Both the position numbers and the translations under genes were made by a program. DNA of 60,737 bases from Aquificales bacterium. GTDB lineage: Bacteria > Aquificota > Aquificia > Aquificales > Aquificaceae. Shown here one piece after another: positions 1 through 60,737 of this stretch; position 1 is the first letter of the stretch, and the number at the start of each line of letters is the position of its first letter. The notes below the pieces were generated by a model, which saw only the letters and a list, made by a program, of their open reading frames with translations, made no database searches and had not been told where the DNA came from. The stretch is from the NCBI GenBank assembly GCA_015487615.1, contig WFPJ01000121.1:1-60737 (forward strand), written 5' to 3'.

Positions 1-615
1 ATAGTTCCTGGTTGGCATGCAACCATATTCCCTCCCTTCTTTGTTGCAGGTGCTATATTCTCCGGATGTGCCATGGTGTTTACCCTTGTTATACCTATGA
101 GAAAGATATTTAAATTAGAAGAGTATATAACCATAGATCACTTTGAAAATTTAGCTAAGCTTACTCTTTTCACGGGTCTTATCGTTACCTACGCTTATAT
201 CACAGAGTTTACATTACCTCTTTACGGTGAAAATGTATTTGAGAGGGATCAGTTTATTTATAGGGCTTTTGGAGATTATAAATGGTACTCATGGGCTATG
301 ATATTCTGCAACTCAGTTGTTCCACTTATACTCTTTATAAAAAGCATGAGAAGAAATCTGCTGGTCCTATTTATAGTTTCCATATTTATCAACATAGGTA
401 TGTGGCTTGAAAGATTTGTTATAGTCGTTATCTCTCTGGCTCACGAGTATGAACCTTACTCTTGGGGTCTTTATCACCCGAGCATTGTTGAAATCCTTAT
501 AACCATAGGTAGCTTTGCATGGTTCTTTATGTGGTTCCTGCTCTTTACGAGGGCTATACCTGTTGTTTCCATATTTGAAGTTAAGGAAGAGAGAGTCAGG
601 GAGGAAGGAAAATGA
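1..615 (+). CDS. actC: NrfD/PsrC-family polytopic membrane subunit, ActC-like (alternative complex III); 5' end cut by window edge
   Basis: Frame 1 is open from base 1 (IVPGWHATIFPPFFVAGAIFSGCAMVF...). This block is typical of NrfD/ActC. Several hydrophobic helices are present. The stop overlaps the next start (ATGA at 612-615). Confidence 0.7.
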   Translation: MVPGWHATIFPPFFVAGAIFSGCAMVFTLVIPMRKIFKLEEYITIDHFENLAKLTLFTGLIVTYAYITEFTLPLYGENVFERDQFIYRAFGDYKWYSWAMIFCNSVVPLILFIKSMRRNLLVLFIVSIFINIGMWLERFVIVVISLAHEYEPYSWGLYHPSIVEILITIGSFAWFFMWFLLFTRAIPVVSIFEVKEERVREEGK

Positions 616-1103
616 AAAGGGTAGAGTTTATTTTTGATGAAAAGGAAGATTTTCTGGCGAAATTGAAAGAGCTTGTTGATGCGGGTATTAACCCTAAGGA
701 TATAAGGGTTATAACGCCAGTACCCATTCATGAGGTGGATGAGATACTTGGTACACACCCTCACAAGAGTAAGATTAAATACTTTACTCTCGTTGGGGCC
801 CTTACAGGTTTCATAACAGGATATGCCTTGACCACATATACACATTTAAGTTGGGAGGATCCACCCCTTATAGTAGGAGGTAAACCTCTGGTGGGTGTTC
901 TACCTTTCTTTGTCATAGCCTATGAGTTAACCATACTATTCGGAGGTATAGCAACCTTTATAGGTTTGCTGATACTTGCAGGTCTTCCAAGTATTAAAAG
1001 GATTATATCTCCCGAGGATTACGGAAATAAGTTCGTCATACAGGTGAAAGGTGAAAGTGTTGAGGAGATAGAGTCACTTTTGAAGGCTAAGGAGGAAGCG
1101 TAA
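612..1103 (+). CDS. actD: ActD-like (DUF3341) subunit of alternative complex III
   Basis: 163 aa with a soluble N-terminal part, then two hydrophobic helices and a C-terminal soluble part. It sits directly after ActC and is start/stop coupled on both sides. Confidence 0.6.
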   Translation: MKRVEFIFDEKEDFLAKLKELVDAGINPKDIRVITPVPIHEVDEILGTHPHKSKIKYFTLVGALTGFITGYALTTYTHLSWEDPPLIVGGKPLVGVLPFFVIAYELTILFGGIATFIGLLILAGLPSIKRIISPEDYGNKFVIQVKGESVEEIESLLKAKEEA

Positions 1104-2122
1104 TGGGAAGCAAATCTCTTTGGATAGGGTTCGGTGTAGTATGGTTTATATTTCTTATAATTGAGATAATAAAGGGCGTTGATGGTACGCTCTTAGTAAG
1201 TCTATCTTATCTTTCAGCCATAACACAGGGTGCCATAGCTATAGTTGCTATTGCGGAGACTGTTAGGGGAAGCTGGATAAAGCCTGTTAAGGAATACCTC
1301 CTTTCCCTTTATCCTGCTGTGATATTTTCAGCCACTTTATTCTTTATATTTATGTTCCAGCTTGATATATATCCTTGGGCCAAGCATCAGGGCCTTTGGC
1401 TAAACAAAGGATTTTACGTTTTGAGGAATTTATTCCTTTATGAAGCTATATGTCTTGCCGCATGGAAATATGCTACCGAATCCCTTAAAGAAAGTGATAA
1501 AAAATACTTCTGGGCTGTTATATATCTCTTTGCCTTCGTTGCATTTCAGGCAAATATAGGTTATGACTGGTTTATGCCCCTTGACTATCCGTGGTACAGT
1601 TCCCTATTTGATGCCTATATAACCCTTGAGGCTGTGTACTCAGCCCTTGCTCTGATAGCTGTTATCAGGTTTATCATATATATTAAGAACGGAGGTAAAT
1701 TCCCGGAGATATTCAAAAAGACCCAGTGGGATTCTTCCACAATTATGTTCGGTTTCAGCTTTCTGTGGGGTTACTTCCTGTATTCTCAGGTGCTTATAAT
1801 ATGGTATGGAAACCTTTATGAGGAGTTCCATTATTTCCTGAAAAGGCTTGAGCATTTCCCGGTAGCTACCTATCTTATACCCGTTCTACTTCTAGCTATT
1901 CCATGGCTTAGCCTTCTCTTCAGAAAGGTTAAGCTCTCACCCTATTTAATGGTTATCATAGCGGGTATAGTTCTCTTCGGATTGTTCCTTGAAAGGATAG
2001 TTATAGTGGGTTCTGTAGCACATGTAAACATATTTGTTGCGGTTATAGAGCTTATCCTTGTCTGGTTTGTGATATACTTTACAATAAAAAACAGGAGGGG
2101 TGCTGTTGCAACAAGCAGTTAA
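1103..2122 (+). CDS. Polytopic membrane protein in the ACIII cluster (possibly ActF-like); function uncertain
   Basis: 339 aa with about 8-9 hydrophobic helices, coupled to actD (TAATG). I recognise no diagnostic motif. Confidence 0.45.
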   Translation: MGSKSLWIGFGVVWFIFLIIEIIKGVDGTLLVSLSYLSAITQGAIAIVAIAETVRGSWIKPVKEYLLSLYPAVIFSATLFFIFMFQLDIYPWAKHQGLWLNKGFYVLRNLFLYEAICLAAWKYATESLKESDKKYFWAVIYLFAFVAFQANIGYDWFMPLDYPWYSSLFDAYITLEAVYSALALIAVIRFIIYIKNGGKFPEIFKKTQWDSSTIMFGFSFLWGYFLYSQVLIIWYGNLYEEFHYFLKRLEHFPVATYLIPVLLLAIPWLSLLFRKVKLSPYLMVIIAGIVLFGLFLERIVIVGSVAHVNIFVAVIELILVWFVIYFTIKNRRGAVATSS

Positions 2123-2132
2123 GATTTCAATG

Positions 2133-2141
2133 TGCTATAAT
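2133..2141 (+). promoter_or_regulatory. Extended -10 promoter element (TGcTATAAT) upstream of the cytochrome c-552 gene
   Basis: TG at 2133-2134 and TATAAT at 2136-2141, followed by SD AAGGAGGTG (2162-2170) and ATG 2177. Confidence 0.4.
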
Positions 2142-2176
2142 TTTGAATATTCAATATCCCAAAGGAGGTGGGTAGT

Positions 2177-2491
2177 ATGAAGAAGTTAGCCTTACTTGCT
2201 TTAATCGGCTTTGCCGGTATGTCCTTTGCCATATCTTCAAAGGCGGAGGCTGAAGCATTTATGAAGAAGAACGGATGCGTAGCGTGCCATGATTTTAATG
2301 TGAAAAAGATAGGACCTTCTTTTAAGGACATAGCTGCTAAATACAAAGGTCAGGCGGGTGCTGTTGACAAGCTCGTGGAGAAGGTAAAGAAAGGTGGTGC
2401 AGGTGTTTGGGGATCAACACCTATGCCTCCTCAGGCTGTACCTGCAGATCAGGAGAGGGCATTTATTGAGTGGATTCTCAATAACCTCTGA
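2177..2491 (+). CDS. Class I monohaem cytochrome c-551/c-552 family with signal peptide
   Basis: GCVACH haem motif, GPSFKDIAAKYKG, and GVWGSTPMPPQ (Met ligand). It closely resembles the Pseudomonas c551 / Hydrogenobacter c552 pattern. ATG 2177 is preferred over the track's GTG 2168 because of SD spacing. Confidence 0.85.
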   Translation: MKKLALLALIGFAGMSFAISSKAEAEAFMKKNGCVACHDFNVKKIGPSFKDIAAKYKGQAGAVDKLVEKVKKGGAGVWGSTPMPPQAVPADQERAFIEWILNNL

Positions 2492-2508
2492 TTTGTTTGT
2501 AAATTCTG

Positions 2509-2529
2509 CCCCGCCCCTGGCGGGGTTTT
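2509..2529 (+). terminator. Rho-independent terminator
   Basis: CCCCGCC / GGCGGGG stem with a 3-nt loop, followed by TTTT. Confidence 0.8.
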
Positions 2530-2543
2530 GTATAATCTAAAAT

Positions 2544-3047
2544 GTGGTTAAAACACTTCCTTATCTCCTGTTGATTCTTGCGATAGGGTTACTTTCTTAT
2601 TTATATATTTCATCCGATGAATCACATACACCTTCTGATATAGGTGAAATACCTTCCGTTGAAATTGAAACCATAACAGGTCAAAAACTTAATCTAAGCG
2701 ACCTAAAAGGTAAAATTGTTCTCATAAATTTCTGGGCTACGTGGTGCCCTCCCTGTAGAGAGGAAATGCCTTACTTTGAGGAGATTTATAGAAGGTATCG
2801 CGAAAAGGGGTTTACCATAATTGCTGTAAGTGTTGATGCAAACGAGAACTTCGTTAAAGATTTTGTAAAGGATTACGATATCTCTTTTCCCGTCTCCATG
2901 GATAAAGAGGGGCTGTCCGACATGTTCGGTGTTTCTTCTTTGCCTATGTCTTTTCTGTATGATGAAAGCGGTAAACTGATAAAGAGGAAAATAGGTGCCT
3001 ATTTTTCACTTGAGGAAGATTTGAAAGAACTTTTAAGCTTGCATTAA
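2544..3047 (+). CDS. TlpA/ResA-like membrane-anchored thiol:disulfide oxidoreductase
   Basis: N-terminal TM anchor and thioredoxin fold with FWATWCPPC. GTG start lies 7 nt after TATAAT (2531-2536). Confidence 0.8.
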   Translation: MVKTLPYLLLILAIGLLSYLYISSDESHTPSDIGEIPSVEIETITGQKLNLSDLKGKIVLINFWATWCPPCREEMPYFEEIYRRYREKGFTIIAVSVDANENFVKDFVKDYDISFPVSMDKEGLSDMFGVSSLPMSFLYDESGKLIKRKIGAYFSLEEDLKELLSLH

Positions 3048-3063
3048 TAAGTTTTTATTTTTG

Positions 3064-3069
3064 TATAAT
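3064..3069 (+). promoter_or_regulatory. Candidate -10 box (TATAAT) for the cox operon
   Basis: TATAAT lies in the 64-nt AT-rich gap before SD AAGGAGGG and ATG 3112. The -35 is weak (TTGCAT with a 19-nt spacer). Confidence 0.35.
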
Positions 3070-3111
3070 AGTTTTTCAGGTTGGATTTAAATTTTTAAGG
3101 AGGGATGAGCT

Positions 3112-3903
3112 ATGGCGCATGAAGAGGTCCACCACGGTCACCATGAAGTTAGCATGTGGCCCGTTGGAGTAGGGCTTGGTGCATTGTTTGGTGTTTTGGC
3201 TTTTACCGCATTTTTCCAGTGGCAGATGCCTTTCCTTGCAGTTATCTTCGGAGGTTTAACCGTTGTTTGCCTGCTTGGAGGACTCGCGGGTTGGGTAAAT
3301 GAATTCTTCACAACAGGACACGATGAGAAACATGGAAAAATAGCCATAGTTTTCTTCGTTGCCTCCGAGGTTATAGTGTTCGGAACAATGTTCGCAGCCT
3401 TTTGGAGAGCATGGGTATTTAACTCTCATGAATGGGCAAATTGGGTGCCTCAGGAGATGAATTTGCTTATGCCAGTTATACTGACCTTGATACTGTGGGC
3501 ATCAAGTGGAGCTATAGTCTTAGCAGAAAGGGCTATAGAGCATGGCAATGTGGGTGCCTATAATAAGTGGTTGCTTATTACAATAGTCTTGGGTACATTG
3601 TTCGTTATATTACACGTTATGGAATGGATACATCTTTGGGAGTCCGGTTTTACCCTATCATCTAATATGTATGGCACCGCATTTTATATGCTTACAGGTT
3701 TTCACACATCACACGTTTTGGTAGGACTTATAGCTATGCTCTACCTTCTTTGGATAGGTTTAAGCGGTAAGATTGATGAAACCAAGACAACCGCTGTTGT
3801 AGCAACAGGATTTTACTGGCATTTCGTTGACGTTGTATGGATGTTCGTTGCTACAAATGCATACTTTGTAGGATCAATACCTGCATTAGCCGGAGGACAC
3901 TAA
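3112..3903 (+). CDS. coxC: Cytochrome c oxidase subunit III
   Basis: 7 TM helices and the C-terminal FYWHFVDVVW motif typical of subunit III. Confidence 0.85.
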   Translation: MAHEEVHHGHHEVSMWPVGVGLGALFGVLAFTAFFQWQMPFLAVIFGGLTVVCLLGGLAGWVNEFFTTGHDEKHGKIAIVFFVASEVIVFGTMFAAFWRAWVFNSHEWANWVPQEMNLLMPVILTLILWASSGAIVLAERAIEHGNVGAYNKWLLITIVLGTLFVILHVMEWIHLWESGFTLSSNMYGTAFYMLTGFHTSHVLVGLIAMLYLLWIGLSGKIDETKTTAVVATGFYWHFVDVVWMFVATNAYFVGSIPALAGGH

Positions 3904-3921
3904 TAGTTAAGGGTTGAAATC

Positions 3922-4716
3922 ATGAGAGGGGTGTTTCTTATTTTGATTACTGTTTTATCCCTTGCATGGGCGGTTAACACCCCTCTTGGTGTCCCTTATG
4001 ATGAAGACAGCAGTTTTGATGTTTCCATACTTCGCATAGATGAAGGTGAGCATTTAGGTAGGGAAATTCCTAATGTTGAAGTAATCCTTGAAAATGGGCA
4101 AACGAAAAAGCTCTGGGAAATAATTGGAGAGGAACCTGCCATTATAGTATTTGCCTATTACACTTGTGATGCGTCTTGTCCTGTTTTAGCGGGAAACATA
4201 TCCAAAGCTTTAGAAGTCATAAAGGATAGAGACTTTACCTTTATAACCTTATCCTTTGATGAAAAGGATACTTTAGAGACGATGAAAGCTTTTAAGGAGA
4301 AGCTGAAATATATACCCGATAATTGGGTGTTTGGATTACTTTCAAAACAGGATATAAAGCGCATTACCGAAGCCACTGGCTTTAGATTTTTCTATTCTGT
4401 TAAAGACAAGGCTTTTGTACATCCGAATGTGCTTATATTCATATCTCCCGATAAAAGAATAGTCAGGTATATATATGGGGTTAAACCAGATCCTAAGGCT
4501 GTAAGGATAGCACTTGCGGAAGCAAATACGGGGGAGTTGAAAATAAACGAAGTTGTGGATCTCGTCTATCTTGCTTGCTTTAGTTACAACGCCAAGAAGG
4601 GATCTTACATGCTAAATCCCGTTATGATATTGGGAGGTGTTGGCTTTATACTTTTGGGTTCAACTTTATTGCTTAGTGTTTTTTATGGTAAACTTTATGG
4701 AAGGAAGGAGGTGTGA
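3922..4716 (+). CDS. SCO1/SenC copper chaperone with an extra C-terminal TM segment
   Basis: Signal peptide, YYTCDASCP (CxxxC), a downstream His (FVHPN), and a C-terminal hydrophobic helix (VMILGGVGFILLGSTLLLSVF). Confidence 0.8.
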   Translation: MRGVFLILITVLSLAWAVNTPLGVPYDEDSSFDVSILRIDEGEHLGREIPNVEVILENGQTKKLWEIIGEEPAIIVFAYYTCDASCPVLAGNISKALEVIKDRDFTFITLSFDEKDTLETMKAFKEKLKYIPDNWVFGLLSKQDIKRITEATGFRFFYSVKDKAFVHPNVLIFISPDKRIVRYIYGVKPDPKAVRIALAEANTGELKINEVVDLVYLACFSYNAKKGSYMLNPVMILGGVGFILLGSTLLLSVFYGKLYGRKEV

Positions 4717-4719
4717 ACA

Positions 4720-5577
4720 ATGGTAGCCATATTGGTAATAGTTTATTTTGCGGTTACCACCCTGGTAATGATAGTAGGGCACCAACCCATACTTGAGGGC
4801 TATGAAGTTGCGAAAGCTACCGGTGCGGAACCCGGTCTTCAATGGTATTGGGGATTCAAAAATGTCTTTTACGTGGTAATGCTATACTTCTTTGTAATAG
4901 CCATACCTTTTGTTGTGTTTACCCTTATTTATCAATACAAAAAGGGTGAAAGGGAAGAAGGTGAGCATGCTTCCAAGCCATGGGGACCTATAGAAAATGG
5001 TCTTTTAATAGCATGGGGAGTTGCAGTATTTGCAGGAGACATATTCCTAGATTTCGTTTCTGAATCTGTGTTTGAATATCAAAAGAAAATTCCTGAGAAT
5101 GCTATGGAAATAGAAGTTACAGGTTCAATGTGGATGTGGCAGTTTAAATATCCCAACGGTAAAACACTTTTCTCTTTCTACAATCCTGCAACTGATAAGT
5201 TTGAAGAGTTCAAGGGTGGCTTTATAGTACCTGCAGGTGTTCCGATAAAGCTTTCTATGAAGTCAACTGATGTTATACATGCTTTCTATCTTTGGCCTCC
5301 AATTAACAAGCTACAGGATCTATACCCTGGAAGGGTAACCTACCAATGGTTTAAGGTGGACGCACCTGGAGAGTATTTAGTGTCCTGCAGGGAATACTGT
5401 GGTACCAACCACGCCTATATGCTGGCTAAGATATGGGTAGTCCCTAAGGAGGAGTTTGAGCAGTGGTATAACGGTCAAATAGCGGATGCGGATCTTATAA
5501 ACAAGTACTCAACTAAGAAATGGTATACGAAGCAAGCTAAGGGTGGTAATATAGAAGTAGCTAAGGTAAATAATTAA
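4720..5577 (+). CDS. coxB: Cytochrome c oxidase subunit II (CuA; no fused cytochrome c domain)
   Basis: Two N-terminal TM helices. CuA ligands are VIHAF ... CREYCGTNHAYM. There is no CxxCH anywhere. Confidence 0.9.
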   Translation: MVAILVIVYFAVTTLVMIVGHQPILEGYEVAKATGAEPGLQWYWGFKNVFYVVMLYFFVIAIPFVVFTLIYQYKKGEREEGEHASKPWGPIENGLLIAWGVAVFAGDIFLDFVSESVFEYQKKIPENAMEIEVTGSMWMWQFKYPNGKTLFSFYNPATDKFEEFKGGFIVPAGVPIKLSMKSTDVIHAFYLWPPINKLQDLYPGRVTYQWFKVDAPGEYLVSCREYCGTNHAYMLAKIWVVPKEEFEQWYNGQIADADLINKYSTKKWYTKQAKGGNIEVAKVNN

Positions 5578-5591
5578 GGAGGTGTAGTATC

Positions 5592-7202
5592 ATGAGGGAA
5601 GCTATCCCTACAGGGGTGCCATATTTTGGAGCCTCTCTGAAGGAGTGGATATTTACAACAGATCATAAAAAGATTGGCATTCTATATCTCGTCACCAGCA
5701 TATTGTTCTTCGTGGTGGGTGGTTTGTTTGCCCTCGGAATGAGGCTTGAGTTGACAAGTCCAGGTCTCCAATTCTGGAGCCCAGAGTTTTACAATTACCT
5801 CCTTACGGGTCATGGTGCAATAATGCTACTGTGGTGGGCAATAGGTGCACCCACCGGAGGATTCGGTAACTTCCTGCTTCCTCTAATGATAGGTGCAAGG
5901 GATGTTGCCTTCCCCAGGTTGAACGCCCTTAGCTGGTGGGCATATTTCGGTGCAAGTGTTCTTGTTCTTATAACCCTTATACCTGGTAATCACATAAAGA
6001 TGATGTGGACGGGATATCCCCCCTATGCTCTCAACAACGATGCGGGAAATCTTGCCCTTTATGTTTTCATAATTCACCTTCTCGGAGTATCTTCAATAGC
6101 AGGTGCTGTTAACTTCCTCACAACCGTTATTAGAATGAGGGCTAAAGGCTTGTCATATTGGAAGTTGCCCATATTTGTACATTCCATAATAACCGCCAAC
6201 GTTATACAGATACTGGGTGTGCCTTCACTTGCAGGTGCTGTAACAATGGATCTGTTTGACAAGTATCTTGGTACCGCTTTCTTTGATCCTGCAAGGGGTG
6301 GAGATCCGCTTCTTTATCAGCACGTATTCTGGTTCTATTCACATCCCGCGGTTTATGTAATGTTGCTACCCCCTGTTGCTATTGCAGGTGAAGTTATATC
6401 CGCTATGGCTAAAAACAGATTCTTCGGATATAAAGCTTATGTTATAGCCCAGTGGGGAGTTGTCGTATTAGGATTCATAGTATGGACACACCACATGTTC
6501 GTTACCGCTACCGCTGACTGGTTAAAGATAATCCAGTCCATAACAACAATGATGATAACGGTACCGGTAGGAATTATTGTCTTGGCATCAACGTTGACCC
6601 TCTTTAAAGGTGCCTTGAAGTTCAATACAGCAACATGGTTTGCTCTTGGAACCATATTTATGATTCTTCCTGGAGGTTTGACAGGAATACCGAACGGTAT
6701 GCTCGGTATAGATTACGGTCTTTCCGACTCTTACTGGATTGCAGGACACTTCCACTTTGTTCTAGCAATGATAATAACCTTTGGAATATTTGCGGGTCTT
6801 TACTACTGGTTCCCCAAATTTACAGGAAGACTTGCATACTCAGATGGACTTGGAAGCCTGGGATTCTTTGTAATGTTCATGGGTGCTATGCTTATATTTG
6901 GAATGCAGCTTATAGCTGGTCTTCATGGTATGCCCAGGAGATATGTTGATTATCCGCCCATTCCCGAACTCATAACTGCACATCACTGGATGACTGTTGG
7001 TGCGTTCATATTTGCTCTTGGAGTACTTATAACCTTTATAAACCTCATATTGGGTATGGTTAAAGGTGAGAAAGCGGATGCTAACCCTTGGGGTTCACCT
7101 TCCCTTGAGTGGTGGACTGCTTCACCACCTGCGCCTCATAACTTTGATAAGCTTCCCGAGGTAGATGAAGAGTGGCACCCCTACAACTACAAGAAGGCTT
7201 AA
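5592..7202 (+). CDS. coxA: Cytochrome c oxidase subunit I, A2-type (YS motif)
   Basis: LTGHGAIM (helix II His), FWFYSHPAVY (CuB His plus Tyr; YS replaces the helix-VI Glu), WTHHMF, GHFHFV, GMPRRY. Confidence 0.95.
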   Translation: MREAIPTGVPYFGASLKEWIFTTDHKKIGILYLVTSILFFVVGGLFALGMRLELTSPGLQFWSPEFYNYLLTGHGAIMLLWWAIGAPTGGFGNFLLPLMIGARDVAFPRLNALSWWAYFGASVLVLITLIPGNHIKMMWTGYPPYALNNDAGNLALYVFIIHLLGVSSIAGAVNFLTTVIRMRAKGLSYWKLPIFVHSIITANVIQILGVPSLAGAVTMDLFDKYLGTAFFDPARGGDPLLYQHVFWFYSHPAVYVMLLPPVAIAGEVISAMAKNRFFGYKAYVIAQWGVVVLGFIVWTHHMFVTATADWLKIIQSITTMMITVPVGIIVLASTLTLFKGALKFNTATWFALGTIFMILPGGLTGIPNGMLGIDYGLSDSYWIAGHFHFVLAMIITFGIFAGLYYWFPKFTGRLAYSDGLGSLGFFVMFMGAMLIFGMQLIAGLHGMPRRYVDYPPIPELITAHHWMTVGAFIFALGVLITFINLILGMVKGEKADANPWGSPSLEWWTASPPAPHNFDKLPEVDEEWHPYNYKKA

Positions 7203-7225
7203 AGGGAAACTAAATATGCAAAATG

Positions 7226-7252
7226 AACCGCCCCTTCGGGGGCGGTTTTTTT
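7226..7252 (+). terminator. Rho-independent terminator after coxA
   Basis: CCGCCCC-TTCG-GGGGCGG hairpin followed by TTTTTTT. Confidence 0.85.
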
Positions 7253-7273
7253 ATTTAAAGGGGGTGATTTGAA

Positions 7274-7402
7274 ATGGACAAAGAAAAACAGAAAGCTGAT
7301 AGGATTACAAAGCTGATAGGTTACTCGTTGTTGATGTTTGTTTTTCTTTCCTATATACTATGGATAATAACCACCTATCTGAAGAGGAGAGGTATGTTAT
7401 GA
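7274..7402 (+). CDS. Unannotated 42-aa single-TM small ORF (MDKEKQKADRITKLIGYSLLMFVFLSYILWIITTYLKRRGML)
   Basis: SD GGGGGTGA (7260-7267) lies 6 nt before the ATG. One 23-residue hydrophobic helix has charged flanks. Its stop overlaps the ctaA ATG (ATGA at 7399-7402). It is absent from the ORF track because it is short. Confidence 0.45.
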   Translation: MDKEKQKADRITKLIGYSLLMFVFLSYILWIITTYLKRRGML

Positions 7403-8265
7403 CAAAGATAATACTCTTTATAGCCCTTGTATCAACCTACGTCCTGATGGTTTTTGGCGGTATAGTTACATCTACTGGTTCAGGACTTGGATGTCCCGAT
7501 TGGCCTCTATGTTACGGCACTTTCAATCCTCCTCCAAAAATGGATGCGTGGATAGAATGGGGACACAGACTGTTAGGTGCTAACGCGGGCTTATTTATAC
7601 TCTTATCCTTTATAAGTGTTTGGAAAAATTACAAGGGTCTACCGCGTTTCACTATAGGCGTTGCACTTATAATGCTTATAGTGGAAGTTATTCTCGGTGG
7701 AGTAGTAGTATTAAGGGAGGCGCCTTTGCTTAGTGAAGTTGAACATATGGTTCTTACTTCTTCTCATATAATAGTGTCTACAATTATACTTGCTTTTATA
7801 TCATTTACTTTATCCCTTATAGCTCACGAGAAAGGCGTGCCTATGCATGTGCCTTATGCTGTTCCTCTTTTCATTTTAGTATACATACAAATAATAATAG
7901 GGATAATAGTAAGATATACACAGTCTGGGCTAGCTTGTCCCGATTGGCCTACATGCCAGGGCCATATAATACCTCCCTTTGATAATTTCAATGTGTTTAT
8001 TCATTTTCTTCATAGGATAGTAGCTTATGCCTTGGTTATCTTTACCGGTTATTTAATGTTTAAGGAGTTGAACCCGAGAACGGGTATAACCTTTACACTT
8101 GTGGTCGCCCAGATGCTGTTCGGTATAATGAGTGTATTTTCTGGTTTGTTCCTACCGATAGTGTTTCACCACATACTTCTGGGATTTTTCCTTTTGGCTT
8201 GGGTTTCTTTCATAACAGCGCCCTATTTGTTCCCTAAGGGTGTTCAAGGGGAAGTTAGGGCATGA
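7399..8265 (+). CDS. ctaA: Haem A synthase (COX15/CtaA)
   Basis: Two CPDWP(L/T)C motifs and conserved His in TM helices (WGHRLLG, HFLHRIVAY). ATG 7399 has SD GGAGAGG, whereas the track start 7360 has none. Confidence 0.85.
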   Translation: MTKIILFIALVSTYVLMVFGGIVTSTGSGLGCPDWPLCYGTFNPPPKMDAWIEWGHRLLGANAGLFILLSFISVWKNYKGLPRFTIGVALIMLIVEVILGGVVVLREAPLLSEVEHMVLTSSHIIVSTIILAFISFTLSLIAHEKGVPMHVPYAVPLFILVYIQIIIGIIVRYTQSGLACPDWPTCQGHIIPPFDNFNVFIHFLHRIVAYALVIFTGYLMFKELNPRTGITFTLVVAQMLFGIMSVFSGLFLPIVFHHILLGFFLLAWVSFITAPYLFPKGVQGEVRA

Positions 8266-9146
8266 GCCTTCATAAGGTGGCGTATTATAAGAACACTCTA
8301 AAAGATCATGTTGTTTTAACAAAGCCCGGTATTGTAGCACTTGTCCTTGTCACTACACTTACCGGTATATATCTTGCCAATAGGGGATTACCGGATCCCT
8401 TTTTGGTTTTCTGGACACTTATTGGTACCGGTTTTGCCGCAGCAGGTTCTGCTGTTTTAAATAACTTCATCGATAGGGACATTGACAGGTTGATGGAAAG
8501 GACAATGTCAAGACCGACCGCTCAAGGTACTGTAAACCCGTGGATAGCTCTGTTTATGGGTTCGTCATTTATCCTGTTATCATTTTTTATCCTCTCTCAC
8601 TATGTTAACCTTATATCCGCTTTTCTTGCCTTCCTTGCCGCTTTTATATATGTAGTTCCCTATACTATTGTTACAAAGCGCAGGACCGAGTATGCGACTG
8701 AGATAGGCGGTATAACGGGAGCTTTACCGCCCGTTATAGGGTACACCGCTGTATCGGGGAATATAAATCTTGAGGCATTTATCCTATTCTTGATAATGTT
8801 TATATGGCAACCGCCTCACTTTTGGGTGCTTGCCCTTAAGTACAGGGAGGATTACAGGAGAGCAGGTGTTGCTACCCTTCCAGTATCAAGGGGAGTTAGG
8901 GAGACAAAGCTTAGAACCTTGTTTTATACCTTGCTTCTCCTTCCCGTAACACTCCTTCCCTACTATATGAATATGGCTGGCACTATTTACTTATACGGTG
9001 CAATAGTTTTGAACATCATTTATATAGTCATGACCATAAGGTTTGTACTCTCAAAGAAAGAGGTGGACATGAAACTATTTTTCTACTCCATTTTTTACCT
9101 TGCAAGTATATTTACCTTGATGGTTATTGATATGGTAAGGCTATGA
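8262..9146 (+). CDS. ctaB: Protohaem IX farnesyltransferase (haem O synthase)
   Basis: UbiA-family motif NNFIDRDIDRLMERT and 8-9 TM helices; overlaps the ctaA stop. Confidence 0.9.
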   Translation: MSLHKVAYYKNTLKDHVVLTKPGIVALVLVTTLTGIYLANRGLPDPFLVFWTLIGTGFAAAGSAVLNNFIDRDIDRLMERTMSRPTAQGTVNPWIALFMGSSFILLSFFILSHYVNLISAFLAFLAAFIYVVPYTIVTKRRTEYATEIGGITGALPPVIGYTAVSGNINLEAFILFLIMFIWQPPHFWVLALKYREDYRRAGVATLPVSRGVRETKLRTLFYTLLLLPVTLLPYYMNMAGTIYLYGAIVLNIIYIVMTIRFVLSKKEVDMKLFFYSIFYLASIFTLMVIDMVRL

Positions 9147-10441
9147 ACGGTATGGAAAGATACTGGTTTATCCTTTCTATAATTTCCATAGGAACTGGGG
9201 GATTTTTTGCTTTTCTTGTTGCAATGAGCAGGACACCTTTCGGTCACAGTATCTTTCCTGAGGATTATTTTTATCACGCCCTTGTGGGCCATGTAGATCT
9301 TGCTATAGTTATGTGGCTCATGTCTTTTACACTTTTGCTGTGGACAAAGCTTTTCGGAGAAGTTATATACGAAAAAGCGCTCCTTTTTATGGCATATCTC
9401 GGGTACATTTTGATAGCTCTATCCTGTTTCTTTGCCTTGGGTGAACCCATTCCCAACAATTATGTTCCCGTTATAGTTCATCCTTTGTTTTTTACAGGTA
9501 TAGGTTTATTTATTATTTCTTTTTCCTTAAAAACCTTTTTCTACATTAATGAGGCCAAGGAAGGTATATTTAGCTCTGATCCCTTAATTAACTGTGCATC
9601 CGCAGGTGTTTTTATATCTCTTCTTATGATAGTTTCTTATATCTTTTCCTTCTTTAAAGCAGGCTCTCCTTCTGAACCTCTCCTTTATTTTGAAAGATTT
9701 TTTTGGATCCCTGGTCACATACAGCAATTTTTGAACGGTTCTTTACTCCTTATGGCTTGGTACTATCTGATTTCATTAGAAGGTAAAAGTATAGAGTTAA
9801 ATATTATGAAATACATAAACACAATATTTATAATTTTTTCGTTAATAACTTTTTCCCTGCTATTTGTTTTTGAAGATCCCATAAGCAAAGATGCAAAACT
9901 GTGGGCTGAAATATCCTACGCTATAGGTTTGGGCATTCCCATATTTGTACACACCCTTAATATCCTTAAAAACTTTAAACCTTCCCTTAGCGTTTTTTCC
10001 GTTTCACTTGTCTTTTCCTTCTTGCTTTATTACTTAGGTATTTTGATAGCATATTTGGGTCTTAGCAACGATCTGAGGGTACCTGCGCACTATCACGGGG
10101 CTGTTACAAGTATAACCATAGCCCTTATGGCTATATCCTATAATCTTCTCAGGGAATACGGTTACAGAAAGGTTATAGGTAAAATTCCTAAAATTCAACC
10201 TTACTTTTATGGAATAGGAATGATACTTTTTGTTTTGAGTCTTTATTGGGCGGGTAGGGGTGGTGCGCCACGTAAAACCTATGGTGTTGATTTTACGGAT
10301 GACCCATCCGTTATAATATCATTGACCCTTATGGGTATAGGTACGGTATTGGCTGTTTTGGGAGGTGTAATGTTTGTTGTTTATATGCTAAGCTCCCTTA
10401 TATCACGGGAGAGGGTAGGTGTAAATGAAAAAGCGGGATGA
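9143..10441 (+). CDS. Divergent haem-copper oxidase subunit I-like membrane protein lacking the helix-VII His-His pair
   Basis: About 12 TM helices. It aligns by eye with coxA at YHALVGHVDLAIVMW (helix II His), FFWIPGHIQQF (helix VI His, Tyr replaced by Phe), PAHYHGAV (helix X HxH) and GAPRKTY (GMPRRY motif). There is no HH at the expected position. ATGA-coupled to ctaB. Confidence 0.6.
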   Translation: MNGMERYWFILSIISIGTGGFFAFLVAMSRTPFGHSIFPEDYFYHALVGHVDLAIVMWLMSFTLLLWTKLFGEVIYEKALLFMAYLGYILIALSCFFALGEPIPNNYVPVIVHPLFFTGIGLFIISFSLKTFFYINEAKEGIFSSDPLINCASAGVFISLLMIVSYIFSFFKAGSPSEPLLYFERFFWIPGHIQQFLNGSLLLMAWYYLISLEGKSIELNIMKYINTIFIIFSLITFSLLFVFEDPISKDAKLWAEISYAIGLGIPIFVHTLNILKNFKPSLSVFSVSLVFSFLLYYLGILIAYLGLSNDLRVPAHYHGAVTSITIALMAISYNLLREYGYRKVIGKIPKIQPYFYGIGMILFVLSLYWAGRGGAPRKTYGVDFTDDPSVIISLTLMGIGTVLAVLGGVMFVVYMLSSLISRERVGVNEKAG

Positions 10442-10544
10442 TGTTGCCATAGCAATAGCGGTGGCTATTGTTCTGTTTGTTCTTATATCTTTTTTCGTTA
10501 CTTTTCTTGTATCTTTTGTGCTCAGGAATTATTCGGGAGAATAA
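10425..10544 (+). CDS. Unannotated 39-aa single-TM small ORF (MKKRDDVAIAIAVAIVLFVLISFFVTFLVSFVLRNYSGE)
   Basis: The ATG lies inside the last codons of the preceding gene in another frame, with purine-rich GGAGAGGGTAGGTG just upstream. It has one clean hydrophobic helix and a charged N-terminus. Confidence 0.4.
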   Translation: MKKRDDVAIAIAVAIVLFVLISFFVTFLVSFVLRNYSGE

Positions 10545-10560
10545 GTTATAATGTAAGCAA

Positions 10561-10965
10561 ATGAAAGAAATACTTATATATCTCAGTTTAATAACCATAG
10601 CTATCAGTGGTTTGTCTATAATTGCTGGCATAATATTTATTCTCTTTGGAAAAAAACAGTGGCACCACAGGGCAATGATAAGTGCATGTATATTTGCAAT
10701 AATATTTGTGGTGCTTTATGTTATAAGGACCATGATAATACCTACAAAACCCTATGAAGGTCCAATGAAAGGTTTATTCTCCTTTATTTTATGGTCACAC
10801 ACTATTCTTGCTATAATTAACTTCCCCCTGGCTGTAGTAACAGTGAGGTATGCCTTTAAAGAAAATTTTGAAAAGCACAAAAAAGTTGCGCCTATTACCG
10901 CCCTTGTCTGGATATATGTTGCCATCACAGGGTGGCTCATTTATATATTCAATCTGATAGCATAG
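10561..10965 (+). CDS. DUF420 / CtaM-like 4-TM oxidase accessory protein
   Basis: 134 aa with the pattern HHRAM ... [16 protein letters not shown] ... [20 protein letters not shown] typical of DUF420. TATAAT (10547-10552) lies 8 nt before the ATG and there is no SD. Confidence 0.7.
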
Positions 10966-10978
10966 GGAGCTTTATAAG

Positions 10979-11794
10979 ATGGCATTAAAGAATTTTATAA
11001 AAAAGAAGGAAACAGAGACCTTAGCTGAAAATAAAGGAGTAAAGATAAGTGTCAGGAATCTTAATTTTTACTACGGCACCAATCATGTGTTGAAGGATAT
11101 AAGTATGGATATTCACGAGAAAAAGATCACTGCCATTATAGGACCTTCGGGTTGCGGTAAAACCACATTGCTAAGATGTTTTAACCGAATGCATGATCTT
11201 TATCCGGGCAACAGGTATGAAGGGGAGATAATTCTTTATCCTGACGGTATAAACATCATAGGTAAAAACATAGATCCTATAAGGATAAGGATGAGGATAG
11301 GTATGGTTTTTCAAAAGCCCAATCCCTTTCCCAAGAGTATATTTGAGAATGTGGCTTACGGTCTGAAACTTAAAGGTATAAAAGATAAGGAAGTTATATA
11401 TGAAAAGGTAAAGGATGCCTTGGAAGCTTCAGCCTTGTGGGATGAGGTAAAGGACAGGCTTAACGATAATGCCTATTCTTTATCAGGTGGGCAACAACAA
11501 AGATTATGTATAGCAAGGGCAATAGCTCCAGAGCCGGAAGTATTGCTTTTTGATGAACCTACATCCGCTCTTGATCCCATATCTACTGCAAAGATAGAGG
11601 AGCTTGTTGTTGAACTTAAAAAAAGGGTTACTATCATTATTGTAACCCATAATATGCAACAGGCTGCTAGGGTTTCAGACTACACAAGTTTTATGTATAT
11701 GGGTGAGCTTATAGAGTTCGGTTCAACGGAGAAAATATTTACGAAACCGGAGAATAAACTGACAGAGGATTATATAACCGGCAGATTTGGTTAA
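10979..11794 (+). CDS. pstB: Phosphate ABC transporter ATP-binding protein
   Basis: Walker [10 protein letters not shown], signature LSGGQQQR, Walker [12 protein letters not shown], and the PstB-typical NRMHDL and C-terminal YITGRFG. Confidence 0.9.
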
Positions 11795-13092
11795 CTTCCT
11801 CTTTCTTCAATTATAAATTTCAATGGAGAATTTAAAATTTTTGTGTATTCACGGAATTTTCGTTCAAAGAATTTAAGGTAGTTCTGCTTCCATCCTTCCC
11901 TGTAATTTGTTATAAGTACAAAGGTTGGAGGTTTTACTGCCTTTTGGAATGAAAAGAATACTTTAACTTCCTTATTTTTATATACAGGTGGCTTCTTTTC
12001 TCTCAGTATTTTTCTTATTGCATTATTTACCGCTGATGTTTTAAGCTTTTTTGTGTAATCATTATACACCTCCACAGCACTGCTGAGAATATGTTCTACA
12101 TTTTCACCTTTTAGTGCGCTCACATACACAAGGGGAGCGTATTCAACAAAGAAAAGCTCTCTTCTTATATATTTTGTAAGTTCTTCATAAGAACCGTTGC
12201 AAAGGTCCTTTTTATTTACAACTATTATAAGTCCCTTTTTCCTTCTTTCTATAAGTCCGGCAAGTCTTTTGTCTTGTTTAGTTACACCCTCCGTGCAGTC
12301 TATGACGAGGCATACTATATCCGACTTTTCTATAGAATCAATAGCTCTGCCCACCGCGAAGAATTCAACGCCATACTCAACCCTTGAAGGTCTCCTTATT
12401 CCCGCGGTATCAACGAGTAAAAAATCCTTGTCCCTCCAATTAAAGGGTATATCTACCGCATCCCTCGTTGTACCCGCTTCCGGTGATACTATAACCCTTT
12501 CTTCCTTTAAAAGCGCATTAATCAGAGAAGACTTGCCCGTATTAGGTCTTCCTACGAAGGATATCTTTATGTATTCCTTTTTTTCACCGCCTCCCGTTCC
12601 TATTCTTTCCGTTATTATGTCAAGCAGTTCCGCAACACCTTTACCGTGCTGTGCTGAAACAGGTACTAGGGGTTCAAATCCGAGCCTGTAGTACTCTGAC
12701 AATACTTTATGGTCCGGATCGCTATCTATCTTATTTACTACAAGTATCACCTTATCCCTGTATCTTTGAAGCAGTCTTGAAATTTCCTCATCCGTAGAAG
12801 TTATTCCTTCTCTTCCGTCAACCATAAAGAGTATTACACTTGCCTTATCAAGCTCTTTAACAACCTTCTCCCTTATCTTTTGTAGGAACCAATCTTTTTC
12901 TTCTGGCACCATACCTCCCGTATCTACTATGGTAAATTTCTTGTTTTTCCACTCTGCTGTTTCTTCTATAACATCCCTTGTAACTCCGGGAAGGTTGTGT
13001 ACTATACTTTTCCTTTTCCCAGAAATTTTATTAAAAAGGGTTGATTTCCCCACATTGGGTTTTCCTACTATAACTACCCTGTTTGATTCCAT
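11791..13092 (-). CDS. der: Ribosome-associated GTPase Der/EngA
   Basis: Two tandem G domains (GKPNVGKST...DTGG; GRPNTGKSS...DTAG) plus a KH-like C-terminus. Start reset to [10 protein letters not shown] (ATG 13092); the track's upstream extension would overlap the divergent gene. Confidence 0.9.
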
Positions 13093-13114
13093 GTTTATTG
13101 TATTATAGGGAAAT

Positions 13115-14146
13115 ATGAAAGGTGTTATACTGACAGGCTTCGGAGGAACAGAAAAACTTGAGTACAGAGAGGATATAGAAAGACCCTCTTTAAAACCAGG
13201 ATATGTCCTTGTAAGAATAAAGGCTGTTGCCCTCAATCATCTTGACCTTTGGGTGAGGATGGGTGCCTTGAGCATAAAACCTGAACTTCCGCATATCCTT
13301 GGCTCGGATATAAGCGGAGTTGTAGAAATGGTCGGAGAAGGAGTGGAGGGAATACAAGAGGGTGAGGAGGTTATTATTATCCCTTCCCTGTCCTGCGGAA
13401 GGTGTTATGAATGTCAAAGGGGTGATGATAATCTTTGTAAATACTATGATATTATAGGTTTGAGAAGTAAGGGCGGGTATGCGGAATTTATAAGCGTTCC
13501 CGCAAGGAATATAATAAGGAAGCCTTCAAATCTCTCCTTTGAAGAAGCATCAAGTTATCCCCTTACCTTTTTAACCTCATGGAACGCCGTTGTTACAAGG
13601 GGAAGATTGAAAGCTGGACAAACATTATTCGTATGGGCGGGATCCTCAGGTATAGGCGTAGCTTCAATACAGATAGGTAAGCTTCTGGGAGCAACTGTTA
13701 TAACAACCGCGGGTACTGAGGAAAAAATGAGGAAATGTAAGGAGATAGGAGCTGATTATGTGTTTAATCATTACACCCAGGATGTTGTAAAGGAGGTTTT
13801 GTCCCTTTTTCCGGATGGAGTTGATGTTGTTGTTGATCATGTAGGTGAAAGGACCTTTGATAGAAGTATATCAATACTCAAAAAAGGAGGTGTTCTTTCC
13901 TTTCTTGGGACTACAACGGGGGACAGGGGAGAGTTCAGCCTCAGGTACGCCTTCGTGAGGCAGATAAGTTTGAAGGGTGTTTATATGGGAAGAAGATCTG
14001 ACCTTTTTACAATAACCAAGTTGTTTTCGGAAGGAAAATTTAAACCCGTTATTGATAGAATATTTGACCTTAAGGATGTAAGGCATGCCCATAAGTATCT
14101 TGAGGGGTCAAGACATTTCGGAAAGATTGTATTGAAGGTAAGTTGA
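13115..14146 (+). CDS. Medium-chain dehydrogenase/reductase, quinone-oxidoreductase-like
   Basis: GroES-like domain plus Rossmann fold (VWAGSSGIG) and a structural-Zn Cys cluster (CGRCYECQRGDDNLC). The classical catalytic GHE motif is replaced by GSD. Confidence 0.8.
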   Translation: MKGVILTGFGGTEKLEYREDIERPSLKPGYVLVRIKAVALNHLDLWVRMGALSIKPELPHILGSDISGVVEMVGEGVEGIQEGEEVIIIPSLSCGRCYECQRGDDNLCKYYDIIGLRSKGGYAEFISVPARNIIRKPSNLSFEEASSYPLTFLTSWNAVVTRGRLKAGQTLFVWAGSSGIGVASIQIGKLLGATVITTAGTEEKMRKCKEIGADYVFNHYTQDVVKEVLSLFPDGVDVVVDHVGERTFDRSISILKKGGVLSFLGTTTGDRGEFSLRYAFVRQISLKGVYMGRRSDLFTITKLFSEGKFKPVIDRIFDLKDVRHAHKYLEGSRHFGKIVLKVS

Positions 14147-16947
14147 TGGAAAAATTTGAAGAATGGTTAAGACTGCCTGAGGTAAAAAACAGACTTATTG
14201 ATTGGGAATACACCCGCAGAAAATTTTTCCAGTTTATGGAGAAACATCCGAATAAGGAGAGGATATCATCTTATCTTAACAAAAGGAGATTTATGCTACT
14301 CCTTGATCTTCTAGATAAATCCGCCTGTATAAGTAGATTTCTTCTGTCTCACCCTGAGGACTTTGAACCTACCATAGACAGACTTTGGTACAGGATTAAG
14401 AGCAAAGAAGAGTATTTAATAGAGATAAAGGAGGTGGTCGGGGATAACAAAGAGGATGGAGTAATTTCAGAAAAGCTTGCTTATTATAGACACAGAGAAT
14501 TGATGAGGATTTTCTCAAAAGAAATCCTTAATGTTATGCCCCTTGAGGATATATTAAGGGAATATTCCTACCTTGCGGATGCCCTTCTTGAATTTGCATA
14601 TTTGATAGCTATTGATAGAGCAAAATCACGGTACGGCACACCTTTGGATGAAAAGGATAGAGAGGCTAAGGGAGCAATTATAGGTCTTGGCAAGCTTGGA
14701 AGTGAAGAGCTTAACTACTACTCTGATATTGATATTATGTTTATATATTCATCTGATAAGGGTAAGGCGGGTAATCTGTCTCTTCCAGAGTTTTTCTCAA
14801 AGGTATTTGAACATGTAGTCAGGCTCTTAACCGCAAATACACGGGAGGGTGTACCTTATAAGGTTGATCTTGATCTCAGACCCTTCGGGAAAATGGGAGC
14901 TATAGCGGTTTCTTTGAGAACAGCAGAGCTTTATTATGAATCTTACGGCAGGACATGGGAGAGGTTTGCACTTCTTAGAGCAAGACCTGTGGCGGGAGAT
15001 GAGGAACTAGGCATTAGATTCATGAAAGAGGTTGTTGATCCCTTTGTTTACAGGAAATCAGTTGATTACAGTGTTATAGAGGAGATAAGGTTTATAAAGT
15101 CAAAGATAGATGCTGAAGCAAAGGGAAGGATATTAAAGGATTTTGATGTTAAGAAGGGAAGGGGTGGTATAAGAGAACTTGAGTTTGCGGTTCAGACCCT
15201 TATTCTGCTTTTAGGGGGTAGATTTCCTTTTTTAAAGGAGGGGAATACCTTTAGGGCTATATGGAAACTACACCAGAAGGGTGTATTTTCCTCCGAGGAG
15301 GTTGCTTTCTTGGAAGAAGCTTATACATTCTTGAGGAGGCTTGAACACAGGATTCAACTTTTGGGATGTATACAGACTCAGAGACTGCCCGCTAAAGATA
15401 TAGAAACAGTTGCAAAGGCTATGGGGATGAATAGGGAGGAATTCACAGAAAAGTTGGACAGGTATAGGAACGGTGTATTTGAAATATTCAAAGGGGTCTT
15501 ATCCGCAAAGAGAGAGGAGGACCATGACCCCTTAAGTGAAGCCATACTGAGTATGGATAGGGTTGCAGGAGAAAGATTGCTTAAAGAGAAAGGGTTTAAG
15601 AATCCTTCCCGCGCTTTTACGCTCCTTTGTTCCTATATTCACGGCAAGCCTGGTCTAAGGCTTTCTGAAGAAGAAAGAAGAAAGCTTATGGACAGGATAC
15701 CTTTTATCGTTGATGCCCTGTCTTCCAAGGCTAATCCGGATGAAGCCCTTGCAAATCTTGATAAGCTGATGTCAAGTTATAACGGAAAGTACATAATTAA
15801 TTCGGACAGATATAAGGACCTGATAAATTTCCTTGCGGATGTGTTTTCTTTATCTTCCTATCTCTCAACTGTAATAGGCAGATACCCTGATCTGCTTGAG
15901 GATGTTCTAACCCTCTATCAGAATTTCCCTTCAAAGGAAGAAATAGTTTCCGAACTTGAAAAGTATAAGGTTTCTTTAGGTCTTTCCTCTGAGGATGTTC
16001 TCAGGAGGCTTAAGAGGGTATGGGAGGTAAGGATAGGACTTGTTTATTTGATGAAGGCGGAGGAAGAATATAGGAAGCTTGTTAGATTTTTTGAATCTCT
16101 AACCCTGCTTGCAGATGTTGTAATGGAGGAAGTGTGGAAGTTTCACGGCATGGGGAATATGCCTGTTCTTATGCTATCCCTGGGTAAATACGGTAGCAGG
16201 GAACTTAACTTCGGATCAGATCTTGACTTAGTTTTTGTGGCGGGTGATAAGGGAGATAGGGAGAATATAAGTGCTAATGTCCAGAACATAATAAGGTTCA
16301 TTACACGTCATACATCGGAGGGTTATCTTTACGACGTGGATGTAAGGTTGAGACCCATGGGATCAAAAGGTGAAATATCGCCTTCCCTCGGTTTTTATAA
16401 GGTGTACTTTGAAAATCAGGCGCGGGTGTGGGAGAGATTTGCTTGGACAAGGGCAAGATATATAGCGGGTGATGAAGAGCTCTACGAAGAATTTGAAACC
16501 ATCCTTCAAGATTTTCTTTTCGGTAAGCTGGTGGGGAGGGCTGAGCTAAGAGAGATGTATGATATAAGAATGAAGCTTGAGGAAAATGCTTTCAGAAAGA
16601 GGGGGTTCATAGATTTAAAGGCTGGAAAGGGGGGGTTAATTGATGCGGAATTTATAGTTCAATACCTTGTTTTGAAAGAAAAGATAAGGGAACCTTCTAT
16701 TATAAAGGCTATGGATTTGTTGAAGGAAAAGTATGCCTTTGTGGAGGATCTTAAAGATATATATATGTTCTTAAGATTGGTGGAGACTAAATTGAGGCTA
16801 TCAAAGGAGAGGGGCACATCCGTTATATCACCCAGGGATAAAGCGATCATAGCATCTTCCTTAAACATGGATGAGGGTGAATTTTTGAGGATACTAAATG
16901 AAAAAATGGGAGCCTTGCGGGAGATGTTCCTTTACCTCTTTAATTAA
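14143..16947 (+). CDS. glnE: Glutamine synthetase adenylyltransferase/adenylyl-removing enzyme
   Basis: 934 aa with two nucleotidyltransferase modules (GKLGSEELNYYSDIDIMF and GKYGSRELNFGSDLDLVF). Confidence 0.85.
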   Translation: MMEKFEEWLRLPEVKNRLIDWEYTRRKFFQFMEKHPNKERISSYLNKRRFMLLLDLLDKSACISRFLLSHPEDFEPTIDRLWYRIKSKEEYLIEIKEVVGDNKEDGVISEKLAYYRHRELMRIFSKEILNVMPLEDILREYSYLADALLEFAYLIAIDRAKSRYGTPLDEKDREAKGAIIGLGKLGSEELNYYSDIDIMFIYSSDKGKAGNLSLPEFFSKVFEHVVRLLTANTREGVPYKVDLDLRPFGKMGAIAVSLRTAELYYESYGRTWERFALLRARPVAGDEELGIRFMKEVVDPFVYRKSVDYSVIEEIRFIKSKIDAEAKGRILKDFDVKKGRGGIRELEFAVQTLILLLGGRFPFLKEGNTFRAIWKLHQKGVFSSEEVAFLEEAYTFLRRLEHRIQLLGCIQTQRLPAKDIETVAKAMGMNREEFTEKLDRYRNGVFEIFKGVLSAKREEDHDPLSEAILSMDRVAGERLLKEKGFKNPSRAFTLLCSYIHGKPGLRLSEEERRKLMDRIPFIVDALSSKANPDEALANLDKLMSSYNGKYIINSDRYKDLINFLADVFSLSSYLSTVIGRYPDLLEDVLTLYQNFPSKEEIVSELEKYKVSLGLSSEDVLRRLKRVWEVRIGLVYLMKAEEEYRKLVRFFESLTLLADVVMEEVWKFHGMGNMPVLMLSLGKYGSRELNFGSDLDLVFVAGDKGDRENISANVQNIIRFITRHTSEGYLYDVDVRLRPMGSKGEISPSLGFYKVYFENQARVWERFAWTRARYIAGDEELYEEFETILQDFLFGKLVGRAELREMYDIRMKLEENAFRKRGFIDLKAGKGGLIDAEFIVQYLVLKEKIREPSIIKAMDLLKEKYAFVEDLKDIYMFLRLVETKLRLSKERGTSVISPRDKAIIASSLNMDEGEFLRILNEKMGALREMFLYLFN

Positions 16948-17405
16948 ATATTTGTACTTTGCCTTATCTTTACAGCAAGCCTACTCTTTTCCTTGAGCGT
17001 TTCCGGGTCTATAAATTCATGGGCTATTGAATACAGCAGGTTGTTTTCTTTTTTTAGATGGTCCTCAAGTTTGTTGTTCAAGCTGTGAACAGCGGAAAAT
17101 ATTTTAGGTTTATTTCCCTCAAGTATAAGATTATTTATTTCTTTGAGAAGATTTTTTATCTCTTCGTGTTCCTTAAGTATAAGTTGCAGTGATGTAGCGG
17201 ATGTACCCATCTTTTTAACAAGTTCGGGAAATAGGAGCTCCTCTTCCTCTCTAAGATGTATAAGTATTTCTCTTTTAAGTTCTTCAAACAATTTTTTAAG
17301 CATGTCAATATCGCTGTCCTTAAATGTTTCAATTGCATTGTAAAGTCTTTCTATCTTTGCATTTATTCCGTTGTGCTCTTCATACAACCTCTCTACAAGA
17401 TTCAT
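16944..17405 (-). CDS. Hemerythrin-like (HHE cation-binding) domain protein
   Basis: 153 aa, all-helical, with repeated H/E motifs (HLREEEELLFPE, EHEEI, DHLKKEN). Confidence 0.65.
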   Translation of the reverse strand: MNLVERLYEEHNGINAKIERLYNAIETFKDSDIDMLKKLFEELKREILIHLREEEELLFPELVKKMGTSATSLQLILKEHEEIKNLLKEINNLILEGNKPKIFSAVHSLNNKLEDHLKKENNLLYSIAHEFIDPETLKEKSRLAVKIRQSTNI

Positions 17406-17471
17406 TTCCTTACCCCTCGGTATAATAAAATATGCCTAATTCCATGACGGGCAAAGGTAATTGTACCAAAA

Positions 17472-17480
17472 TGTTATAAT
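17472..17480 (+). promoter_or_regulatory. Extended -10 (TGtTATAAT) promoter of tRNA-Arg
   Basis: TG at 17472-17473 and TATAAT at 17475-17480, with only 8 nt before the mature tRNA 5' end at 17489. Confidence 0.5.
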
Positions 17481-17488
17481 ATTTGGTA

Positions 17489-17565
17489 GTCCCCGTAGCT
17501 CAGCAGGATAGAGCGCGAGATTCCTAATCTCGAGGTCGGCGGTTCGAGTCCGCCCGGGGACGCCA
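17489..17565 (+). tRNA. tRNA-Arg (anticodon CCT), CCA encoded
   Basis: Cloverleaf by eye: acceptor GTCCCCG/CGGGGAC, D arm GCTCAGCAGGATAGAGC, anticodon stem CGAGA/TCTCG with loop TTCCTAA, T arm GGCGG-TTCGAGT-CCGCC, then discriminator G and CCA. Confidence 0.9.
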
Positions 17566-18537
17566 TTATTCTTCTCCTGGTTCCCTTAAAAGCATTTCCC
17601 TTATAACCTTGTGTAAATCTTCACCTTCCACCACAACTCTGTAGACCGCTTCGCTAACCGGAGCGTAGATATTTTTGTCTTTTACTATAGAGTGTACCGC
17701 TTTAACTGTTTCAATTCCTTCAACGGTTTGATTTAGTTCCCTAAGTATCTCTTCTTTTTTCTTTCCCCTTGCTAGCATGAATCCAAAGGTTCTGTTTCTT
17801 GACAGATCGGAGGAAGCTGTAAGAAATAGATCTCCAGCTCCGGAAAGACCGTAAAATGTTTTTTCTTCCGCACCCAAGGAGACCCCTATCCTTGCCATTT
17901 CTTTCAAGCCTCTTGTTATAAGGGATGCCCTTGCATTGTTTCCTAATTCCAGACCGTCGGATATACCGCATGCTATGGCTATAACATTTTTAAGTGCTCC
18001 GCCCAGTTCTACCCCTTTAATGTCTCTACTCCTGTAAACCCTGAATGTTTCCGCATTTAGCTCCTTCTGTATTATCTTCCCCATTTCTTCATTTTCAGAA
18101 GCAAGTACAAGGGCTGTTGGAAGACCTTTCAAAACTTCTACCGCGAAGGAAGGACCAGAAAGCACATGTATTCTTGCACTTTCAAAGAGCCCCTTTATAA
18201 TGTCTGAGATAAGTTTTTTGGATTTTACATCAATTCCCTTTGATGCTATTATCACATCCTTGTTATTAAGATCTATACTTTTAACGGACTCTTCTATAAC
18301 CTGGGTAGGTAATGCGCATATTATCCTTTCTGAAAAATTCTCCGCATCCTTTATATCCGTTGTTGCTTTTATGTTTTCGGAAAGTTTGAAATCTTCAATG
18401 TAAGGATGTAATCCTCTGTTTATTCTTTCTACAGCATCTTTGTTTATGTCATATATAAGCACTTTTGAACCTTTTCTTGAAAGGTGTAGAGCAAGGGCTG
18501 TACCCCATCTTCCACCGCCCAGAACTGTGTATCTCAT
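17566..18537 (-). CDS. gpsA: NAD(P)H-dependent glycerol-3-phosphate dehydrogenase
   Basis: N-terminal GGGRWGTALA Rossmann motif and GpsA-typical LKNVIAIACGISDGL. The stop codon abuts the tRNA 3' end. Confidence 0.9.
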   Translation of the reverse strand: MRYTVLGGGRWGTALALHLSRKGSKVLIYDINKDAVERINRGLHPYIEDFKLSENIKATTDIKDAENFSERIICALPTQVIEESVKSIDLNNKDVIIASKGIDVKSKKLISDIIKGLFESARIHVLSGPSFAVEVLKGLPTALVLASENEEMGKIIQKELNAETFRVYRSRDIKGVELGGALKNVIAIACGISDGLELGNNARASLITRGLKEMARIGVSLGAEEKTFYGLSGAGDLFLTASSDLSRNRTFGFMLARGKKKEEILRELNQTVEGIETVKAVHSIVKDKNIYAPVSEAVYRVVVEGEDLHKVIREMLLREPGEE

Positions 18538-18614
18538 GCTGAAAATTATATTCCTAAATTTCTGATGGTTATTGCCTATTTATTAGATTAGAATTATCAA
18601 TATAGGAGGTGGAC

Positions 18615-19373
18615 ATGCCGGGGAAAGTTCTCTTTGACTCTCCCGACCATAAAGTTTATATGTTTGACGAGCTTACACCTGCCAGTGCTGTTCAGTCAAA
18701 TCAGTTCCTAATAGTTCACAAGGGAGAGGGTGTATTGCTTGACCCCGGGGGTCACAAGGTATTTGCGAAATTGCTTTCTGACATATCAAGTTATATACCC
18801 CCCAGTAATGTTAAATACATATTTCTCTCTCATCAGGATCCTGATATAGTTGCTTCACTTAACGGTTGGCTTATGACCACGGGAGCGGATGCTTTTATCT
18901 CAAAGTTGTGGATGAGATTCTTGCCCCATTTCGGTTTGGACAGTCAGTTGGAAGGAAGGCTCCACCCCATTGATGATAAGGGAACTGTTTTTGATCTTAA
19001 CGGTTGTACGCTTTATATACTACCCGCTCATTTTCTTCACTCCCCCGGTAACTTTCAAATTTATGATCCCGTGGGTAAAGTTTTATTCTCAGGTGATTTG
19101 GGTGCTTCCTTAGGCATTGATTATTATGAGGTATCCGATTTTGAATCACATAAAAAGTATATGGAATTTTTCCATAGAAGATATATAGCTTCTGGGAAGG
19201 TTTGTAAGCTATGGGCTAGAATGGTAAGAAGTCTTGATATAGACATCATAGCTCCTCAGCACGGAGCTATATTCAGAGGCAAGGAAATGGTTGAAAAATT
19301 TATAAACTGGATTGAAAATCTTGAATGCGGTGTTGATCTGATGGGTGAAGCAAACTATAGAGTACCCTCTTAG
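18615..19373 (+). CDS. Metallo-beta-lactamase-fold protein (variant metal motif SHQDPD)
   Basis: MBL-fold layout with LDPGG ... LSHQDPDIV ... PQHG. ATG 18615 follows SD AGGAGG (18604-18609). Confidence 0.65.
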   Translation: MPGKVLFDSPDHKVYMFDELTPASAVQSNQFLIVHKGEGVLLDPGGHKVFAKLLSDISSYIPPSNVKYIFLSHQDPDIVASLNGWLMTTGADAFISKLWMRFLPHFGLDSQLEGRLHPIDDKGTVFDLNGCTLYILPAHFLHSPGNFQIYDPVGKVLFSGDLGASLGIDYYEVSDFESHKKYMEFFHRRYIASGKVCKLWARMVRSLDIDIIAPQHGAIFRGKEMVEKFINWIENLECGVDLMGEANYRVPS

Positions 19374-20086
19374 AGTGTAAAATCTGCACCCAGGTAAGTT
19401 TTTTTTACCTTTTCATTTTTTACAACTTCAGGCGGTGGACCTTCCGCTATTATTCTACCTTCTGATATTATATAAACTCTGTCCACCAGTTTTATTGTCT
19501 CTCTCACATTGTGATCCGTTATAAGAACACCTATATTTTGGTGTTTAAGATCTTTTATGAGTGTTCTTATTTCCTGAACAACTATAGGGTCAAGACCTGC
19601 AAAAGGTTCGTCGAGAAACAAAAATCTGGGGTTGGAGATAAGACTTCTTGCTATTTCTAGCCTTCTCTTTTGCCCACCAGATAGACTCCCTGCCTTTTGG
19701 TCTCTTAGGCGTGATATACCGAAGTCTTCAAGTAGAGTTTCTGCCTTTGCTATTAGTTCTTCACGACTCTTTTCAAAAAATTCAAGGAATATAAGAAGGT
19801 TTTCTATTACTGTCAGGTCTTCAAAAAGTGTATGTTCCTGGGGTAAAAAGGATATGCCCTTTCTTGCTCTTTGGAATGGTGGTAGATGTGTTATGTCTTC
19901 TCCGTCCAAGGTTATACTTCCTTCCTCAATTTTTGTAAATCCTATTATTGAATTAAAAAGTGTCGTTTTACCCGCTCCGTTTGGTCCGAGCAGGCCTACA
20001 ACTTCACCTCTTTCAACATACATAGATATACCTTTAAGTATGTATCTTCCTTTATAGGACTTTTTAATATTGCTTATATTCAGCAT
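19370..20086 (-). CDS. lptB: LPS export ABC transporter ATP-binding protein
   Basis: Walker A GPNGAGKTT, LSGGQKRR, FLFLDEPFAGLDP, and an LptB-like C-terminal extension. Start set at MLNISNIKKSY (20086). Confidence 0.85.
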   Translation of the reverse strand: MLNISNIKKSYKGRYILKGISMYVERGEVVGLLGPNGAGKTTLFNSIIGFTKIEEGSITLDGEDITHLPPFQRARKGISFLPQEHTLFEDLTVIENLLIFLEFFEKSREELIAKAETLLEDFGISRLRDQKAGSLSGGQKRRLEIARSLISNPRFLFLDEPFAGLDPIVVQEIRTLIKDLKHQNIGVLITDHNVRETIKLVDRVYIISEGRIIAEGPPPEVVKNEKVKKTYLGADFTL

Positions 20087-20108
20087 TGTTTTATAATTAT
20101 AAGGCTCT

Positions 20109-20735
20109 ATGTTCAAAAATCCTGTGTATATTCACGGTTATGCTTTTTCTTCAAGAATATTTAGGGATTTTGCTGGTATTAAAATAGATCTGCCTTTTCA
20201 CGGCAAATCCGTCCTGCACTATCAGGATCTAACCTCACTCGCTCGGGCAATTGGTCTAGCTTTACCTTGCAAGCACGATGTTGTGGGCTGGTCCATGGGA
20301 GCATCCTTATCTTTGTTGATAGCTTTTTTATTTCCTTCAAAGGTTAACAGAATAATATTGATAGGTGCAACACCTTGCTTTTCTAAGGCATGGAGGGAAT
20401 CAAGGATTAGGGCGTTTTTAAAGGGTCTAAGCGCAGGTAAAGAGGAATTAATTGAAAACTTCAGGATGACCGCCTTGGGGAAGTCTTTTAAAGACAGTAT
20501 GGATATTAAAGGTTCTTACAAGTTGTTGAAGGATTTCATAGAAGTTGATCTTTCTCATATTCTTCCGCATATTTACCAGGAAGTTATCATTGTACATGGT
20601 GTAAGTGATCCCATAGTTCCTGTTAAGGAAGCTTTCAAGCTTGCTAACCTGTTGAAAAACGCTAGATTAAAAATTTTGCCCGGAGGTCATTTTCCTGTAA
20701 GGAATGAAAAAGATCTTATCTCTGCGGTTTTCTAA
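20109..20735 (+). CDS. Alpha/beta hydrolase, BioH-like (possible pimeloyl-ACP methyl ester esterase)
   Basis: Nucleophile elbow GWSMGA, a late Asp (HGVSDPIV) and His (GGHFP). It overlaps a BioC-like methyltransferase gene. Confidence 0.5.
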   Translation: MFKNPVYIHGYAFSSRIFRDFAGIKIDLPFHGKSVLHYQDLTSLARAIGLALPCKHDVVGWSMGASLSLLIAFLFPSKVNRIILIGATPCFSKAWRESRIRAFLKGLSAGKEELIENFRMTALGKSFKDSMDIKGSYKLLKDFIEVDLSHILPHIYQEVIIVHGVSDPIVPVKEAFKLANLLKNARLKILPGGHFPVRNEKDLISAVF

Positions 20736-21372
20736 AGCTGTTGATACATACAATAAGTGGGCGTTACCACAGAGGAAATCTGCACTTATTCTATCTTACC
20801 TACTTAATGAGGCAAGTGGTAAGATTCTTGATGTGGGTTGTGGTACTGGATTTGTGTCTGAGAATATCGGATCCTCCGATATTATAGGCGTTGACATATC
20901 TTTTCCCATGTCGGTGTATTTCAAGGAAAGATTCGGAAAAGCTGTTGTAGGTGATTGTGAATATCTCCCTTTCAAGGATAAAAGCTTTGATTGGGCTGTT
21001 AGTAACTTTGTTCTCCACTGGACAGATGTGGATAAGTCTATAGGGGAAATGATAAGGGTTTCAAAAAAGGGCATCGGGGTTGCAATCCCTATAGGAGGGA
21101 GTGTAAAAGCTTTCGGCTTTCCGTTCCCCGCGGAAGATAAAGTGCTGGGACTACTTACCTCTTATGGATGCATAATAGACAAGTGGTTCATAAGGGATAT
21201 TGATATACCTTACAGGGGTTGGGATATACTTAGATTTTTCCATTATACGGGTACTTCTTACAATCCTAACGGTCTTGTTACATTTTCAAGACGTAAGCTT
21301 GAGGAGAAAATAAGGAATATGACGAGTTTATATTTTAGGGTGCTTTTCTTTTTGTGTAAAATTAAATCATGA
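20704..21372 (+). CDS. Class I SAM-dependent methyltransferase, BioC-like
   Basis: SAM motif ILDVGCGTGF, about 220 aa, coupled to the hydrolase upstream. Confidence 0.5.
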   Translation: MKKILSLRFSKAVDTYNKWALPQRKSALILSYLLNEASGKILDVGCGTGFVSENIGSSDIIGVDISFPMSVYFKERFGKAVVGDCEYLPFKDKSFDWAVSNFVLHWTDVDKSIGEMIRVSKKGIGVAIPIGGSVKAFGFPFPAEDKVLGLLTSYGCIIDKWFIRDIDIPYRGWDILRFFHYTGTSYNPNGLVTFSRRKLEEKIRNMTSLYFRVLFFLCKIKS

Positions 21373-22832
21373 GGAGGAAAATATTTATGTCACTTGTTTT
21401 TTCTTTTATAGCTGTTCTCTTTATAGGATTTTATAGTTGCACAGCAAATCCTGCCAACGGCAAGGTTGAAGGGGAGATATTACAAGAAAATAAGGAAGAA
21501 TCTGTGGAAGAAACAGTAATTACAGGAAATTCTGTGCTTGCGAGCTTTGAAAAGGAGCTTACGGAGATTGTCAGAAAAGTTTCACCATCTGTAGTTACCA
21601 TATTTGCAACTCAGGAGGCGAGGGACGGATTCTTTGATGATTTTGATTTTCCCTTTCCTTTTCCTTTTGATGTTCCACGCAGGAGGAGATCATTAGGTTC
21701 AGGTGTAATAGTTAAATACGATGAAGATAAAAATATATTTTATATTCTTACAAACAACCACGTTGTGCAAAACGCAGATGTTATAAGGGTAAGTTTTGAC
21801 AGGCATACGGAAAAGAGGGGAAAGTTAGTAGGGAGGGACCCTAAAACGGATATAGCGGTTATTGAGGTGGATGCGGAGGGCATAAGTAATCCAAAGGGTA
21901 GAGTCGCTAGGTTGGGAAATTCTGACAAAGTGAGGGTGGGTCAGGTAGTGATAGCTATAGGTAACCCTTACGGACTTGAGAGAACTGTTACGGTAGGTGT
22001 AGTTTCCGCCCTCAGAAGGAGTATAGGTATAACACAATATGAGAACTTTATACAGACGGATGCTCCCATAAATCCCGGTAATTCCGGCGGTCCGCTGATT
22101 AATATAAGGGGAGAGGTGATAGGTATAAATACAGCCATAGTGGCAGAAGGGCAGGGTCTTGGGTTTGCTATACCAATAAACCTTGCCAAGTGGGTGATGG
22201 AGCAGCTGATAGAAAAGGGTGAAGTTGTAAGGGGATGGCTCGGCGTTATAATTCAGGAGATAACGCCAGAGATTGCGGAAGCGATAAATGTTAAGGAGGG
22301 TATTCTTATAGCCCAGGTTATGAAGGACAGCCCTGCGGAAAAGGCTGGGTTGAAAGTTGGGGATATAATAATAGAACTTAACGGTGAAAAGATAGATAGT
22401 GTCAGGGATTTGCAACTTAAGATAATGAAAACTCCTCCAGGTACGGAGGTAAGTCTTACCGTCCTGAGAAAGGGTAAGAAAAAGGTTATAAAGGTTAAGG
22501 TTGGTAGGTTGCCGGAGAGAAAGGTAAGGGTTTATGATAGGGAGCAGGGTAAGAATCTTGGTATTAATATAAGAAATTTGACACCTGAAGAAAAAGCGAA
22601 ATATGGACTTGAGGGGGGTGTAAGGGTAATAGCAGTGGCTCCGGGCAGTCTTGCATACTACAGCGGTCTCAGGCCTGGTGACATTATCATATCCGTCAAC
22701 AATAAACTCGTTGAGGATGTTGACGAATTTATATCTATGGTGGAGGATCTTAAGGATGCGGGTCGCAGTAAAGCCCTTTTACTTGTAAGGAGGGGAGATA
22801 CGAACATATACCTTGTTTTAAGGTTGAGGTGA
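21369..22832 (+). CDS. htrA: HtrA/DegP-family periplasmic serine protease with two PDZ domains
   Basis: Signal or anchor sequence; catalytic triad contexts TNNHVV, DIAVI and GNSGGPL; two PDZ-like repeats (GLKVGDIIIELNG, GLRPGDIIISVNN). Confidence 0.9.
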   Translation: MRRKIFMSLVFSFIAVLFIGFYSCTANPANGKVEGEILQENKEESVEETVITGNSVLASFEKELTEIVRKVSPSVVTIFATQEARDGFFDDFDFPFPFPFDVPRRRRSLGSGVIVKYDEDKNIFYILTNNHVVQNADVIRVSFDRHTEKRGKLVGRDPKTDIAVIEVDAEGISNPKGRVARLGNSDKVRVGQVVIAIGNPYGLERTVTVGVVSALRRSIGITQYENFIQTDAPINPGNSGGPLINIRGEVIGINTAIVAEGQGLGFAIPINLAKWVMEQLIEKGEVVRGWLGVIIQEITPEIAEAINVKEGILIAQVMKDSPAEKAGLKVGDIIIELNGEKIDSVRDLQLKIMKTPPGTEVSLTVLRKGKKKVIKVKVGRLPERKVRVYDREQGKNLGINIRNLTPEEKAKYGLEGGVRVIAVAPGSLAYYSGLRPGDIIISVNNKLVEDVDEFISMVEDLKDAGRSKALLLVRRGDTNIYLVLRLR

Positions 22833-22836
22833 TGTC

Positions 22837-23769
22837 ATGCTTTCAGATACAGAACAAGAACTTATTAATCAGTATTTAAAAAAGATTGCTAAGATTCCTC
22901 TGCTTACACCTGAGGAGGAGAAGGAGCTTGCCTACAGGGCAAGAAAGGGGGACAAGGAAGCACTGCAAAAGCTTGTTGAATCAAATTTAAGATTTGTTAT
23001 AAGTGTTGCAAAGCAGTATATAGGTTACGGGCTACCCCTTTCCGAACTTATAGCTGCGGGCAATTTGGGTCTTCTTGAGGCTGTCAAGAGGTTTGATCCT
23101 GACAGAGATGTAAAGTTTATATCTTACGCTGTTTGGTGGATAAGACAGGCAATTATGCAGGCCCTATCTCAGCAAACAGGTGCTGTAAGGATTCCCCTAA
23201 AGCAGTCTCACCTTATAAGCAGGATAAGTAATGTTTACAATGAGCTTATACGTCAACTTGAAAGGGAACCCACTCCAGAGGAGGTGGCGGAGAAACTAAG
23301 TAAGGATATTATAGCCAAGGAACTTTCCAAGGAGTTGGGCAGACAGCCCACGGAAACTGAAATTGAAGAGGCTTTTAAAAAGGAAGGCTATAAAATTTCT
23401 CCCCAAGAGGTTGAAAAGTGTTTGCAGGTTTGCAGGATACCCCTTTCGCTTGATGTACCTGTTGGCGATAATGAAGACACATTTTTCATTGATTTTCTTA
23501 CAAAGCATGGAACCGCGGAAGTGGAGGAAACAATAGTTAGGGAGGCTATGAGTAAGGAAATATACGATATACTTGAAAAGTTACCTGAAAAAGAGAGAAA
23601 GGTTATAGAGCTCAGGTTCGGTCTTAGGGGTGGAGAGCCAAAAACTTTGAGGGAGATAGGGGAGATTATGGGAGTCTCGCGAGAGAGGGTAAGACAGCTT
23701 GAAACAAGAGCTTTGAGAAAACTCAGAAGCCTTGCTATGAAAAGGCACTTAAAGGACTTTTTAAGTTAG
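22837..23769 (+). CDS. Sigma-70 family RNA polymerase sigma factor (group 2 / RpoS-like size)
   Basis: Region 2 (FISYAVWWIRQAI), region 3, and region 4.2 HTH (TLREIGEIMGVSRERVRQLETRALRKLR). SD GAGGTGA lies upstream. Confidence 0.85.
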   Translation: MLSDTEQELINQYLKKIAKIPLLTPEEEKELAYRARKGDKEALQKLVESNLRFVISVAKQYIGYGLPLSELIAAGNLGLLEAVKRFDPDRDVKFISYAVWWIRQAIMQALSQQTGAVRIPLKQSHLISRISNVYNELIRQLEREPTPEEVAEKLSKDIIAKELSKELGRQPTETEIEEAFKKEGYKISPQEVEKCLQVCRIPLSLDVPVGDNEDTFFIDFLTKHGTAEVEETIVREAMSKEIYDILEKLPEKERKVIELRFGLRGGEPKTLREIGEIMGVSRERVRQLETRALRKLRSLAMKRHLKDFLS

Positions 23770-23785
23770 AAATGGAGGGTGTGGG

Positions 23786-25072
23786 ATGGACAGGAGGGGT
23801 TTTCTAAAATTTGTAGGAATATCAGCGGGCTTGTTTATAGGTAGTGTGTCTTTTAGTAGGGATTTGATAAATATACCAAAGCCTTCTCCCAAATCTCCCA
23901 GGGTTGTAGTTGTAGGAGCTGGATGGTCGGGGCTTACGGTTGCAAAGTATATCAAGAAAGGGAACCCTTCCGTGGATGTTGTTCTTGTTGACAAAAGGGC
24001 TCACTTCTTTTCCTGTCCTGTTAGTAACCTGTGGCTTGTTGACATAGTGCCACTTGAGATGCTTGTTCACAGCTATCTTAAAGCTGCGGATACCTATGGG
24101 TACCACTTTTTACAGGCTACAGTGATTGATATAGATAGGAACAAGAGAAAAGTTTATACAGATAAGGGTGTTATTGACTACGACTTTCTTGTTCTTGCTC
24201 CCGGTATAGACTACGATTATGAAAGATGGAATATTAAGGATCCTAAGGAGCTTGAGATAGCGAGAACGAAGTATCCCCCCGCTTTTATACCTGGCTCGGA
24301 GCATATTTACCTCAAAAGGAAAATCCACAATTTTGAAGGAGGAGAGTTTTTAGTAACTGTTCCGCCGGGTCTTGACTACAGGTGCATACCAGGCCCCTAC
24401 GAGAGGGCTACCCTTATAGCATGGTTTTTTAAGAAAAACAAAGTTAAGGGTAAAGTTATACTCGTGGATCCTCACTCGGATCCTCCCGTTAAGGCAAAAG
24501 GTTTCCATTATGCGTGGGATAAGATTGTTAAAGGTTACATTGATTACTATCCCAATGCGGATATAAAGTATGTGGATGTTATTAACAGAAAGGTGCGTAC
24601 GGAGGTTTATGGTGATATAGACTTTACCGACGGAAATATATATCCACCTTGTAGAGTGGCTGACATTGTTTATAAAATCGGTGGTGTGAAGAAAGGCGAA
24701 AGGTGGGCTAATATAGATCCCTTGAAGTACAACCTTATAGGGGATGAGCGTGTTTTTATTTCGGGTGATGCAAGAAATCAACCTTTTTCAAAAAGCGGTA
24801 ATACCGCTGTAACTGAGGCAAAGTATGTAGCAAGGAGGGTACTGGCCTCAATAGAGGGTAAGGATATTCCCTATAAGCCTCCGATGACCCTCTGTTACTC
24901 AGCGGTTGATGGAAATAAGGCGGTTTGGGTAAGGTTGACATATAAATATGAAAATGGGCAATTCAGTTTTGCAAGTGTAAGAACGGATGAGAAACCTTCC
25001 CAAAAGAACTTTAAGGCCTATATAGCATGGGCTAAGGCACATTACAAGGATATGCTTGCTGCGGATTTATGA
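23786..25072 (+). CDS. Flavocytochrome-c sulfide dehydrogenase flavoprotein subunit homologue (FccB/SoxF-like), Tat-exported
   Basis: Twin-arginine signal MDRRGFLKF and FAD fold VVVVGAGWSG. All three FCSD cysteines are present in context: FFSCPVSN (covalent FAD), RCIPGPYERA and TLCYS. Confidence 0.8.
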   Translation: MDRRGFLKFVGISAGLFIGSVSFSRDLINIPKPSPKSPRVVVVGAGWSGLTVAKYIKKGNPSVDVVLVDKRAHFFSCPVSNLWLVDIVPLEMLVHSYLKAADTYGYHFLQATVIDIDRNKRKVYTDKGVIDYDFLVLAPGIDYDYERWNIKDPKELEIARTKYPPAFIPGSEHIYLKRKIHNFEGGEFLVTVPPGLDYRCIPGPYERATLIAWFFKKNKVKGKVILVDPHSDPPVKAKGFHYAWDKIVKGYIDYYPNADIKYVDVINRKVRTEVYGDIDFTDGNIYPPCRVADIVYKIGGVKKGERWANIDPLKYNLIGDERVFISGDARNQPFSKSGNTAVTEAKYVARRVLASIEGKDIPYKPPMTLCYSAVDGNKAVWVRLTYKYENGQFSFASVRTDEKPSQKNFKAYIAWAKAHYKDMLAADL

Positions 25073-25725
25073 ACAGGAGAGATTTCCTGAAAACTTGCGG
25101 TTTAATATGTTTATTAATAGAAGGTAAAATAGCCTTTTCCAGTTCCACACCTGGCGTAAGCTTCAAAAGGAAAGTGCCTTTAAAAAGGGAAGACGGAGAT
25201 CCCTTTAACATAAAATATGTTAAGAGGTATGAACCATATATATTCTTCTATCCCTACGCTTCCACACCTTGCCTACTTGTTGATGTAGGTAGGAAGGCAG
25301 AAGGGGGTATAGGTAAGGGTAGCGGTATAGTATCTTTTTCCCTTATCTGTCCCCATCAGTGGACTTTTCCTACTCCTTCCGAGACCTTTATAACTTACTA
25401 CGGTCCGGATGAGACCTCCTTAGTTGATAGGGGTAATGTAATTCAATGCTGTGTACATATGTCCGTTTTTGATCCTTTGAAAGGTGGAGAAGTTATTGAT
25501 GGACCAGCAGATTATCCCCTTGCAAGAATTCTGCTTGATACCGATAAGGAGGGAAACCTTTATGCGGTGGGTGTGGAAGGTAAGGACCAATTTCATGAAT
25601 TCTTTCAAGCTAATCGCTCCACATTGAAAAGGCTCTACGGTTCACTTAAAAAGGCTAAGGAGATAGTTAAAGAGAGTAGGGTTATAAGGCTTAAGGATTA
25701 TACGGGAGAAGAGATAAAATGTTGA
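25069..25725 (+). CDS. Tat-exported Rieske-type [2Fe-2S] protein
   Basis: Twin-arginine signal MNRRDFLKTCG and Rieske ligand boxes CPH ... CCVH. ATGA-coupled to the flavoprotein gene. Confidence 0.65.
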   Translation: MNRRDFLKTCGLICLLIEGKIAFSSSTPGVSFKRKVPLKREDGDPFNIKYVKRYEPYIFFYPYASTPCLLVDVGRKAEGGIGKGSGIVSFSLICPHQWTFPTPSETFITYYGPDETSLVDRGNVIQCCVHMSVFDPLKGGEVIDGPADYPLARILLDTDKEGNLYAVGVEGKDQFHEFFQANRSTLKRLYGSLKKAKEIVKESRVIRLKDYTGEEIKC

Positions 25726-26631
25726 TTATGAGATAAGGGTAAGCCCTTTCTTCTTTGCTGTTAGAATAGCCCTTTGGTATTCATCATATCTTATTCTTCT
25801 GTTTATCTCCTTATATTTGTATGCCTTGTAGAAGGGCCTGTACTGATCCATTATATTAACCGCGGTGTTAGGGGATAGATCCTTTAGAAAATCAAGTATT
25901 TTTTCTGTTGATTCACCCATGTCGGGAAGTATAAGATGTCTTATTAGGAGACCCTTATAGGCGATACCCCTCTCGTCTGTTTTCAAGTCTCCTACCTGCC
26001 TGTACATCTCTTTGATGGCATCTTTTGCAACTGACGGATAGTCCTTTACCTTTGAGTATGTTTCTCCTTCTTTTTCTTTCCAGTATTTAAAGTCTGCAAG
26101 GTATATGTCAACTATACCTTCAAGGAGTTTTAAGGTTTCAAGGGAATCATAGGAGGATGTGTTGTAAACTATGGGTATTTTTAATCCTTTTTCTACTGCG
26201 ATCAGTAGTGCTTCAAGAATTTGGGGTACAACATGGGAGGGGGTAACAAGATTTATGTTGTGGCAACCCGCTTCTTGAAGATAGAGCATTATATGTGCAA
26301 GCTCTTCCGGGGACTTTTCTTCACCCTCTCCGAACTGGCTTATAGTATAGTTTTGACAGTAAACACATTTCATATTACAGTAGGAGAAAAATATAGTTCC
26401 GCTCCCATTAAAACCCCTTATGGGAAACTCCTCTCCCAGATGGGGAAAGAAAGAGGAAACTATAGCATACCTACCTGTTTTGCACTTTCCTTTTTCATCC
26501 TTAAGTCTGTTAACACCGCAGTTATGCGGACATACCCTGCATTCTTCAAGCATGGAGAGGGCTTTCTCCACCCTCTCCTTAAGTACACCCGATCTGTAAA
26601 GATCAACATAAGAAGGAAATTTAAACATCAA
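25726..26631 (-). CDS. Radical SAM protein (PflX / activase-like)
   Basis: CNMKCVYCQN (CxxxCxxC) and an N-terminal Cys cluster (CRVCPHNCGVNR). Confidence 0.8.
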   Translation of the reverse strand: MMFKFPSYVDLYRSGVLKERVEKALSMLEECRVCPHNCGVNRLKDEKGKCKTGRYAIVSSFFPHLGEEFPIRGFNGSGTIFFSYCNMKCVYCQNYTISQFGEGEEKSPEELAHIMLYLQEAGCHNINLVTPSHVVPQILEALLIAVEKGLKIPIVYNTSSYDSLETLKLLEGIVDIYLADFKYWKEKEGETYSKVKDYPSVAKDAIKEMYRQVGDLKTDERGIAYKGLLIRHLILPDMGESTEKILDFLKDLSPNTAVNIMDQYRPFYKAYKYKEINRRIRYDEYQRAILTAKKKGLTLIS

Positions 26632-27743
26632 GGTGATTGGGGTACTTTTATAACTATAAACTCAACCCTCCTGTTGGTCAACCTGCCTATAGGGTTATCA
26701 TTTGTTTCTATGTATCTTTCTTTACCAAAGCCTACAATATCTATCTTGTCCTCAGGTACACCTTTGCTTACAAGATATTTTTTAACACTCTCCGCCCTTT
26801 TATAGGCAAGTTTAACATTGTAATCCTTCGGTCCTATGTTATCGGTGAATCCTTCTATCCTTATCCTGAAGTATGGGTTCTGCTTTATGGTTTTTACAAC
26901 CTCATTAAGGATGGGTATGTATTCACGCTTTATATTGTATTTGTCAAAATCAAAGTGTATCCTTGCTGTGATCTTTAAGGGTTCTTCAACAAGTTCTTTT
27001 TTCTCTACCTCTTCCTTGGCAGGAGGAGGAGGCTCTACTTTTATTTCCCTTTGTGTTACCTTTATTTCTTCTGCTTTCTTTTTCTCCTCTTCTCTCTTCT
27101 TCTTAATTGACTCGGGCACTTCCACAGTAGGCGTCTTTCCTGTGTAACATTCAAGACCGTTCTCTATAGCTATTTTTACTTTACCTTCCGCTTTAAGACT
27201 TTCTGTGTTTGCTTCATTGAAAAACTTAAGCACCAAAGCTGGATTTGGATTTTCAAGGCTTATTTCATATACGAGTGCGTCATAAAAGGCTTCCGCTCTG
27301 CCAAGCTCTACTGGTGCACATCTTTCTCCCTTGTTTTTGCGGGCAAAATTTATTCTCTGAGTCAAATTGTAAAGATCTACATTCAGCTCTTTCGCCTTCT
27401 TTACAAGCTCTCCGAATTCTTCTTGGCTTTTAATGTCAATGGGCGTTAACTTTTCCTCTCCTTCATAGACCGCACTTATTGCAAGTGACACTATATTCAT
27501 AGTCCTTATGGCGAATATCTTGGAGCCTATATCATCAACTTCCGCGGCAAGCTCTGCGGATATAAGCTTATAGGATCGTGCCTTAGAATAAAGATAAGGA
27601 GCCTTTTCATCAGCATCAATATCATAAGCCTTTTTTATGGCTTTTTGGGCTTCATCAATACCTTGGGTAACCCTAAAGTTGTACCCTTTTCCGAACACTG
27701 TAAGGGAAAAGGACAGTAACAGACACAAAATTGTGGTTCTCAT
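26628..27743 (-). CDS. OmpA-family peptidoglycan-binding protein with a helical N-domain and a K/E/P-rich linker
   Basis: Signal peptide and a C-terminal OmpA-like domain (IRIEGFTDNIGP...NRRVEF). ATG 27743 is preferred because GGAGGG lies just upstream. Confidence 0.8.
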   Translation of the reverse strand: MRTTILCLLLSFSLTVFGKGYNFRVTQGIDEAQKAIKKAYDIDADEKAPYLYSKARSYKLISAELAAEVDDIGSKIFAIRTMNIVSLAISAVYEGEEKLTPIDIKSQEEFGELVKKAKELNVDLYNLTQRINFARKNKGERCAPVELGRAEAFYDALVYEISLENPNPALVLKFFNEANTESLKAEGKVKIAIENGLECYTGKTPTVEVPESIKKKREEEKKKAEEIKVTQREIKVEPPPPAKEEVEKKELVEEPLKITARIHFDFDKYNIKREYIPILNEVVKTIKQNPYFRIRIEGFTDNIGPKDYNVKLAYKRAESVKKYLVSKGVPEDKIDIVGFGKERYIETNDNPIGRLTNRRVEFIVIKVPQSP

Positions 27744-27807
27744 TACAGCTCCCTCCATAATACTATCATCGTCAGCATATAATTTAATTTAACATGGAGG
27801 TATAAAA

Positions 27808-28071
27808 ATGGTCAGATATTTATGCTTAATCGCATTTACCCTTTTGTTAATTCAGCTCGGATTTTCAAAGCCCGAAGGTCAAATCCTGTTTGAGAAAAAT
27901 TGTTTAAAATGTCATGGGGAAAACAGCAGGAAGCCCCTCTCTTATCTTAAAAGGGAATACAAGGGTAAGCCGGATGAAATAAAAGAGCTGGCTAAGAGAT
28001 GCCCGTGGGCAAGGGGTCTTTCTGACAAGGAAATTGACATAATATCAAAGTGGCTTGCAGGTGTGAAGTGA
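27808..28071 (+). CDS. Small secreted monohaem cytochrome c lacking any Met or second His in the mature part
   Basis: Signal peptide, a single CLKCH, SD GGAGGT. The mature sequence has no Met, no other His, and one extra Cys (RCPWA). Confidence 0.75.
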   Translation: MVRYLCLIAFTLLLIQLGFSKPEGQILFEKNCLKCHGENSRKPLSYLKREYKGKPDEIKELAKRCPWARGLSDKEIDIISKWLAGVK

Positions 28072-28087
28072 TATAATATGTTTCCCC

Positions 28088-28468
28088 ATGCCTTGGAATA
28101 AGGAGGAGATATTGAAGAAATACAGGGTGGATGAAATAGATTCCAAATTACTTGTTAATGAACTTGAGCGTAAGTTGAGGGAAGTTCCGCCTACCATGGA
28201 GTATCTCAGAAATCTTATACTTGATATAAGACTTTTCTATAGGATAATTACAGATCCAGAAAATAATATATCTCCAGAAGCAAGGAGAGATATACTTTCC
28301 GCAATTAATTATTTTTTAGAGGATGAGGATACTATACCCGACTGGATACCCCTTATAGGCTATATTGATGATTCAAAGATTGTAAAGTATGTGAAGGAGA
28401 AACACAAGGAAGAGATAGAAGCCTATCTCAGGAGTAAAGAAAGGCAGTTTATAACAAACTATATCTAA
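28088..28468 (+). CDS. DUF1232 (YkvA-like) family protein
   Basis: IPDWIPLIGYIDD motif typical of DUF1232. Confidence 0.55.
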   Translation: MPWNKEEILKKYRVDEIDSKLLVNELERKLREVPPTMEYLRNLILDIRLFYRIITDPENNISPEARRDILSAINYFLEDEDTIPDWIPLIGYIDDSKIVKYVKEKHKEEIEAYLRSKERQFITNYI

Positions 28469-28471
28469 GGT

Positions 28472-29446
28472 ATGCTTTTATATATACTTAGAAGACTTAT
28501 TCATGCTATACCTACAATTATAGGTGTTACCTTCATATCCTTCCTTATAATAAAGCTGGCCCCGGGTGATTATCTTGATCAGCTTAAGATGAATCCCCAA
28601 ATCTCTCCGGAAACCATAGAGAGGTTAAGAAAGCTTTACGGATTGGATGAACCCCTTCTTATCCAGTACCTGAAGTGGCTTAAATCCGCTATATTTTTTG
28701 ATCTCGGATATTCCTTCCAATATCATGCTCCCGTAACACAACTTATATGGGAAAGGATCCCGAACACCCTTCTTCTTTCTGTAAGCTCTGCCTTGCTCTC
28801 ATGGTCAATTGCTGTTCCCCTAGGTATAATAGCTGCTGTTAAGGAAAACACTTTAATAGATAGATTTATAAGGGTCTTCTCTTATACCTTTATGTCCCTT
28901 CCTAGCTTCTTTCTTGCTTTTTTGCTTCTGTGGTTTTCCGCTGAGACAGGTCTTCTACCCACTGGCGGTGCAAGGAGTCCTGATTATGAAAGTCTTTCTC
29001 TATTAGGTAAGATATGGGATATAATACTCCACCTTACTGTTCCCGCACTTACACTTGCCCTTGTTTCCTTAGCGGGTCTTACAAGATTGGTAAGAAGCGC
29101 GGTTCTTGAAGTGCTTGACAGTCCTATGATGGTTATGCTTAAGGCTAAGGGAGTTTCTGATAGGGTTATCATAAAGCATGTGATAAAAAACGCCATGAAT
29201 CCCTTTATTACTCTCCTCGGTTATGAGATAGCTTCCCTTATTTCAGGTGCTGCCCTAATTGAAATCATAGTGGGTTGGCCAGGAATGGGTATGCTTATAC
29301 TTGACGCTGTCCTATCTCAGGATCTATTTCTTGTGATGGGAAGCTTATATATAGGTACTATAATGCTTATTGTAGGTAATCTGTTCGCTGACATTATGCT
29401 TTCCATAATAGATCCAAGGGTAAGAGAAAGGGAGGTTATGGCATGA
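28472..29446 (+). CDS. ABC transporter permease, peptide/nickel (DppB/OppB-like) family
   Basis: 324 aa, 6 TM, with an N-terminal LRRLIHAIPTIIGVTFISFLI and an EAA-like loop. No partner subunits lie adjacent. Confidence 0.8.
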   Translation: MLLYILRRLIHAIPTIIGVTFISFLIIKLAPGDYLDQLKMNPQISPETIERLRKLYGLDEPLLIQYLKWLKSAIFFDLGYSFQYHAPVTQLIWERIPNTLLLSVSSALLSWSIAVPLGIIAAVKENTLIDRFIRVFSYTFMSLPSFFLAFLLLWFSAETGLLPTGGARSPDYESLSLLGKIWDIILHLTVPALTLALVSLAGLTRLVRSAVLEVLDSPMMVMLKAKGVSDRVIIKHVIKNAMNPFITLLGYEIASLISGAALIEIIVGWPGMGMLILDAVLSQDLFLVMGSLYIGTIMLIVGNLFADIMLSIIDPRVREREVMA

Positions 29447-29991
29447 AAAAGGTTGCGATTATTTTGGCTCCAGGATATGAGGAAATTGAGGCTGTAGCTC
29501 CTATTGATATTTTAAGAAGGGCTGGGATTGAAGTTATTATAGCGGGTCTTACCAGTGAACCTGTTCCCAGCGCAAGGGATGTAAAAATTGTTCCAGACGT
29601 TACCGTTGATTCCCTTGATCCGGCAGAGCTGGACCTCGTTATATTGCCAGGAGGAGCAGGAGGTGTTGAAAATCTTAAAAAGGATGAAAGGGTTAAGAGG
29701 CTTGTTAATTCAATGATGGAAAAAAACAAAAAGGTTGCTGCCATATGTGCTGCACCCACTGCCCTTGTAGCTTACGGTGTGCTGGGTGAAAGAAAGGCTA
29801 CTGTTTACCCAAGCTTGAAAGACAATTTAGGTACCGCTACCTATGTAGATGAGAAGGTTGTAGTAGATGAAGGTATTATTACAAGCCAAGGTCCCGGTAC
29901 AGCAATAGATTTCGGACTCAAGATCGTTGAGATACTTCTAGGTTACGAAAAGGCTAAGGAGGTGGCTGAAAGGTTACTTGTTGAATATTGA
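29443..29991 (+). CDS. DJ-1/PfpI family protein
   Basis: Nucleophile-elbow Cys in AAICAAP, GGAGG loop, 182 aa. Confidence 0.85.
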   Translation: MKKVAIILAPGYEEIEAVAPIDILRRAGIEVIIAGLTSEPVPSARDVKIVPDVTVDSLDPAELDLVILPGGAGGVENLKKDERVKRLVNSMMEKNKKVAAICAAPTALVAYGVLGERKATVYPSLKDNLGTATYVDEKVVVDEGIITSQGPGTAIDFGLKIVEILLGYEKAKEVAERLLVEY

Positions 29992-31169
29992 GTATGCTAC
30001 AGATAAGGGTTAAACCGGGTATAGAAGACAGAATAAGGGGTTACTTTCCTTGGATATATAAGCCGGAGATTGCATCTTATTCGCGCAAGCCCAAGAAAGG
30101 GGAAATAGTTACCGTAAGAGATTACGGAGGTAAGTTCCTTGGATACGGATATATAAATCCTGAGGTGAGTATAGCGGTAAGGATACTATCCTTTGATAAG
30201 GAAGAGAAGATAAATGATGATCTTATAAGGAAAAGGATAAGGGATGCTTACAACTACAGGATGAGATTGAATATAGAAAGTAATGCTATGAGGATAATTC
30301 ACTCGGAGGGGGATTTACTGCCGGGTCTTGTCGTGGATAAATACGATGATTATTTAGTTGTTGAATTTACAACCTACGGTATGAATATGTTCAGGGATGT
30401 TATATTGGACGCCCTTGTTGATCTTTTAAAACCAAAAGGTATATACGAGAAGGTAAATGATTTTGCAAATAGGATAGAGGGTATTGAGGCGGAGGAGAGG
30501 GTATTGTACGGTGAAGTTCCGGAAGAGATTATCATATGGGAACATGATTTAAAGTACAAGGTAAATATCCCGGAGGGTCAAAAGACCGGTTTTTTCCTTG
30601 ATCAAAGGAATACCAGGAAACTTATAAGAAACTTTGTTGAGGAGGGTGATAGATGTCTTGATGTTTTTTGTCATACAGGTGGTTTCGCCCTCAATATGAT
30701 AAAAGCGGGGGCAAAAGAGGTTATAGCCATAGATATATCGGAACAAGCCCTGAGGGTCGGGAAAGAGAATGCTGAGCTTAATGGACTTAATGGAATAACT
30801 TGGGTAAAAGAGAATGCCTTTGACTTCTTGAAAAGCTTATATAAGCAGGGAGAGATGTTTGATGTTATAGTAATAGATCCGCCTTCCTTTGCCAAAAACA
30901 GGGCATCTGTCCCAAACGCATTGAGGGGTTACAAGGAACTTTGTGTCAGGGGACTTAAGCTAACCAAACCGGGCGGTTATCTTGTTATATTCTCATGTTC
31001 ATTCCATATAACGGAAAATCATCTCATGGAAGTTTTAACAGAAGCTTCTTACGATGTCAGAAGACAGGTAAGGGTTGTGGCCAAAACCTTTCAGGACCTT
31101 GATCATCCCTGGATACTCCAGATGCCCAACACCTTGTATCTTAAAGGTATATGGGTTGAGGTTATATAG
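29988..31169 (+). CDS. RlmI-like SAM-dependent rRNA (cytosine-C5) methyltransferase with PUA-like N-domain
   Basis: N-terminal PUA-like fold, SAM motif LDVFCHTGGF, and VIVIDPPSF. Confidence 0.75.
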   Translation: MSMLQIRVKPGIEDRIRGYFPWIYKPEIASYSRKPKKGEIVTVRDYGGKFLGYGYINPEVSIAVRILSFDKEEKINDDLIRKRIRDAYNYRMRLNIESNAMRIIHSEGDLLPGLVVDKYDDYLVVEFTTYGMNMFRDVILDALVDLLKPKGIYEKVNDFANRIEGIEAEERVLYGEVPEEIIIWEHDLKYKVNIPEGQKTGFFLDQRNTRKLIRNFVEEGDRCLDVFCHTGGFALNMIKAGAKEVIAIDISEQALRVGKENAELNGLNGITWVKENAFDFLKSLYKQGEMFDVIVIDPPSFAKNRASVPNALRGYKELCVRGLKLTKPGGYLVIFSCSFHITENHLMEVLTEASYDVRRQVRVVAKTFQDLDHPWILQMPNTLYLKGIWVEVI

Positions 31170-31817
31170 CTATTCACCGCACCTTAAAACCTTAGCTTCA
31201 TAAGGAATAACACCCCTTTTTATCATTCCGAGCTTTTTTGCTGCCCCGTAGGAAAGATCAAGATTTCTTCCCCTTATAAAGGGTCCCCTGTCTATAACCT
31301 TTACCCTTACCTTTTTCCCATTCTCCAGATTTTTCACTTCAAGAACGGTACCTAAGGGCAATGTTCTATGTGCTGCATACATACCGTACATATCAAAAGG
31401 TTTACCCGAAGCGGTCTTTCTTCCGTGAAAGTCCGCTCCATACCATGATGCATATCCTCTTATGAATCTTGGACAGTGTTTTATTCCCGTTTTACCGCAC
31501 CTCTTTATATCAACCTTTACCTCTATACTTTCCCTGTTTCCGAAAAGCTTTTTATACTTCAGAGGTATGCAGTTTTCGTTTCCTTTTCTTGTAGAAAGGA
31601 TTATGCTTTTACCCGTGTATGTGTCCGTAATTTTCACCCTGCTGAAAGGTTGTATAAGAGGTGTGAGGAAATGGTGGGTAGGACAGAAGCTTACCTTAAT
31701 ATAACCTTTGACATCACATTTTGCTTCAACAGTACCACCGTAATATATGTTGTTCCTCGGCAGTACACAGGAGGATAGACCAGCCATCAGTGTAATAAGC
31801 AGAAATTTAATCCGCAT
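31170..31817 (-). CDS. rlpA: RlpA-like lipoprotein (DPBB domain lytic transglycosylase family)
   Basis: Lipobox MRIKFLLITLMAGLSSC and a DPBB block GYASWYGADFHGRKTASG...VKVIDRGPF. The track's 5' extension to 32129 is rejected. Confidence 0.85.
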   Translation of the reverse strand: MRIKFLLITLMAGLSSCVLPRNNIYYGGTVEAKCDVKGYIKVSFCPTHHFLTPLIQPFSRVKITDTYTGKSIILSTRKGNENCIPLKYKKLFGNRESIEVKVDIKRCGKTGIKHCPRFIRGYASWYGADFHGRKTASGKPFDMYGMYAAHRTLPLGTVLEVKNLENGKKVRVKVIDRGPFIRGRNLDLSYGAAKKLGMIKRGVIPYEAKVLRCGE

Positions 31818-31835
31818 TAAACTTAAAATAGTATT

Positions 31836-32972
31836 ATGAAAGAAATATTGATGGGAATAGGCACCGCGGGTTTGAAGCCTTCCGGTAATCCGGATGTACT
31901 TCTCCTTTATTTTCCAATGGAATTTCCAGCTCACTTTATATTTACCAAAAATCGTATTAAATCTGGCTCGGTTGAATACTCGCAAAAAGCTCTTGAAGAG
32001 TCTGGGGGTTATGTGAGGGCTATATTTATAAACAGCGGAAATGCAAACTGTATGGCGGGGGACACTGTAGGAACGGCGGAGGAGATAGCTTCTTATATTA
32101 GTAGAAAGTTTGATATAAGAAGGGAACATGTTCTTATATTTTCCACCGGCATAATAGGGGAGCCTTTGCCCGTTGAAAGCGTTAAAAGGGCTGTAGATGA
32201 TGCCTGTAAAATATTGGAACCCCTTGATCTTAAAAGGGCTTCCGAGGTTATATCAACTACCGACAGCTTTCCTAAATATGATTTTGTTAAACATGACAAT
32301 ATTGAAGTATTCGGTTTTGCTAAGGGTGCAGGTATGATACATCCCAACATGGCTACCATGCTTGCCTTTATTTTTACCAATGCGGATATGGATCCAAAGT
32401 ATATAAAGCAACTTACAAAGAGGGTGGGTGATGTAACCTTTAATTCCATAACGGTTGACGGATGCACAAGTACCAATGACAGTTTTGGGATCATATCCTT
32501 GTGCGATATAAAGGTTGATAGAAAGGAATTGGAAGATGTGGTAACAGAGGTTGCGAAGAGACTTGCCAAAAAGATAGTTGAGGACGGTGAAGGGGCTACA
32601 AAGGTAATAAAGGTGGTAGTTAAAGGTGCTGAGAATGAATTGATGGCTAGGGATATGGCGGAGAGGGTGGCGGTTTCCCAGCTCGTGAAGACCGCTATTC
32701 ATGGCTGTGACCCTAACTGGGGGAGAATAATATCCGCTGTAGGTACTTCACCTTATGAGTTTGATCCGAAAAGGGTTGAGATTAAAATAGGAGATATTAT
32801 CCTTTATAAAGGTGAGCCAATTGATAACAGAAAGGTTGCAAGGGATTATATGATGGCAAATAAGGAGATTTTAATTGAGGTAAACCTTAATATGGGTAAC
32901 GCCATGTGGATATACTATTCTTCCGATCTTACCTGTGATTATGTGAGATTGAATTCGGAGTATACTACTTGA
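31836..32972 (+). CDS. argJ: Bifunctional ornithine acetyltransferase / N-acetylglutamate synthase
   Basis: Autoprocessing site [14 protein letters not shown], and conserved GCTSTNDS and HGCDPNWGR. Confidence 0.9.
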
Positions 32973-32982
32973 GGGTAAGGGC

Positions 32983-33849
32983 ATGAGGGGTCTTTTGGAA
33001 GCACTGCCTTTTATAATTTTTATGCTTGGTATAATAGCGGTAGTTCTTGGCGGAGACATATTTAAATTGATAGGGGGTCTTATGATGGGTATATCACCAA
33101 TCATCGTGTTATTAGTCCTTGTGATCATATTTTTGATTACAGCCATAAAGATAGTTCCAGAATATGAAAGAGCGGTTATTTTTAGGCTTGGAAGGGTTAT
33201 AGGTGCAAAGGGTCCGGGTCTTTTTATCCTTATACCAATTATAGATAGGATGGTAAAGGTGTCCTTAAGGACTATAACCCTTGATGTTCCTACGCAGGAT
33301 ATTATTACGAGGGACAATGTTTCTGTTAGCGTTGATGCGGTTGTATATTTTAGGGTTGTTGATCCTGTCAAGGCGATAGTGGAGGTTGAAGATTATTTGT
33401 ATGCTACATCCCAGATAGCCCAGACCACCTTGCGTAGTGTATGCGGTGAAGCGGAACTTGATGAGCTTCTCTCCCAAAGGGAAAAGCTTAATATTAAACT
33501 TCAGGAGATAATAGACAAGCAAACGGATCCTTGGGGTGTTAAGGTTGTGGCAGTTGAGCTAAAGAAGATAGATCTTCCTGAGGATCTAAGGAAGGCTATA
33601 GCAAGACAGGCGGAGGCGGAAAGGGAAAGAAGAGCTAAGATTATCTCTGCTGAGGCTGAATATCAAGCGGCTCAGAAACTTCTTGAAGCTGCGCGCATTC
33701 TTTCAACGGAACCCATAGCAATCCAACTGAGATATCTTGAAACCTTGCATACCATAGGTCTTCAGAATGCTAAGACAATCGTGTTTCCCTTCCCATTTGA
33801 CCTTATACAGTATATGAGTAAAACAAAGGAGGCTAAACGTGATGGATAA
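32983..33849 (+). CDS. SPFH/band-7 (stomatin/prohibitin-like) membrane protein
   Basis: N-terminal TM, then a band-7 core ([11 protein letters not shown] ... TRDNV ... [10 protein letters not shown]) and an Ala/Glu-rich coiled coil. Confidence 0.9.
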
Positions 33850-34711
33850 TGTTTACAATCCCTTTGCTTACATATTTAACATTTTCTGGATTCTTTTTTT
33901 CATTTTTCTGTTCTTAGGACCTTTCTGGAGGAGATATGCACTTAACAGGGCAAGGGAGGAGGTTATAGAAAAGCTTGAAAGGAAAAGGAAAAGCAGGGTT
34001 ATAACTATGATACACCGTCAGGAACAGCTGGGATTTTTCGGTATTCCCATATTCAGGTATATAACCATAGAAGACTCGGAGAGGGTTTTAAGGGCTATAA
34101 GGATGACACCTAAAGATATGCCTATTGATCTTATAATACACACACCGGGGGGCTTGGCACTTGCTGCAACACAAATAGCAAATGCTTTGCTTAAACATGA
34201 AGCTCCTGTGAGGGTGATTGTTCCTCATTTTGCTATGTCGGGCGGTACTCTTATAGCCCTTTCCGCTGATGAAATAATTATGGATCCCAATGCGGTCCTC
34301 GGTCCCGTGGATCCACAAATAGGACAGATGCCCGCAGCTTCCATCCTTAGTGTTCTTGAAAAAAAGGAATATAAGGATATAGATGATCAGACCCTTATTT
34401 ACGCGGATGTTGCTCAAAAGGCGATAAAACAGATGAAGGAGTATCTTAAGAACCTGCTTGTCACCAACGGTATGGATGAGAAAAAAGCTGAACATATAGC
34501 GGAGGAGCTATCCGTGGGTAAATTTACCCACGACTATCCCCTTACCGTTGATTATTTGAAGGAGCTAGGCCTTAATGTTAAAACTGAGGTGCCGGAAGAG
34601 GTTTATGAACTTATGGAATTGTATGACCAGCCAATGGGCAGTCAACCACCATCCGTTCAGTACATACCCGTTCCTTATAGGAACATGCCAGATCATAAGA
34701 AGCAAGCATAG
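33839..34711 (+). CDS. Membrane-anchored Clp-fold serine protease (SDH / NfeD-like class) partnered with stomatin
   Basis: N-terminal TM and a ClpP-like core with HTPGG and [10 protein letters not shown]. It overlaps the stomatin stop (start GTG 33839 or ATG 33842). Confidence 0.6.
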
Positions 34712-34723
34712 GGTGAGCATATC

Positions 34724-35242
34724 ATGTTTAGATTCAATTTTATAATCCTTATCCTTGCGGGTATTCTGTGGGCGGGAGAGAAGGAAGATTCCGCCAAATT
34801 TGTTCAAACCCCTTATTCCGCCCCCTTCAAAGCTGTAGTTGAATTCTACTTTGATCATCCAGAGAAGATAGGACCTGCCCTCTCTTGGGTATCCAATATA
34901 CTTATAGTGTTGACAAATCCACCCTACAGCTTTATGCCCGATGATATAGACATTGTTGTTGTAATTCACGGTACAGAAATAGTTACAACGGTGAAGAAAA
35001 ACAGGGATAAGTACAAGGAAATTGTAGAAAGGATGGAAAGCCTTGCAATGCAGGGTGTGAAATTTAAAGTGTGCAAAATGGCTGCGGAGATGCTTTACGG
35101 TTATAGGAAAGAAGACTTTTATCCCTTTGTTGAGCTTGTGCCGTCCGCCATAACCGAAATACTTCATTGGCAACAGAAAGGTTATGCCCTTCTTATACCA
35201 AGGGTGCTTGAGAAGAAGGTTGAAAGGGAAGATATAAGGTAG
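34724..35242 (+). CDS. DsrE/DsrF-like family protein with signal peptide
   Basis: About 170 aa with a DsrE-like pattern (VVIHGTEI ... KFKVCKMA). Recognised only at family level. Confidence 0.5.
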   Translation: MFRFNFIILILAGILWAGEKEDSAKFVQTPYSAPFKAVVEFYFDHPEKIGPALSWVSNILIVLTNPPYSFMPDDIDIVVVIHGTEIVTTVKKNRDKYKEIVERMESLAMQGVKFKVCKMAAEMLYGYRKEDFYPFVELVPSAITEILHWQQKGYALLIPRVLEKKVEREDIR

Positions 35243-35907
35243 TGGAATTTCCACATTTATATGAGGCTGTATTTATACGTAGGATTAATAGATTTGTGGG
35301 TGAAATAGAGATAAAAGGTAAGATATACAGGGCATTAATCAGAAATACGGGAAGGCTTATTGAGGTTCTTTATAAAGGAAATAAAGTTTTTGTGTCAAAA
35401 AAGGATACGGGTAAATGTCCCTATGAGATAGTACTTGCTACTGATGGAGATGTGCTTGTTTGTATTGATTCTCATATAGCGCCGAAGCTACTTGCGGAAG
35501 CTATACAAAAAGGTGTTATAGATTACGGTAATGTAAGAGATATAAAATTTGAGGTATCTTTGAACTCTTCACGCCTTGATATGCTTATTGAAAGAGAGAA
35601 AGACAGGATATTTCTTGAAGTAAAATCGGTCAACATAGTAAAGGAAGGGGTTGGTTTATTCCCCGATGCTCCCACGGAAAGGGGAAGGAGGCATCTTAGA
35701 GAGCTTATGAAAATAAGAGGTGGTGAGATTGCCTTTGTAGTTCAAAGGGAGGACGCCCTATGCTTTGCACCTTACACTGAAATAGATAAGGAATTTGATG
35801 CTTTAATCAGGAAGTTCAAAAGTGCGGGTAAGGGTGTAAGGGCGTTTGTGTGTAATGTAAATTTATCTTCAATAAATATAAAAGGGGAAATACCTCTTTG
35901 TTTTTGA
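35242..35907 (+). CDS. sfsA: SfsA (sugar fermentation stimulation protein) family nuclease-like protein
   Basis: The N-terminus (FIRRINRFVGEIEIKG...ALIRNTGRL) and VEVKSV...FPDAPTERGRRHL match the SfsA pattern. Confidence 0.8.
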   Translation: MEFPHLYEAVFIRRINRFVGEIEIKGKIYRALIRNTGRLIEVLYKGNKVFVSKKDTGKCPYEIVLATDGDVLVCIDSHIAPKLLAEAIQKGVIDYGNVRDIKFEVSLNSSRLDMLIEREKDRIFLEVKSVNIVKEGVGLFPDAPTERGRRHLRELMKIRGGEIAFVVQREDALCFAPYTEIDKEFDALIRKFKSAGKGVRAFVCNVNLSSINIKGEIPLCF

Positions 35908-35936
35908 TATAATAAAAAGCCCCGGAGGTTTCGGTA

Positions 35937-36233
35937 ATGTATGCGGTTATAGAGCTGGGCGGTAAACAGTATATGGTATCAGAGGGTGACAGGATAAAGG
36001 TTGAAAAAATGGATGTAAATGAACAGGAAGAGATTACAATAAATCCCATTATGGTGAAAAAGGAAGATGGAACTCTTGAATTCGGAAAAGGGACGGTGAA
36101 GGCAAAAGTTGTCTCACACGGTAAGCACAAGAAGGTGATAGTCTTTAAATACAAGCCCAAAAAAAATTACAAGAGGTGGAAAGGTCACAGACAGCTTTAT
36201 ACGGAGATAAGCATAGAGAAAATAGACGTATAA
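35937..36233 (+). CDS. rplU: 50S ribosomal protein L21
   Basis: [18 protein letters not shown] ... [26 protein letters not shown]. Confidence 0.95.
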
Positions 36234-36258
36234 TTGTAACTAAGCGGAGGTAAGGAAG

Positions 36259-36522
36259 ATGGCTTCCAAGGCAAGCGGAGGCTCAACACGGAACGGCAGA
36301 GATAGTAGATCAAAAAGATTAGGTGTTAAAAGATACGGGGGGCAGGTTGTAAAAGCGGGTAACATAATAGTAAGGCAGAGAGGTACAAAGATATACCCAG
36401 GTGCAAATGTAGGTATGGGCTCTGACTTTACACTCTTTGCCTTGAAGGACGGAGTTGTTAAATTTGAAAGGAGAAAGAATAAAAAGTTTGTAAGTGTTAT
36501 ACCACTGGAGGAAGCGAGCTAG
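36259..36522 (+). CDS. rpmA: 50S ribosomal protein L27
   Basis: [29 protein letters not shown]...QRGTKIYPG. Confidence 0.95.
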
Positions 36523-37439
36523 AAAACTTCTGATTCAACCTTGAAAAGATTCAAGAGTGTGGTACCTGGATTACGCTTACCTTGTTCTAAGGCAAAAGCA
36601 GTGTAGAGCGCTATATCTTGAAACTTCATAGGTTTGACAGGTTCTATTGATATTTTTATAAATTTCCCTTTTTCAATGAAGTATTTAATATCGCTTAGCA
36701 CCTTCCTGTGGGAAGGACTATCCGTTTTACTTATAGTTTCATCCAGAGATTTCTTTATTTTTGCTTTAAATTCTTCTGGTGTTAATCCCTCATCCTTCGC
36801 TAGGTACTTTATAAATCTGTCCCTGAAATCCCTATTTTCGTAGGAAAAACCTATTCTGAACAGTTTTAGCGACCCAAATTCTGACATTGCCTCAATCACT
36901 TCTTCTTCTGTTAATTCCTTTTTTCCAAAAATCTTTTTCCAGAAACTAGGATCAAAGTTTCCAATATCCGCAAAGAATTCCAAGGAGAAGGCAGGGTGGA
37001 CTATAAGCTTGAAGCTTTTTATACTTGCCTTATTTTCCTTTTTGTTTACTTCCATATCAATGTAAAGATCAAATCTTGTATCTTTATAATCCAATTCCTT
37101 AAAAAAATTAAGTGCCTTTATATATTGTTCCTTTCTAGGACCTTCAACCATTTTGAGGTCTTTCATAAGGATAACAAAATTAAAGAGATCTTCGTATCGG
37201 TACACTATCACCTCTTCTACAAGGAAGGTATCACCTTCGTTATGTATGAACAACTTCTTTATCCTTATATTTCTGTCAATCAGTGAAAAGTCAACATCCT
37301 CATATTGTATATCCTCTCCGCTTTTTGCAAAATCATCTATTATTTTTTTTACCTTTCTCTCCATATACTTATCAAAGGCGAATATGCCTATGATAATTAT
37401 CCCTATAATTAATACAACCGGGATTATTATCCTTTTCAC
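36519..37439 (-). CDS. Hypothetical N-terminally anchored protein (306 aa); no family recognised
   Basis: One N-terminal TM ([19 protein letters not shown]), then a K/E-rich soluble domain. The coding frame is clean and convergent with rpmA. Confidence 0.55.
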
Positions 37440-37441
37440 CC

Positions 37442-38098
37442 CTACACCCTTACACCAATTATTATAAGCACCGCACCTCCCAGCTTTACAGTTTTTTTTC
37501 TGACAGCAAATCCGTGTCTTTCAAGCTCTTCCCTTATCTGGTCATAGGTGAGGCTGTTTTCAAGTGAGTGGATGAAGAAATCCCACTTGTCTTTACCGAA
37601 GATAAGAATACCCACTGGTTTAAGGATGGTCCGAGAAAGAAATTTAAGAAGGTCTATAAGGGCTGTCTTATTAATATCAAGTATTCCTATTTTTCCTCCC
37701 TTCTTGAGAACCCTGCGAGCCTCTTCCAAAAATTTGTCCCTGTCGGTGAGGTGTCTGTAAACTAGTGAAAGGGTTATGGTGTCCGCCTTTTCGTCCCTTA
37801 TGGGCATGTTTTCCGCGTCCGCCACAATAAAGTGACAATCTTTGCATTTGTTAACTGCTAGCCTTAGCATCTCATAGGACAGGTCTAAACCGACAACTGT
37901 TTTGTATCCATTCTTTTTACCCTTTACTGCCACCTCCCCAGTGCCAGTGCCTACATCTACCAGTACATCTCCCTTTTTCGTATATTCAAGCATTTCACTT
38001 TGCCAGCTGTGGATCCTTTGTAAGGTTACAACTGAGAGGAAGCTGTCATATATTTTGCTTACTGAGGAAAAAATATCTCCTATAACTCTCTTATTCAT
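37442..38098 (-). CDS. UbiE/MenG-family SAM-dependent methyltransferase
   Basis: VDVGTGTGE SAM motif and UbiE-like FSSVSKIYDSFLSV. Start reset to MNKRVIG (38098); the upstream extension runs antisense through the riboswitch. Confidence 0.75.
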   Translation of the reverse strand: MNKRVIGDIFSSVSKIYDSFLSVVTLQRIHSWQSEMLEYTKKGDVLVDVGTGTGEVAVKGKKNGYKTVVGLDLSYEMLRLAVNKCKDCHFIVADAENMPIRDEKADTITLSLVYRHLTDRDKFLEEARRVLKKGGKIGILDINKTALIDLLKFLSRTILKPVGILIFGKDKWDFFIHSLENSLTYDQIREELERHGFAVRKKTVKLGGAVLIIIGVRV

Positions 38099-38125
38099 AG
38101 TGACATTATAATATTCCTTGAGGTT

Positions 38126-38348
38126 AGGTTTTGGGATGGCGGTGGGTGTTCGGGAAGTCCGGTGAGAATCCGGCCCTGACCCCGCAGCCGTGAGCAGGGA
38201 AGCCGAAAGGCGCCGAAGCCCACAGGCCACTGGCGGAAACGGTCTTGGGGCTGTTCCGTCGGGAAGGCGGGCGGAGGTTAAACCCTGCGAGGCGGAAGAC
38301 CGGCCCACCGCTACTCAGAACCAAACCCTCGGGGGTGTAAGGGTTTGG
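38126..38348 (+). promoter_or_regulatory. Cobalamin (B12) riboswitch including expression-platform hairpin
   Basis: A GC-rich island in AT-rich DNA. It contains GGGAAGTCCGGTGAGAATCCGG...CTGACCCCGCAGCCGTGA and GCCACTG...GGGAAGGC. A B12-box-like GAGGCGGAAGACCGGCC lies at 38289-38305. A closing helix pairs GGCGGTGGG (38139-38147) with CCCACCGC (38305-38312). A 3' hairpin pairs CCAAACCC with GGGTTTGG. TATAAT lies at 38107-38112. Confidence 0.85.
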
Positions 38349-39061
38349 TAAGGGTGATAATTTTACTTGTCTTACTTAAAGGGTTTACTCTGGGTTGTCC
38401 GAAGATTGTAAGCTTAGCTCCTTCCGTAACAGAGACTATTGAATATCTGGGTAAGGGTGAGTGTATAATAGCCACAACAGTCTATTCAAAGGACAGCAGG
38501 GAAAAGATTGGGGGTCTTGTTGATCCAGATGTTGAAAAGATAATAAGACTCAAACCCGATGTAGTAATATCCTCAACACTAACACCGCGGGACAAAATCA
38601 AAGCACTGAAAGGTGCGGGTATAAATGTAGTGGTTCTAAGATGGGATACGCTAAAGGATATAGAAGAGAATATAAGGGTTATAGGCAGGATACTCGGTGT
38701 AAAGGATGCGGAAGAGAAGGCTAGGCTATTCAGGAAAGCCTTAAGCTCTAAGGATAAGATAAAGGGAAGCGCACTTATATTTGTGGGTTGCAAGGAACTT
38801 ATAGTTGCGGGGAAGGGGACATACTTGTCAGATATTTTTGAGATAAAAGGGTTTAAAAATCTTGCCACACGCAAGGGTTGGTACAGGATAAATCTTGAGT
38901 ATATATACAATGTCAAACCCGATTTCATATTCACCTTCTGTGATCTTAACATTAAATTGCCAGAGCATATTAAGGTAATAAGGATTACTTCAAACAGGTT
39001 GTTAAAGCCTTCTCCCCTTGTTATCTATGCTTTGGGAGAGATAGGGAGGATACGTAAGTGA
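38345..39061 (+). CDS. BtuF-like periplasmic cobalamin/siderophore-binding lipoprotein (class III SBP)
   Basis: Lipobox LKGFTLGC and the Peripla_BP_2 pattern (IVSLAPSVTE...KPDVVI...). TTG start with SD GGGGGTG 7 nt upstream. Confidence 0.7.
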   Translation: MVRVIILLVLLKGFTLGCPKIVSLAPSVTETIEYLGKGECIIATTVYSKDSREKIGGLVDPDVEKIIRLKPDVVISSTLTPRDKIKALKGAGINVVVLRWDTLKDIEENIRVIGRILGVKDAEEKARLFRKALSSKDKIKGSALIFVGCKELIVAGKGTYLSDIFEIKGFKNLATRKGWYRINLEYIYNVKPDFIFTFCDLNIKLPEHIKVIRITSNRLLKPSPLVIYALGEIGRIRK

Positions 39062-39945
39062 TTATTATCTTGATTCTGCTGGCGGTTTTGTTGTTTCTGC
39101 TTTTTACCTTTTACGGAAATCCTAACTCATACATAGTGGAAAACCTCAGGATACCCAGAAATACTATTGCCTTTCTATGTGGAGGCGGACTCGCTTTAAG
39201 CGGGGTAGTATATCAGACCGTACTTAAAAATCCCCTTGCGGAGCCTTATATACTCGGGGTTGCTGGGTTTATACTTTTGGGCTATACAATAGGTAAGCTT
39301 TTCAAGGTGGAGGAAATAGGGTTAGCCATATCTTCAGTTGTTGCAGTGCTGTCGGTCTTGTACATATCAAAAAGACTACCTCCCAAACACATGCTGTTGG
39401 TTGGTGTGGGTGTTAATGCCTTCAGCGTTTCCGCTGTATTAGTGCTTTACTCTTTACTTGACCCATACAGTCTGAAAGAATCTGTTACGAAGACGATAGG
39501 AGTTGTACCTTATGTAAGCATATGGGCTGTTTTTATTGTTTCGCTTATAACACTTCTTGTGTTCTTCCTACTTATGTTAAGATCAAGAAACCTTGATCTG
39601 CTTAGTGTAGGCGAACTTGAAGCGGTTTCCTTTGGTGTTAATCCTTTAAGGGAAAGGGTTGTTTCCCTTGGGTTAACAACTATTTTGACAGCCATATTTG
39701 TATCCCTTGTTGGCTTGGTGGGTTTCATAGGACTCGTTGTTCCGCATATTGTAAGATTTATTCACTCCTCGGTTCACTCAAGTGTACTCCCCCTTTCCTT
39801 CCTTACGGGAGGCATTATCTTCATGGGCTCAGATTTCCTTGCAAGGACGGTTATATACCCGGCGGAGATCCCAGCAGGTGTTTTCTCTTCCTTAATGCTT
39901 TCGCCCTTGTTTATCGGTGTGGTGTGGAGGTTAAGACATGATTGA
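39058..39945 (+). CDS. FecCD/BtuC-family ABC permease
   Basis: About 9-10 TM helices with a FecCD-like PRNTIAFLCGGGLALSG and a C-terminal PAGVFSSLMLSPLFI. Confidence 0.8.
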   Translation: MIIILILLAVLLFLLFTFYGNPNSYIVENLRIPRNTIAFLCGGGLALSGVVYQTVLKNPLAEPYILGVAGFILLGYTIGKLFKVEEIGLAISSVVAVLSVLYISKRLPPKHMLLVGVGVNAFSVSAVLVLYSLLDPYSLKESVTKTIGVVPYVSIWAVFIVSLITLLVFFLLMLRSRNLDLLSVGELEAVSFGVNPLRERVVSLGLTTILTAIFVSLVGLVGFIGLVVPHIVRFIHSSVHSSVLPLSFLTGGIIFMGSDFLARTVIYPAEIPAGVFSSLMLSPLFIGVVWRLRHD

Positions 39946-40615
39946 GGTTTACAATTTGTGTGTAAAAAAGGGTAATAAGGAGATATTGAAGGGTGTGTCA
40001 ATGGAAGTGGACAAGAGCGAGGCTGTAGTCCTTATAGGGGAAAATGGTTCTGGTAAGACTACTCTCATAAGGGCTATAAGTGGGCTTGAAGATTATAAGG
40101 GTGAAATATACATAGACGGCTTTGAGCCTGAAAAAGGGGGAAGTGAGAAAATATCTGTCTTAAGTCAAGACTTTAACCCAGTTGGATATTTGAAGGTTTC
40201 GGAAATTATGGGATTTTGTGATTTTATAGATGAGGAGATTATTAAGGAATTAGGTTTGAATGCTTTGTTCAATAGCAGAGTGGGAAATCTTTCCGGCGGG
40301 GAGAGAAGGAGGGTGGGTATAGGCTTTGCTCTTATGAATGATCGTCCTTACATAATTCTGGATGAGCCTACCGCCAACCTTGATATATCCTACATAAACA
40401 GGCTTATAAACCTTCTCAGAAGGAAGGTTGAAGAGGGTAAAGGATTATTAATAGCTACTCACGATATCCTCTTTGCAAGGGAAGTAGGAGACAGGTTTGT
40501 ATTTTTGAGGGACGGTAAGGTTTTATATACGACGAATGAGGAAGGCTTTAACTATGCTTGCACAAAGGTTTTCGGAACGAATATGTACACGGAGGTAATG
40601 AAGAGGTGCGTATAG
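39938..40615 (+). CDS. ABC transporter ATP-binding protein (BtuD/FepC-like)
   Basis: Walker A GENGSGKTT, LSGGERRR, ILDEPTANLD. Confidence 0.8.
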   Translation: MIEVYNLCVKKGNKEILKGVSMEVDKSEAVVLIGENGSGKTTLIRAISGLEDYKGEIYIDGFEPEKGGSEKISVLSQDFNPVGYLKVSEIMGFCDFIDEEIIKELGLNALFNSRVGNLSGGERRRVGIGFALMNDRPYIILDEPTANLDISYINRLINLLRRKVEEGKGLLIATHDILFAREVGDRFVFLRDGKVLYTTNEEGFNYACTKVFGTNMYTEVMKRCV

Positions 40616-41364
40616 TCTGCCTTGCGCCCGAGATAATACCCATAATAAATGATTTGAATGCTATAAACAGTGTTGTCGGTGGTGTTTATTACGGGGGAAA
40701 ATGGAAGTTTAAAAGAGTTGGTACATATATAAAGTGTGATAGAGAGGAGATAAGGGCTTTAAAGCCGGATATCATATTCACTTCAACCTACGTACAGTCA
40801 CACATGGCGAGGGAGCTTGCCTCCGAAGGGTTTAATGTTGTCCATTTTAATCCTTTATCCTTGAGTGATATTCCCTTAACGATAAAAACTGTGGGTGAAA
40901 TCATAGGGAGAATAAGGGAAGCGGAGGTGATAATAAATAATTGGTATGATACCCTTGAGGAGATAAGTAGTATGTCCGCGGATGTGGGCGGAGTAAGGGT
41001 TTATTTTGAGGAATGGGATGATCCTCCCATATCGTGCGTAAGGTGGGTGTCCGAGGGTATTGAACTTGCGGGAGGTGTTGATATATTCAGAGATCTAAGG
41101 AAGGAAAAAGCTGAGGATAGGGTTGTTAATGTAAGGGAGGTGGTAAGGAGAAAACCGGAGGTGATATTTGTCTCTTGGTGTGGTAAAAGATTTAAAAAGG
41201 AGAAGATTATGAAAAGGGAAGGTTGGGAAGATATACCTGCGGTAAAGGAGGGCAGAATTTTCAGAATAGAGCCTGAATATATATTGCAACCCAATCACAA
41301 AGTCTTGATAGGAATTAAAAAGATTCAAAGGGTTTTAATGGAGGTTAGCCATGCTTGTTGTTAA
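40606..41364 (+). CDS. Second BtuF-like (class III SBP fold) protein with no signal peptide
   Basis: It begins [14 protein letters not shown] (GTG 40606, SD GGAGG 40591-40595) with no hydrophobic leader. It has KPDIIFTS and EVIFVSWCG blocks and overlaps both btuD and nrdA. Confidence 0.55.
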
Positions 41365-43648
41365 GAGGGGCGGAAGGCTTGAGGAACTGGATATAAACAA
41401 GATAAGGGTAGTCCTTCAGTTTGCATGCAAAGGTCTTGATGTTGATCCATTAGAGCTTGAGGCAGATGCACATATACAGTTCAAGGACGGTATAACAACT
41501 GAAGAGATACAACAGCTTCTTATAAGGACTGCAGCGGAAAAGATATCACCTGAAAAGACGGATTGGCAGTATGTGGCTGCCAGATTGCTCGTTTACGATC
41601 TGTACAAAAAGGTATCAAGGGTAAGAGGATACGCTATTAAGGAGTCAGACGGCACCTTCCAGCCTTATGACAAGGGCGGATTTTATGAGTTTATTAAAAA
41701 ATATGTAGAAAAAGGTATATACGGGGAATATCTTTTGGAGAAATATAAAGAGGATGAGATAAGAAGGTTGGGCGAAGCCATTCAAGAGGATAGGGATCTT
41801 CTTTTCAACTATACGGGTTTGAAGGTTTTAACGGACAGGTACCTCGTTAGAGATGAGGACGGAAGGATAATTGAGCTTCCCCAAGAGATGTATATGCTAA
41901 TTGCCATGACAATAGCCATCCCTGAAGGAGAAAGAAAGGTTGAGTACGCTTTAAAGTTTTACGATCTCCTTTCACAGCATAAAGTTTCCCTTGCCACGCC
42001 GACCCTTATGAATGCGAGAAGACCCCATACACAGCTTTCAAGCTGTTTTGTTCTGACAGTTGAGGACGACCTATATGACATATTTGATAACATTCAAAAG
42101 GCTGCACAGATTTCCAAGTTTGCAGGAGGGCTTGGTATATACCTCGGTAAAATAAGGGCATCAGGTGCTCCTATAAGGAAATTCAAAGGGGCCTCATCCG
42201 GTGTTATACCGGTTATAAGGGTTATAAATGATGTTATGACCTATGTGGATCAGCTAGGCATGAGGAAAGGGAGTGCATCAATTACCCTTGATATATGGCA
42301 TAAGGATATCCTTGATTTCCTTGAGGTAAAGACAAACACTGGAGACGAAAGAAAAAAGGCCCACGATATACATCCAGCTGTAAGCATACCGGACATATTT
42401 ATGAAGAGGTTGAAGAAGAGAGAAAAATGGACCCTATTTGATCCCTATTACACGAAGGGTGTGAAGGACGGCAAAAACCTTGAAGACTTTTATGGTGATG
42501 AATTTGAGGAGCTTTATATCAAGCTGGAGAAGGAGGTTCCCCCTGAGGCAAAAAGGGAGGTTGATGCCTTTGAGTTGTGGAAGAGACTTATAACAGTAGC
42601 CTTTGAAACGGGCGAACCCTATGTATTCTTCAGGGATACCGCAAACAGGTTAAATCCCAATAAGCATGCGGGAATGGTTTATTCAAGCAACCTCTGTATG
42701 GAGATAGTACAGAACATGTCTCCTACAGTTCAGGAAGGTTGTGAGCTTGACAAAAATACGGGAGAAATAGTATGCAGGAAGAAGGCAGGTGATGTAGTCG
42801 TTTGTAATTTAGGGTCCGTTAACCTAGGAAAGGTACATACGGAGGAAGAGATAAGCAAAACCTTGCCCCTTCTTGTCAGAATGCTTGACAATGTAATAGA
42901 GCTTAACTACTACGCTGTTCCAGAGGCGGAATATACAAACAAGCGCTACAGGGCAATAGGTATAGGTGTTTCAAATTATCATTATTGCCTTGTTAAACAT
43001 GGTATAAGGTGGGAATCGGAGGATCATCTTAAATTTGCTGACAGACTCTTTGAGCTTATAGCCTTCTATGCGCTGAAGGGAAGTCTTGAGCTTGCTAAGG
43101 AGAGGGGCAAGTATTCTCTATTTGACGGTTCTGATTGGAGTAAGGGTATATTCTTTGGAAGATCTATTGATGATATAGAGAAGGATAGCGAAAGGAACGG
43201 AAACAATCTTCCGTGGAGGGAGCTTTATGAGGAAATAAAGGAGAGCGGTATAAGAAACGCCTACCTGCTTGCCCTTATGCCTACAGGTTCAACATCCCTA
43301 ATAATCGGGGCGACTCCTTCAGTTGATCCCATCTTTGCCAAGTACTATAAAGAAGAGAATATGAGTGGTATACTTCCTCAGGTTCCTCCAGAGGTTGACA
43401 GATTCTTCTGGCACTACAAATCCGCCTATCTTATAGATCAAAGGTGGAGTATTGAAGCTGCTGCGGTAAGACAAAAATGGATAGATCAATCCCAATCACT
43501 TAATCTTTTCATAGATCCTGAAAATATAGATGGTCCCACCCTTGCAGGCCTTTATGAGCTTGCATGGGAGAGGGGCCTAAAGACAGTTTATTATTTAAGA
43601 TCAAAGTCAAAAACTGAAGTGGAGGAGTGTGAGTCATGCTCGACCTGA
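41351..43648 (+). CDS. nrdA: Class I ribonucleotide reductase alpha subunit
   Basis: ATP-cone [16 protein letters not shown], active-site LSSCFVL and SSNLCMEI, and a C-terminal redox pair CESC. 765 aa with no intein-sized insertion. Confidence 0.95.
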
Positions 43649-44676
43649 TGACAAGGAAAAGGATTTTTAATCCGGAAGGTGACAGAGAGGTTGACAAGAG
43701 AAAGGTAATAGGCGGTAACCCCACGAACATAATAGAGCTTAACAATGTGAAGTACAGATGGGCTTATGACCTTTACAGGACAATGGGTATTTCTAACTTC
43801 TGGATACCAGATGAGATAGCCATGATGGAAGATAAAAAGCAGTACGAAAGCCTCCTGTCACCTTATGAAAAGAGAGCTTACGAACTTGTTCTTTCCTTCC
43901 TTATAGCCCTTGACTCCTTTCAGGTTGACATGCTAAAGGAGTTTGGAAGATACTTTACCGCACCTGAAGTGGTTATGTCCGTTACCGCCCAGGAGTTTCA
44001 AGAGTCAATACATGCTTACTCTTATCAATACATACTTGAAAGCGTTGTTGATCCTGTTAAAGCAGACGAGGTTTACAACTACTGGAGGGAAGACGAAAAG
44101 TTGCTTGAAAGGAACAGTGTTATAGCGGAGGTTTATAATAACTTTATAGAAAAACCCACAGAAGAAAACTTTATAAAAGCAATTTTCGGCAATTATGTAT
44201 TGGAAAGTCTTTACTTTTATTCGGGCTTTGCCATATTCTACACCCTCGGAAGACAAGGAAAGATGACGAACACTGTTCAGCAGATAAAGTACATAAACAG
44301 GGATGAGCTTACCCATGTGACCCTCTTCAGAAACATTATCCATTCTGTAAAAGAGGAGAATCCAGATTTCTTTCCTCCGGAAATGATAAACTGGATATAT
44401 GAGTTCTTTAAATTTGCCACATATAAGGAGATAGAGTGGGGCAAGTATGTTACGGGGGGTCAGATATTGGGTATAAATGACATACTTATAGAGAGATACA
44501 TAAAGTATTTGTGCAATTTGAGACTGACACAGATAGGGTTGGATCCTTTGTTTCCCGAGATAACTGACAATCCCATGAAGTGGATAGATGAATTCAGAAA
44601 AATAAACAATACAAAGACAGATTTCTTCCAGAGGAAACCGCAGACTTATTCAAAAGCAAGTGAATTAAAATGGTGA
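43636..44676 (+). CDS. nrdB: Class I ribonucleotide reductase beta subunit (di-metal / tyrosyl radical)
   Basis: Ferritin-like ligands [14 protein letters not shown] (ExxH with Tyr at +7), ESLYFYSGF and RDELTH. Confidence 0.9.
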
Positions 44677-46499
44677 GCATGAAAAGACTTTTAATTCTAG
44701 TAGGACTGGGTTTGGGCTTTATAAGGGCGCAGGATCTTGAGCTTAAAAGTGTTGAAGTAAGGGCTTCACGCCTCAGGGAAGTTGCAACCCAGGGAACTGG
44801 GGACATGATCATTATGGACAAAAGGGAAATGGAGAAAAAAAGTGTTACAAGTATCTATGAATCCCTATTTGATGAAATTGGAATAGATGGGGTCAGGACA
44901 GGGCTTTTTGGTGCACAATCAAGCATTTATATAAGAGGTGGAAGAAGCAGTCATGTCCTTTTTATGTTTGAAGGTGTACCCCTTAATGATCCTGTCGGTC
45001 TCGGAACGTCTCAGTTTAGCAGGGTACCGCCTATCCTTGACAGGATGGAGATACTGAAGGGACCTCAGAGTGTATTATACGGTTCGGATGCAATGAGCGG
45101 GCTTATTTATCTTAGTCTTGACAGGGGAAGGGGTAAACCCGAGCTTACCCTTGATTTTATGTACGGTGAAAGGGATACCTTCAGAACTATGATAGGCTAC
45201 AAGGGTTCTTTTGACAGAATCCATTTCAATATACAGGGTTCTTTAATAAACACAAAAAATTACGACTTTACAAGAAAAAACGATTCTGCAGATGATGTTG
45301 ATTTTTATGGTAACTCTTCTCTGGCCTTTAAGGTGGGTTATGTATGGGACAGAGCTATCCTTGATGTGTTCTTTCTCGGTTATGATGGAAGACTTAACTT
45401 TGACAACTGTGCTGGCAGAATAGATGCTAAATGTATAGAGAATTCACTTATGAATTCCGGCGGTGTTAAGATAAGCCTTTATCCATTAAATAATTACAAT
45501 ATAAAATTCACCATAGGTAGGAGTGATACGGAGAGAGTATATTCTGGGGATGCTTCCTCCTTCGGAAGGTATAGGGGGCTTGTTTTCTATTCTGACATTG
45601 ATAATTACATTAAATTCAAGAAATTTGCCCTCTCTTTTGGTGGTACGATGAAGGAAGAGGCAGGAGAAACAAGTACAATTCCTGTAACACGCTTCAGAAC
45701 TAATTCTGTTTATTCAAACATTCTTTTTAGACCTATCAGATACTGGAATATTGAAGGTGGTATAAGATTTAATGACTCGGATACCTTTGAAGACAGAACT
45801 GTTTATAAAGCTGGTACATCCTTTTATATAAGACCTCTCAATGTTATCTTCTACGGAAGCTATGCAACAGCCTACAGGACACCCAACATTTTTGAATATA
45901 CCTACGGTAATACAGAGGGATTGAAACCCGAAGAGAGTGCGGGCTATCAGGCGGGTTTGAAGGGAAGATGGTGCAGGTTGTTTGCAGGTTTTGGTATATA
46001 CGAAACTTTTTACAGAAACCTAATAGATTATGATAGTAATACTTTTTCTTATATAAATCTCGGAGAGGCGAGGGCGGAAGGTAAGGAAGTATATATGGGT
46101 GTTTATATAACAAGATCTCTTACTGCAAGGGCGTTTTTTAATGACACATATTCCTACTGTATAACAGGGTGTGGATATCTTTCACCAAAAGAACAAGTTC
46201 CTCGGATACCGAAGGAAAAATGGGGTTTTGTGCTAAGAGGTACTTTAGGAAATCTTGATACAAACCTTAGCTTTGTAAGGACAGGGAAAAGAAAGGATGT
46301 TACATATGAAGGCGGTCAACCTTCCCTTGTGGAACTTGAGGGATACAGTTTATTGAACGCATACGTAGGTTACAAGGTGGGCGGTAAATATAAACTTTAT
46401 GTATACGGTATAAATCTTTTGAATGAGGATTATGAGGAGGTTTACGGTTATAATGTGCTAAGAAGATCTATATACGCGGGAGTGGAGGTTATCTATTAA
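44670..46499 (+). CDS. TonB-dependent outer-membrane receptor (BtuB-like by context)
   Basis: Signal peptide, plug domain (DRMEILKGPQSVLYGSDAMSG), a long beta-barrel and an aromatic C-terminus. It overlaps the nrdB stop. Confidence 0.85.
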   Translation: MVSMKRLLILVGLGLGFIRAQDLELKSVEVRASRLREVATQGTGDMIIMDKREMEKKSVTSIYESLFDEIGIDGVRTGLFGAQSSIYIRGGRSSHVLFMFEGVPLNDPVGLGTSQFSRVPPILDRMEILKGPQSVLYGSDAMSGLIYLSLDRGRGKPELTLDFMYGERDTFRTMIGYKGSFDRIHFNIQGSLINTKNYDFTRKNDSADDVDFYGNSSLAFKVGYVWDRAILDVFFLGYDGRLNFDNCAGRIDAKCIENSLMNSGGVKISLYPLNNYNIKFTIGRSDTERVYSGDASSFGRYRGLVFYSDIDNYIKFKKFALSFGGTMKEEAGETSTIPVTRFRTNSVYSNILFRPIRYWNIEGGIRFNDSDTFEDRTVYKAGTSFYIRPLNVIFYGSYATAYRTPNIFEYTYGNTEGLKPEESAGYQAGLKGRWCRLFAGFGIYETFYRNLIDYDSNTFSYINLGEARAEGKEVYMGVYITRSLTARAFFNDTYSYCITGCGYLSPKEQVPRIPKEKWGFVLRGTLGNLDTNLSFVRTGKRKDVTYEGGQPSLVELEGYSLLNAYVGYKVGGKYKLYVYGINLLNEDYEEVYGYNVLRRSIYAGVEVIY

Positions 46500-47155
46500 T
46501 GGGGGATCTTAAAAATAAAGCCCTTGCTGTTATAGATGCGTTGAAAAATATCTATAAAGATCCGAAGCTTGAACTTGAATACAGTAACCCATTTGAGTTG
46601 CTTGTGGAAGCCATATTAGCAGCTCAGGAGTCGGATAAAAAGGTTAACGCGGTTATGAAAGAGTTTTTTAAAAAATATAAAGGACCTATGGATATAGCAA
46701 GTGCGCCTTTGGAAGATCTGGAGAGGGATCTAAGCTCTATAAATTTCTATCGCAGGAAGGCTAAGTTGTTAAAGAGTTGTTGCTCAGCACTTATAGAACT
46801 TTTTGGCGGTAAAGTACCATCAAAGGTTGAGGACCTTATAAAGCTTCCGGGCGTAGGTAGGAAAACCGCAAATATGATAGTGGGCGGTGCTTTCGGGAAA
46901 CCTGCAATAATAGTTGACAGGCATGTTATGAGAGTATCCCAACGTATAGGTTTTACTACGCAGAAAGATCCAGATAAGATAGAAATGGAATTGAGGGAGA
47001 TAGTTCCAGAAGACAAATGGACATTATTCTCCCTGCTACTTCTTAATCACGGGAAGACCATATGTACTGCCAAAGATCCAAAGTGTGGTGAGTGTACTGT
47101 ATCAAAGGAGTGTGATTACTACAATCAATCTGTTTTGAATCATAATAAGGATTAA
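46499..47155 (+). CDS. nth: Endonuclease III (DNA glycosylase/AP lyase)
   Basis: HhH LPGVGRKTAN, catalytic-region VDRHV, and a [4Fe-4S] loop C-x6-C-x2-C-x5-C. TAATG-coupled to the receptor gene. Confidence 0.9.
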   Translation: MGDLKNKALAVIDALKNIYKDPKLELEYSNPFELLVEAILAAQESDKKVNAVMKEFFKKYKGPMDIASAPLEDLERDLSSINFYRRKAKLLKSCCSALIELFGGKVPSKVEDLIKLPGVGRKTANMIVGGAFGKPAIIVDRHVMRVSQRIGFTTQKDPDKIEMELREIVPEDKWTLFSLLLLNHGKTICTAKDPKCGECTVSKECDYYNQSVLNHNKD

Positions 47156-47192
47156 ATCAAATAATAATATTTTTAATAGGCAATTTTTTTAT

Positions 47193-47198
47193 TATAAT
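47193..47198 (+). promoter_or_regulatory. Candidate -10 box upstream of the oxidoreductase operon
   Basis: TATAAT in an AT-rich 75-nt gap. SD TAGGAGG (47217-47223) precedes ATG 47231. Confidence 0.3.
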
Positions 47199-47230
47199 AA
47201 TAAGCCCCATCCTTTTTAGGAGGCGCTGTA

Positions 47231-47473
47231 ATGTACTATGTTGCAAGGGTTATAAATGAAGAGTGTTCCAAGTACAACTGTAAACAGTGTACACTTTTTT
47301 GCCCGGAACCCAATACTCTCATGTATAACGATGAGGAGCATCATGCCTATGTCATATATGAGAGGTGTAAAGGATGCGCCCTTTGTGTTTATGTATGCTC
47401 TGATTTGCTCAGAAGAAATTCAATAGAAATGGTTATGGCTGAAAGTTTAGAAGAAAAAGGTGTATCAAAGTAA
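47231..47473 (+). CDS. Small ferredoxin-like (2x[4Fe-4S]) subunit of 2-oxoacid:ferredoxin oxidoreductase
   Basis: 80 aa with Cys clusters C-x4-C-x2-C-x3-CP and C-x2-C-x2-C-x3-C. Confidence 0.75.
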   Translation: MYYVARVINEECSKYNCKQCTLFCPEPNTLMYNDEEHHAYVIYERCKGCALCVYVCSDLLRRNSIEMVMAESLEEKGVSK

Positions 47474-47488
47474 ACAGGAGGTTTGTTA

Positions 47489-48055
47489 ATGGCAACCCTT
47501 GGACCTTCACATTATTCACCTTATCCCGTGGCTGTTTATGAAAATATTTTACCGCCTCCGCCGGGTAAGGCTTTGCTCTTTACGGAAGTTGTTGATGAAG
47601 AAGTAGCCATGAGGGAAGCGGCAAAGGCTATGCTTACAAGGGAGAATCCTACCATATTCCCAGGACCTCAAGTTATATATGCATGGAATGAGGAGGCAAA
47701 GGAAAAAGCAAGGCTCATAAGAGAGCTTGCTGAAGTACTTGAAGCAAAGATAATTCCTATGGTTGATTACAGACCAAAGTACCCTAAGATAGATCCCGAG
47801 AAGGAAATAAACCCTAACCATCCCAATCTTACCATATGGCATAACAATATAAAGGCTTGCATATTTGTTGGGGTTCACTGTCATTATGCAAATGTTGCCC
47901 TAAAGATAATAAGGGCTGAAACGGATTGCTTTACTATAGCCCTGTGCAGTAACGCGGGGCATGAGGATGCGATGATAACCCTCAGGGATCAGCATGCGGA
48001 AGAGTTGAAAAAGTTTATTGAGATTGCTAAGGAAGTTAAGAAGGAGGTGAAGTGA
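47489..48055 (+). CDS. About 21 kDa extra subunit of five-subunit-type 2-oxoacid:ferredoxin oxidoreductase
   Basis: No motif recognised; assigned by position between the ferredoxin-like and alpha subunits, and by tight coupling (TGATG) to alpha. SD AGGAGG (47476-47481). Confidence 0.5.
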   Translation: MATLGPSHYSPYPVAVYENILPPPPGKALLFTEVVDEEVAMREAAKAMLTRENPTIFPGPQVIYAWNEEAKEKARLIRELAEVLEAKIIPMVDYRPKYPKIDPEKEINPNHPNLTIWHNNIKACIFVGVHCHYANVALKIIRAETDCFTIALCSNAGHEDAMITLRDQHAEELKKFIEIAKEVKKEVK

Positions 48056-49257
48056 TGCAAAAATTAGGCGAGGAACTTAGAAATAGAGCGGGTCAAAAGA
48101 TAGTTGACCCTGAATATCTTTTATTTGAGGCACCGAGGGAAAAGGTTTTTATGACGGGTTCGGAGGTGGTTAAGGAGGCAGTTAAGAGGGCTTCCGTTGA
48201 TGCTTCTGTTTCATATCCTATAACTCCGCAGTCGGAGGCTGCGCATCTTATAGGTGAGCTGTGGGTTGAGGGATATGTAGGTGTTTATTTCCGAGGTGAA
48301 TCAGAATTCGGCGTTATGTCGGAAATAGCAGGTTGTTCTATGGCAGGTGCAAGAACCATAACAACCACATCGGGACCGGGAACTTTAAGGGCTATGGAGA
48401 ACTTCCCTATGTGGGCTGGTTCAAGACTTCCCATACAGCTGGTTCTCATGGCAAGGGGTATAAATTCACCCCTTTCCATTCAGCCAGATGATCTTGAGGT
48501 TTCTTTCCTTCTTGATACTGGATGTATGGTATGGTATGCGGAGAACGCCCAGGAACTTTTTGATATGATACTGGCAGGATTTGTTGTAGCGGAACAGCCA
48601 GATGTTCATGTTCCTGTTATAAATGTCATAAACGGCTTCTTTATTTCTCATACAAGGGAAAGTGTTATGCTTCCTCCCGATGATATAGCCCTTCCTCCGT
48701 ACAATCCCTATAAGGCACCAATGCCTCCCATAGATATGGAAATGCCCCCGGGTAGATTCCTCAGGGATCCCTTTGTAATGAAATCAAACTACATCTCCTA
48801 TGCAACCCATACAAGTTGGCAGTTTGAGGTAAGAGCTGCTATAGAAAGGGCAAGGCCTTATATAAAGAAATACCTAGGTAGTCTTATAGAAGAATTCGGT
48901 GATCCAGAAGCTGATATAGTTCTTGTGTCAACTGGTACTGGAGCAGCTCAATCAAAGGAAGCTGTCAGATTATTGGAAGATGAGGGTGTTAAGGCCAGGG
49001 TGGTAAAGCTAAGAACTATAAGACCTTTCCCCATAAACGAATTAAGGCAGGCTGTAAAAAATGCTAAAGTTATATTTGTACCCGAATTTAATGTTGTTGG
49101 CTGGCTTGAAAGGGAAATAAGAAGATACCTTTACAAACATAGCGATGCGGAAATTATAGGAGGACCAAGGGTTGCTGGTGGTATGACCATGCCTCCCGAG
49201 ATAATAGTTAAGGATGTTTTAAATTATCTCGGTAAGGAGGTGAAACATGTCTATTAA
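48055..49257 (+). CDS. 2-oxoacid:ferredoxin oxidoreductase alpha subunit
   Basis: About 400 aa with the pattern AVKRASVDASVSYPITPQSE typical of POR/KOR alpha N-termini. Confidence 0.85.
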   Translation: MQKLGEELRNRAGQKIVDPEYLLFEAPREKVFMTGSEVVKEAVKRASVDASVSYPITPQSEAAHLIGELWVEGYVGVYFRGESEFGVMSEIAGCSMAGARTITTTSGPGTLRAMENFPMWAGSRLPIQLVLMARGINSPLSIQPDDLEVSFLLDTGCMVWYAENAQELFDMILAGFVVAEQPDVHVPVINVINGFFISHTRESVMLPPDDIALPPYNPYKAPMPPIDMEMPPGRFLRDPFVMKSNYISYATHTSWQFEVRAAIERARPYIKKYLGSLIEEFGDPEADIVLVSTGTGAAQSKEAVRLLEDEGVKARVVKLRTIRPFPINELRQAVKNAKVIFVPEFNVVGWLEREIRRYLYKHSDAEIIGGPRVAGGMTMPPEIIVKDVLNYLGKEVKHVY

Positions 49258-50107
49258 TATATTTAAGATAAATGAAGATCTGAAAGAGTTTATACCTCAA
49301 GAGGTTATTGATCTTGAAGAAAAGGCAACATGGGGCAACCCTAAGAGGGGGGTCATGGATCTTCCCTACGCTAAGGAATTATTAGAAGAGCATTCCTTGT
49401 GTGCGGGTTGTCCCGAATCGATGGCTTTCAGGTATATATTGGCATCGCTTCCGAATCCTGAAGACACCATAATAGTTAACTCAACTGGTTGTACTTCACT
49501 GGTGTTTCCCCATATAGCCTTACATACAGTTCATTCACTCTTCGGTAATCAAAATGCGGTGGCTACAGGCATAAAGAGGACACTTGAATGGAGATTTCCT
49601 GATAAGGTTAAGGATGTTATAGTGCTCGCAGGAGACGGTGCAACCGTTGATATAGGTCTTGACTGTACATTACAGTCCTTTTTCAGACAAGAAAAGATAA
49701 CAACCATCTGCTTTGATAATGAGGTTTATGCAAACACTGGAGGTCAGGAGAGCGGAACAACCGTTCAAGGGCATGTATTTAAGATGGCGCCCAAAGGCAA
49801 GCAGTGGCCTAAAGTTCAAATGTGGCAACTTGCTATAGATTCTGGGTGTCACTATGTAGTGCGTATGTCCGTTTCTTCTCCGAAGAAGGTAGAGCAGGTT
49901 GTTAAGAAGGCTATATATGTTGCACGTGAAGTTGGACCTACTTATCTTCATTTTTACACTCCGTGTATACTTGAAATAGGTTTGAACTCAGATGACGGTC
50001 TTATGGAAATGAGGGATAAGGATAAGGAAAGGTTTAAGTTCTTTGAATACGTATCCCCGCAAGCTGAAGAGGTAATAGCTAAGAAGAAGGAGGAGGGCTT
50101 ATTATGA
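49247..50107 (+). CDS. 2-oxoacid:ferredoxin oxidoreductase beta (TPP-binding) subunit
   Basis: CAGCPE, TGC, the TPP motif LAGDGATVDIGLD and NEVYANTGGQ. Confidence 0.9.
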   Translation: MSINIFKINEDLKEFIPQEVIDLEEKATWGNPKRGVMDLPYAKELLEEHSLCAGCPESMAFRYILASLPNPEDTIIVNSTGCTSLVFPHIALHTVHSLFGNQNAVATGIKRTLEWRFPDKVKDVIVLAGDGATVDIGLDCTLQSFFRQEKITTICFDNEVYANTGGQESGTTVQGHVFKMAPKGKQWPKVQMWQLAIDSGCHYVVRMSVSSPKKVEQVVKKAIYVAREVGPTYLHFYTPCILEIGLNSDDGLMEMRDKDKERFKFFEYVSPQAEEVIAKKKEEGLL

Positions 50108-50820
50108 CGGAGATAAAAAGGAAGAGGGTAGGAATAAGAATGCCTGCCATCGGTGGACAGGGTGCAGTTACCGCTGCCCATATAATAGCTACCGCTGCGG
50201 ACTATGAGGGATACTATGCGGTTTCCAATCCGTTTTTCGGTGCGGAAAAAAGAATGGCTCCAGCGGAGAGTTATGCAAGAATAGGACTTGAACCCATATT
50301 TGACAGGGGAGAGGTGGTCTATCCCGATATAATAATGGTCTTTCATCCTCAGGTTATAACTATGGGTAAATCTTATACCATGCCCTTTTATTCAGGTATA
50401 AAGAGAAATGGATTGATAATAATAAATTCTGAAGATGACCTCCTTTCTAAGGAGGACAAGGAATACCTTGAATCTTTAAATGTCAGAATATTTAACTTCC
50501 CTGCAACTCAGATGGCTGCGGAGATTGCGGGAACAGAACTTGCTACAAACATGGCAATGATAGGGGCCCTCTTCGGTATTACAAGAATAGTAGGTACCGA
50601 GGCAATAGAAGAAGGTATAAAGGCAAGGTTTCTTAAAAAGTTTGTTGCTTCCGGTGGTACTGCCTCTCTTGATTCAGCACTTGAAAGGAAATTTAAAAAG
50701 AAGCTTGAACTTATAGAGAAAAATGTAAACACCGCAAAGGCTACCTATGAACTCGGACTTAAATGGGCTGAGGAACACGGTATAGAACCCTTTTTGCCGA
50801 GACCTACCGCAAAGGTATAA
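50104..50820 (+). CDS. 2-oxoacid:ferredoxin oxidoreductase gamma subunit
   Basis: GIRMPAIGGQGAVTAAHIIA, a typical gamma-subunit N-terminus. Confidence 0.85.
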   Translation: MTEIKRKRVGIRMPAIGGQGAVTAAHIIATAADYEGYYAVSNPFFGAEKRMAPAESYARIGLEPIFDRGEVVYPDIIMVFHPQVITMGKSYTMPFYSGIKRNGLIIINSEDDLLSKEDKEYLESLNVRIFNFPATQMAAEIAGTELATNMAMIGALFGITRIVGTEAIEEGIKARFLKKFVASGGTASLDSALERKFKKKLELIEKNVNTAKATYELGLKWAEEHGIEPFLPRPTAKV

Positions 50821-50825
50821 AAGGG

Positions 50826-50847
50826 GGAAGGGGCGCTGGCCCCTTCC
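50826..50847. terminator. Hairpin between convergent genes (probable terminator, better U-tract on the minus strand)
   Basis: GGAAGGGGC-GCTG-GCCCCTTCC. The minus-strand transcript continues CCTTTTAT; the plus strand continues AAAAAT. Confidence 0.55.
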
Positions 50848-50879
50848 AAAAATAACCCAAAGGAGGTGGTAGGAGGATA

Positions 50880-52562
50880 TTATTCAAGTAGTGTCCTATT
50901 ATAAATCCAGATGCTACTTTCTGATATGCCTGTGCTATTAACTTCTTGTAAAAATTCTAAGGAATTGCCCCCTGAGGAGATGCCAAAAGCTTTTTCAAAC
51001 ACATCTCTTCCATATTTAAATGCTTGAGCCTTTACTATCCTGTTGTACTGCTTGTTTATTCCCAAAGCCCTCTCAGTGGATGGAATGAACAGATCGGGCT
51101 TTATTGTTCCGTCCTTGTTCAGATAGTTTATAAGGCTAGGATTGTTCAGTATATTTTGATTCGGGCTTAGTACAAAGGATATTTTGTTTGGATCTTTACT
51201 TATCCTTGAAAGTATCTCTCTATTGCTTCTGAAATGATCTCCTCCATTTGTTATTGAAAAGTAAAGCTGATACTCGCCAAATCTTGCATCGGGATTTAGA
51301 TTGCAGTAGGTTTCCAAGACAGATTTAATCTTATCTCCCAGATTTACATTTGATATATTTGCACAGCTTAAATCCTCATAGCCCCAATCCTTTATGCTTG
51401 CTTCGGACAAATTATAATCCTGTTCCTTCCAACCTGCGGAGCCGGGCACCTTTCTCCAGAAGGTGAATGTTCCGTCAACCGTTCCTCCTATACCTCCGTG
51501 GCAGGCTATACAGAACTTACTTTCTTCTGGTGTTTGAGGCCTTAGGTTACCGTTTTTATCTTCTATGAATGCCCTCATTTCCCAAAAACCTGACGTGTTT
51601 AAAAACCTTCCCTTTTCCCAAAAGAATTCCTCACCTTCTATTTCCTCTTCTCCATTCTTCCGTAATGGTGTATAGCTTAATTTCTTCATATATCTCATTT
51701 CCCTTAATCTGAGCGACTTAAAGGAGTATGTGTTGGCAGGATCAAGATAATAAATAGGATGGGCGAATTCTGTACCGGGTGGGTACTGAAACGGTACTAC
51801 TTTAACATCCGATGCATCCCCTTCATAATTAGACGGCAGTATAAAGTTTCCTATTTCGGTTATGGTACACGGTTCACCAGGTTTAACACCCCTTATTGCA
51901 CATTCTAATATTGATAGATTTTTCTTATATACATCTATGTTGAAGATCCCGTCCTTTTTCATGAATTTTTCAGGTAGTCTTATAAGTGTTGAATCTATTC
52001 TACCGTTTGTTGGGAAAAAGCCGGGAAAGGGTTTCCACTTAAACACTCTCCATCCTGTATATTTGCCTTTCCATTTAACAAAACCTTCCGAATCCACATT
52101 TACAAGCTTATACATACCGTTTTCATAGGAATAAAGAGGGGGAACATCCGGGAAATATTCAAGATCTCCTTTACCCTTATTAAGAAATGCGGGCGTCCAA
52201 TTGTCCGTTCTTATCCAGCTTTTTATTTCTTCATCCGTAGGAATAGGTATGTTTCCTATGATAAGTTCTGGTTTTATAGCGTTAAGCCACGGGTTTCCTA
52301 TAGTTTTTATGGACTCTGGGAAATCGTAGATGAGGGTTAAGTTAAAGTCTTCAGCTTCATTCATGTATGGTGTGTTAGCCTTTGTGTGGCAAACATAACA
52401 CGGATTTGCCACAGCTCTTCCGAGTGTTAATATGCCGGTGTCCGTATAACACTCAAGGGGAATGTTAGGTTCTGGGTTGTAGTCTTCACGAACTATATAA
52501 CTTTCCTTAATTCCGCAGGAAATAGTTATGGCTAAAAAAAGTGTTATGATTTTCACCTTCAT
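50880..52562 (-). CDS. Large di-haem c-type cytochrome lipoprotein of unrecognised family
   Basis: Lipobox MKVKIITLFLAITISCG and two CxxCH motifs (PCYVCH near the N-terminus, FCIACHGG about 290 residues later). Start ambiguous (52562, 52577 or 52625). Confidence 0.7.
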   Translation of the reverse strand: MKVKIITLFLAITISCGIKESYIVREDYNPEPNIPLECYTDTGILTLGRAVANPCYVCHTKANTPYMNEAEDFNLTLIYDFPESIKTIGNPWLNAIKPELIIGNIPIPTDEEIKSWIRTDNWTPAFLNKGKGDLEYFPDVPPLYSYENGMYKLVNVDSEGFVKWKGKYTGWRVFKWKPFPGFFPTNGRIDSTLIRLPEKFMKKDGIFNIDVYKKNLSILECAIRGVKPGEPCTITEIGNFILPSNYEGDASDVKVVPFQYPPGTEFAHPIYYLDPANTYSFKSLRLREMRYMKKLSYTPLRKNGEEEIEGEEFFWEKGRFLNTSGFWEMRAFIEDKNGNLRPQTPEESKFCIACHGGIGGTVDGTFTFWRKVPGSAGWKEQDYNLSEASIKDWGYEDLSCANISNVNLGDKIKSVLETYCNLNPDARFGEYQLYFSITNGGDHFRSNREILSRISKDPNKISFVLSPNQNILNNPSLINYLNKDGTIKPDLFIPSTERALGINKQYNRIVKAQAFKYGRDVFEKAFGISSGGNSLEFLQEVNSTGISESSIWIYNRTLLE

Positions 52563-52658
52563 CTTTTTATTTCGCATAAAGAAATTGAAATTCAGTTTCA
52601 TATAATTTACCATGAGATTACTCATATTATGAGTGGGCGTATTTTATTAAGATATGAC

Positions 52659-52682
52659 GTGCTACTAATATATTAGAAGCAC
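52659..52682. promoter_or_regulatory. 24-bp near-perfect palindrome upstream of the di-haem lipoprotein gene
   Basis: GTGCTACTAATA|TATTAGAAGCAC, with 11 of 12 arm positions complementary. It lies just upstream of a minus-strand TAAAAT box (52641-52646). Confidence 0.4.
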
Positions 52683-52713
52683 AAATGATATTGAAACTCT
52701 ATTTCTATACAGA

Positions 52714-53613
52714 TCACTTCTTTTTTCTTAGTAAAAAGGCGAGTAATATACCTGCTATGTTTTGAAATATACTAAAAAGTGCAGGTGGTATAGAAGCTCC
52801 AAGAGAAAAATGCTTGATGGCTAATACAACCGCGAGTCCTGAATTCTGTGTTCCTACCTCTATAATGAGGGATTTTATCTTTTTATTATCAAGCCTTAGA
52901 AGTTTGCCTGCTATAAATCCTGCCAGATAGCCTATGATTAAATGGAGTATCACTCCTGTGTAGAGTTTTAAATCGGGCCTAAGTAAAAGCTCCCTATTTA
53001 GGGAAAAGATGATGGCAATTATGAATGAAATTGCAGTTATGGAAATGTAGGGGAGAAAGAACTCTATCTTCTTAAGAAGATTGTCCTTAATAAACCTTCT
53101 TATTATCATACCCGAAATGACTGGAAGCAGTATTATCTTTGATACCGTTAAAACCATGTTTAGGAAGGGTACATCTACATATTTACCAGCCAAGACCAAG
53201 GTCCAAAGAGGCGTAAGTAAAGGTGATATAAGTGTTGAAACGGTCGTCATAGATATAGAGTAGGCAAGATCTCCTTTTGATAAAAAGGTGATCAAATTTG
53301 AGGCTGTTCCTCCCGGTGCGGAGCCTACGAGGATAATACCTATTGAAGTGTTTACATCCTCCGCTAGCATTAGTGATATAAGGTATGCGGATAAAGGCAT
53401 TACTGTAAACTGGAGCAGGGCGCCGTAAAAGATGATAAAGGGTTGTCTTAGGATTCTTTTAAAATCATCAATAGAAAGGGTTATACCCATGGACAGCATT
53501 ATTACTGCTAAAAGGGGAACTATAAGGAACTTTAGGCCTTTGAAGTACTCATGGAATAATAATCCCGCATATGAGAGGGATAGGATTATAAGAAGGGAAA
53601 TTATGCCAAACAT
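52714..53613 (-). CDS. Bile acid:Na+ symporter (BASS/SBF) family transporter
   Basis: About 10 TM helices and GSAPGGTASN, typical of BASS. The start immediately follows the upstream stop (TAAATG). Confidence 0.8.
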   Translation of the reverse strand: MFGIISLLIILSLSYAGLLFHEYFKGLKFLIVPLLAVIMLSMGITLSIDDFKRILRQPFIIFYGALLQFTVMPLSAYLISLMLAEDVNTSIGIILVGSAPGGTASNLITFLSKGDLAYSISMTTVSTLISPLLTPLWTLVLAGKYVDVPFLNMVLTVSKIILLPVISGMIIRRFIKDNLLKKIEFFLPYISITAISFIIAIIFSLNRELLLRPDLKLYTGVILHLIIGYLAGFIAGKLLRLDNKKIKSLIIEVGTQNSGLAVVLAIKHFSLGASIPPALFSIFQNIAGILLAFLLRKKK

Positions 53614-54072
53614 TTACCCTCCGAACCTTAACCGTGAAGCAAGATATACTATGTATATGCTTAACAACATGTTCAATATACCTATTACCCTTGAGAGTCT
53701 TCTGAATTTAGGATTATTAACAGATCTTGGTCCCGTGTAAAGATCATGAATGAGTGTAAGCAAAACTACTAAGAAGTATATACCTATTTTCAGTAAAAGG
53801 GTTCTTGTGTAAGGATTGTCAAGGCCTTTGAATATTGTTGATATGCCTGTTATGAAGTATACGTTTATAAGTCCTGTTATAAATAGAAGGGGAAGTACGA
53901 TAAAGGTGCCTACTCCTTGGTATCTTCTCCCTATATCTTGAAACATTTGATCCCTAATAGGCAGTTTTCTTATATACGGTCCTATCACGAGCACCATAAA
54001 AAGCATACCACCTACCCAAAGGCTTGCTAATATAATGTGGAGGGCAAGGTTCAGATGACTTAGTGCTTCCAC
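53614..54072 (-). CDS. Small 4-TM membrane protein (CopD/DUF4149-like); function unknown
   Basis: 152 aa with 4 hydrophobic helices and the N-terminus LALHIILASLWVGGMLF. The family call is tentative. Confidence 0.45.
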   Translation of the reverse strand: MEALSHLNLALHIILASLWVGGMLFMVLVIGPYIRKLPIRDQMFQDIGRRYQGVGTFIVLPLLFITGLINVYFITGISTIFKGLDNPYTRTLLLKIGIYFLVVLLTLIHDLYTGPRSVNNPKFRRLSRVIGILNMLLSIYIVYLASRLRFGG

Positions 54073-54168
54073 CCAATCTATGTTAACACAAGGATCGCAT
54101 AGGTTTATTTCGTCTTTTTGGCTAATAAAATATTAGTGTAATTCACTCATATATTCTTCACCAACCAC

Positions 54169-54197
54169 TTGACTTTTTGGATGGAAGTTAATATAAT
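54169..54197 (+). promoter_or_regulatory. Consensus sigma-70 promoter of groES-groEL
   Basis: TTGACT (54169-54174), a 17-nt spacer, then TATAAT (54192-54197). Confidence 0.7.
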
Positions 54198-54233
54198 TTT
54201 TACTACCATAAACCAAATAAGGAGGTGAAAAAA

Positions 54234-54545
54234 ATGGCTAAGCTGAAGCCCCTATACGATAAGATAGTTGTTAAAAGGTTTGAAGAGCAAGAACAGAAAA
54301 CCCCTTCTGGCATTATAATACCCGATTCCGCAAAGGAAAAGCCCCAGATGGGTGAGGTTGTGGCTGTAGGTGAAGGAAAGCTTTTAAATAATGGACAAAC
54401 GGTTCCCCCAAAAGTTAAAGAGGGGGATGTTGTCATATTTGGTAAGTATGCGGGTACTGAGGTAGAACTTGAAGGTGAAAAATATCTTGTTATGTCTGAA
54501 GATGAGATTCTTGCTGTTGTAGAAGGAGCTCCGGTAGCAAAATAA
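54234..54545 (+). CDS. groES: Co-chaperonin GroES
   Basis: [15 protein letters not shown]...[12 protein letters not shown] 54234 follows SD GGAGGTG (54221-54227). Confidence 0.95.
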
Positions 54546-54558
54546 ATAAAGGAGGTGA

Positions 54559-56205
<1,647 letters not shown>

Positions 56206-56212
56206 TGGCATA

Positions 56213-56243
56213 AGCCCCCGTGAGGGGGCTTTAATTTTTTTTT
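56213..56243 (+). terminator. Rho-independent terminator after groEL
   Basis: AGCCCCC-GTGA-GGGGGCT followed by TTAATTTTTTTTT. Confidence 0.85.
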
Positions 56244-56306
56244 ATTAACTTCAAAGTTTTTCTTATCCATTACGGGAGGGAAGGGTATTATAATAAACCT
56301 TAGCCA

Positions 56307-58076
56307 ATGGCCCCACCCCTTAAATTGCCTTTCTTTTCTTGGTTTCATAAGTATTCCCTTAATAGCTTTTTTAGAGATAGTATAGCAGGTTTAACGGTTG
56401 CCTCTGTTTTGGTTCCCCAGAGTATGGCTTACGCCTTACTTGCCAATGTGCCTCCTATTCACGGTATATACGCAGCATCCATTCCCGTGATAATAGCATC
56501 AATTTTTGGCAGTTCAAGATTCCTCGCTACAGGACCCGTTGCGATGACTGCACTCCTTTCCGCTTCTGTCTTGAGTACGGTGGCTGTCCCCGAGTCTACT
56601 CTTTGGATAGAGCTTATGGCTCTTCTTGCCATACTCGTCGGAATTATAAGGGTTGCTATAGGGATTTTGAGACTAGGATTCATAGTTGAGCTTATATCCA
56701 ACAGTGTGGTTATAGGGTTTACAAGTGCGGGTGCACTTGTAATAGCCCTGAGTCAGCTCGGTCATTTGTTGGGATTTAAGACTGTTCAGACAACTCATAT
56801 ATTTCTTATACTTGTTGATATCGCTGGTAAGATAACGAATATACATTTTTATACATTAGCTATAGGCGTATTTGCCTTTCTAATAATAAAGATTGCAAGT
56901 AAGATAAGCGGATACATACCAGGTGCTTTATTGGCTGTTGTTATAACTTCATTTATATCTTATATGTACGATCTTGAAGGGAAGGGTGTTGCAATAGTAG
57001 GACATGTTCCTCAGGGATTTCCCGCTCCTTCTTTGCCTTCAATGGATTTTGAAATAGTATCAAAGCTTTTGGGTGGTGCTTTCGTAGTTGCCTTTTTCGG
57101 TCTTATAGAAGCGGTAACAATAGCTAAGACCCTTGCATTGAAGGCGGGTGATAAATGGGATCCTAATCAGGAGCTTATAGGCCAGGGTTTAGCTAACATA
57201 TTCGCAGGTTTTATAAAGGGATTCCCTGTAGGTGGATCCTTTTCAAGATCTTCTCTTAACTTTTACATAGGAGCGTCTTCTCCCCTTTCCAACATAATAA
57301 GCGGTTTTATCGTTATACTTACGCTGCTTTATATGGCACCCGCCTTTTACTATCTTCCTAAGGCTGTACTTTCCGCGATAGTCTTATCCGCAGTGATAAA
57401 TCTTATAAGACCGCAGGATATATTGAAACTTTACAGAATAAATAAAATAGACGGTTTGGTAGCCTTTTTAACTTTTATCTCCGTATTTTTCATGGATCTG
57501 TGGGTTGCTATAGTCCTGGGTATTATGACTTCTCTCGGAAGCTTCGTTTATAAAACCATGTATCCGAGGATAGTTGTCCTTTCAAGGGATCCTGAATCCA
57601 ACACCTTTGTTAATGCGGAAAGGAGAAATTTGCCTCAATGCCCTCAGATCCTTTATATAAGACCTAATACATCTATTTATTTCGGTAATGCCCAGTATGT
57701 TTATGACTATATAGTAAACAAGGTGATTGAGAAAAAAGAAAAAGGGAGGTTAAGGTATGTCCTTATTGATATGGAGGCAGTCAACTATATAGACGCAACA
57801 GGTTCCCAGACTATTATAAGGCTTATAAATACATTGAAGGAAATGGGCGTTGAAACCGCCTTTGCTAATATAGGGTGTGATGTTTACATACTTTTGGAAA
57901 ATGTTGAGTTTGATAAGCATGTAAATCATGAGCTTGTGTTTGATTCAAAGGGTCATTCTATAAGAGAGTTGATAAAAAGGATTGATCATGACTATTGTCG
58001 TAATAGCTGTCCTTACACTGTATTCAGAGAGTGTGTGGATATAAAAAAGGGAAACTTTACTTCAAGTAGCTTTTAA
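56307..58076 (+). CDS. SulP-family anion permease with C-terminal STAS domain
   Basis: N-terminal FRDSIAGLTVASVLVPQSMAYA, a multi-TM core, and a STAS-like YVLIDMEAVNYIDATG. Confidence 0.9.
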   Translation: MAPPLKLPFFSWFHKYSLNSFFRDSIAGLTVASVLVPQSMAYALLANVPPIHGIYAASIPVIIASIFGSSRFLATGPVAMTALLSASVLSTVAVPESTLWIELMALLAILVGIIRVAIGILRLGFIVELISNSVVIGFTSAGALVIALSQLGHLLGFKTVQTTHIFLILVDIAGKITNIHFYTLAIGVFAFLIIKIASKISGYIPGALLAVVITSFISYMYDLEGKGVAIVGHVPQGFPAPSLPSMDFEIVSKLLGGAFVVAFFGLIEAVTIAKTLALKAGDKWDPNQELIGQGLANIFAGFIKGFPVGGSFSRSSLNFYIGASSPLSNIISGFIVILTLLYMAPAFYYLPKAVLSAIVLSAVINLIRPQDILKLYRINKIDGLVAFLTFISVFFMDLWVAIVLGIMTSLGSFVYKTMYPRIVVLSRDPESNTFVNAERRNLPQCPQILYIRPNTSIYFGNAQYVYDYIVNKVIEKKEKGRLRYVLIDMEAVNYIDATGSQTIIRLINTLKEMGVETAFANIGCDVYILLENVEFDKHVNHELVFDSKGHSIRELIKRIDHDYCRNSCPYTVFRECVDIKKGNFTSSSF

Positions 58077-58305
58077 ACCTATTCATATTTACTACTGTAT
58101 TTGCCATCTCAGTCTTTTCTTTTTCCGCTGTTTCAATAAGATGATTTATTATCCTCAAGCATTCCTTTGCCTCTTCAACAGACATGCCTTCCGATCTAAA
58201 ATCAATTTCTTTTATTCTTTGGCATGTCTTTATTAGATCATCAAATTTCCTTTCTTTCAAAAGCAGTTCGCATTCAAGTAGAAGATCTTTGAGCGTTTTC
58301 CTCAT
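58057..58305 (-). CDS. Small helical protein downstream of fliS (FliT-like chaperone candidate)
   Basis: 82 aa, all-helical and charged. SD GGAG lies 7 nt before ATG 58305. Assigned by position only. Confidence 0.35.
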   Translation of the reverse strand: MRKTLKDLLLECELLLKERKFDDLIKTCQRIKEIDFRSEGMSVEEAKECLRIINHLIETAEKEKTEMANTVVNMNRFKSYLK

Positions 58306-58681
58306 ACTTTTTCTCCAGTTCAACCCATACGTTTCTTAGGTCTTCAAATATCTTTATCATCTCTTCAATAGATTTTACATCATTTTCAACATTAATCCTT
58401 ATGAGTTCCTGGATAAAAGCGTCATATATGCTTTTAAGATTGACCGCTATCTCTCCCCCCTTTTCCGTATCAAGGATGGCTTGAAGAAATATTACTATGT
58501 CCGTTGCCCGTGATAGACTTTCCGCTTTTGTTTTTAAATTTTCCATATCATCAAGACCCATTTCTATTGCGGATTTTGCATTATGTAGGAGATTTATTAC
58601 CTTATCATAAAGCATTACTATAAGCTGAACAGGAGAAGCTGTTGTTACCATACTTTCAAGATATGCGTCCGCGGGATTCAT
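58274..58681 (-). CDS. fliS: Flagellin-specific chaperone FliS
   Basis: MNPADAYLESMVTTASPVQLIVMLYDK... typical FliS four-helix pattern. Confidence 0.85.
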   Translation of the reverse strand: MNPADAYLESMVTTASPVQLIVMLYDKVINLLHNAKSAIEMGLDDMENLKTKAESLSRATDIVIFLQAILDTEKGGEIAVNLKSIYDAFIQELIRINVENDVKSIEEMIKIFEDLRNVWVELEKKYEENAQRSST

Positions 58682-60012
58682 TTTTTCTCACCTCCTGTCA
58701 TTTGGGAAAGAGTGACAGTAAATTGTTGTAGGCGCTGTCTTATATCGTTCATCTCCGCTATGAAGGATTCTATCTTTGAAAATTGGTATCTAAGAAATTC
58801 TTCTTCTTTTGCAAGCCTCTCAGCCAGTTCCCTTGCCCTTTCTTCTAAGGATCTTATTCTGTCATCAAAAAAGGATTTATAAACATCAATACTTCTTTTT
58901 TCTCTTTCAAGATACTTACCGAATATATCTTTCATATTGTTTATGAGATCCCTTACCTTGTCTTTGTCATTTGTTATAAGATTTTTAAGGTTTTCTGTCT
59001 TTAATGATATTTCTCCTGTATTTGGATTGTAGTCTATAAGGTCTTCATTAATTAGAAGGTTTAGAAAGTTTGCAAGATTGCTCTTTACTGTCTTTATCGT
59101 ATTATCGCCTATGAATATACCTTCGTTAAGATCGGTAAGTTGGTTTACCATAGATATAACACCGTTGTACTTTTCAACAAAATCCTTGAAGAACTTTGTT
59201 ATAGGAGAATTGTCATCCTCTACGGTAACTGTTGCGGTACCAGTGTTTTTGACTGTTATATTTAACCCACTTATAACATCCTGGAAGGTGTTGGAAGGGC
59301 TCGTTATGGGAGATCCGTTACCTATGGTTATGCTTGCATTCCTCGCATTCTGTAGTGTATCAAGTCCGGTACCGAGCTCGGTCGGAAGTGATCCTACTAT
59401 TTCTATAGCGTAGGTGTTTGTTGTTGTATCAGTTTCAACATCAGAGTCTTCCGGTCTTTTTTCGGATAACATTAGCTTGTATTGGGAACCATCAAAATAG
59501 ACGGATGCCTTTACATAGTCCTGAGCTGAATTTATCCTGTTTACAAGATCTTCAAGGGTTTCACCTGTATTGTAGTCTATCGTAAACTCTTCATATGTGG
59601 TGGAGGATTTATTGAATCTCAATGTAAAGCTACCGCTTGCAGCAAAAGTATCATTCAAGCTATTGAAACCACCGTTTGATACTCTTATCTCTGTTTGTGC
59701 CAAGCTGTTTACTGTAACATTGAAAGATATATTGGGTGCATCTTGTGTTGCGGTTGCGGTTAAAACATCCTTATCGGAAGATGTAGCTTTTTTCCCTTTA
59801 AACAGATCGTCCACATTGAGATTATCAAAAAGAGATAGAAAGTCATTAACCGCACCTGCAAAATTGGCAAGGGAGGATGCCTTTGCCTGAGAAAGGGCTA
59901 TTTCTTGGTTGATCTTCTGAAGGGGTATAGACTTCATTTGCATTATTCTTTCTACAAAACCTGCTGCATCAAACTGACCAGTCAAACCGGACATAAATAG
60001 TTCACCAGCCAT
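58678..60012 (-). CDS. fliD: Flagellar filament cap protein FliD
   Basis: N-terminal GLTGQFDAAGFVERIMQMKSIPLQK and C-terminal coiled-coil blocks typical of FliD. Confidence 0.85.
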   Translation of the reverse strand: MAGELFMSGLTGQFDAAGFVERIMQMKSIPLQKINQEIALSQAKASSLANFAGAVNDFLSLFDNLNVDDLFKGKKATSSDKDVLTATATQDAPNISFNVTVNSLAQTEIRVSNGGFNSLNDTFAASGSFTLRFNKSSTTYEEFTIDYNTGETLEDLVNRINSAQDYVKASVYFDGSQYKLMLSEKRPEDSDVETDTTTNTYAIEIVGSLPTELGTGLDTLQNARNASITIGNGSPITSPSNTFQDVISGLNITVKNTGTATVTVEDDNSPITKFFKDFVEKYNGVISMVNQLTDLNEGIFIGDNTIKTVKSNLANFLNLLINEDLIDYNPNTGEISLKTENLKNLITNDKDKVRDLINNMKDIFGKYLEREKRSIDVYKSFFDDRIRSLEERARELAERLAKEEEFLRYQFSKIESFIAEMNDIRQRLQQFTVTLSQMTGGEKK

Positions 60013-60014
60013 GA

Positions 60015-60377
60015 CTATATCCTCTCATTTATAATTATTCCAAGCATCTCATCAATTCTTTTCATAATAGATAACATATAGTCGGGAGGTATCTGCCTTA
60101 TTACCTTTTCCGTTTCCTTTTCAACAATCTTTATAACAGGAATATCAAGCTCATTATCTATATCTATCCTCAGATATTTGTTCAAATAATCCATTTTCTT
60201 CCTTATCTCCTCAATAATTCTTTTAAGCTCCTCTTTATCTATCTGATGGTTGTTTTTTACTATTTCATCCATTTTTGTATCGTCTTGTACCTTACCGTTA
60301 GGAGGTACAACTATGTTATTTTGTGTTATTTGCCTTGCTACCTCCATTTCTTTTATGGGAACCTTTTCTATGCGCAT
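60015..60377 (-). CDS. flaG: FlaG family flagellar protein
   Basis: C-terminal ...DNELDIPVIKIVEKETEKVIRQIPP... FlaG pattern. ATG 60377 is preferred (SD GAGGTG upstream). Confidence 0.75.
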   Translation of the reverse strand: MRIEKVPIKEMEVARQITQNNIVVPPNGKVQDDTKMDEIVKNNHQIDKEELKRIIEEIRKKMDYLNKYLRIDIDNELDIPVIKIVEKETEKVIRQIPPDYMLSIMKRIDEMLGIIINERI

Positions 60378-60392
60378 GGCACCCACCTCAAA

Positions 60393-60418
60393 TTAAAAAA
60401 GGGGAGGAGGACCTCCCC
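60393..60418 (-). terminator. Rho-independent terminator after the flagellin gene
   Basis: Minus-strand hairpin GGGGAGG-TCCT-CCTCCCC followed by TTTTTT. Confidence 0.7.
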
Positions 60419-60431
60419 TTAATAGTAGGCT

Positions 60432-60737
60432 TTATCTCAGTAGCTGAAGTACCATTTGAGGTAAGGCGTTCGCTTGAGCGAGCATTGCCATACTTGCCTG
60501 CATCCTTACCTGCTGTTTTGTAAACTCTATCATCTCCTTAGCGAAGTCAACGTTTCTTATAACGTTTTCAGCCTCATTGGTGTTATCTTGAGCTACCTTT
60601 TGGTAATCTTGGATAGCCTGCAGATTTAACATTACGGAACCTACATCCGCTCTAAGGCTATCCACTTTCTTTATTGCAACATCAATAACTTTCATTGCAA
60701 GTTCTGCACCTTGGTTGTCCGTTACGTCAATTGAGTA
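60432..60737 (-). CDS. fliC: Flagellin, C-terminal part (5' end beyond window)
   Basis: Open to the window edge. The C-terminal D0/D1 consensus is present: RADVGSVMLNLQ...NVDFAKEMIEFTKQQVRMQASMAMLAQANALPQMVLQLLR. Confidence 0.9.
   Translation of the reverse strand, partial: YSIDVTDNQGAELAMKVIDVAIKKVDSLRADVGSVMLNLQAIQDYQKVAQDNTNEAENVIRNVDFAKEMIEFTKQQVRMQASMAMLAQANALPQMVLQLLR

Follow-up and report, generated by a model that had tools for sequence, protein, structure and literature searches.

How haems a and a3, once made by haem A synthase, reach subunit I of a haem-copper oxidoreductase (HCO) is an acknowledged gap. Surf1 binds haem a and occurs as enzyme-specific paralogues, and the same review describes the Surf1c and Surf1q assembly factors as arranged one per enzyme. 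In eNOR, haem As occupy both sites according to passages of its published characterisation. The closest described counterpart of the gene discussed here is probably that of Ferrigenium straubiae, where a third COX1-like gene shares an operon with genes for eNOR II and eNOR I, for haem o synthase and Sco1, and for cytochrome b/Fe-S proteins. A 2026 preprint calls this gene (2878407321) the ‘eNOR scaffold protein’, ‘of unknown function’, gives its annotation as ‘hypothetical protein’ in IMG and K02274 in KEGG, terms it ‘a very common observation’, and reports its transcripts as well as the protein itself in proteome data (bioRxiv 10.64898/2026.01.22.701106). The preprint offers neither a ligand analysis nor a function; ‘scaffold’ is a label there, not a result. 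A family in which two His are missing appears neither in the main text of Murali et al. 2024 in PNAS nor in its preprint, and it goes unmentioned in reviews and papers dealing with COX assembly or with genomes of Aquificales and Nitrospina.

Here we analyse a COX1-like protein from an Aquificales bacterium, encoded in a stretch of 60,737 nucleotides (the window). The original prediction, made from the sequence, recognised no characterised family for it. The family is nevertheless very probably that of the ‘eNOR scaffold protein’, matched by annotation and operon layout (loci L093, L090, L080 and L089 of our set are laid out as in the Ferrigenium eNOR operon), and the prediction was right in so far as the function is uncharacterised there. 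The gene in the window lies in an A2-type cox-ctaAB-DUF420 operon rather than an eNOR operon, an association absent from the preprint, and the link of the family to A-family oxidase and ctaAB operons appears to be undescribed.

An HCO-fold protein encoded among haem A synthesis genes

The protein had been predicted to be a 432-residue, roughly 12-helix relative of HCO subunit I, and all lines of evidence agree. The reading frame matches Pfam COX1 (PF00115) over nearly its full length (46.7 bits, GA 34.8, E 2.8e-12), the AF2 model (pLDDT 93.1, pTM 0.92) has 12 transmembrane (TM) helices, and Foldseek aligns that model with B-family subunit I at probability 1.0 and TM scores of 0.75-0.81, its matches including ba3 and A-family subunit I and being headed by 7deg, a dimeric HCO. 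The structural comparison proposed with the prediction therefore returned clear similarity to subunit I (TM score up to 0.81), with cbb3 structures among the weakest matches (0.57-0.65). A PDB search with the family profile gave Thermus thermophilus ba3 subunit I as its sole match (E 1e-8); the profile was required for this, as a search with the single protein sequence found nothing relevant. Apart from a sub-threshold OAD_gamma match, COX1 is the only Pfam family matched at E <= 1, with no match to the Surf1, Cox11/CtaG, Caa3_CtaG, CtaM or NnrS families, and NCBIfam holds no model for the family and gave no ccoN or other equivalog match. The HCO subunit-I fold is thus confirmed, with homology far above chance.

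The surrounding operon (Table 1) contains a canonical A2-type oxidase whose subunit I is the presumed client enzyme of the paralogue. The start codon of the paralogue overlaps the ctaB stop (ATGA), so that the gene is translationally coupled to ctaB, and the small membrane reading frame and the DUF420 gene noticed downstream in the original prediction are both present. Reading frames of 38-42 codons with a basic N-terminus and one TM helix occupy the same position in loci of Aquificota, Nitrospirota and Thermodesulfobacteriota (called also in L003 and L006), and DUF420 lies within 400 nt downstream of a family member in 25 of 70 testable loci. The SCO1 protein of the window matches the SCO part of a natural fusion from the family (P0142) by BLASTP at E 6e-31, C-terminal extension included, and is of the subtype fused to the family in Bacteroidota.

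Table 1. Genes of the oxidase operon and ligand positions in the paralogue (window coordinates)
Feature	Position	Strand	Evidence or remark
COX3, subunit III	3112..3903	+	Pfam COX3 E 7e-25
SCO1/SenC-type protein, C-terminal membrane extension	3922..4716	+	Pfam SCO1-SenC
coxB, subunit II	4720..5577	+	Pfam COX2, TIGR02866
coxA, canonical A2-type subunit I (YSHPAVY, HH, HFH)	5592..7202	+	Pfam COX1 431 bits; TIGR02891 546 bits
ctaA, haem A synthase	7360..8265	+	Pfam COX15-CtaA E 6e-34
ctaB, haem O synthase	8262..9146	+	TIGR01473 306 bits
CuB-less HCO subunit-I paralogue	9143..10441	+	432 aa, 12 TM; ORF, Pfam, AF2, Foldseek
H50 codon, helix II axial ligand of low-spin haem	9290..9292	+	= ba3 H72
H192-I-Q-Q195, only retained CuB-type His + Gln	9716..9727	+	H192 = ba3 H233
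L239-L240-F241, helix VII end, expected CuB His-His site	9857..9865	+	profile alignments
H270 codon, helix VIII His	9950..9952	+	K-pathway-analogue position, = ba3 T312
H316-Y317-H318, helix X ligands of high-spin and low-spin haems	10088..10096	+	invariant
R377-K378, haem-propionate basic pair, GAPRKT motif	10271..10276	+	= ba3 R449/R450, invariant
39-aa single-TM ORF, overlaps paralogue 3' end by 17 nt	10425..10544	+	
DUF420/CtaM-family membrane protein	10561..10965	+	Pfam DUF420 E 2.4e-33

Haem ligands kept, metal site lost

Ligands were mapped through profile alignments of the family against ba3, eNOR-like subunit I and A2 CoxA, and conservation was scored in 50 homologues and in 20 phylogenetically broad sequences. 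The helix II, VI and X histidines and the propionate motif, read by eye as conserved in the original prediction, all find their counterparts in ba3 (H72, H233, H384/H386 and R449/R450). H50 is invariant (50/50 and 20/20), H192 and Q195 are invariant throughout the family (50 + 20 sequences), and so are H316 and H318, which correspond to the high-spin (H384) and low-spin (H386) haem ligands of ba3. Four of the six signature histidines of the HCO sextet are kept (H50, H192, H316 and H318): all three haem ligands (helices II, X and X) are present, and of the three CuB/FeB histidines there is H192 alone.

The helix VI cross-link Tyr at His+4, characteristic of the A and B families, is missing as predicted, although its replacement by Phe holds under one alignment and not under the other. 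Counting strictly to His+4 gives F196, and placing a gap at ba3 P234 gives Q195, which then aligns to ba3 Y237 as it does to Q229 of eNOR-like subunit I; neither residue is Tyr, and the His+4 position is F, I or V in the family, a single one of 50 sequences having Tyr. The absence of the His-His pair likewise survives proper profile alignment, which places no adjacent His in helix VII (50 + 20 sequences): ‘HHQFADP’ of ba3, ‘SAHHLLVDP’ of eNOR-like subunit I and ‘WxHHLF’ of A2 CoxA all align to ‘xPFFxDP’ of the family, and His occurs at the HH columns in none of the 50 homologues and none of the 20 broad sequences. The two columns are filled instead by P/L/Q/S and L/V/I/M/F (50 sequences), and this replacement by variable, hydrophobic residues indicates that the former metal site is no longer tightly constrained. 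Nor does H270 offer a substitute: it lies in helix VIII (AF2 helix 249-277), where it aligns to ba3 T312 and to H306, an invariant residue of eNOR-like subunit I, and, as had been claimed, it is out of register for CuB. It is found in 49 of 50 homologues and is absent from proteobacterial members, making it specific to a clade of Aquificota, Nitrospirota and eNOR-linked paralogues; no cytoplasmic proton pathway is conserved across the family. R30 is not claimed as the A-family Arg that hydrogen-bonds the haem a formyl, as the alignments disagree on its register.

As far as sequence can tell, the protein has the residues to bind two haems, and a canonical three-His CuB or FeB site would be impossible. 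This part of the original prediction holds, together with the remark that a dedicated subunit II is lacking, none standing beside a family member in approximately 80 loci.

Kinship and selection

The family is large (~817 clusters at 50% identity) and under strong purifying selection, with dN/dS of ~0.07 between the window protein and L007-L009. In profile-profile comparison its closest relative is eNOR-type subunit I (probability 99.9%, E 5e-32), from which it is less distant than from the A2-type coxA of its own operon. The kinship to that coxA proposed in the original prediction thus extends to the subunit-I fold, while the nearest relatives are eNOR-type or B-type rather than A-type. The best explanation is that the protein arose as an HCO subunit-I paralogue from an ancestor of eNOR/B type, and the alignments suggest a sister or derivative of eNOR rather than a member: the invariant Gln is shared, but two His and a dedicated subunit II are missing. 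Assignment to the other families was rejected in turn. Membership of gNOR or NOD is contradicted by the replacement of two His by hydrophobic residues, and that of cNOR or qNOR, whose FeB site has three His and a Glu, by the absent His pair and by a fold and profile nearest to B-type and eNOR proteins, not to the C-type lineage. PGAP names homologues ‘cbb3-type cytochrome c oxidase subunit I’; membership of cbb3/CcoN finds no TIGR00780 match, weak cbb3 matches by Foldseek and no ccoO or ccoP in any locus.

Genomic company and natural fusions

All 72 testable loci of the family are HCO-linked, and the linkage recurs in Gammaproteobacteria and other MAGs. In 61 of them the family member directly follows ctaA-ctaB, ctaA always preceding ctaB, at a median gap of 1 nt and with 28 overlapping; two more follow ctaB at a larger gap (63/72 in all), and the remaining arrangement, in nine loci, has an eNOR-like subunit I upstream of the gene and SenC downstream. 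The coupling to ctaA-ctaB claimed in the original prediction therefore describes most loci, but the family is not tied to these genes as such, for the paralogues in eNOR-type NO-reductase/nirS clusters adjoin SenC without ctaAB. These clusters are flanked by cytochrome b/Fe-S genes, and their catalytic partner was rejected as an sNOR, Gln at the Tyr position and kept Ser/K-pathway residues fitting eNOR. The ‘orf1’ of ammonia oxidisers (AOB; norSY-senC-orf1) was dropped as a possible family member, the Bacillus gene after senC encoding a ~190-aa, 6-TM protein of a different family.

In Gammaproteobacteria the gene stands between ctaA and ctaB on the strand opposite to the structural genes and alongside Surf1 and Cox11; since both co-occur with it, the idea that the protein simply replaces them was rejected. 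Together with the eNOR clusters that lack ctaAB, this co-occurrence leaves as the common denominator of the family a haem-A-type HCO enzyme plus biogenesis genes. T. albus carries a homologue with ctaAB only, no oxidase genes adjoining within the 17-kb locus. In Hydrogenobacter Uz 6-8 (L024 and L080), and likewise in four further genomes, each such enzyme has its own paralogue.

Family members are also found fused to CtaB (P0340), SCO1 (P0141, P0142, P0144 and P0354), a thioredoxin-like CxxC domain (P0397) and CcmH/CycH-type TPR domains (P0345, P0385 and P0441). These outnumber the cases in which the partner is a bc-type cytochrome b (P0336) or a complete CuA cupredoxin (P0419, CSEYCGLDHNGM); no signalling domain occurs among the fusion partners.

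Possible functions

The original prediction proposed either a non-catalytic scaffold or chaperone for haem, or a new type of reductase, and these correspond to the two readings that survive best, the first at almost an even chance and the second unlikely. We tentatively favour, at slightly under an even chance, a non-catalytic mimic of subunit I that acts in haem O/A (and copper) maturation of haem-A-type HCO enzymes. Farnesylated haem (haem O or A) would pass from CtaB and CtaA into the subunit-I-like pockets of the protein, which would serve as a membrane scaffold or hand-over station loading the genuine subunit I, with the SCO1/SenC protein, the small 1-TM peptide and CtaM as probable partners; its role would be analogous to that of NifEN, a dead NifDK paralogue on which FeMo-co matures. 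Pointing this way are the invariance of haem ligands and propionate pair across ~70 sequences beside a relaxed HH site, the HCO linkage of every testable locus, one dedicated paralogue per enzyme as for Surf1c and Surf1q, the fusions to biogenesis components (CtaB, SCO1, CxxC and TPR), the use of haem A by both client types (A2 aa3-type oxidase and eNOR), the want of a dedicated subunit II and of a family-wide proton pathway, and the label ‘eNOR scaffold protein’ that HCO specialists gave to very probably the same gene. Pulling the other way, a transient chaperone does not obviously need an invariant two-haem apparatus with H192 and Q195, which resembles a stable cytochrome; the cytochrome b and CuA fusions suggest electron input rather than assembly; and Surf1 and Cox11 are already present beside the family. 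Adjacency to ctaB is typical of genuine catalytic subunits too, as in cyoABCDE of E. coli. A more specific proposal, drawn by analogy, is possible though speculative: the family may be the missing NifEN-like ‘haem-a loading scaffold’ for A-type oxidases and eNORs, which would take up farnesylated haem from CtaB/CtaA and, with a tethered or adjacent SCO, pass cofactors on to nascent subunit I.

It is unlikely, though a serious rival, that the protein is a copper-free, redox-active di-haem membrane protein. As an enzyme it would transform NO, O2 or peroxide in a haem-only distal pocket (His192/Gln195); as an electron-transfer module it might pass electrons to, for example, the O2-dependent CtaA, with CuA, cytochrome c or quinol as donors. 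Such activity would account for full conservation not only of the haem sites, the propionate pair, H192 and Q195 but also of W188 and Y317, and would suit the helix VIII His that the clade of the window protein has in common with eNOR-like subunit I, the cytochrome b and CuA fusions, the cytochrome b/Fe-S genes adjoining eNOR-type clusters and the conserved 1-TM peptide gene that follows, as in real oxidases; gNOR (His -> Asp) and NOD (His -> Asn) are precedents for an altered active site. No known HCO, however, functions with one of three metal ligands, and the residues replacing the pair are variable and hydrophobic. A dedicated subunit II (~80 loci) and a family-wide proton pathway are lacking, and an autonomous enzyme would be expected neither to be paired strictly with a complete catalytic HCO nor to be fused more often to SCO, Trx, TPR and CtaB domains than to redox partners.

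Improbable, in our estimate, is a permanent non-catalytic subunit of the mature oxidase or eNOR, forming a pseudo-heterodimer with subunit I that stabilises the complex or joins a supercomplex, its haems structural or none. In its favour are the one-to-one pairing with a catalytic subunit I, the shared operon and the coupled translation; HCO subunit I can dimerise (the top Foldseek match, 7deg, is dimeric), and the Ferrigenium protein, if of the same family, reaches a proteome level like that of eNOR I and II. Hard to reconcile with it are the opposite strand of the gammaproteobacterial gene, the T. albus copy away from oxidase genes, and haem ligands whose invariance a purely structural role does not need; the eNOR characterisation, in passages that do not cover subunit composition, mentions no extra 45-kDa subunit.

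Very improbable is a membrane haem-based gas sensor tuning the expression or activity of neighbouring respiratory enzymes to O2 or NO: diatomic gases would bind to a five-coordinate haem whose distal pocket holds His and Gln, and the operons do encode O2- and NO-reducing enzymes, but there is no output domain, no adjacent regulator at most loci and no signalling fusion partner, and a second, low-spin haem is needless for sensing. A divergent ordinary terminal oxidase subunit (misannotated cbb3 oxidase) or a decaying pseudogene can be dismissed, the database names of homologues notwithstanding, given the missing ccoN equivalog match, the cbb3 TM scores, an HH site free of His and Tyr in 1 of 50 on the one hand, and on the other dN/dS and family size, which exclude decay.

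Significance

With haem pockets kept and the copper site lost, the family is a concrete candidate for the missing haem-delivery step, a candidacy built on ties of synteny and fusion to CtaB, CtaA, SCO1 and CtaM. Should it prove redox-active instead, no earlier HCO-fold protein would be known to function without a binuclear metal. Either outcome would enlarge the list of 12 recognised HCO families by one, and would correct a widespread misannotation in which homologues are named cbb3 subunit I or enter metagenomic surveys as additional terminal oxidases.

Comparison with known systems

The nearest catalytic system is eNOR, whose subunit I (Hemp & Gennis 2008; Murali et al. 2024, PMC11214002) shares with the family the helix VI motif GH-x-x-Q…N, the lack of a cross-link Tyr and the haem-A context and, with its Aquificota clade, the helix VIII His. 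Whereas eNOR has a 13th helix, all three active-site His and a CuA subunit II, encoded immediately upstream, the window protein has 12 helices, keeps one of these His and lacks a subunit II of its own. The best match among solved structures is ba3 subunit I (1EHK/1XME) with A. aeolicus 7DEG, which has the haem ligands and Arg pair in common with it; ba3 H282/H283 and Y237 have no counterpart, and the window protein lacks a subunit II/IIa partner. In gNOR and NOD, the precedents for a replaced metal-ligating His, a single His gives way to a polar ligand and two are kept, in contrast to the two His exchanged here for hydrophobic residues. Surf1/Shy1, Cox11/CtaG and CtaM share with the protein their neighbourhood and presumed process, without kinship in sequence or fold. 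NifEN, a catalytically incompetent NifDK paralogue encoded beside the genes for cofactor biosynthesis, carries the cofactor or serves for its maturation before transfer; its fold and cofactor are unrelated to those of the protein described here, but in concept the two are alike.

Fold, selection and nearest relatives

The 432-aa protein encoded behind ctaB, whose TGA overlaps the new ATG as ATGA, hits the Pfam COX1 model nearly end to end (46.7 bits, above the gathering threshold of 34.8; E 2.8e-12); none of the NCBIfam equivalogs matches it, and a PDB sequence search with the single protein returned nothing relevant. A profile of 50 family sequences recovered only Thermus ba3 subunit I from the PDB (E about 1e-8), and the AlphaFold2 model built on that alignment has twelve transmembrane (TM) helices (pLDDT 93.1, pTM 0.92). 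In Foldseek the top matches are B-family subunits I (7DEG and 1XME among them, TM-score 0.75-0.81), followed by A-family and, clearly lower, cbb3 (0.57-0.65). The protein thus has the haem-copper oxidoreductase (HCO) subunit-I fold, and the gene is under strong purifying selection (dN/dS about 0.07 against three 92%-identical orthologues).

With Aquificota-type queries, word-indexed searches gave 259 and 293 relatives, and with a gammaproteobacterial query > 4,300 clusters; an HMM search run exhaustively over 1.84 billion representatives yielded 817 clusters at 50% identity (E ≤ 1e-30). Among species-representative genomes, members are mostly from Aquificota, with others in Nitrospirota, Nitrospinota, Thermodesulfobacteriota, one Acidobacteria and one Bacteroidota MAG; the window comes from an Aquificales bacterium. 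The protein belongs to a large, essentially uncharacterised branch of the HCO superfamily.

In profile-profile comparison the closest proteins are eNOR-like subunits I of 505-555 aa (probability 99.9%, E 5e-32), the A2-type CoxA of the same operon reaching only 70% (E 4e-5). The eNOR-like proteins read GH(S/P)SQQIN, retain the helix VII His-His pair and have a CuA subunit II upstream, whereas our protein lacks both the pair and a subunit II of its own. Because of this match, and because Gln instead of the cross-link Tyr is a published eNOR diagnostic (PMC8756737), the family is a branch of the eNOR/B-type lineage, with 12 helices, in which the His pair was lost.

Two features of the eNOR-like subunits I themselves deserve mention. 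Helix X in Aquificota and Bacteroidota reads PGHFKG, the second His (low-spin haem ligand) being Lys (L080, and the 'big' proteins of loci L074, L071, L078, L081, L083 and L089), with HFH instead in Nitrospinota (L039) and in further eNOR-type proteins (L093, L090); in PGHFKG clusters the low-spin haem site is therefore altered in the catalytic subunit and canonical in the adjoining paralogue. Their TM13, the C-terminal '…FEAPGTLTL…NWGWLAAMWEVR' of the 555-aa L080 protein, occurs fused or split, forming a separate 42-48-aa ORF where subunit I is 505-509 aa.

Haem and copper ligands

Three independent, mutually agreeing profile alignments (to ba3, A2-type CoxA and eNOR-like subunit I) place H50 and H318 at the low-spin haem ligands (ba3 H72 and H386), H316 at the high-spin ligand (H384), H192 at the helix VI CuB His (H233) and R377/K378 at the haem propionates (R449/R450), all invariant in 50 close and 20 phylogenetically broad sequences. 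The helix VII motifs of ba3 (HHQFADP), eNOR-like proteins (SAHHLLVDP) and CoxA (WxHHLF) all align to xPFFxDP (L239-F241 here), and His never occurs at the paired columns in either set, which hold L/V/I/M and P/L/Q/S. The original prediction, that the haem ligands are kept and the CuB pair missing, is thus borne out, as is its view that H270 is out of register: this helix VIII residue aligns with ba3 T312 and eNOR-like H306 and is conserved only in Aquificota/Nitrospirota and eNOR-linked clades, and was therefore rejected as a substitute CuB ligand. Its reading of the cross-link Tyr as Phe held in part. Tyr is absent under either register, but the position is F196 only at strict His+4; with a gap of one residue at ba3 P234 it becomes the invariant Q195. 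Across the broad sequences R30, P32, H50, W67, Y107, P109, W188, G191, H192, Q195, W206, H316, Y317, H318, M329, Q352, R377 and K378 are invariant. By these alignments both haem sites are intact, one of three CuB/FeB ligands is left and the Tyr is missing.

Genomic context and natural fusions

The window operon runs from alternative complex III (ACIII) genes through cytochrome c, a TlpA-like thioredoxin, COX3, SCO1, coxB, coxA (A2-type, YSHPAVY), ctaA, ctaB and the CuB-less paralogue to a 39-aa TM ORF and DUF420/CtaM.

Coordinates of features in the window and in other family loci (L001, Thermocrinis albus CP001931)
Feature	Locus	Position	Strand	Remark
ACIII genes: NrfD-like ActC tail, ActD, 339-aa polytopic protein	window	73-2122	+	ActD, Pfam E 1e-32
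COX3	window	3112-3903	+	Pfam
SCO1/SenC homologue	window	3922-4716	+	weak Pfam match, 26.6 bits
CuB-less subunit-I paralogue, 432-aa ORF	window	9143-10441	+	ORF call, Pfam COX1
39-aa single-TM ORF	window	10425-10544	+	overlaps paralogue 3' end by 17 nt
ctaA-ctaB-paralogue trio, then surE	L001	6279-9287
eNOR-like subunit I, 555 aa	L080	5328-6995		PGHFKG
Split TM13 ORF	L093	6425-6553
Split TM13 ORF	L090	2473-2619
Cytochrome b/4Fe-4S/FlpD-like fusion	L080	2498-4465	-
Cytochrome b/4Fe-4S/FlpD-like fusion	L089	7718-9628
Cytochrome b/4Fe-4S/FlpD-like fusion	L093	8874-10982

The ACIII genes directly precede the cytochrome c/TlpA/COX3/SCO1/cox cluster in one long plus-strand respiratory supercluster; the 339-aa protein after ActD has no Pfam match. 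COX3 residues 121-240 give a secondary, sub-threshold Pfam DUF420 match (E 2e-4), probably generic 4-helix membrane similarity. The 39-aa ORF may be an unannotated small subunit. Weakly similar single-TM ORFs of 38-42 aa, with a basic N-terminus and one helix, recur at like positions, overlapping the gene's 3' end, in many loci of three phyla.

Across 80 genome loci, 72 testable upstream, ctaA-ctaB lies immediately 5' in 61 (median gap 1 nt, 28 overlapping) and ctaB at a larger gap in two more; nine have an eNOR-like subunit I before and SenC after. DUF420 lies no more than 400 nt downstream in 25 of 70 loci, and five genomes hold both ctaAB-linked and eNOR-linked copies. Gammaproteobacteria place the gene between ctaA and ctaB in aa3 clusters also encoding Surf1 and Cox11; other orders are DUF420-paralogue-ctaB (L088) and eNOR II-eNOR I-small ORF-paralogue-ctaB (L093), with a CtaB fusion in L090. 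In Hydrogenobacter the eNOR-type cluster runs on into nirS and genes for haem d1 synthesis. Since eNOR carries haem As in both sites, every context is a haem-A-type HCO with its maturation genes. No oxidase structural genes lie within the 17-kb L001 locus, so the ctaA-ctaB-paralogue module can be uncoupled from cox genes. Beside eNOR-type clusters recurs a ~650-700-aa fused cytochrome b/4Fe-4S/FlpD-like protein that may give eNOR its own quinol-linked electron supply; similar 'Cytbc1-like' genes were noted in Ferrigenium (bioRxiv 10.64898/2026.01.22.701106).

Natural fusions are mainly with biogenesis components: CtaB/UbiA (P0340), SCO1 (P0141, P0142, P0144, P0354), a thioredoxin-like CAPC domain (P0397) and CcmH/CycH-like TPR (P0345, P0385, P0441), besides bc-type cytochrome b (P0336) and a complete CuA cupredoxin (CSEYCGLDHNGM; P0419). 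The window SCO1 appears to be a distinct subtype, shared with the SCO domains fused to the family in Bacteroidota (E 6e-31) down to an unusual C-terminal extension, an amphipathic segment and TM helix ('LACFSYNAKKGSY…').

Proposed function

The family's pairing with a haem-A HCO and the genes that build it is obligate. Our tentative preference, somewhat short of even odds, is for a non-catalytic subunit-I mimic that would hold haem O/A made by CtaB/CtaA and hand cofactors on to newly made subunit I, with SCO1, CtaM and the small peptide as partners and by a NifEN-like logic. Four things argue for it: the residues where the metal site used to be are variable and hydrophobic, the protein lacks a subunit II of its own, no proton path is conserved across the family, and there is one paralogue per client enzyme. 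The main rival, which we consider less likely, is a copper-free, redox-active di-haem protein, either enzyme or electron donor (for example to CtaA); in its favour are the complete haem apparatus, the invariance of H192 and Q195, and the fusions to cytochrome b and CuA. A permanent structural subunit is improbable and a gas sensor more so; an ordinary oxidase or pseudogene is refuted.

Comparison with known systems

Ferrigenium straubiae gene 2878407321, annotated as 'hypothetical protein' in IMG and as cytochrome c oxidase subunit I by KEGG, has been named 'eNOR scaffold protein' and detected in transcripts and proteome (bioRxiv 10.64898/2026.01.22.701106). It is very probably a member of this family, matched by annotation and because its operon layout equals that of eNOR-type loci L093, L080 and L089. 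That preprint gives no ligand analysis, function, or link to A-family oxidase, ctaAB or DUF420 operons. Specialists have at most named this HCO branch in passing; the dominant A2-type cox-ctaAB-ctaM association, ligand pattern and fusion spectrum appear undescribed. Taken together, these three offer a candidate, open to direct test, for the step that inserts haem a, itself still unsolved. An HCO family lacking two active-site His receives no mention in assembly reviews or in the 12-family classification, whose example of a replaced active-site His is gNOR (PMC11214002). One is likewise replaced in NOD; gNOR and NOD thus each replace a single His, whereas the present family has dispensed with two.

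Follow-up and report, generated by a model that had tools for sequence, protein, structure and literature searches.

A cobalamin riboswitch heads a probable operon joining B12 uptake and class I ribonucleotide reductase genes in an Aquificales bacterium

In an Aquificales bacterium from a hot vent, which its gene content suggests to be a B12 auxotroph, a cobalamin riboswitch is followed by eight plus-strand genes that encode a BtuF-like lipoprotein (SBP1), BtuC, BtuD, a second BtuF-like protein (SBP2), NrdA, NrdB, a BtuB-like receptor and endonuclease III (nth). These probably constitute a single B12-scarcity operon, in which the riboswitch would govern the importer, the class I ribonucleotide reductase (RNR) NrdAB, the receptor and nth together. 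The features in Table 1 lie within a window of 60,737 nucleotides, the whole stretch of DNA that was analysed. The operon is a new arrangement of well-known parts and not a new mechanism, its regulatory logic having long been known from Streptomyces nrdABS, and it leaves the understanding of riboswitches and RNR regulation unchanged. It offers a compact natural case of cofactor economy, with one sensor over both B12 acquisition and a B12-replacing enzyme, and a test case for whether a translational riboswitch can control genes several kilobases downstream.

Table 1. Coordinates of the riboswitch, the eight genes and the flanking elements, counted from the first nucleotide of the window.
Feature	Position	Strand	Basis and details
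Candidate -10 box TATAAT of operon promoter	38108..38113	+	Read from sequence; 14 nt 5′ of aptamer
Cobalamin riboswitch aptamer, full length, with P6 extension	38127..38322	+	RF00174
C-run loop ACCCCG of aptamer	38179-38184	+	Read from sequence
B12 box GCCACTG in aptamer core	38226-38232	+	Invariant in three species
Expression-platform hairpin	38321..38348	+	10-bp stem on folding; stem CCAAACCC/GGGTTTGG
SD GGGGGTG in platform hairpin loop	38331-38337	+	Sequence/fold
TTG start of SBP1, placed in 3′ arm of platform hairpin	38345	+	Sequence/fold
btuF-like substrate-binding lipoprotein SBP1	38345..39061	+	PF01497 (Peripla_BP_2), 71.9 bits; lipobox TLGC
btuC-like FecCD permease	39058..39945	+	PF01032, 207.7 bits; 4-nt overlap with SBP1
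btuD-like ABC ATPase	39938..40615	+	PF00005, 90.5 bits; 8-nt overlap; SD GGAGG 7 nt upstream
SBP2, leaderless BtuF-like protein	40606..41364	+	PF01497, 85.8 bits; C-terminus ...SHACC
nrdA, class I RNR large subunit	41351..43648	+	TIGR02506, 615.4 bits (cut-off 341); 14-nt overlap with SBP2
nrdB, class I RNR small subunit	43636..44676	+	NF007184, 440.6 bits (cut-off 310); 13-nt overlap with nrdA
BtuB-like TonB-dependent receptor, 609 aa	44670..46499	+	PF07715 plug and PF00593 barrel
nth, endonuclease III, last gene	46499..47155	+	TIGR01083, 248 bits (cut-off 211.7); TAATG 1-nt overlap with receptor gene
nth-porD spacer, inferred 3′ boundary	47156..47230	+	95% invariant, three species; promoter-like TATAAT (47193-47198) and SD of por cluster

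The leader had been called a cobalamin riboswitch in a first-pass annotation, which proposed scoring it with the covariance model; the score is 72.7 bits (gathering score 31.5, E 5e-16), and the match covers the RF00174 model in full (positions 1-189 of 189). Together with the B12 box, this confirms at the level of sequence that the leader belongs to the cobalamin riboswitches, and it would be expected to bind the ligand. The match is the only one to RF00174 in the 1.55-Mb genome (99.5% complete), and the aptamer has a GC content of 67%, compared with 39% for the genome. When three species are compared, the aptamer is 95% invariant, as against 85% for the region, and the candidate -10 box is identical in all of them, within a 60-nt window from 38102 that is at least 97% invariant.

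The expression platform points to control of translation. Its loop contains CGGGG (38330-38334), which is complementary to CCCCG in the aptamer (38180-38184), and across the three species the hairpin is identical except for one loop base, the loop-loop complementarity being invariant and hence without covariation. The SBP1 start codon TTG is likewise conserved, and an in-frame GTG at 38354 is not. No U-tract follows the hairpin, that is, there is no intrinsic terminator at this site. By its loop complementarity the platform is thus assigned to the translational kissing-loop (L5-L13) type, in which the SD would be sequestered, and the leader probably acts as a kissing-loop switch. In riboswitches of the E. 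coli btuB/env8 type, an L5-L13 kissing loop occludes the ribosome-binding site. The present leader shares with the E. coli btuB leader and env8-type riboswitches (Polaski et al., 2016, Cell Rep, as cited in PMC12528414) an aptamer C-run complementary to the G-run loop of a downstream hairpin bearing the ribosome-binding site, the lack of an intrinsic terminator and the control of a B12 uptake gene; it differs in having the SD within the loop of that hairpin and the TTG start in the 3′ arm, and in the size of the unit, which comprises eight genes, including a metabolic isozyme. Since the platform lacks a U-tract terminator, its direct effect would be limited to the translation of SBP1.

The genes behind the riboswitch are tightly packed. 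With gene starts set by profile coordinates, the seven junctions overlap by 4, 8, 10, 14, 13, 7 and 1 nt, in that order, and a GGAGG or GGGAG SD is embedded at six of the seven internal starts. By a rough gene call over the whole genome, overlaps make up about 35% of 839 same-strand junctions, so that seven overlaps in succession have p ~6e-4 if junctions are assumed to be independent, and would form the genome's longest run of this kind. Terminator-like sites are not in excess of shuffled sequence (14 vs 10.2 ± 3.5), and those within the operon are weak. The first-pass annotation thus stands as regards overlap or abutment at every junction, the absence of an internal terminator and the order and identity of the genes, all eight of which, nth included, are supported by profile matches. 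The layout is colinear in three species at 88% DNA identity, with every gene under purifying selection, and conserved non-coding islands are confined to the promoter with the aptamer and the spacer after nth (0.94-0.95 invariant; three species). The 3′ boundary is accordingly placed, provisionally, at 47155, on account of the conserved promoter-like island (47171-47246) ahead of PorD/PorA/PorB-like genes; no terminator hairpin was found after nth, the folding z-score of the spacer being 0.31. A single transcript across the eight genes seems likely from this arrangement.

The genome as a whole suggests a narrow use for imported B12. The prediction that a B12-dependent class II RNR would be encoded elsewhere proved correct: nrdJ is present on contig C33 (TIGR02504, 559 bits; cut-off 400), split in two ORFs of which the second, also on C33, is C-terminal. 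A cobA adenosyltransferase gene, over cut-off, lies elsewhere in the genome. Searches of the genome for B12 synthesis genes, cobQ and cobS among them, found none, nor were MetH, NrdD, QueG, a PduO-type adenosyltransferase or an over-cut-off match to the B12-binding domain PF02310 detected; MetE and Rho are encoded. NrdJ therefore appears to be the sole detectable B12-using enzyme. Class I RNR, unlike NrdJ, depends on O2, so that the B12 supplied by neighbouring microbes may decide whether this vent bacterium can replicate its DNA without oxygen.

In the proposed operation of the unit, cobalamin would be imported by the BtuB-like receptor with TonB, the BtuF-like lipoprotein, BtuC and BtuD, adenosylated by CobA and used by NrdJ. 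At low AdoCbl the SD would be free and the whole unit expressed, giving more importer, while the O2-dependent, B12-independent NrdAB would supply dNTPs. AdoCbl in sufficient amount would bind the aptamer, whose C-run loop would then pair with the platform G-run and lock away the SD and the TTG start, stopping translation of the first gene; the untranslated mRNA would be shortened by Rho or degraded, importer, NrdAB, receptor and nth would fall together, and NrdJ would take over. Most downstream genes carry SDs of their own and the platform appears translational, so that any B12 control of nrdAB, 3 kb away, would require Rho polarity or mRNA decay; we infer such control from the gene overlaps and the presence of Rho.

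An alternative that we regard as unlikely is that the riboswitch governs only the 5′ importer genes (btuF, btuC, btuD and perhaps SBP2), and that nrdA, nrdB, the receptor gene and nth owe most of their expression to an internal promoter or to persisting read-through mRNA, translated by way of their own SDs, largely independently of B12, the fusion reflecting genome compaction and not shared regulation. A translational platform without terminator would allow this, as would the strong SDs at six of the seven downstream starts, where ribosomes might initiate by themselves on any mRNA that persists. The presence of Rho argues against this reading. Overlaps are in any case common at the junctions of this genome. 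Two promoter-like hexamer pairs are found inside SBP2 (41060-41087 and 41258-41285), yet promoter-like hits are fewer than the shuffle expectation (22 vs 29.8), and the 80 nt 5′ of nrdA are 0.81 invariant in the three species, under the regional mean of 0.85 and not a conserved island like the promoter-like spacers. A second, diverged metagenomic lineage (L133), which keeps the fused order and lacks SBP2, carries 120 nt of AT-rich spacer ahead of nrdA, possibly the seat of an internal promoter; here, in contrast, the overlap between SBP2 and nrdA leaves no non-coding room. Control of nrdAB by the riboswitch is further favoured by the presence of nrdJ, since repression of nrdAB by B12 is documented for genomes that encode it (PMC545781), and, as NrdR was not found in the genome, NrdR-type regulation of nrd genes is not expected.

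All parts of a BtuFCD-type (type II) importer, namely an exported class-III binding protein, an FecCD permease and an ABC ATPase, occur in the one unit. Equivalog-level matches were not reached for BtuF (NF002894, 38.9 bits vs 234) or BtuC (NF003001, 136 bits vs 334), and SBP1 is by PDB comparison a generic class-III binding protein, so that the assignment of the importer to B12 rests on context and is putative. The best family of the receptor is TIGR01779 (TonB-B12), at 191.7 bits under an equivalog cut-off of 599.7; its alignment with E. coli BtuB structures runs end to end (27-599 to 7-584, E 2e-28), and other TonB-dependent receptors match it in the plug only (next best E 1e-11). Both the receptor and, by tblastn, the FecCD permease are single copy, and two TonB_C proteins are encoded elsewhere in the genome. 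That the transporter serves another metal chelate (haem or a siderophore) or a corrinoid precursor, leaving the riboswitch-nrdAB link alone B12-specific, is highly improbable: the closest solved relatives of SBP1 do mix iron, haem and B12 binding proteins, the receptor does fall short of its cut-off, and iron service might be expected of the genome's only detected TonB-dependent receptor and only FecCD permease, but the genes directly follow a cobalamin riboswitch, the end-to-end match is with BtuB only, the same riboswitch-btuF-btuC-btuD-btuB unit exists in family f4 (below), NrdJ needs imported cobalamin with CobA at hand, and precursors could not be completed as cobS and cobQ were not found.

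SBP2 is predicted from its N-terminus to be cytoplasmic. GGAGGT precedes its GTG start by 9 nt, and the in-frame extension is hydrophilic; its closest solved structures are those of BtuF (5ysc and 1n2z). A hydrophobic N-terminus is likewise absent from 116 of its 120 best homologues (~260 aa), many of them named cobalamin-binding protein, and the codon positions (0.91/0.93/0.63 invariant) point to purifying selection. The idea that SBP2 is a cytoplasmic cobalamin escort, translated together with the importer, that would accept cobalamin on the cytoplasmic side of BtuCD and pass it on to CobA and NrdJ, or shield it at high temperature, is speculative and unlikely. Were it true, SBP2 would be a bacterial counterpart of the eukaryotic B12 trafficking chaperones within a large leaderless "cobalamin-binding protein" family of many phyla, and the operon a cofactor-switch module complete in itself, with sensing, import, escort and a back-up enzyme; by acquiring it, one microaerophilic Aquificaceae genus would have become able to make dNTPs without oxygen. 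The operon in any event draws attention to this widespread leaderless BtuF-like family.

In a sample of 151 Aquificota genomes, the operon package occurs in one genus only. There, nrdJ, cobA and the receptor are present in all four genomes and the riboswitch in three, none being found in the fourth (G003, 69% complete); searches of the other genera sampled from the family yielded neither riboswitch nor cobA. The fusion of btu genes with nrdAB had been described as unusual, and this holds up: about 45 Aquificaceae loci carry nrdAB without btu genes, literature searches returned no such fusion, and another family of the phylum (f4, loci L115-L120) splits the functions between two operons. There, one riboswitch precedes btuF-btuC-btuD-btuB and another precedes metE-nrdG-nrdD, whereas here a single riboswitch stands ahead of both and SBP2-nrdA-nrdB lie between btuD and btuB. 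The two systems have in common uptake genes and B12-independent isozymes under cobalamin riboswitches, the btuF-C-D-B order and the C-run and G-run loop design, which is present in every f4 riboswitch examined; the isozymes in f4 are MetE and the class III NrdDG, as opposed to NrdAB, and the f4 proteins are 24-42% identical to those of the operon.

Where a genome also encodes nrdJ, B12 repression of nrdAB or nrdDG is a documented pattern according to PMC545781, which gives the general principle from Rodionov et al. (2003). In Streptomyces coelicolor a B12 riboswitch precedes the nrdABS operon (Borovok et al., 2006, J Bacteriol 188:2512, cited in PMC12528414 and PMC8620254). As here, a riboswitch stands 5′ of class I RNR genes in a genome that encodes NrdJ, and the expected effect of B12 is to turn off the back-up enzyme. 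The Streptomyces riboswitch lies directly before nrdA and acts on transcription, whereas here four transport-type genes separate the aptamer from nrdA, the fifth gene, over a distance of 3 kb, and the platform appears to be of the SD-sequestering type; the Aquificales host, unlike Streptomyces, is a putative B12 auxotroph in which NrdR was not found. NrdA has an N-terminal ATP-cone (PF03477, residues 1-86) and is 72-79% identical to Aquificaceae NrdA.

The B12 control of a housekeeping-type repair gene that the position of nth would entail is odd. A paralogue with 40% identity is encoded on contig C94, and in lineage L133 nth occupies the same place with the same 1-nt overlap.

The cobalamin riboswitch that the first-pass annotation placed at the head of an operon joining B12 uptake with the class I ribonucleotide reductase (RNR) is borne out by a full-length covariance-model match, the single such match to the Rfam model in the assembly (1.55 Mb, 99.5% complete, 39% GC) of this uncultured Aquificales bacterium (Aquificota). 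The source is hydrothermal-vent metagenomes, the sequencing runs matching the stretch are DNA, and the nearest public records are the MAG contigs JALWWX010000254 and JALWBR010000038 (NrdA identity 97-98%). With gene starts set from profile coordinates, the profiles agree with the gene order read earlier, namely a binding-protein lipoprotein (SBP1), permease, ATPase, signal-less binding protein (SBP2), nrdA, nrdB, TonB-dependent receptor and nth. The junctions, previously described as overlapping or abutting, all overlap, in order by 4, 8, 10, 14, 13, 7 and 1 nt, and the claimed lack of an internal terminator also stood, as terminator-like sites are weak and not commoner than in shuffles. Since only ∼35% of 839 same-strand junctions in the genome overlap (crude Shine-Dalgarno-guided gene call), the run of seven is unusual even here (p ∼6e-4 assuming independent junctions) and would be the longest in the genome. 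Among solved receptors, E. coli BtuB is the only one to align end to end with the operon's receptor (E 2e-28), whose relatives P0124-P0126, encoded on long contigs, are 70-71% identical to it. On the other side of the riboswitch, a long ORF call for the divergent ubiE/menG-like gene (37442-38308) crosses the aptamer; similarity to the family sets in only at residue 72, and the gene's true start lies near 38095-38098.

Coordinates of the operon, its surroundings and related loci in other Aquificota (contig positions; G, genome; C, contig; L, locus)
Feature	Location	Strand	Basis or remark
ubiE/menG-like methyltransferase gene	37442-38098	-	divergent
Candidate promoter box TATAAT	38108-38113		read from sequence
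Cobalamin riboswitch	38127-38322	+	Rfam model, 72.7 bits vs gathering 31.5, E 5e-16, whole model length
B12 box	38226-38232		inside riboswitch match
Peripla_BP_2 lipoprotein (SBP1)	38345-39061	+	profile match; lipobox TLGC
FecCD permease	39058-39945	+	profile match
ABC ATPase	39938-40615	+	profile match
Second Peripla_BP_2 protein (SBP2)	40606-41364	+	profile match
NrdA with ATP-cone	41351-43648	+	profile match
NrdB	43636-44676	+	profile match
TonB-dependent receptor	44670-46499	+	best family TonB-B12, under equivalog cut-off
Endonuclease III (nth)	46499-47155	+	profile match
2-Oxoacid:ferredoxin oxidoreductase cluster	47171-50820		porD-like, 190-aa protein without family match, porA-like, porB-like, more
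nrdJ, two ORFs	L001:818-3501 = G000:C33	-	724-aa and 170-aa ORFs overlapping at ATGA
metE-nrdG-nrdD riboswitch unit, family f4	L116:4684-11753	-	also L118, L120 (G041, G046, G044)
nrdJ/cobA-like pair, family f3	G040:C4:7825-10547
nrdJ/cobA-like pair, family f3	G032:C8:245700-248335
nrdJ/cobA-like pair, family f3	G036:C1:418113-420850
nrdJ/cobA-like pair, family f3	G026:C11:109969-112655
NrdJ-type reductase, genus g11	G013:C1:1215360-1217540		open frame ∼1010 aa
NrdJ-type reductase, genus g11	G022:C1:1212595-1214661		open frame ∼1010 aa

Past the aptamer, CCAAACCC (38321-38328) pairs with GGGTTTGG (38341-38348) to form a hairpin whose loop contains GGGGGTG (38331-38337), which is well matched to the anti-Shine-Dalgarno (anti-SD) sequence of this genome's 16S rRNA, and whose 3' arm holds the TTG start of the SBP1 gene (38345). 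Within the loop, CGGGG (38330-38334) is complementary to CCCCG (38180-38184) of an aptamer hairpin loop. The platform hairpin has no U-tract, and a terminator scan with folding gave no convincing intrinsic terminator past the platform or past nth. Hairpin, SD, TTG start and loop-loop complementarity are invariant in the three species carrying the riboswitch; this conservation does not extend to the in-frame GTG at 38354, the alternative start. The same loop pair, UGUCCCCGCA and GCGGGGGUU, lies beside the SD in the independent riboswitches of f4, another Aquificota family. The arrangement fits the type of cobalamin switch in which an L5-L13 kissing loop occludes the ribosome binding site, and we infer a translational platform of this kind, the three leader sequences being 96% identical and hence beyond covariation scoring.

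How far such a switch would reach is less direct, as its immediate effect would be on the translation of the first gene alone. Six of the seven downstream genes are preceded by their own GGAGG or GGGAG SD, so that overlap by itself would not silence them, and nrdAB might instead be expressed from an internal source independent of B12. A promoter is possible in the 120-nt AT-rich spacer that precedes nrdA (L133:1249-1368) on L133, a metagenome contig of a diverged lineage. We nevertheless regard an internal source as rather unlikely, since the 80 nt upstream of nrdA in the window are 0.81 invariant in a three-species alignment where 85% of columns are invariant, and Rho is encoded in the genome, so that polarity could plausibly act on leader-proximal mRNA left untranslated. 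A search of the genome for NrdR gave no match, and nrdAB is therefore not expected to be under NrdR-type regulation; for the same reason NrdR boxes were dropped as a promoter marker. The alignment contains only two conserved non-coding islands, 38102-38310 (promoter and aptamer) and 47171-47246 (nth-porD spacer), and because neither lies directly before nrdA, a single transcription unit from ∼38120 to 47155 is the probable arrangement. The nth-porD spacer, a promoter-like stretch with 95% of its positions invariant across the three species, includes a TATAAT together with the SD of the downstream oxidoreductase cluster, and folding revealed no terminator in it.

The prediction of a B12-dependent class II RNR (nrdJ) elsewhere in the genome was confirmed on contig C33, where a 724-aa ORF scores 559 bits against a TIGR02504 cut-off of 400. 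The enzyme is split, because the 170-aa ORF overlapping the first corresponds to the C-terminal portion of B12-dependent reductases, an arrangement similar to nrdJa/nrdJb in Pseudomonas aeruginosa. A 728-aa nrdJ open frame recurs in each of the genus's four genomes, and on C33 the gene following nrdJ encodes a DnaC/IstB-like ATPase. The window's genome also encodes a CobA-type adenosyltransferase, MetE and two TonB proteins, and the operon holds its only FecCD permease, its only detectable TonB-dependent receptor and both class-III binding proteins. A profile search of the genome gave no PF02310 B12-binding domain over the cut-off, and hence no MetH, mutase or B12-radical-SAM enzyme, and cobQ, cobS, a PduO-type adenosyltransferase, NrdD and QueG were not found in it. 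This inventory is most simply read as that of a B12 auxotroph in which NrdJ is the single detectable B12-using enzyme. Cobalamin would be imported by the transport proteins of the operon, adenosylated and then used by NrdJ alone, with NrdAB serving as the alternative to NrdJ.

The full gene order, from the divergent ubiE-like gene to the por cluster, is colinear in two more species at 88% DNA identity, and all eight operon genes carry the codon-position signature of purifying selection. Between the window and the loci L005 and L050 of other species, protein identity is 85-92% for BtuF, BtuC, BtuD and SBP2 and 94-99% for NrdA, NrdB, the receptor and Nth. Because third-codon-position conservation is similar across 38345-47155, these two levels reflect protein constraint instead of a recombination boundary. 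A fourth, incomplete genome of the genus shows nrdB-receptor-nth; nrdJ, cobA and the receptor occur in all four genomes and the riboswitch in three. L133 retains the order of the window (permease 62%, ATPase 59%, NrdA 89%, NrdB 94%, receptor 72% and Nth 71% identical), so the fusion of transport genes with nrdAB is older than the genus-level divergence. It has no SBP2, which is thus accessory; no recognisable SBP2 remnant was seen in its spacer, where only chance-level 7-10-mers are shared, a result compatible with either gain or loss of SBP2.

In a set of 151 Aquificota genomes, riboswitch matches are confined to this genus and f4 (19 of 25 f4 genomes); neither the riboswitch nor cobA was found in other sampled genera of the window's family. 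About 45 Aquificaceae loci carry nrdAB without adjoining btu genes (NrdA 70-83% identical, one 55%). The idea that the btu genes were recently acquired by horizontal transfer was rejected for want of a compositional signal (GC 0.39-0.43 throughout vs 0.393 for the genome), and no donor is identifiable, receptor relatives outside the lineage being <30% identical. Two complete genomes of g11, another genus of the same family, have an NrdJ-type reductase only, with no class I RNR, cobA or cobalamin riboswitch found.

The regulon of f4 is split, one riboswitch preceding btuF-btuC-btuD-btuB and a second metE-nrdG-nrdD, whereas the window has transport and isozyme genes in one unit. Given that f4 transport unit, the window's operon looks like its counterpart, except that SBP2-nrdA-nrdB sits between btuD and btuB, the proteins being 24-42% identical to those of f4. 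At this identity and in the absence of a compositional signal, nrdAB may have been inserted into a transport unit, or the unit may have been assembled around nrdAB. The metE-nrdG-nrdD unit, where nrdD is in two ORFs followed by two ∼355-aa genes without NCBIfam match, is itself a fused B12-sparing operon, of a composition unlike the window's. In a further family, f3, nrdJ adjoins a cobA-like gene as a cofactor-activation and enzyme pair, yet a search of 44 f3 genomes gave no cobalamin riboswitch match.

B12 riboswitches ahead of btu operons are textbook knowledge. Since 2003-2006, cobalamin riboswitches have been known to repress B12-independent RNRs where NrdJ is encoded in the same genome (PMC545781; Borovok 2006 via PMC12528414). 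Literature mostly outside subscription journals yielded nothing specific on a fused btu-nrd operon, which does not imply absence. What is new, as read from sequence, is the physical joining of the transport and isozyme responses behind a single, apparently translational switch, the embedding of nrdAB between inner- and outer-membrane transport genes, and an organism with NrdJ as its only detectable use of B12. The operon thereby offers a clean test of whether a translational riboswitch can control distant genes.

It also draws attention to the uncharacterised SBP2 family, for which no published study of leaderless BtuF-like proteins was found in the same kind of literature, again without implying absence. 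SBP2 starts at a GTG (40606) with GGAGGT 9 nt upstream and has no hydrophobic in-frame N-terminal extension. We hypothesize that it may act as a cytoplasmic cobalamin escort. Its nearest solved relatives are BtuF proteins, and sequence matches to their structures place its fold; the family is large, with proteins of ∼260 aa, many of them named 'cobalamin-binding protein' by their sources, and a hydrophobic N-terminus is missing from 116 of the 120 best homologues.
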